22,312 bases of DNA, from assembly GCA_963664395.2 (NCBI GenBank), contig CAXXIS010000006.1, positions 1 through 22,312 on the forward strand, read 5' to 3'. Each line of letters opens with the position of its first letter. Within the stretch, counting starts at the first letter, position 1. This document shows positions 1-22,312 of the stretch, piece after piece. The notes under the pieces were generated by a model, which saw only the letters and a list, made by a program, of their open reading frames with translations, was not told the origin of the DNA and made no database searches. This DNA comes from Candidatus Binatia bacterium (GTDB lineage Bacteria > Desulfobacterota > Binatia > Bin18). A program made the translations under genes and the position numbers.

Positions 1-1
1 G

Positions 2-730
2 AACATTATGATGTGAGTTGATCCAGACGAAAGTGAAGGTCCCTTTTGGTCTTACATTGCGAGCAGCCTTAAGAATTGAGTCTCGATCCGAGTTCGCCAG
101 TTTGGCAGAGTAATGAAATATAATCTGAGGAGTAGGCGAGAGCTGGTTTTGAATTTTTGTCAGCGTTTCTTCAGCTAGCCGAGCAAGGTGGAGAGTGCGC
201 TCCTCGAAGTTGAAATATGATGTGTTACCGGAGTAGAACTCCCACTTGCCATAGCTATTGAAAACATTTGCGAATCCCATAATTCGCTGACCACCCCTCG
301 ATTGTGTATGCGAAAGCCCAATGAAGAAGTCGGCGTCTGGAATCGCGTCGGGCAGAACCCAGGGCCTAACTCCACATTTGGCGGTGATATTCAATGCCAA
401 GTTCAAATCTTTCCAGTCAGCATTTTGTAACGTTGGTGTATCGACCATTTGGCATGGTACGCCCTTTTCCAGAAGCGATCTCTTGATGACGTAGTAGGGT
501 GAGTTGTGATCGTCCTTCAAGTAGCCCTGCTCCGGCGTGTGAACGAGGAAGATTCGTTTCAGGCTGCTGTCACCTCGCCAATCCGAGTGCTCCACCAATA
601 ACCGTTCAACCTCGTTTCGAGTATTTTCGATGCGCTCCACGGTCACAACCGTTGAGTATGAGAATTTTGTAGCAAATGTCCGCTCGGCGCCGCGGTATTT
701 ATATTTTCCGACTTTTAGACGATTGATTAG
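2..730 (-). CDS. Segment 3 of the fusion: Argonaute MID and N-terminal part of an inactivated PIWI domain (truncated by the window edge)
   Basis: Manually translated, 243 codons with no stop: LINRLKVGKYKYRGAERTF...SPYYVIKRSLLEKGVPCQMVDTPTLQNADWKDLNLALNITAKCGVRPWVLPDAIPDADFFIGLSHT...RIMGFANVFNSYGKWEFY...IIFHYSAKLANSDRDSILKA...TFVWINSHHNV. It is absent from the ORF track because its stop lies outside the window. Confidence 0.9.
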
Positions 731-1260
731 TTTCCTCCATTTTGTGACGCATAGGATTGAGACAGACGGGAATAATCTCGATATTATGCGAATCGGTGTC
801 GTAGGTCCCGTACTGCGTAATGCCGTCCCGAACATCCGGCAAAGTATGATGCTCCCGGAATTCTACAGTTGGCTCCGCCAGTCGGCGGACAGGAAAACTT
901 TTTTCAGTAGGTTTTGCTTGCTCAACGAGTTGCAGCGGCCCTGTAATGACTCTGACCTCCAAATCACCGAGCTGAATCGGAAACACGTTATCAGCGACAT
1001 ACTGAACCATCCTTGCGATCTTATCAGTTCTCTCTCTGGCCGCACCCGACTTTGACGCTAAACTGTGTTTCTTGATGGCAGCAGAGAGATCGAATGCTAC
1101 GCCGGCGTGTTGAAGCGACTTTTCAATCACAGCTACTGAGCAACTGGGTATGACCGCATCTACTGGGACCGGCTCTTCTGCCTCAGTGTCAAAAAAATGG
1201 ACTCTGGCAAATTCCGTATCGAATTCTACAATTCGTCCTTCGCGCCATTGTCCCTTTTTT
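731..1260 (-). CDS. Segment 2 of the fusion: compact PAZ-position beta domain and L2 linker of Argonaute
   Basis: This is the protein-like part of ORF 699..1400 (KGQWREGRIVEF...LAEPTVEFREH...GITQYGTY). EPxxxF followed by G..YG resembles the pAgo L2 region, and the segment lies between segments 1 and 3. Confidence 0.7.
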
Positions 1261-2997
1261 TGCAACACAGCGACGATTGATAAACTCTTCTTTCGGAACT
1301 TGCTGGCCAATGGCAGCAAGTTTCTGCACGTTGAGAACTTCGCACTTGTAGTCGAGACAGAGGTAGAAGCTCTCAAAATACTGTCGAATCTGAAACTCAT
1401 AGGCCGGGTAGAAACGCAATATGGACTTCACATTCGCAGGGACGGCGAGTTCGACACCCCGTCTATGCGCTACTATTCGGCTGAATCTAAATCGGTCGAT
1501 AAACCAGCCTTTTCCAGCCAACACGTCGCGGAGTGTTTTTACGAACTCTCCATAACGGACGTTGAACGTATTACAACTAACCGGTTTATCTCCTTGTCTG
1601 ATCCTCAAAAGAAAGAGATTGCCAAATTCCGTGGACTTAACTTGGCTTGCGGCGAGCATTGCGGCTTCACGTTTTTCGGCGTTATTTTCGAGCTTAATCA
1701 GTGTTTCGTTTTCTGCTAGCCGATACCGTGGCGCGGGTAGACCGAGATTCCTCATCTCGTTCAACATCTGTTTTGTGCCCTCGCTAATGGCTTGGACATA
1801 AGCAACGCCGTCAGGGTCTTTCATCAGCTTGAGCCATTCGATCAATTTTGCGTTTCTAGGCATCGAGTTCAGTACCGTATCGGAGAGTGAAAACTCGTTT
1901 GGCAGATCGTTGTTTCGTTGCAGCATCCGACCGGGGTTCTTCACAAGGAAGGCATCGGAGTACGACTCACATTCAATCGGGATACCAGTTCGGTAATCAC
2001 GGTGAGTGACCGCATTGACGATAGCCTCATCAATCACTGTTGGTGGAAACTCCTGTTCCTCCACAAAGCCCCCTCCGGACTTTCGCTTCTGGTATCGTTT
2101 GAAGAACGCCGATTCCCGGAAGAAGGACCGAGCTTCGCGAATCTGCTTCGTCAATGGGCCTGTGAACGCCTTATCAAGAGTCGGTAAATCCCGTATTTGG
2201 AATTGGTCGGAAGAAACTGCGAAGCGAAGTAGGCGAATATGGGATTGAGGAAGGACGCGTTGTGGATTTGATGCAAAGAACAACAGGCCAGCGTGTGTAA
2301 ACCCATACTCTCCATTGCGTTGAACGATAGCTCCCGCTTCATAAAGCACACGCTCGTCCGTGAACTCGTTAGTGGAATCAGGATGGAACACTTTCCGAAA
2401 TTCCACCAGAACATCTTTAGCAACATCACCAGCCTCGAACGGGCAACAGAAATCATTCTCAAAATTTAATAGACTTTTATCGTTCCTGATTCGATCACGT
2501 ACTTCCTGCGTCATTGGGACATTTTGGGGACCATTTCGGGTCCAGGCTTTAGGCATCCGTTCTGGCGTTTCGCAGATGCCTTTATCTGCGTGAGGAACGA
2601 ATATTAGACAGATAGTCTTAGAGTTGTCCTGAGTATCCACACATTCATATAGTTTGGGTTCCGCTGCCTGATGATGAAGGAGTGTCGCAAAATCTGTCAG
2701 GCTGTTCCTTTGCTGTTCTGATAGGTGGTCAATGCCGTTCACGGTTCCATTGGAGGCGATCCCGAGAACGAGCAGCCCGCCCTTGCGGTTTGTGTTGGCA
2801 AATGCAGAAATCGTCTCTTTGATCTGACCCCGTATGCCTCCTAGTTGCTTCTCCAGCCTTTTTGCGTCAACGCCCGCCCGGCCAGCCTCTTTACGGTCGA
2901 AATACTGACCCTCGAAATCGTCATCAGAGCTTTGGGTGAGAAAGGCCCAATGCTCTGTCGGGTCGTCAAAGACTTGTTTCGGCGATGGTATTGTCAT
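1189..2997 (-). CDS. Segment 1 of the fusion: Schlafen/AlbA_2 domain, HATPase_c_4 (RecG C-terminal-like) domain and Argonaute N/L1 region; the true frame leaves at ~1260
   Basis: ORF track 602 aa. EGQYFDRK at 2913-2890, SAFAN at 2808-2794, EAIVNAVTHRDY at 2028-1993. Ago-like TEFGNLFLLRI starts at ~1632, followed by L1-like YPAYEFQIRQYFESFYLCLDY. The start overlaps the mod stop (ATGA, 2994-2997). Confidence 0.85.
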   Translation of the reverse strand: MTIPSPKQVFDDPTEHWAFLTQSSDDDFEGQYFDRKEAGRAGVDAKRLEKQLGGIRGQIKETISAFANTNRKGGLLVLGIASNGTVNGIDHLSEQQRNSLTDFATLLHHQAAEPKLYECVDTQDNSKTICLIFVPHADKGICETPERMPKAWTRNGPQNVPMTQEVRDRIRNDKSLLNFENDFCCPFEAGDVAKDVLVEFRKVFHPDSTNEFTDERVLYEAGAIVQRNGEYGFTHAGLLFFASNPQRVLPQSHIRLLRFAVSSDQFQIRDLPTLDKAFTGPLTKQIREARSFFRESAFFKRYQKRKSGGGFVEEQEFPPTVIDEAIVNAVTHRDYRTGIPIECESYSDAFLVKNPGRMLQRNNDLPNEFSLSDTVLNSMPRNAKLIEWLKLMKDPDGVAYVQAISEGTKQMLNEMRNLGLPAPRYRLAENETLIKLENNAEKREAAMLAASQVKSTEFGNLFLLRIRQGDKPVSCNTFNVRYGEFVKTLRDVLAGKGWFIDRFRFSRIVAHRRGVELAVPANVKSILRFYPAYEFQIRQYFESFYLCLDYKCEVLNVQKLAAIGQQVPKEEFINRRCVAKKGTMARRTNCRIRYGICQSPFF

Positions 2998-5767
2998 ACC
3001 CGAAACACCTTCATTACCTCGTCGCCCAGATGATTGATGACCTTGACGGCGATCCGCCCGGACGTGGGTTTGTCGAACGGGCGGGAGGTGTCGTTGTTGA
3101 GGGTCGCCCAGGCGTCTGCGTTGATTTCGGCTTTGAGGGTGGTCTTGAGAGCTTTATAGGGGTCGTTGGCTCCGAGGAAATAGGCGTGGCGAACGAAGAA
3201 GCTCTCTTCGTTGTAGTCGGTGTCGATAAACCAGCAGGCGATGCCGTCGGCGTTGTCGCTACGGATTTCACCGGTGTTCGGATGGAATACGTCCACGCCG
3301 TTGATCTTGACCCGGACCTGTCCGTTCTCAGCGTCCAGGATGTCGATGTCCGGCTCGCCGAAGATGACGAACAAATTGCCCTGGCCGGTGTTCTTCAGAT
3401 CGTCGGCCATGTGCAGGTCGGCGTTCATGCGGGCCTTGAGCACGGGAATGCGGCCGAGCTTGTCAAACTCGGATGAGCGCGCGTCGTAGTTGAAGGCGCA
3501 GGTAATCAGCGCGTCGAAATCCGCGTCACCCGCCTCACGGGCCGCTTGGACCAAGTCCGGACGAGAGACCGTACCAAACTCCGGGCCGATAAAAATTGCC
3601 GCGCGCTTTTCCGTGCCGGCTTCCTGGTCGCCTTCGAGGTAGCGGCCTTCGGCGCAGATCAAATCGCCCGGCCAAGGGGTGATTGCGGTGAAGCTGATTT
3701 TGTCTTCCTTATGCGCCTGCTGCACACCGGCGGTCTTGAGGTTTTCCAGAATCATCCGGGCGAAGTCATGCTCTTCGCCGTACCCGGCTTCCGGCTCGGC
3801 AACGCCGTCGATCAGTTCGTCGTCTTCGTCCACGCTCAACACCCGGTGCGGAGACAGACTTTCGACCGTAAACGGCCCGGCAACCCGGACCTTTTTCTTA
3901 TCCTCATAGGGTTTGTCGTACAGGTATTCGTAGTCGGCTTTGGCTGCGATAGACGCATCAATTTCTTTTTGCCGTGCAATCCGCTGCTCCCACCACTCGG
4001 CATGGAGCCTCTTCGCCTCCTCCGACCAGCCAGCGTCAGCCTCACGAGGAATTTCCCACTCCTCCCACGGCGTGCTTCTCTTGTCTCTAACGTACAATTC
4101 AGTTGCTCGCGCAGCGGTTCCAGCGTTTCCTGAAACTTCTCCCAGATCACGTCGATCTCGGCATTATTGGCGATGGATTTGAGCGTAATATGCGGGACAC
4201 GCTCGTAGACGAAACCCTGACGGATATTCCCATGCACGGTCGTTTCGGAAGGAGCAGTCCGAGTGACTTCAGCTTCTTTACGTTGCCCCTCACGGCTGTC
4301 GGCCAGCAGATGATACGGATAGCGCGCACCCATAATGCGGGCACGAGCCAGCGCCAGAGCAACGCGAGATGTGTCGATGGTGATCCAGCGGCGGCCCCAT
4401 TGTTCGGCGGCGTACGTGGTGGTGCCGGAGCCGCAGGTCGGGTCGAGGACGAGGTCGCCGGGGTCGGTGGCCATGAGGATGCAACGTTGAGTAACTTTTA
4501 GTGATGTCTGGACAACGTAGATTTTTGGATCTGTATATCCAGACACAATCGTGTCATCCCAGCTATTGCTGAACGTCGTGACAGAGAAATCGTCGGCATA
4601 CCGCTTGTACCGGATGCGCCTACCCACCCCTATTAGCCGGCCAGCGAGTTTCAGGCGTGGCATCCCTTCTCGCGAAGTCTTCCAATGTGTATTTGGCGGT
4701 AATTCAAAAATCTTACCTTCAAGTTCTATCGGGTAAGTCCCTGACTCGCTGGCTCCCTGTGAGCTAATAGTGTCCGGCATATATCGATGATCGCCAAGGA
4801 CGTACGCTTTCCGAATGGAGTCCTGTTCAGTGTATTGCGTGTCTAACAACTGAGCCGCCTTCGGCAAGAATGCCCTACGATACTTCATAAGTGGGCGCTT
4901 CTTGGCATACCAAAGAAGCATGTCATAGATATTCTCCAAGTACGCTGCGCCTGAGCCAGAAGTCTTCTTAAATGAGATGCAGGAGACAAAGTTGTCCTCT
5001 CCAAACACCTCATCCATCAGCGCCCGAACCCGATGCACATTCTCATCCCCAATCTGAACAAACACAGAACCGCTCTCCGTCAACAAATCCCGCGCAACGG
5101 TCAGCCGGTCCCGCAAATACGTCAGATACGAATGAATCCCATCCCGCCACGTATCCCGAAACGCCTTGACCTGTTCGGGCTCGCGGGTGATGTGACCGGT
5201 GTTGCCGTCCTTGACATCGCGGCTGGTCGTGGACCACTGAAAATTGGAGTTGAACTTGATGCCGTAGGGCGGGTCAATGTAAATGCACTGCACCTTGCCG
5301 CGCAGCCCCTCCCGCTCCGCCAGCGACGCCATCACTTGGAGTGAGTCACCCAGAATCATGCGGTTGGTCCAGTTGGCGTCGTGCTGGTAGAAGTCGGTGG
5401 CGCGGGCCTCGTCGGGCAGACCGTTGAAGTCGGCGAACAGGTCAAACTGGGCTTCGGTGGCTTTGTCGTCGGTCTTGGTCTGACGGAGCAGGTCGTCGAT
5501 GAGGACCTTGGGATGGACTTTCTCCTGGATGTAGAGCGGTGGTGCCTGGACGACCAAGTCCGACCAGTCCTGTTCGTCCTTCCCCCGCCACACCAACTGC
5601 GGGTCCAAATCGCGGTTGCGCCGCTCATAGGCAACCTGAATCGGACTTTGTTCGTCCTTACGCATCACCGACTGAAACTCAGCCGTAGGGATGTTCTTGC
5701 GCGATGCGGCGGGGTGCGTGAGTGTTGCGACGGTCTTGGCCGTCTTCTTGCCACGGGATTGAGCCAT
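2994..5767 (-). pseudogene. Type III-like adenine DNA methyltransferase (Mod, beta class, long C-terminal extension), split by one frameshift at ~4075-4090
   Basis: The upstream frame (start MAQSRG at 5767) has motif IV CIYIDPPYG and motif I VLDPTCGSGTT. After LEPLREQLN the family-like sequence continues in the -1 frame (WEEWEIPRE...VAGPFTVESLSP...IAVKVINHLGDEVMKVFRV, ORF 2994..4097). Confidence 0.85.
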
Positions 5768-5772
5768 TGAAT

Positions 5773-5955
5773 TTAACCTTTGTCCGACGCGGGAATCTCC
5801 TGGACATCCACGGACAGACACCCTTCAACCGCTTCGTAGAGATTGCTCAGCAGTGCTTCAAAAGATTCTCCCTGAGTCGTGCAGCCGGGGATAGCGGGCA
5901 CCTCTGCCCAATAACCACCTTCCTCCGCTTCATGGACGACTACCTCCAATTTCAT
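5773..5955 (-). CDS. HicB-family antitoxin (short, N-terminal domain only), with no adjacent hicA
   Basis: MKLEVVVHEAEEGGYWAEVPAIPGCTTQGESFEALLSNLYEAVEGCL is the typical HicB-like signature, preceded by an AGAGGAG RBS. Confidence 0.85.
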   Translation of the reverse strand: MKLEVVVHEAEEGGYWAEVPAIPGCTTQGESFEALLSNLYEAVEGCLSVDVQEIPASDKG

Positions 5956-8900
5956 GATCTTCTCCTCTGTTCAGTGGGGAGTGGCTAGGGGGTCGATTGA
6001 TAAGCCTGTCGAAGCTCGCTTCGAGCGTGGCCTGAAAGTCGGCCTCGATCTGATACACCTCCGTGAACTCGGCGAAGGCCCAGCGGCCATACTGCCCATG
6101 ATAGTTCACTCCGGGAATCCAATAGGTCTCCATGGTAGACTTCTTTTCCTTGGCGTCTTCACCCCGATAGCCTTTGATCTCAACGATCAGGTGCAACGGA
6201 TCGTCGTGACTGTCATTCAGCAGAACAATGAAGTCAGGAATATAGGTACGCATGGTCGAGCCGTACCGGTAAGGCACCTCCAGTCCGAGGTTGTGGTTTT
6301 TCACGTATGCCTGCACGGCAGGATGTGACTCGGCTATACGGCAGAACTCGGCCTCCCAGTCGCTGTCGAGAATAGCCCAGTTGATATGACATCGCCGTGC
6401 ATCCGTCTCCCAGCGGTGCGCTTTTGAGGTATTGAAGTTGACGTGCATGGTCGAGCCGGTGGGGTTGTAGGGGTCCAATACCGCCTTCACGGGCCGGTTG
6501 CCGATGAAGGAGCGAGTGATACCGGCAGTAATGCGCTCGCAGGCCATATCGGCCAGTTCTTGGTACATGAGCTGGGCAGGATAGGTGCTGCCTTTGCAGA
6601 TCAAGCAGGTATCGAGCCATTGTTTGGTGATGTGTTTCAACTGGCCGAATAGGTGGAGCTTCGGATCTTCGCCAGGGTCGCGCCATTTGGTGTAGAGCAA
6701 ACGCTTGGCAACGTGGAACAACACGGTGGAGCGCCGTAGGTCGCCGGTGTGAACGAGGTTGAGGTCAACATCTTCTCCAATAATTCCCGCGTTCCGTGTG
6801 ATCGAGGGGCCAACGAGGTCCGGCGTCAACTCCAGAATAGAATCGTCGTTGAACTCGGCGCTGAGTCGCTCCTCCGGCAGTTCGACGCGATAGCCTTCGA
6901 CACGTGGAAACTGAATGGCAAGATGATCGCGGTCAGGACGCACCGCTCGGACCTGAACAGTCTCGCGGGGCGGCTGGGGTGGAGCGACGACCGGCTTGGC
7001 GGTGAAGTCGAACGGAATCCCCAGGACATCGGCGTATTCCACATTGAACAGCTCGTCTTCATTCAAAGCGTAGGATTGCCGACGCAAGGCGCGCCCAATG
7101 ACTTGCTCGCACAGCAGTTGAGTGCCAAAGGCGCGCACGCCCAGGACATGCGTGACCGTGTTGGCGTCCCAGCCTTCGGTTAGCATGGATACCGAGACAA
7201 CGCAGCGAATCGACCCGCCCAACCGACCTAGTTTACCGACCGTATTCATCACTTCCCGAAGCAAGTCTTGGTCGGAAAGATTCTCGGCCTGACCGCGGTC
7301 GCCGGTGCGTTCGATAATCTCCCGCCGGAAGCGGTCAATCTCGCCCGCGGCCATAGCCCGAAAATTGGCGTCCAGGGCATCACCGGATTCGAGCTGTTGG
7401 CTGTCGATGAGTAAAGTACGCGGACGCGCCAGTTGAGTCCCGTCCGCATTATAGTTCCGGAACAGCGGCAAGCGGCCATTCTCAAACGCCGTCGAATCGT
7501 TCCCATTGTCCCGCCGAAAGCCCGAGATGTAGTCGTAGACCAGCTTGGATGTAGAGGTGTTGTTGCACACCACGATAAAACAGGGTGGAACCTGAATGCC
7601 TTCCTGCTGCCATAGCTTGAAGGTCTTCTCGTAATGACCATACAGGGCTTCCAGGGCGGTCTGGAGTTCAACTGGCAGGCTGAGCGGGTCGAGGGTCTTG
7701 GCCTTGCCTCGGCCCTTTTTCGGCATCCGGGACCGAATATGTTCCCACAGGTTGCGGAATTTGGGCATCTCGCCGCCAGGGATATTGTCGGCCACAGGCA
7801 CGCGGGGCAGTTTGACGATGCCGCATTCGATGGCGTCCATGAGTGAAAAGTCGCTCATCGTCCAGGGGAAGAGTGTCCCCTCGGCATAGCCCGACCCGCG
7901 TAGAAAGAACGGGGTGGCCGATAAATCCATGATCCGTGCAACACCCAACTTGCGGTTTATGGCTTCCAGGCCGGAAATCCAGAGCCGCGCAGCCTCGTTG
8001 TTCTTCTCGGCTTCTTTTCGCTCGTCGCCTTTAAGAGTTCCTTCGTCGTCTTTTTCCGGTTTCTCACGGTAGCAGTGGTGGGCCTCGTCGTTCATCACCA
8101 CGATATTTTTCATGCCCATGAGGTCGGGCATGGCGCGCTGGATCATCTGTCCTTCAGTCTCCAAGGTGTCCAACTCCGCGCCTCGGCCTTGAAGCAGCGA
8201 GCGGCCACCCTTTGAAAGCGCCATACGTTCACGCAGCTTAAAGGCGTGGTAGTTGGTAATGACGATCTTGGCCCGGTCGAGGTCGCCGAGCATGTCATTC
8301 GGCACCAGCTCTCGGCTTTCGTAGTAGCTGTCCGGGTCGTTCGGTTGCAGGACGCGCAGCCGGTCGCGGATCGTCAAGCCAGGCGTGACGATCAGAAAGC
8401 CTCGGGTAAATCTTCTGCTCGTTGGGCGGCGGACTGCGTTGATGGTCTGCCAGGCAATCAGCATGGCCATAACCGTAGTCTTACCCGCGCCAGTAGCGAG
8501 TTTGAGGGCCAGGCGCAGCAAGCCTGGATTGGCGTCGTTATTGGCATTCGTGAGATGGTCCAGAAAGTCTTTGCCGGTCTTGCCCGCGCTCGGGGCGACC
8601 TCGGTCAGCCAGATAGCGGTTTCAACTGCCTCCACCTGACAGAAGAAGGGCCGGATAGTGTTGAACGTATGCTGTCGCCAGTGTTGAAGCAGACGAGCGG
8701 TTTCGGGCGTCACCTGCCAGTCGGCTCGATTTGGTCGGCTGCGCCACTGGTCCACCTGACGGCGCAGCGCGGTTATAATTGATGTGGAGTCGTACTGCTG
8801 CTCAGCGGTTGAGAGTCCTTTGCCCTCATCCAAGATGAGTTGCTGCTGGTGCGATGAGCCTTTCCGTTTTCTCGGCTTTGGAATGGGAGTAATAAACTCA

Positions 8901-9022
8901 GCCCGACGGCGGCTTTCGATGATCTGCTGTGTTGGCTGTCCCTGGTCATCAAGCTCCCAGTGTTGCGTGGGATCCTCGTAGGGCGAGTTCAAGATCGGCT
9001 GCTCGAAGAATCGGTTGTCCAT
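5930..9022 (-). CDS. Type III-like restriction endonuclease subunit (Res; SF2 helicase/ATPase with C-terminal PD-(D/E)xK nuclease)
   Basis: Walker A LATGAGKT, NDEAHH, LSATP, MLTEGWDA and EQVIGRALRR; C-terminal YIPDF...IVEIKG; 1030 aa; upstream of a Mod gene. Confidence 0.92.
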   Translation of the reverse strand: MDNRFFEQPILNSPYEDPTQHWELDDQGQPTQQIIESRRRAEFITPIPKPRKRKGSSHQQQLILDEGKGLSTAEQQYDSTSIITALRRQVDQWRSRPNRADWQVTPETARLLQHWRQHTFNTIRPFFCQVEAVETAIWLTEVAPSAGKTGKDFLDHLTNANNDANPGLLRLALKLATGAGKTTVMAMLIAWQTINAVRRPTSRRFTRGFLIVTPGLTIRDRLRVLQPNDPDSYYESRELVPNDMLGDLDRAKIVITNYHAFKLRERMALSKGGRSLLQGRGAELDTLETEGQMIQRAMPDLMGMKNIVVMNDEAHHCYREKPEKDDEGTLKGDERKEAEKNNEAARLWISGLEAINRKLGVARIMDLSATPFFLRGSGYAEGTLFPWTMSDFSLMDAIECGIVKLPRVPVADNIPGGEMPKFRNLWEHIRSRMPKKGRGKAKTLDPLSLPVELQTALEALYGHYEKTFKLWQQEGIQVPPCFIVVCNNTSTSKLVYDYISGFRRDNGNDSTAFENGRLPLFRNYNADGTQLARPRTLLIDSQQLESGDALDANFRAMAAGEIDRFRREIIERTGDRGQAENLSDQDLLREVMNTVGKLGRLGGSIRCVVSVSMLTEGWDANTVTHVLGVRAFGTQLLCEQVIGRALRRQSYALNEDELFNVEYADVLGIPFDFTAKPVVAPPQPPRETVQVRAVRPDRDHLAIQFPRVEGYRVELPEERLSAEFNDDSILELTPDLVGPSITRNAGIIGEDVDLNLVHTGDLRRSTVLFHVAKRLLYTKWRDPGEDPKLHLFGQLKHITKQWLDTCLICKGSTYPAQLMYQELADMACERITAGITRSFIGNRPVKAVLDPYNPTGSTMHVNFNTSKAHRWETDARRCHINWAILDSDWEAEFCRIAESHPAVQAYVKNHNLGLEVPYRYGSTMRTYIPDFIVLLNDSHDDPLHLIVEIKGYRGEDAKEKKSTMETYWIPGVNYHGQYGRWAFAEFTEVYQIEADFQATLEASFDRLINRPPSHSPLNRGEDHEIGGSRP

Positions 9023-9171
9023 AATGGGGGTTCCGCTCTATGCTGCGGGCCGGTTTTCCCCTGTATGTACCAGTCTCCACAAGGCTCCTCTACCCGCTGC
9101 CGCTGCTCGGTTCGTGTTGAACCGACATGGCCCTCTCGATCCTTTCGTCCCTATAATTCTTCCACCTTTTC

Positions 9172-9606
9172 CTAACTGAATGGATCACGTGTTCGCAGCT
9201 CTGGAAATAACGAGAAATCGCGATCACGGGTGAGTAGCGCTTCAGTACCGTGCGCCAGACAGAGCGCGGCGATCCGGGCATCGTGTACGACCGCACTACG
9301 CACCCGCGGCCGCTGCACGAGGCTGCTCAAAACCTTGAGAAAGTCGTCGGTCTCGCCGAGCAGGCGGTTGCTTGGCGATGTGGCCCAGGCTTCGAGTTGC
9401 TGCTATGCGCGCTCCGGCGAGGTTGCCGTGTCTTTCCAAATTCGGGGGTTTGTTACAACACTCAGGAATTCGTAGCAGCAAGGCCAGGGAATCGCCCACA
9501 CCTGGCTCCCTTCGGCAAGCGCCCGCACGATCGTAAAGGCTGTTTCGTGCACGCGGGATTCCTTGCGGTGCGCGTACACGAGCAGGTTCGTATCGACCGC
9601 AATCAC
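9172..9606 (-). pseudogene. vapC: VapC PIN-domain toxin with an internal amber stop at 9403-9405
   Basis: The N-terminus is [13 protein letters not shown]. After the TAG the same frame continues QQLEAW...VHDARIAALCLAHGTEALLTRDRDFSLFPELRTRDPFS to a stop at 9172-9174, completing a 144-codon PIN domain. Confidence 0.9.
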
Positions 9607-9851
9607 TGTGTTTCAGTCTCTCCGTAGACCAACCCGCGCAGGTCCTGCCACGAGTAGGCTTCGAGGGGGTCCTCCGCGCCGGCATGGCCAGTGCTCAAAT
9701 CGGGCAGCCGGTAGCGGTTCCGGGAGGCGGGCGCGGCGAGGACCTGACGGAGTCCGTCCTCAACCACAGCGCGTAAGGGGCGGCCCGTATTCCTGGCGTG
9801 ACGTTTCGCCCGCGCCAGGAGTTCGTCATGGATATCAATCGTCGTTTTCAC
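9603..9851 (-). CDS. vapB: VapB-type ribbon-helix-helix antitoxin
   Basis: [19 protein letters not shown]...[11 protein letters not shown] is RHH-like; it overlaps the vapC start by 4 bp. Confidence 0.85.
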
Positions 9852-9854
9852 GCT

Positions 9855-9872
9855 CCCATATTACCCATATTA
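9855..9872 (-). promoter_or_regulatory. Perfect 9-bp tandem repeat (TAATATGGG x2 on the minus strand) overlapping -10-like boxes just upstream of vapB; candidate autoregulatory operator
   Basis: CCCATATTA occurs at 9855-9863 and 9864-9872. TATAAT/TAATAT hexamers overlap it and TTGCCG/TTGCCT lie upstream. Confidence 0.5.
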
Positions 9873-10025
9873 TAGAGTACGGCAAGGCAATAGTTTGAGA
9901 AGAGCCAACGGCCAGATACTCCTGCTCCTTCTTGTCCATGTTCAGGTCGTTCACGATGAGGATTATTCCGCAATCTCGCTTCTGCGGCGCGAAATGTCCT
10001 CAAAACCCAGGAGCAGGCAGCCGGA

Positions 10026-11387
10026 TTAGTCTCCGCTCTCGAGCTGATACTTCTCCATCTTCCGATACAGGCGTTGGCGGTCAATCTTGAGCAGGCGCGC
10101 GGCTTCGTTTTTGTTGCCGTGTCCCCGACGCAGGGCCGCCAGGATGAGAGTCCGTTCCATAGCGGCTAAGGAAGGCATGTCCGCCCACGCCTCAAAATGT
10201 GGTTCGGAGTGCGCAAACCCGCTAATAGGAGTCGGCAGGTCGGCATGGGTAATCTCTTGCCCGTGATGTAATGCGAACAGGCGCTCAATCACATTTTGTA
10301 ACTCACGCACATTCCCCGGCCACGGATACGCAACAAGCTTGTCCATGGCCTCGGCCGTCAAGCGTTTTGGTTGGACCTTGTATGCGGTGCTGAACACCGC
10401 AACGAGGTGATCGACCAGCAGGGGGATGTCATCCCGCCGTTCCTTGAGCGGCGGGATATCTATGGGGACAACATTCAGGCGATAGAATAAATCTTTCCGA
10501 AATGTTCCAGCCGCGAGGGCCTGTTCGAGGTTGGTATTGCTCGCCGCGATGATGCGGACATCGACCCTGATCGGGCGGCTGGCCCCTAACGGCGTGACTT
10601 CCCGCTCTTGAATGGCGCGCAGAAATTTGCCCTGGAGCGCCAGCGGAATTTCCGCCACTTCATCCAGGAACAGGGTGCCGCCGCTGGCCGCTTGGAACAC
10701 GCCGTCGTGATCCGCAATGGCTCCGGTAAAAGCGCCCCGCTTATGGCCAAAGAGTTGGCTGTCAAGCAGGGTCTCAGACATGGCGCCACAGTTGAGGGCG
10801 AGAAATGGCTGACCGGCCCACGGTCCTTTGAGGTGAATTGTGCGTGCCACAAGTTCCTTGCCGGTCCCGCTTTCTCCGGTGATGAGCACCGTACTTTTAT
10901 TGCTGCTGACTGAGCCAATAGTGGCGTACAGGCGACGCATGGCCGCACTGTGTCCGATGAGTTCACCAAAGCGCTTATAGCTCCGCACCTCGTGCCGGAG
11001 TTGCGCCACCTCTTGGCGGAGACGACGTGTTTCAACCAGCTTCTCGACTTTGAGGAGCAGCTCATCCGGGTTGCAGGGTTTGGTGAGATAATCCGCTGCT
11101 CCGGACTGCATGGCTTCAACCGCGCTTTCAATTGTGCCGTAGCCGGTCAGGACAATCACCGGACACTCATAGGAGCGCGCCCGCATCTCGCCCAGGAGTT
11201 GCATCCCATCCATGACCGGCATCTTGAGGTCAGTGATGACGACGTCAAAATTTGTCTGGCCAAGCACCTGGAGTGCTGCTTGGCCATGACAGACGGCTTC
11301 TACCGTATAGCCTTTACGTTGCAGAATCTTGGTCTGCATCTTGGCCATATTCGCTTCGTCTTCGACCAGGAGAAGATGTCCAGGCAT
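10026..11387 (-). CDS. Sigma-54-dependent NtrC/AtoC-family response regulator (REC-AAA+-Fis HTH)
   Basis: REC (LLVEDE, TDLKMP, YLTKP), GESGTGKE, GAFTGA, LFLDEV, WPGNVREL and a C-terminal HTH (NKNEAARLLKIDRQRLYRKM). Confidence 0.95.
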   Translation of the reverse strand: MPGHLLLVEDEANMAKMQTKILQRKGYTVEAVCHGQAALQVLGQTNFDVVITDLKMPVMDGMQLLGEMRARSYECPVIVLTGYGTIESAVEAMQSGAADYLTKPCNPDELLLKVEKLVETRRLRQEVAQLRHEVRSYKRFGELIGHSAAMRRLYATIGSVSSNKSTVLITGESGTGKELVARTIHLKGPWAGQPFLALNCGAMSETLLDSQLFGHKRGAFTGAIADHDGVFQAASGGTLFLDEVAEIPLALQGKFLRAIQEREVTPLGASRPIRVDVRIIAASNTNLEQALAAGTFRKDLFYRLNVVPIDIPPLKERRDDIPLLVDHLVAVFSTAYKVQPKRLTAEAMDKLVAYPWPGNVRELQNVIERLFALHHGQEITHADLPTPISGFAHSEPHFEAWADMPSLAAMERTLILAALRRGHGNKNEAARLLKIDRQRLYRKMEKYQLESGD

Positions 11388-11410
11388 GATAGTAGTCTCA
11401 ACGGGATGTC

Positions 11411-13036
11411 TTAGGGAACGGACAGCCGTTCAGTCGAGGCTGCTTCCAGAACCGGGGATTCATTCGCGCACGGACAGGGAAGCTCGATGAGAAACGTCGT
11501 GCCCTGGTTCACCGCGCTGTGCACGACAATATCCCCCTGGTAGCGTTTGATCACTGAATGAACGATCGAGAGGCCGAGGCCGGTCCCTTGGCCGGGCTCC
11601 TTTGTCGTAAAAAAGGGGTTGAAGATGCTGTTCAGCTGATGTGCGGGAATGCCGACACCCGTATCGCTGAATTCAATCGTGACGTGATTGTGAGCATTCC
11701 GCTTGGTCTGTAAGCGCAACTCGCCCCCCTGCGGCATGGCCTGAACCGCATTGGTTATGAGATTCAGAAAGACTTGGCGCAGGGCGTTCTGGTTGGTCAG
11801 ACAGCGGCCAACATCACCAAAGTGGGTCGCGACTTGGATATTATGCGTCTCTAAATATTTCCGCATGAACTGGAGCGTTTTCCCAAGCAGATCGTCAAGG
11901 GCGACCTCTTCCATATCGGTCCCGCCCTCGCGTGAGAACTCAAGCAGATTGGTGATGATTTCTTGGGCGCGAGTAATTTCCTCCTTGGCGATGTGCAGAT
12001 CCTCATGAATCTCCGGGTTGGTTGTATCTGCGATGTGGTCCAGATCGTATAACGCATTCAAAATGATACCGAGGGGATTACGAATTTCGTGGGCGATACC
12101 AGCTGCCAGCTGTCCGATTGCCGCCATTTTTTCCGATTGGATCAATTGGCTCTCCAACTGGCGCCGATCGGAAATGTCCACATAGATGCCCTGGATGGTT
12201 TTTTCTCCGCGATGCTCGATCGCCCCAAAATAGACAGAGACCGGAACAACGTCCCCTCCCTTTTTCGTTCCCAGACGCAGGTCTTCCCAGCCCAGATATC
12301 CCCGTTTCAATGTCTCGTGATAGAGCTGGCGGACGTGGGCTTTTTCCTCTGGGGGATGAAGGTCCCAAATGGCCCGCCCCGCCAGCTCGGTCTGGGACAT
12401 ACCGGTGGCTTTCTCCGCTTCTCGATTGGCCTGCTGAATCGTGCCGTCAGAGCCGCTGATCTGAAAGATTGGCGCCGGGGCATAATCAACCGCCTTGCGA
12501 TGACGTTCCTCTTCATCCCGCAGCGCTTCTTCTCGGGCTTCAACAAAGAAGTCCGTAATATGCAAAAGACGTTCGGAGAACTCCTGGTCCAGCAAGGTCA
12601 GCAGGGCAACGAGTTTCTTCCGATCTTTCGCATACGCGCCGCGTAAACGCTCCGCGATCAGCAGGCGAATTTTCATCTGGCTGGCCAGGAAACGAGAGGC
12701 TGGGAAAAGAGAGATAAACCCCTGCCGGGCATGTTCGCGCAGATATTCGTAGGTCTGCGTATTGTGGGGGGCCTCGATATGCTGGGCCCAACGCAGGAGG
12801 GCGGCCCGCATATCGCGTGTGACCCCAAGGACGCGATCGGTTGGAATCGGGAACGTCGGTGCAATCAGTCCGACCCATTCTTGTACAACGGAGGTCGCGT
12901 GGGCTCGCATGAACGCGGCAAGTTCGGCCCGTAAGGCGCCGGCTTCGCGCGGGAAATCAAGCAGCTCACACCCCCGCATATAATGTTCGATACGCGTCAA
13001 ATGTTCGGCTAACGATTCTTCAAAAAAAGGCTGCAT
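11411..13036 (-). CDS. Cytoplasmic sensor histidine kinase (N-terminal helical globin-like domain, PAS, HisKA, HATPase)
   Basis: H-box GIAHEIRNPL, N-box QVFLNLITNAVQAM, DTGVGI, FNPFFTTK and GTGLGLSI; a PAS segment; no hydrophobic transmembrane stretch. Confidence 0.93.
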   Translation of the reverse strand: MQPFFEESLAEHLTRIEHYMRGCELLDFPREAGALRAELAAFMRAHATSVVQEWVGLIAPTFPIPTDRVLGVTRDMRAALLRWAQHIEAPHNTQTYEYLREHARQGFISLFPASRFLASQMKIRLLIAERLRGAYAKDRKKLVALLTLLDQEFSERLLHITDFFVEAREEALRDEEERHRKAVDYAPAPIFQISGSDGTIQQANREAEKATGMSQTELAGRAIWDLHPPEEKAHVRQLYHETLKRGYLGWEDLRLGTKKGGDVVPVSVYFGAIEHRGEKTIQGIYVDISDRRQLESQLIQSEKMAAIGQLAAGIAHEIRNPLGIILNALYDLDHIADTTNPEIHEDLHIAKEEITRAQEIITNLLEFSREGGTDMEEVALDDLLGKTLQFMRKYLETHNIQVATHFGDVGRCLTNQNALRQVFLNLITNAVQAMPQGGELRLQTKRNAHNHVTIEFSDTGVGIPAHQLNSIFNPFFTTKEPGQGTGLGLSIVHSVIKRYQGDIVVHSAVNQGTTFLIELPCPCANESPVLEAASTERLSVP

Positions 13037-13121
13037 GAGTATTCTCCCATTTTTCTCCCCCTAGCGCCTCCACTATGTTGTGGCAATCCCCTTTTTGTGT
13101 CCGCACTGCCGGCGCGGCCTA

Positions 13122-13149
13122 TTAGACAAGAAAATTCCTGGCGTATAGT
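13122..13149 (+). promoter_or_regulatory. Possible sigma-70 promoter for metH
   Basis: TTAGAC(A) at 13122-13128 and TATAGT at 13144-13149, spacer 15-16 bp (suboptimal). Confidence 0.35.
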
Positions 13150-13280
13150 AAGAGGCACCGCATTAAGCGGAGCGCCCCTTATTCACGTGGAGCTGCCGAC
13201 GGCTGCCGAGAGCCGGGTCTTTTTGACACGACCGTCTCCAGTCTCTTTATCCCCCACGTCGGCCTCCGTATGATGAAAGG

Positions 13281-16200
13281 GTGAGGATAAGAGATTTGAA
13301 CGACACACGGCCTTCTTTATCGGCTACGACAACGGAACTGTACGCCCTCCTGCGCGAACGGGTGCTGCTCTTTGATGGCGCAATGGGGACCTCCATCCAA
13401 GCCCAAAATCTATGCGCCGAAGATTTCGGCGGCCTTGAGTACGAAGGCTGTAATGAACACCTGGTATTGACCTGCCCCGCGGCGATTACGAAGATTCATG
13501 ACGGCTTCTTGCAGGCCGGGTCGGATATTATTGAGACGAATACCTTTGGCGCTGCCAGTATCGTTCTGGCCGAATATGGTCTGCAAGAGAAAGCGGGAGA
13601 AATAAACCAGGCCGCGGCCCAGCTTGCTCGGGCCTGTGCCCAACGGTATAGCTCACTCCAAAAGCCTCGCTTTGTGGCCGGCTCCATGGGGCCGACCACA
13701 AAAACGATTTCCGTCACGGGCGGTGTGACCTTTAGCCAACTGCGGCACACCTATGCCGAACAAGCAGCAGGTCTGCTGCGGGGTGGCGTGGACCTGCTGC
13801 TGCTGGAAACCACCCAAGACACGCTCAATCTGAAATCGGGCCTGGTGGGAATCGACGACGCGTTTCGGACGGTCGGGCAGCGCGTGCCGGTCGCCGTCTC
13901 CATCACGATTGAAACGATGGGGACGATGTTGGCCGGGCAGGGGGTGGAGGCGCTCTATACCTCCGTGGCGCACCATGACCTGTTCGCGCTCGGACTGAAC
14001 TGTGCCACCGGCCCCGATTTTATGACCGATCATTTACGGACCTTAGCTGCGCTCTCTCGTTTCCCTGCCGTGTGTATTCCGAACGCCGGGTTGCCGGATG
14101 AAGAAGGACACTACAACGAATCGCCCGAGATGATTGCGGCCAAGCTCGAACGTTTTGTTGATGCCGGCTGGCTCAATATGCTGGGCGGCTGCTGCGGCAC
14201 GACGCCGGCCCACATCGAATTGCTCAGGCACATGCTGGAGGGCAAGCGGCCGCGGACCCTGCCGACGACCAAACGGAGCGTGGTGTCCGGGCTTGAACCC
14301 CTGGTGATTGACGACGACAAACGTCCGGTGCTGGTCGGTGAGCGAACGAACGTGATTGGGTCACGCAAATTCAAGCGGCTCCTCACTGAGGGTGCGTTTG
14401 AAGAAGGCGCAGAAATCGGCCGCCGGCAGGTGCGGGGTGGAGCCCAAATCGTGGATGTGTGCGTCGCAGACCCGGACCGCGAAGAACTCAGCGATATGAC
14501 CGCCTTCCTGGACATTCTGGTGCGGAAGATCAAAGTTCCCCTGATGATCGACTCGACTGACGCACGGGTCATTGAAGCCGCGCTTGAACAGTCACAGGGC
14601 AAAGCGATTGTCAACTCGATCAACCTGGAAGACGGCGAGGAACGGTTTGCGCAGGTCGTGCCGCTCATCAAACGCTACGGCGCGGCGGTGGTTGTGGGCT
14701 GTATTGATGAAGACCTGCAACAGGGCATGGCGGTCACCCGGCAGCGAAAACTCGCAGTTGCGAAACGGAGCTATGCGCTGCTCACCCACAAATACGGCCT
14801 GTCGGCTGAAGATCTCATTTTTGATCCGCTGGTATTTCCACTCGGAACCGGTGACCACAACTATATTGGCGCAGGGGAAGAGACGATTGAAGGCGTCCGG
14901 CTGATTAAACAAGAGCTGCCGGCGTGCAAGACCATCCTGGGTATCAGCAATGTCTCCTTTGGCCTCCCGCCGGCCGGCCGAGAGGTGCTGAACTCCGTGT
15001 TTCTCTACCACTGTGTCAAAGCCGGTCTCGACCTGGCTATTGTGAACACGGAAAAGTTGGAACGCTACGCCTCGATTGCCGCAGAAGAAAAACAACTCGC
15101 GGATGATCTGATTTATTGGCGCAGTGAGGACCCGGTGGCTGCTTTTGCCGCACACTTTCGACAGAAAAAAGAAACTGTGATTGAGGATACGTACGCCGCC
15201 CTTCCGCTGGACGAACGGCTGGCTCGTTATATCATAGAAGGCTCAAAAGACGGCCTGATTGCCGACCTCAACACCGCCCTCCGCGATCAGTTGCCACTGA
15301 ATATCATCAATGGGCCGCTCATGGCCGGGATGGATGAAGTCGGACGACTGTTCAACAACAATGAACTCATCGTGGCCGAGGTCTTGCAAAGCGCTGAGTC
15401 AATGAAGGCTGCGGTGAGTCATCTCGAACCCTTTATGGAGAAAACTGACAGTGCACTCAAAGGCACCGTCATCCTGGCCACCGTCAAGGGCGATGTGCAT
15501 GATATCGGGAAAAACCTGGTGGAGATCATCCTGTCAAACAACGGCTACCGCGTGGTGAACCTCGGTATTAAAGTCGCACCTGAGACACTCATAGAAGCCG
15601 TCCGTGAACATCAGCCGGATATTGTGGGCCTGTCCGGTTTGCTGGTCAAATCGGCCCAACAGATGGTGGTGACGGCCCAGGACCTCAAGAATGCTCAGGT
15701 CGCCTGTCCGATTCTGGTTGGTGGAGCCGCGCTCACCCCACGTTTTACCGCCAATAAAATTGCCCCCGAGTACGACGGCCTGGTCTGTTACGCTCACGAT
15801 GCCATGCGCGGACTCGATCTGGCCAACCGGCTTGTGGATGAAGACAAGCACGCGGCGCTCATTCTGGATATTGAAAAAGAACGGGCCCGTTTAGCCCAGC
15901 AGGACCGCAAGTCTCAGCCGCGAAAATCTGCACCCAGAGTACAACCGGCCGTGCTGGCACACGAACAGCCCGCCCCACTCCCGCCCGACCTGCGTCCGCA
16001 TACGCTCGCTGATTATGATCTGGAGGCGGTCTTCGCCTATCTCAACCCGAGCATGCTGTACGGCAAGCACCTTGGGCTCAAGGGCAATCTTGAGACCTTA
16101 TTAGCGCAGGGCAACGAGAAAGCCGTCGCGTTACACCGACAGGTCGAAGCCGTGATGGATGAGGTTATTGCAAAAAAATTGCTGCGCGCTCAAGCGGTCT

Positions 16201-16838
16201 ATAAATTCTTTCCGGCCCAGGCAGAAGGCGACAGCCTGCGGCTGTACCAGGCGAACGGAAAAGATATTGTCGAGACATTTCTCTTCCCCCGTCAACAGCA
16301 TGGAGAGGGCCGCTGTCTGAGCGATTTCGTGGCTCCGACGAGCGCTGGCAAACCGGACTATATTGCGCTGTTCGTCGTGACCTGTGGCCACGGTGTACGA
16401 GAACTGTCGGAACAGTACCGCCAAGCGGGCCACTACCTCCAGTCCCATATCCTGCAAGCCCTTGCTATTGAAAGCGCGGAGGCGTTTGCCGAACTGCTCC
16501 ATCAGCGTCTGCGCGAGATGTGGGGCTTTGCCGACCCGCCGGAGCTGACCATGCGGGATCGCTTCAAGGCCCGGTATCGCGGTGTCCGGGTGAGTTTCGG
16601 CTATCCGGCCTGTCCGCGCCTCGAAGACCAGGAACGCCTGTTTCAGTTGCTGCCAATCACCGCCTCAATCGGCGTCGAGCTGACCGAGGGATACATGATG
16701 GAACCGGAAGCCTCGGTCTCGGCGCTTGTCTTTCATCATCCCCAAGCCACATACTTCAGTATCCTGGATGACGAGCTGGCCGCTTTCGAGCAGCGGCTGG
16801 CCGAGCGCTCGAACGCGCTCAGCGTGGCGGCACTGTAG
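13281..16838 (+). CDS. metH: Cobalamin-dependent methionine synthase (true start may be TTG at 13296)
   Basis: FDGAMGT, GLNCATGP and GGCCGTTP (homocysteine/Zn domain); VGERTNV (pterin domain); TVKGDVHDIGKNLV and LSGLL (B12-binding domain); SFGYPACP (activation domain). Confidence 0.97.
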   Translation: MRIRDLNDTRPSLSATTTELYALLRERVLLFDGAMGTSIQAQNLCAEDFGGLEYEGCNEHLVLTCPAAITKIHDGFLQAGSDIIETNTFGAASIVLAEYGLQEKAGEINQAAAQLARACAQRYSSLQKPRFVAGSMGPTTKTISVTGGVTFSQLRHTYAEQAAGLLRGGVDLLLLETTQDTLNLKSGLVGIDDAFRTVGQRVPVAVSITIETMGTMLAGQGVEALYTSVAHHDLFALGLNCATGPDFMTDHLRTLAALSRFPAVCIPNAGLPDEEGHYNESPEMIAAKLERFVDAGWLNMLGGCCGTTPAHIELLRHMLEGKRPRTLPTTKRSVVSGLEPLVIDDDKRPVLVGERTNVIGSRKFKRLLTEGAFEEGAEIGRRQVRGGAQIVDVCVADPDREELSDMTAFLDILVRKIKVPLMIDSTDARVIEAALEQSQGKAIVNSINLEDGEERFAQVVPLIKRYGAAVVVGCIDEDLQQGMAVTRQRKLAVAKRSYALLTHKYGLSAEDLIFDPLVFPLGTGDHNYIGAGEETIEGVRLIKQELPACKTILGISNVSFGLPPAGREVLNSVFLYHCVKAGLDLAIVNTEKLERYASIAAEEKQLADDLIYWRSEDPVAAFAAHFRQKKETVIEDTYAALPLDERLARYIIEGSKDGLIADLNTALRDQLPLNIINGPLMAGMDEVGRLFNNNELIVAEVLQSAESMKAAVSHLEPFMEKTDSALKGTVILATVKGDVHDIGKNLVEIILSNNGYRVVNLGIKVAPETLIEAVREHQPDIVGLSGLLVKSAQQMVVTAQDLKNAQVACPILVGGAALTPRFTANKIAPEYDGLVCYAHDAMRGLDLANRLVDEDKHAALILDIEKERARLAQQDRKSQPRKSAPRVQPAVLAHEQPAPLPPDLRPHTLADYDLEAVFAYLNPSMLYGKHLGLKGNLETLLAQGNEKAVALHRQVEAVMDEVIAKKLLRAQAVYKFFPAQAEGDSLRLYQANGKDIVETFLFPRQQHGEGRCLSDFVAPTSAGKPDYIALFVVTCGHGVRELSEQYRQAGHYLQSHILQALAIESAEAFAELLHQRLREMWGFADPPELTMRDRFKARYRGVRVSFGYPACPRLEDQERLFQLLPITASIGVELTEGYMMEPEASVSALVFHHPQATYFSILDDELAAFEQRLAERSNALSVAAL

Positions 16839-16915
16839 CCGGCTCTCCAGACACTCGGTCGGGCAGGGAGATGAAGCCCTGACTCAGCCCGACCAGGAAG
16901 AAAAACTCGGGAGTC

Positions 16916-17140
16916 ATGATGTCGGAACAGAACCGTCCAGTCTTTCAATCGGTTGAGGCCGTCCAGGCACAATTTGCCCAGTGGAATTATATCGCCGACC
17001 GGGCGCTCGCCCTGGAGATTGACGAACTCCGGGCGGAAACTCTGGAGGACACTGCCGGTGTGATTCTGAAATACCATGACGATATTGAGCGCTTACACAC
17101 CATTGGGGCGGAGACCATCCTGAAGGGTGGCACGGAGTGA
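16916..17140 (+). pseudogene. CoxD/MoxR-family AAA ATPase remnant: N- and C-termini fused in frame, ATPase core missing
   Basis: SVEAVQAQFAQWNYIADRALA resembles the CoxD N-terminus and LEIDELRAETLEDTAGVILKYHDDIERL resembles its C-terminus. There are no Walker motifs in the 74 aa. It overlaps a CoxE-like gene by 4 bp. Confidence 0.75.
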
Positions 17141-18291
17141 GTGGGGATACGCCTCCAGCGGAACCCCCCAAAGAAGCCCCCTCCGCTCTGAGTCAGCTAC
17201 CCGAGACGCTGCTCACACGCACGCTTGAGCTGTGTCGATTGGCCAAGGCGGCGCAACTCGGTGTGGCCCCAGGCCGCGTCATTGATGTCGCCCGCTCCCT
17301 GCGCAGTATTCAGTTTGTCAATGAGGACGACTTCCGCCTCGCCCTGCGGACGAATCTGGCCAGCAGTCAAGCGGAAGAACAACGATTTGACCGGCTGTTC
17401 AAGGCCTACTGGTACGGGGAAGCGGAGAACGCAGGCTACCGCACAGGCGTGCAGACCGAGTTGCTTCGAGGCGACTTCGACCAGGGCTTGCAGGAGGCCC
17501 ACCAGGACATTATTGGCCAGCTTGAAGATACCAGTGCACAGGAGACCCAGCGCGACCTGAACCTGACGGCACGCTGGGATGAGGCAGCGCTCCCCATCGA
17601 ACACATCGTCCGTGCCCTGGCCAGGCGTCTCGCCACGCGCCCCAGCCGGCGTCTCAAACCGTCCCCACGCGGCCGGCGGATAGACCTGCGACGCTTACTC
17701 CGGCGTAATATGCGGCACGGCATGGATATGGTTGAACTCGCCCGGGTCCAGCGCCGCGTGCGCAAGACTCGCCTCGTCCTGTTGTGCGATGTGAGTGGCT
17801 CCATGGATGCGTTTAATCCGTTTCTTTTGCAGCTCATGCTGGGGATTCAGAAAGAACTCAAGAATGCGCGCACGGTGGTTTTCAGCACGGCCGTCACTGA
17901 GATCACGTCCGTGCTGCGCCGCCGCTCCGTGCAACACACCTTGCAGCAGGTCGGCGAGACGGTCCGCCACTGGTCCGGCGGTACGGATATCGGCGGAGCA
18001 CTCACCAAGTTGAACCGGAGTGTTCTGCGTGAAGGCTCGGCCCGCTCAACGGTCGCCATCATTATCAGTGACGGCTATGACAGCGGCCGCACCGAAATCA
18101 TTGAACGCGAAATGCGCGCCCTGCGCCGCCGCGTGCGCAGCGTGGTCTGGATCAATCCCATGTACTGTGCCGCCAGCTTTGAACCGCGCGCTCAGGGCAT
18201 GAAGGCCGCCCTGCCCTATATCGACCATTTTTTGCCGGCGTATAATGCCCAATCTTTGCAGGTCTTGGTGCGCGAGCTGGCACGGGTCTGA
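17137..18291 (+). CDS. CoxE-like VWA-domain protein
   Basis: MIDAS DVSGSM, WSGGTDIG, IIISDGYD, VVWINP and GMKAALPYIDHF; N-terminal RFDRLFKAYW. Confidence 0.9.
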   Translation: MSGDTPPAEPPKEAPSALSQLPETLLTRTLELCRLAKAAQLGVAPGRVIDVARSLRSIQFVNEDDFRLALRTNLASSQAEEQRFDRLFKAYWYGEAENAGYRTGVQTELLRGDFDQGLQEAHQDIIGQLEDTSAQETQRDLNLTARWDEAALPIEHIVRALARRLATRPSRRLKPSPRGRRIDLRRLLRRNMRHGMDMVELARVQRRVRKTRLVLLCDVSGSMDAFNPFLLQLMLGIQKELKNARTVVFSTAVTEITSVLRRRSVQHTLQQVGETVRHWSGGTDIGGALTKLNRSVLREGSARSTVAIIISDGYDSGRTEIIEREMRALRRRVRSVVWINPMYCAASFEPRAQGMKAALPYIDHFLPAYNAQSLQVLVRELARV

Positions 18292-18439
18292 AGGAGGAGG
18301 AGAGTCCCAGCCAAGATGCGGCCAGAAGGCTGAGGCGCGAGGGTCTCGGCTGGATTGGGCCAGCGCGCAGGCCGGAACCCTTGACAAACTCGACCCCGCC
18401 CGATTAGTCAGTTGACAGTTTTTTCTAAAGTGAGGGGAT

Positions 18440-19237
18440 ATGCCAACCAAGTATGTTGATGTTGACGGCTATGCGGTGAATTATTTTCACACTGGCCAGA
18501 CGACGCTGCCGCCTGTTGTTCCTGATGTGAGCAAGGGCCGGCTCTTTTTGTACGTCCATGGGGCGGGCAGTAACGGCCATTTCGCCCATAAGATGCTCGA
18601 TATGCTATCCGCCAACCACAGTCCGTTGTCGTTCGACTTTCCGGGACATGGGCGTTCGAGTGGAACGGAAAGTCTCAAAAGCGTGGCCGCGTATAGCGAC
18701 TTCACCTATATGCTGTGGAAGGCGTTGGGTGTGCGCCCGGTGGTTATTGTTGGCCATTCTATGGGCGGAGCTATCGCCATGGATTTAGCTCTCCGCCACG
18801 GGGATATGGTTGAAGGTATCGTCCTGACCTGCACGGCGGCGCAGTTCAACATCCCGGATGAGCTCATCAAGACCTGGCAAGCGGTAATGAAAGGTCGCCA
18901 GGGACAGCCGTTTACCAAGGTTTCGTGCTCGCCTCAAACGCCGCAGGAGATCATCCAAGAGGGCTGGATGGAGCAGATCAAAACCGACCCGCGCGTCCGC
19001 TGCTTTGATTTGATGGCCTGCCAGCAGGTTGACCTGACGGCGCAACTCGGACAGATCGCCCTGCCCACGCTGGTGCTGGCCGGAGCGGATGATGCCACCA
19101 CGCCAGTCGCTCAGGCAGAAGAATTGCGAGACAATATCCCGAACGCCCAACTGTGTGTGATTCCCGAGGCCGGGCACTGGCTGCCGATCGAAAAACCGCA
19201 GGCCGCCTGCGACGCCATTCAGGCGTTCTTCAACTAA
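18440..19237 (+). CDS. Alpha/beta-fold hydrolase
   Basis: HGAG, DFPGHGRS, nucleophile elbow GHSMGG, GADD acid residue and AGHW histidine. Confidence 0.92.
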   Translation: MPTKYVDVDGYAVNYFHTGQTTLPPVVPDVSKGRLFLYVHGAGSNGHFAHKMLDMLSANHSPLSFDFPGHGRSSGTESLKSVAAYSDFTYMLWKALGVRPVVIVGHSMGGAIAMDLALRHGDMVEGIVLTCTAAQFNIPDELIKTWQAVMKGRQGQPFTKVSCSPQTPQEIIQEGWMEQIKTDPRVRCFDLMACQQVDLTAQLGQIALPTLVLAGADDATTPVAQAEELRDNIPNAQLCVIPEAGHWLPIEKPQAACDAIQAFFN

Positions 19238-19248
19238 AGAGGCATAGT

Positions 19249-20397
19249 ATGAGTATCAGTCGAAAAGCCGCATTGGCCGGCGTGTACGAGCACCCGCTGC
19301 GTTGGGCACCGCATAAAACCCAATACCAGATCATGGCCGAGAGTGCGCGCGGCGCCCTGGACGATGCCGGGCTGAGCATAAAAGATGTGAACGGCCTGTT
19401 TACCTCGGGGGTGGGTGGCATGGGGATTATCGCCCTGGCCGAGCACCTGAATCTTAACCCCGATTTCCTGGACTCCAACTCGATCGGCGGCTCGTCCTTT
19501 GTTTCGCATACGGCTCACGCGGCGGCGGCGATTGCCGCCGGCTACTGCGATGTTGCCCTGATCCTATACGGCAGCAAATGGTCCTCAGACCGTTTTGCCG
19601 TTGGCACAGGAGGCGGCGGGAGCGGCGATCCGCCCGAACAGTTTGAGGGCTGCTACGGTCCGACAACCGTTGGCGACTACGCTCTGACCGCTCAGCGTCA
19701 TATGCACGAATTCGGCACAACCAGTGAGCAACTGGCCGAGATTGCCGTGACCACCCGCAAACATGCGTCCCTGAATCCGCATGCAAAGTTTCGTGACCCG
19801 ATTAGCGTTGACGACGTGCTCGCCTCGCGCGAGGTGTCTTCACCGCTCCATCTCTTGGACTGCTGCATGATCTCGGATGGCGGCGGAGCCCTGGTTGTCA
19901 CGTCCGCTGAACGGGCGCGCGATCTCAAAAAGAAGCCCGTCCATATCCTCAGTGCGGCAGAGGCCTGTGCGCATACCAGCGCTGGGATGCGGGATATTAC
20001 CGACGCGGCTGCCAAGCAGTCCGGCCCGAAGGCCATGGCGCGTGCCGGCGTGAGTCATACCGACTTTGACATGGCCATGATTTATGACTCATTTACCATT
20101 ACGGTGTGTGTGACCTTGGAAAGTCTGGGATTTTGCAAAAAAGGCGAGGGGGGCTCGTATATCCAGAACGGTCGTATTGGTCTGGGCGGCGAGCTCCCGA
20201 TTAACACCGACGGTGGGGGGCTCTCGTCTAATCACCCCGGTATGCGCGGGATTTTTCTCGTGATCGAAGCGGTCAAGCAGCTGCGCGGTGAGTGTGGGGA
20301 GCGCCAAGTCAAAGATTGTGCACTCGCTTTTTGCCATGGAACGGGCGGGACACTCGGGCTGCGGCACAGCGGTGCCTCTCTGGTCCTCGGAGTCTAG
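19249..20397 (+). CDS. SCP2-type thiolase-like protein (lacks the nucleophilic Cys)
   Basis: Start reassigned to MSISRK at 19249 (AGAGG RBS). Motifs: SPLHLLDCCMISDGGGA, IYDSFT, INTDGGGLSSNHPG, EAVKQLRGE; GGSS occupies the usual CxS position. Confidence 0.9.
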   Translation: MSISRKAALAGVYEHPLRWAPHKTQYQIMAESARGALDDAGLSIKDVNGLFTSGVGGMGIIALAEHLNLNPDFLDSNSIGGSSFVSHTAHAAAAIAAGYCDVALILYGSKWSSDRFAVGTGGGGSGDPPEQFEGCYGPTTVGDYALTAQRHMHEFGTTSEQLAEIAVTTRKHASLNPHAKFRDPISVDDVLASREVSSPLHLLDCCMISDGGGALVVTSAERARDLKKKPVHILSAAEACAHTSAGMRDITDAAAKQSGPKAMARAGVSHTDFDMAMIYDSFTITVCVTLESLGFCKKGEGGSYIQNGRIGLGGELPINTDGGGLSSNHPGMRGIFLVIEAVKQLRGECGERQVKDCALAFCHGTGGTLGLRHSGASLVLGV

Positions 20398-20434
20398 GCA
20401 GCGGGCCGATAATGCCGATAGTGGAGAATTGATT

Positions 20435-20857
20435 ATGGCTGATGAGCAAAAGAAATCGAAACGTCCGGTTCCGCGGGTAGATGAAGAGTCGCGCCCGTTT
20501 TGGGAAGCCTGTGCCCGGCACGAACTGTATGTCCAGAAATGCCGCAGGTGTGGAACGGTCTTTTACTATCCACGGGCGTTTTGTCCCGAAGACCTGTCGC
20601 AGGACTTTGAGTGGCTGCGATGCAGCGGCAAGGGCACGGTCTACACCTTTACCATCACCCGTCAGAATCAAAGTTCGGGATTTCGCAACAAAGTGCCCTA
20701 TGTCATGGCCTATGTTGAGTTGGAAGAAGGGGTGCGGATGCTGACGAACATCGTGGACTGTGACCCGGAGAGCGTCACCATAGGAATGCCGGTCGAAGTC
20801 ACCTTCGAGGACGTGACGCCGGAGGTTGCGGTGCCGCTGTTCAAACCGACCGCCTAG
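20435..20857 (+). CDS. DUF35/ChsH2-like Zn-ribbon OB-fold protein
   Basis: Start MADEQ at 20435 (GGAG RBS). Motifs: PFWEA, CRRC...CPED, GKGTVYTFT, PYVMAYVELEEG, IGMPVEVTF. Adjacent to the thiolase-like gene. Confidence 0.92.
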   Translation: MADEQKKSKRPVPRVDEESRPFWEACARHELYVQKCRRCGTVFYYPRAFCPEDLSQDFEWLRCSGKGTVYTFTITRQNQSSGFRNKVPYVMAYVELEEGVRMLTNIVDCDPESVTIGMPVEVTFEDVTPEVAVPLFKPTA

Positions 20858-20896
20858 TCTTCCTGGGAGCCTGTTGATAACCGCCTGATGCTGGAA

Positions 20897-20933
20897 TGGG
20901 GAGGGACAGGAGCCGGCTGCCCCTCCCCACTTT
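20897..20933 (+). terminator. GC-rich stem-loop after DUF35 gene, possible terminator
   Basis: TGGGGAGGGACAG (20897-20909) pairs with CTGCCCCTCCCCA (20917-20929), 12 of 13 bp; only a short T-tract follows. Confidence 0.45.
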
Positions 20934-21052
20934 GCATTGCCACAATCGTTCACTTCTGGCACTATAGGGCACTATTCCGCAACCGGAAAAAACCTCTTCG
21001 ACAAAAGGAGACAGAAGAGTCGGGCCAGACAGCCGGCTCTGGGACATCCTCA

Positions 21053-21730
21053 ATGGCACGAGTAATTGACCTCCATCTCCACTCTGAAGTCTCAGACGAC
21101 AGCCGTGCGCCGGTTGAGGCCTACCTCAAATGGTTGGCCCGCAAACGAGACGAACGGCCGCTGGACGGCATCGTTCTGACCGAGCACCGCCAGTTCGACA
21201 CACACAGTGACTACCGAGCGCTTGAAGATAAGTATGGCATGCTGATCCTCAAAGCCGCGGAAGTCGAGACTGAGTACGGCCACGTTCTCGTGTATGGGGT
21301 GAACGACGCTATGCTGCAACGCTTCGACTTCTCCAACGTGCGGCTGCGGGCCCAAGAGTTGATTGACGAAGTGGCGCGCCTGGGCGGTGTTGCCATGCCG
21401 TGTCACCCGGGTCGGCCCACTATTGGATTGATTGAGCACTATGAAAACCGCCCTCCACTCCAGGGGGTTGTTGGCGTCGAGGCCCTGAACGGCGGGAGCA
21501 AAAAAGGCGAAAACGAGCGCGTGGCCGAGCTTATTAATTCGTATGGTTACCATGCCTTTGGTGGGAGTGATGCCCATCTGGTGAGCTTTGTCGGGATTTG
21601 CGCTACGGAGTTTGAGAAAGATATTACGAATACGGAAGAGTTGGTTGAGGCGCTTCGAGTCGGTGGCTATCGTCCGGTTGATTTTCGTGTCCGGCGCGCC
21701 CCGGCGCAGCCGGCAGCTAATGGCGCATAG
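21053..21730 (+). CDS. PHP-domain metal-dependent hydrolase
   Basis: Start reassigned to MARVIDLHLHS. PHP metal ligands HxH, TEH, E, GH, HP and GGSDAH are all present. Confidence 0.88.
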   Translation: MARVIDLHLHSEVSDDSRAPVEAYLKWLARKRDERPLDGIVLTEHRQFDTHSDYRALEDKYGMLILKAAEVETEYGHVLVYGVNDAMLQRFDFSNVRLRAQELIDEVARLGGVAMPCHPGRPTIGLIEHYENRPPLQGVVGVEALNGGSKKGENERVAELINSYGYHAFGGSDAHLVSFVGICATEFEKDITNTEELVEALRVGGYRPVDFRVRRAPAQPAANGA

Positions 21731-21751
21731 GGGCGCATAGAGGACACTCGC

Positions 21752-22195
21752 ATGGCTCTTGAATTTGATCGGTCCATGTTAGGCCAGGTGTTTGACGAAA
21801 CTGACTTCCCGCCGGTTGACAAAGAAGACATCCTGAAATTTGCGGACGCGCTTGGAGAAACCAACCCACTCTACACGGATGAAGCAGCTGCCGCGAACGG
21901 ACCCCATGGCGGTCTCGTTGCGCCACCGACCTATGTGACCCGCTTCCGCCCCAAAAAAATGACGCCCGAGCATATGCCACGCTTTGGCAAGGTCGGCTTT
22001 GATGGCGGACGTGATGTTGAAATTTTTGCGCCGGTCCGGCCCGGTGACGCGCTGAAAATGGTCAGCACCATACACGATATTTATGAGAAAACCGGACGCA
22101 GTGGCTCCATGTATTTCATCGTCCTGCGGAATGAGATCACCAACCAGGACGGTGAGCAGGTTGCCATTGTTGACCACAGGATTATGCAGCGATGA
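21752..22195 (+). CDS. MaoC-like hotdog-fold dehydratase subunit (FAS1_DH/MaoC N-terminal type)
   Basis: ILKFADALGETNPLY...APPTY...PVRPGDAL...YEKTGRSGSMYF; GAGG RBS. Confidence 0.88.
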   Translation: MALEFDRSMLGQVFDETDFPPVDKEDILKFADALGETNPLYTDEAAAANGPHGGLVAPPTYVTRFRPKKMTPEHMPRFGKVGFDGGRDVEIFAPVRPGDALKMVSTIHDIYEKTGRSGSMYFIVLRNEITNQDGEQVAIVDHRIMQR

Positions 22196-22312
22196 AGACA
22201 GTCTATTTTGAAGACATAGAAGAAGGCGACGAGTTGCCACCCATTGACCTGCTCCTGACCAAAGACTTCGTCCGCAAGTACGCCAAAACGGCCGGCATGG
22301 ATTTCCCCCGTT
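22192..22312 (+). CDS. MaoC-family dehydratase, N-terminal fragment (runs off the window)
   Basis: ATGA overlap with the upstream gene; MKTVYFEDIEEGDELPPIDLLLTKDFVRKYAKTAGMDFPR has the typical YFEDxxxGxELP start. Confidence 0.8.
   Translation, partial: MKTVYFEDIEEGDELPPIDLLLTKDFVRKYAKTAGMDFPR

What the first reader, a model, noticed from the sequence alone, without database searches (positions are those of the whole stretch)
1..2997. Hidden Schlafen/AlbA-GHKL ATPase-Argonaute fusion: candidate guide-programmed abortive-infection effector
Seen: three consecutive minus-strand frames join into one protein of more than 1000 aa after removing two single bases. The last frame is not in the ORF track and carries Argonaute MID motifs (YYVIK 496-482, CQM 454-446, NITAKCG..PW ~391-355) and PIWI strands. 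The N-terminus has the AlbA/Schlafen ExxxxDxK and SAFAN motifs followed by an HATPase_c_4 domain. Known: Schlafen-type AlbA domains can be tRNA/rRNA endonucleases, and non-slicing pAgos activate partner effectors (SIR2, TIR, nucleases) when guide and target pair. Inference: this is a single-chain system in which Ago senses invader nucleic acid and, through the ATPase module, switches on an RNase. I recall AlbA-fused pAgos from genomic surveys but cannot say whether this exact architecture has been characterised.
Basis: partly seen in the sequence, partly recalled or inferred. Interest (0 to 1): 0.93.

Follow-up and report, generated by a model that had tools for sequence, protein, structure and literature searches.

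The report
Broken-looking Schlafen-Argonaute defence gene
The stretch encodes a member of an already described family of bacterial anti-phage proteins that fuse a Schlafen RNase, an ATPase and an Argonaute sensor; it looks split into three pieces most likely because of two single-base assembly errors, so the find is real but not new.

Summary
On the minus strand of 2-2997, three overlapping frames read in series as one protein.

It is a SLFN-pAgo: Schlafen/AlbA_2 nuclease, GHKL ATPase and a catalytically dead long-B Argonaute core.
- One 1121-position PADLOC pAgo model covers all three frames.
- One search found 445 long relatives, the 120 listed being 1066-1161 aa. The best is 96% identical, and 61 of 80 genomic loci are single open frames.
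- That relative aligns end to end, at 39% identity, with Runella zeae RzAgo.

Both frameshifts are +1 insertions in homopolymers. An otherwise identical public contig lacks both, as do three related alleles. They are probably assembly errors.

The window is a minor-strain contig that ends inside the gene. The last 126 codons lie on the main contig, which carries a 2.6 kb out-of-frame deletion allele.

Same-genus genomes hold only differently deleted remnants of this orthologue.

Verdict: a new member of a known kind. Interest is low.

The parts
2..2997 (-). SLFN-pAgo coding region, codons 1-998 of about 1124. It reads in three frames as deposited and is cut by the contig end.
1252..2997 (-). 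Frame 1: residues 1-582. Holds the Schlafen domain, the GHKL ATPase and the start of the Ago core.
   Evidence: 559/582 identical to P0001
732..1259 (-). Frame 2: residues 580-755. Ago N/linker/PAZ-like region with no Pfam hit.
   Evidence: 157/176 identical to P0001; PADLOC PDLC02394 positions 560-753
2..742 (-). Frame 3: residues 752-998. MID domain and most of PIWI.
   Evidence: 238/247 identical to P0001
2509..2913 (-). Schlafen AlbA_2 domain (Pfam PF04326, residues 29-163). Includes E29-x4-D34-x-K36 (2890-2913) and SAFAN (2794-2808).
   Evidence: D34 aligns with the RzAgo nuclease residue D32 (paper section read).
1699..1983 (-). GHKL ATPase core (Pfam HATPase_c_4, residues 339-433). The Mg/ATP motif DEAIVNA with E324 and N328 lies just upstream, at 2011-2031.
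   Evidence: E324/N328 align with RzAgo E314/N318 (paper section read).
1255..1261 (.). Frameshift 1: one extra base at a T7 run of the + strand (A7 in gene sense, followed by GGG).
   Evidence: Left out at 1255 or 1251 in contigs of all 4 runs laid.
731..733 (.). Frameshift 2: one extra base in TTT (+ strand; GAAAC in gene sense).
   Evidence: Left out in contigs of all 4 runs laid; in X5 it accounts for 14.3 of 28.9 depth.
371..496 (-). MID 5'-end pocket residues: Y..K in YYVIK (482-496), Q in CQM (446-454), K in NITAKCG (371-391).
   Evidence: Y834, K838, Q849 and K873 are invariant in 18 homologues.
101..319 (-). PIWI strands carrying S in place of the first two catalytic Asp: GLSHTQ (302-319) and FHYSAK (101-118).
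   Evidence: AaAgo D502 and D571 align with S895 and S963 of P0001. Coordinates.
2598..2605 (-). Upstream copy (AATATTCG) of the imperfect 8-base repeat at which the main contig C1 carries its deletion. The downstream copy (AATGTTC+G) is at 7-1 and runs off the contig.
   Evidence: The junction appears as a loose end at 2598 in runs X4 and X5.
2994..5821 (-). Type III-like DNA methyltransferase (mod, N6_N4_Mtase). Its stop overlaps the pAgo ATG. It is split in this contig by single extra bases at 4074 and 4086, but is one 942-codon frame on C1.
5930..9022 (-). Restriction subunit (ResIII helicase plus RE_endonuc domain), upstream in the same orientation.

Best explanation
Window 2-2997 (minus strand) is the first 998 codons of a SLFN-pAgo gene. 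This is a single-chain anti-phage protein with three modules: an N-terminal Schlafen/AlbA_2 RNase, a GHKL (Bergerat-fold) ATPase, and a complete but catalytically dead long-B-type Argonaute core.

By homology with Runella zeae RzAgo, the likely mechanism is as follows. The Ago core loads small RNA guides and recognises complementary invader DNA. Guide-loaded protein is held inactive. Target binding together with ATP-driven tetramerisation through the GHKL domain assembles the Schlafen domains into an active tRNase. Translation then shuts down in the infected cell (abortive infection). This mechanism is shown only for RzAgo and is inferred here.

The two frame breaks are most likely single-base consensus errors in a low-coverage strain-variant contig. 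The underlying allele would then be intact.

The contig stops at the point where the dominant strain (contig C1) carries a 2.6 kb out-of-frame internal deletion of the same gene. The last 126 codons are found only on C1.

The gene sits directly after a type III-like res-mod pair, in a low-GC defence islet.
For: Family identity:
- One PADLOC pAgo model of 1121 positions covers the three frames consecutively.
- One search found 445 proteins of 1055-3010 aa at E<=0.001. The 120 listed are 1066-1161 aa, and the best (P0001) is 96% identical.
- 61 of 80 genomic loci are single open frames of 3.2-3.6 kb.
- P0001 aligns end to end with RzAgo: 452/1146 identical, residues 1-1124 against 1-1113.
- P0001 and RzAgo give the same Pfam picture.

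Functional residues retained in the window's frames:
- D34 = RzAgo D32
- K36 and SAFAN
- E324/N328 = RzAgo E314/N318
- the Y-K-Q-K MID pocket
(paper sections read)

Dead PIWI: AaAgo D502/D571/D683 align with S895/S963/G1095.

Long-B-like core: Foldseek's best hit is RsAgo 5awh_A, E 2.9e-22, 807 columns.

Frameshifts as errors:
- The run X4 contig (2593 nt) equals window 1-2568, with 0 other letters and exactly the two extra bases left out.
- Contigs of X5, X6 and X1 (90-99% alleles) also lack them.
- Both are +1 insertions in homopolymers.
- Two more frame-breaking +1 insertions sit in the neighbouring mod gene, within 4.1 kb of the contig end. C1 has that gene intact.
- Substitutions between C7 and C1 look like real strain divergence: 210 synonymous against 56 non-synonymous codon differences.

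Deletion allele:
- C1 joins residues 1-133 to residues 997-1124, out of frame.
- Its junction is seen in X4 (depth 8.3, against 2.2 for the full-length piece) and in X5.
Against: - The deposited assembly does carry the two extra bases.
- The X4 contig has a depth of only 2.2. I cannot tell whether X4 is the sample the assembly came from or an independent one. All runs laid were contigs, not raw reads.
- Within the same genus, this orthologue is found only as remnants in three other genomes and on C1. Genuine decay in this lineage is therefore plausible.
- HATPase_c_4 (25.7 bits against a cut-off of 26) and Piwi (26.9 against 28.9) fall just under Pfam's cut-offs.
- The AF2 model used for Foldseek is mediocre: mean pLDDT 63, pTM 0.49.
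- Function is inferred from a homologue at 39% identity. Nothing was tested on this protein.
- RzAgo has H where this clade has the invariant E29.
- The equivalent of RzAgo D72 is ambiguous in the alignment, falling at N83 or at a gap.
Confidence: 0.8

Rival explanations
1. True pseudogene. The strain behind contig C7 really carries both +1 insertions, plus the two in mod, so this copy is dead like the other copies in the genus.
For: - The bases are in the deposited sequence.
- The same orthologue is decayed on C1, G001, G021 and G006, each in a different way.
- 10 of 80 loci elsewhere look disrupted in their assemblies, one by an IS110 insertion.
- Homopolymers are also natural slippage hotspots.
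Against: - A public contig identical at every other one of about 2566 positions lacks both insertions.
- Two indels and no substitution would be an unusual mutation spectrum.
- All four frame-breaking differences near this contig end are +1 insertions.
- The contig is a low-depth variant of the main assembly.
Confidence: 0.17
2. Programmed recoding. Transcriptional slippage on the A7 run, or ribosomal +1 frameshifting, restores the frame and throttles expression of a toxic effector.
For: The first break is at an A7 run in the mRNA sense.
Against: - The second break (GAAAC) is not a slippery site.
- All 120 listed homologues are single proteins of 1066-1161 aa, and 61 of 80 loci are uninterrupted.
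- The nearest alleles in four runs lack the extra bases, so the feature is not conserved.
Confidence: 0.02
3. Three separate functional genes: a stand-alone Schlafen-ATPase ('Schlatpase') plus two Ago fragments that act in trans.
For: Stand-alone Schlafen-GHKL proteins are common in prokaryotes, according to the preprint (section read).
Against: - The breaks fall inside the Ago core, not at the domain boundary, which is near residue 442 in RzAgo (section read). The breaks are at about residues 582 and 755.
- The frames overlap without start-codon logic.
- No relative shows this split.
Confidence: 0.01

Closest known systems
SLFN-pAgo, model RzAgo of Runella zeae (bioRxiv 10.64898/2026.05.29.728809; read: abstract, Introduction, five Results sections, Discussion)
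   Same: Same domain order and length (1124 against about 1111 aa). End-to-end alignment at 39% identity. Shared nuclease Asp (D34 = D32), SAFAN box, GHKL E/N pair and MID Y-K pocket. Dead PIWI. Location beside restriction-modification genes in a defence islet.
   Different: Only 39% identical, and from a different host lineage; a same-genus genome matches a record titled Candidatus Binatia. This clade has E at the first motif position, where RzAgo has H. Here the gene is deposited with two frame breaks and is cut by a contig end. No experiment exists for this member.
Long-B pAgos such as RsAgo of Rhodobacter sphaeroides (PDB 5awh, 6d8a)
   Same: Best structural match for the C-terminal ~700 residues. 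Catalytically inactive PIWI. RsAgo's PDB entries hold guide RNA with target DNA (titles), the same guide/target pair as reported for RzAgo.
   Different: RsAgo has no Schlafen or GHKL module. Sequence similarity is weak: phmmer E about 3e-6 over the MID-PIWI part only.
Short pAgo systems with APAZ effectors (SPARTA, SPARSA, SPARDA; PDB 8fex and others)
   Same: An inactive Ago acts as sensor and switches on a toxic effector, giving abortive infection. The PIWI region matches at E about 5e-8.
   Different: Those systems are MID-PIWI only and have a separate or fused APAZ partner. Here a full long-type core is present and the effector is fused at the N terminus. The PADLOC short-pAgo models score far lower than PDLC02394.
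Mammalian Schlafens (e.g. human SLFN11)
   Same: Same AlbA_2-type nuclease lobe with an acidic motif and SAFAN box. tRNA cleavage serves as the antiviral output (preprint sections read).
   Different: The mammalian proteins have an extra N-lobe and an unrelated SF1 helicase/ATPase. They have no Argonaute module (section read).

Membership tests
SLFN-pAgo (Kuzmenko et al. 2026 preprint) | N-terminal Schlafen AlbA_2 domain (PF04326) with the E(x)4(D/E)xK motif and SAFAN box | tested here: met
   Pfam 2.2e-11, 44.7 bits against a cut-off of 25.3, residues 29-163. E29-GQYF-D34-R-K36 and SAFAN 64-68. E29, K36 and S64/A65/F66/N68 are invariant in 18 homologues.
SLFN-pAgo (Kuzmenko et al. 2026 preprint) | GHKL ATPase domain (PF13749) with the catalytic Glu and Mg-binding Asn (RzAgo E314, N318) | tested here: met
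   HATPase_c_4 scores 25.7 bits, marginally under the cut-off of 26. RzAgo itself scores only 28.3. E324/N328 align with RzAgo E314/N318 and are invariant.
SLFN-pAgo (Kuzmenko et al. 2026 preprint) | Complete long-B-type Ago core (N, PAZ, MID, PIWI) lacking the PIWI catalytic tetrad | tested here: met
   Tested on the 96%-identical intact relative P0001. Foldseek's best hit is RsAgo over 807 columns (the model is of moderate quality). AaAgo D502/D571/D683 align with S/S/G (the AaAgo residue numbers are recalled and agree with the printed alignment). The first two positions lie in the window. The third is beyond the contig end.
SLFN-pAgo (Kuzmenko et al. 2026 preprint) | One polypeptide of about 1,071-1,187 residues | tested here: inconclusive
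   As deposited, the gene reads in three frames and is truncated at codon 998. An otherwise identical public contig lacks both extra bases. The missing 126 codons are on C1. That would give 1124 codons, but raw reads were not available.
SLFN-pAgo (Kuzmenko et al. 2026 preprint) | Full-length homology to RzAgo, i.e. membership of the monophyletic clade | tested here: met
   End-to-end BLASTP, 39% identity, E 0.0. No phylogeny was built here.
SLFN-pAgo (Kuzmenko et al. 2026 preprint) | RNA-guided DNA sensing, ATP-driven tetramerisation, tRNA cleavage, phage protection | not testable with these tools
   Biochemistry and phage assays are needed. These activities are known only for RzAgo (sections read).
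Short pAgo / APAZ systems (SPARTA, SPARSA, SPARDA) | Ago reduced to MID-PIWI, with an APAZ-effector partner | tested here: not met
   About 300 residues of confidently modelled N/PAZ-like core precede MID. The match spans the whole of RsAgo. The upstream neighbour is a methyltransferase, with no Pfam family beyond N6_N4_Mtase.

The most novel reading that the evidence does not exclude
The res-mod-SLFN-pAgo islet may be a co-transferred defence cassette whose Argonaute-Schlafen gene is kept as a polymorphism. Full-length alleles would persist at low frequency, while independent internal deletions repeatedly remove the gene.

Four different deletion end-points are seen in one genus, two of them at the same chromosomal site as C1:
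- C1: residue 133 joined to 997
- G001: 51 joined to 689
- G021: 400 joined to 1024
- G006: lost after residue 28

This would point to a recurrent fitness cost (self-targeting by a tRNase) balanced against phage pressure. It might also point to functional coupling with the adjacent type III restriction-modification system. A methyltransferase lies directly upstream in 5 of 80 loci, from three differently named lineages.
Probability: 0.2. Interest if true: 0.5.

Novelty: new member of a known kind. Interest (0 to 1): 0.22.

Why it matters
For the scan, this is a calibration case. A tool-free reader correctly rebuilt a three-frame gene and guessed a mechanism that had just been shown experimentally. 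However, the architecture is already in the literature (noted in 2018, characterised in 2026) and in PADLOC.

In practical terms, it flags that the small contigs of this assembly are strain variants with probable indel errors. Split genes on them should therefore not be read as pseudogenes or recoding without read support.

Biologically, the modest added value is the picture of one defence islet caught in several states of loss: within one population (a full-length allele at about one fifth of the depth, against a deletion allele) and across a genus. That could be used to study the cost and turnover of abortive-infection genes.

Tried and rejected
- PDB sequence search found no SLFN-pAgo entry, so RzAgo coordinates could not be compared. 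I took RzAgo's sequence from the Runella zeae locus L079 instead.
- The AF2 model of P0001, built from an 18-sequence alignment, was only moderate: pLDDT 63, pTM 0.49, with the Schlafen and GHKL parts mostly below 70. I used it only for the Ago-core match. I make no claim about the N-terminal folds from it.
- I considered programmed frameshifting and a genuine three-gene split, and rejected both (see rivals).
- I looked for a conserved ATGA stop/start overlap between mod and pAgo in the five loci that share mod. It is not conserved.
- The res gene is found upstream in only 2 of those 5 loci within the flanks held. The 'cassette' is therefore firm only for mod plus pAgo.
- I did not determine the host taxonomy directly. 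The only hint is that same-genus genome G001 matches the place of locus L073, whose title reads Candidatus Binatia.
No habitat is claimed from them.
- The mod gene's two extra bases could not be checked against public contigs, because the single read-laying run covered 1-3000 only.
- Supplementary files of the preprint were not opened. Its Extended Data (gene neighbourhoods, list of the 78 proteins) might show whether this Binatia lineage or the mod linkage is already covered.
- 'SLFN-pAgo' occurs in one paper of the library.
Full report
**What is in the sequence**

On the minus strand of window 1-2997 there are three overlapping open frames: 1189-2997 (602 aa), 699-1400 (233 aa) and 2-835 (278 aa, open at the end).

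Pfam results:
- The first frame holds SLFN_AlbA_2 (2.2e-11, residues 29-163) and HATPase_c_4 (1.1e-5, 25.7 bits against a cut-off of 26).
- The second frame has no hit.
- The third frame holds Piwi (3.6e-6, 26.9 bits against 28.9).

PADLOC is far clearer. A single 1121-position model, PDLC02394 'pAgo', matches the three frames one after the other. It covers positions 2-582 (2.7e-239), 560-753 (4.6e-53) and 750-996 (1.6e-128).

tblastn of the best intact relative, P0001 (1124 aa), reproduces the same series at 96%, 89% and 96% identity. It places the breaks at an A7 run (T7 at 1255-1261 on the + strand) and at GAAAC (TTT 731-733). Each break is one extra base.

**What kind of contig this is**

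The window is the whole of contig C7 of an assembly made of one 4.8 Mb contig (C1) and 13 contigs of 10-26 kb.
- All 13 small contigs are variant copies (84-99.6% identity) of regions of C1.
- C7 2595-22310 equals C1 2137877-2118151 at 98.06%, with 360 mismatches and 8 indels.
- In nine coding stretches the codon differences are 210 synonymous to 56 non-synonymous. The substitutions therefore reflect a real second strain.

C1 lacks window 1-2597. There, codons 1-133 are joined out of frame to codons 997-1124 at an imperfect 8-base repeat (AATATTCG / AATGTTCG). C7 stops exactly at that junction. The last 126 codons of the gene therefore exist only on C1 (2137866-2138249, 127/128 identical to P0001).

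**Are the frameshifts real?**

Public-run contigs were laid on 1-3000.
- Run X4 holds a 2593-nt contig. It equals window 1-2568 with no other difference, but with exactly the two extra bases left out (at 731 and 1255).
- Contigs of X5, X6 and X1, which carry alleles 90-99% alike, also lack them. One of these is a 3601-nt contig at depth 32 that spans the whole stretch and runs on into the expected C-terminal codons.
- The C1-type deletion junction appears as a loose end at 2598 in X4 (depth 8.3, against 2.2 for the full-length piece) and in X5. Both alleles therefore coexist.

Two further single-base insertions, at 4074 and 4086, split the neighbouring methyltransferase on C7. C1 has it as one 942-codon frame.

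There are four frame-breaking +1 insertions within 4.1 kb of the end of a low-depth variant contig. In the pAgo stretch, they come with no accompanying substitution relative to X4. This looks like consensus error rather than decay.

I put about 0.8 on error. Four caveats apply:
- The X4 contig is shallow.
- All runs were contigs, not raw reads.
- I cannot tell whether X4 is independent of the assembly.
- The gene is decaying elsewhere in the genus (see below).

**What the gene is**

One search found 445 proteins of 1055-3010 aa at E<=0.001. The 120 listed are 1066-1161 aa.

In one genome per species, 129 stretches encode a relative, and the best 80 were kept. Of these 80:
- 61 are single open frames of 3.2-3.6 kb;
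- 9 are cut by contig ends or matched only in part;
- 10 look disrupted in their assemblies. One of these is interrupted by an IS110 transposase.

One locus is Runella zeae DSM 19591. Its product (P0121) aligns end to end with P0001 at 39% identity.

A bioRxiv preprint of 30 May 2026 (10.64898/2026.05.29.728809) names this family SLFN-pAgo. I read its abstract, Introduction, five Results sections and Discussion. It describes:
- a monophyletic group within long-B pAgos;
- 78 proteins of 1,071-1,187 aa in 16 bacterial phyla;
- an AlbA_2 Schlafen domain, a PF13749 GHKL ATPase and a PAZ-MID-PIWI core without the catalytic tetrad.

For RzAgo it reports:
- RNA guides with 5'-A and DNA targets;
- guide-induced inactive filaments;
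- ATP-driven tetramers that pair Schlafen domains into a SLFN11-like cleft;
- target-licensed tRNA cleavage, abolished by D32A;
- phage protection lost in the D32A and E314A mutants.

An earlier survey had already noted AlbA_2 fused to several long-B pAgos (PMC6299218, passages seen).

**Residue-level check**

The window's product keeps the following:
- E29-x4-D34-x-K36, with D34 aligned to RzAgo D32;
- the SAFAN box at 64-68;
- E324 and N328, aligned to RzAgo E314 and N318;
- the Y-K-Q-K MID pocket.

All of these are invariant in 18 homologues, except D34, which alternates with E.

Aquifex Ago D502/D571/D683 align with S895/S963/G1095, so PIWI is inactive.

An AF2 model of P0001 is moderate overall (pLDDT 63) but confident over residues ~455-760. 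Foldseek's best matches are RsAgo chains (E 2.9e-22, 807 columns, TM 0.55 on the target). This is a complete long-type core, not a short pAgo.

Two small differences from RzAgo:
- RzAgo has H where this clade has E29.
- The counterpart of RzAgo D72, whose mutation is hyperactivating, is ambiguous in the alignment (N83 or a gap).

**Surroundings**

Upstream, in the same orientation, lie a restriction subunit (5930-9022; ResIII plus RE_endonuc) and the methyltransferase (5821-2994; N6_N4_Mtase). The methyltransferase stop overlaps the pAgo ATG.

On C1, a HicB-like antitoxin gene follows the remnant. The rest of the window is housekeeping.

GC is 0.48-0.50 over the gene, against about 0.57 for the genome. 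The gene is lower in GC than its flanks in 57 of 61 intact loci.

A homologous methyltransferase lies directly upstream in 5 of 80 loci. Their titles are Arenicellales, Candidatus Binatia, Phycisphaeraceae, Phycisphaerales and Planctomycetota. The res gene is found in 2 of those within the flanks held. The preprint reports frequent RM neighbours but no conserved partner. This linkage is therefore confined to a subclade.

**Within the genus**

P0001 was searched against G000 and 40 relatives, 24 of them in the same genus. The close orthologue appears only as remnants:
- G001: residues 1-51 joined in frame to 689-1124. This is the same place as locus L073, titled Candidatus Binatia.
- G021: residues 2-400 with a TAG, plus 1024-1124.
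- G006: residues 1-28.
- G000-C1: residues 1-134 plus 996-1124.

G008 has an intact copy, but it is only 44% identical.

G021 and G006 are syntenic with C1 around the islet. The RM genes are deleted in G021, and mod is decayed in G006. The islet is thus being lost repeatedly, by different deletions. The C7/X4 allele is the only full-length close copy seen among the same-genus genomes searched.

**Verdict**

However, the architecture and mechanism are already published, and the family is already in a defence-annotation database.

This is a new member of a known kind. It was most likely made to look 'hidden' by assembly errors on a strain-variant contig. The only mildly new angle is the allele polymorphism and the recurrent deletion of the islet.

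Noticed in passing
window 2994-5821 (breaks at 4074 and 4086): The type III-like methyltransferase next to the pAgo is split on this contig by two single extra bases 12 nt apart. The main contig C1 has it as one 942-codon frame. This may be the same kind of consensus error.
   Followed up: partly
G000 C1 2137474-2138249 (locus L002): The dominant strain carries a 2.6 kb out-of-frame internal deletion of the SLFN-pAgo gene at an imperfect 8-base repeat. The junction is also seen in contigs of two public runs, at about four times the depth of the full-length piece in X4.
   Followed up: yes
L073 6001-7464 (= G001 C1 685280-686740); L089 (G021); L091 (G006): Three same-genus genomes hold differently deleted remnants of the same orthologue. 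One is a 487-aa in-frame product that keeps the first 51 residues and all of MID-PIWI. G021 and G006 are at the syntenic site.
   Followed up: partly
L068 7553-9174; also L035, L061, L077: Four SLFN-pAgo loci are about 1.6 kb longer than normal. In L068 the insert encodes an IS110-family transposase. The other three were not examined.
   Followed up: partly
L046, L047, L049 (cyanobacterial loci): The matches start at about residue 161-164 with no stops inside. These copies may lack the Schlafen domain or carry a divergent one.
   Followed up: no
window 17790 and 18233 (VWA CoxE-like gene 17137-18291): C1 differs from C7 by a 10-base tandem duplication and a 4-base deletion inside this gene. 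C7's frame is intact, with a full Pfam match. C1's frame between the two sites was not checked.
   Followed up: no
G000 C1 2138536-2138982 (L002 2566-3012): A HicB-like antitoxin gene with an HTH lies just downstream of the pAgo remnant, extending the defence islet. No HicA partner was looked for.
   Followed up: no
G000 contigs C2-C14: All 13 small contigs of the assembly are strain-variant copies of C1 regions, at 84-99.6% identity. This explains the 5.4% 'contamination' figure. Genes on them are duplicates, not paralogues.
   Followed up: yes
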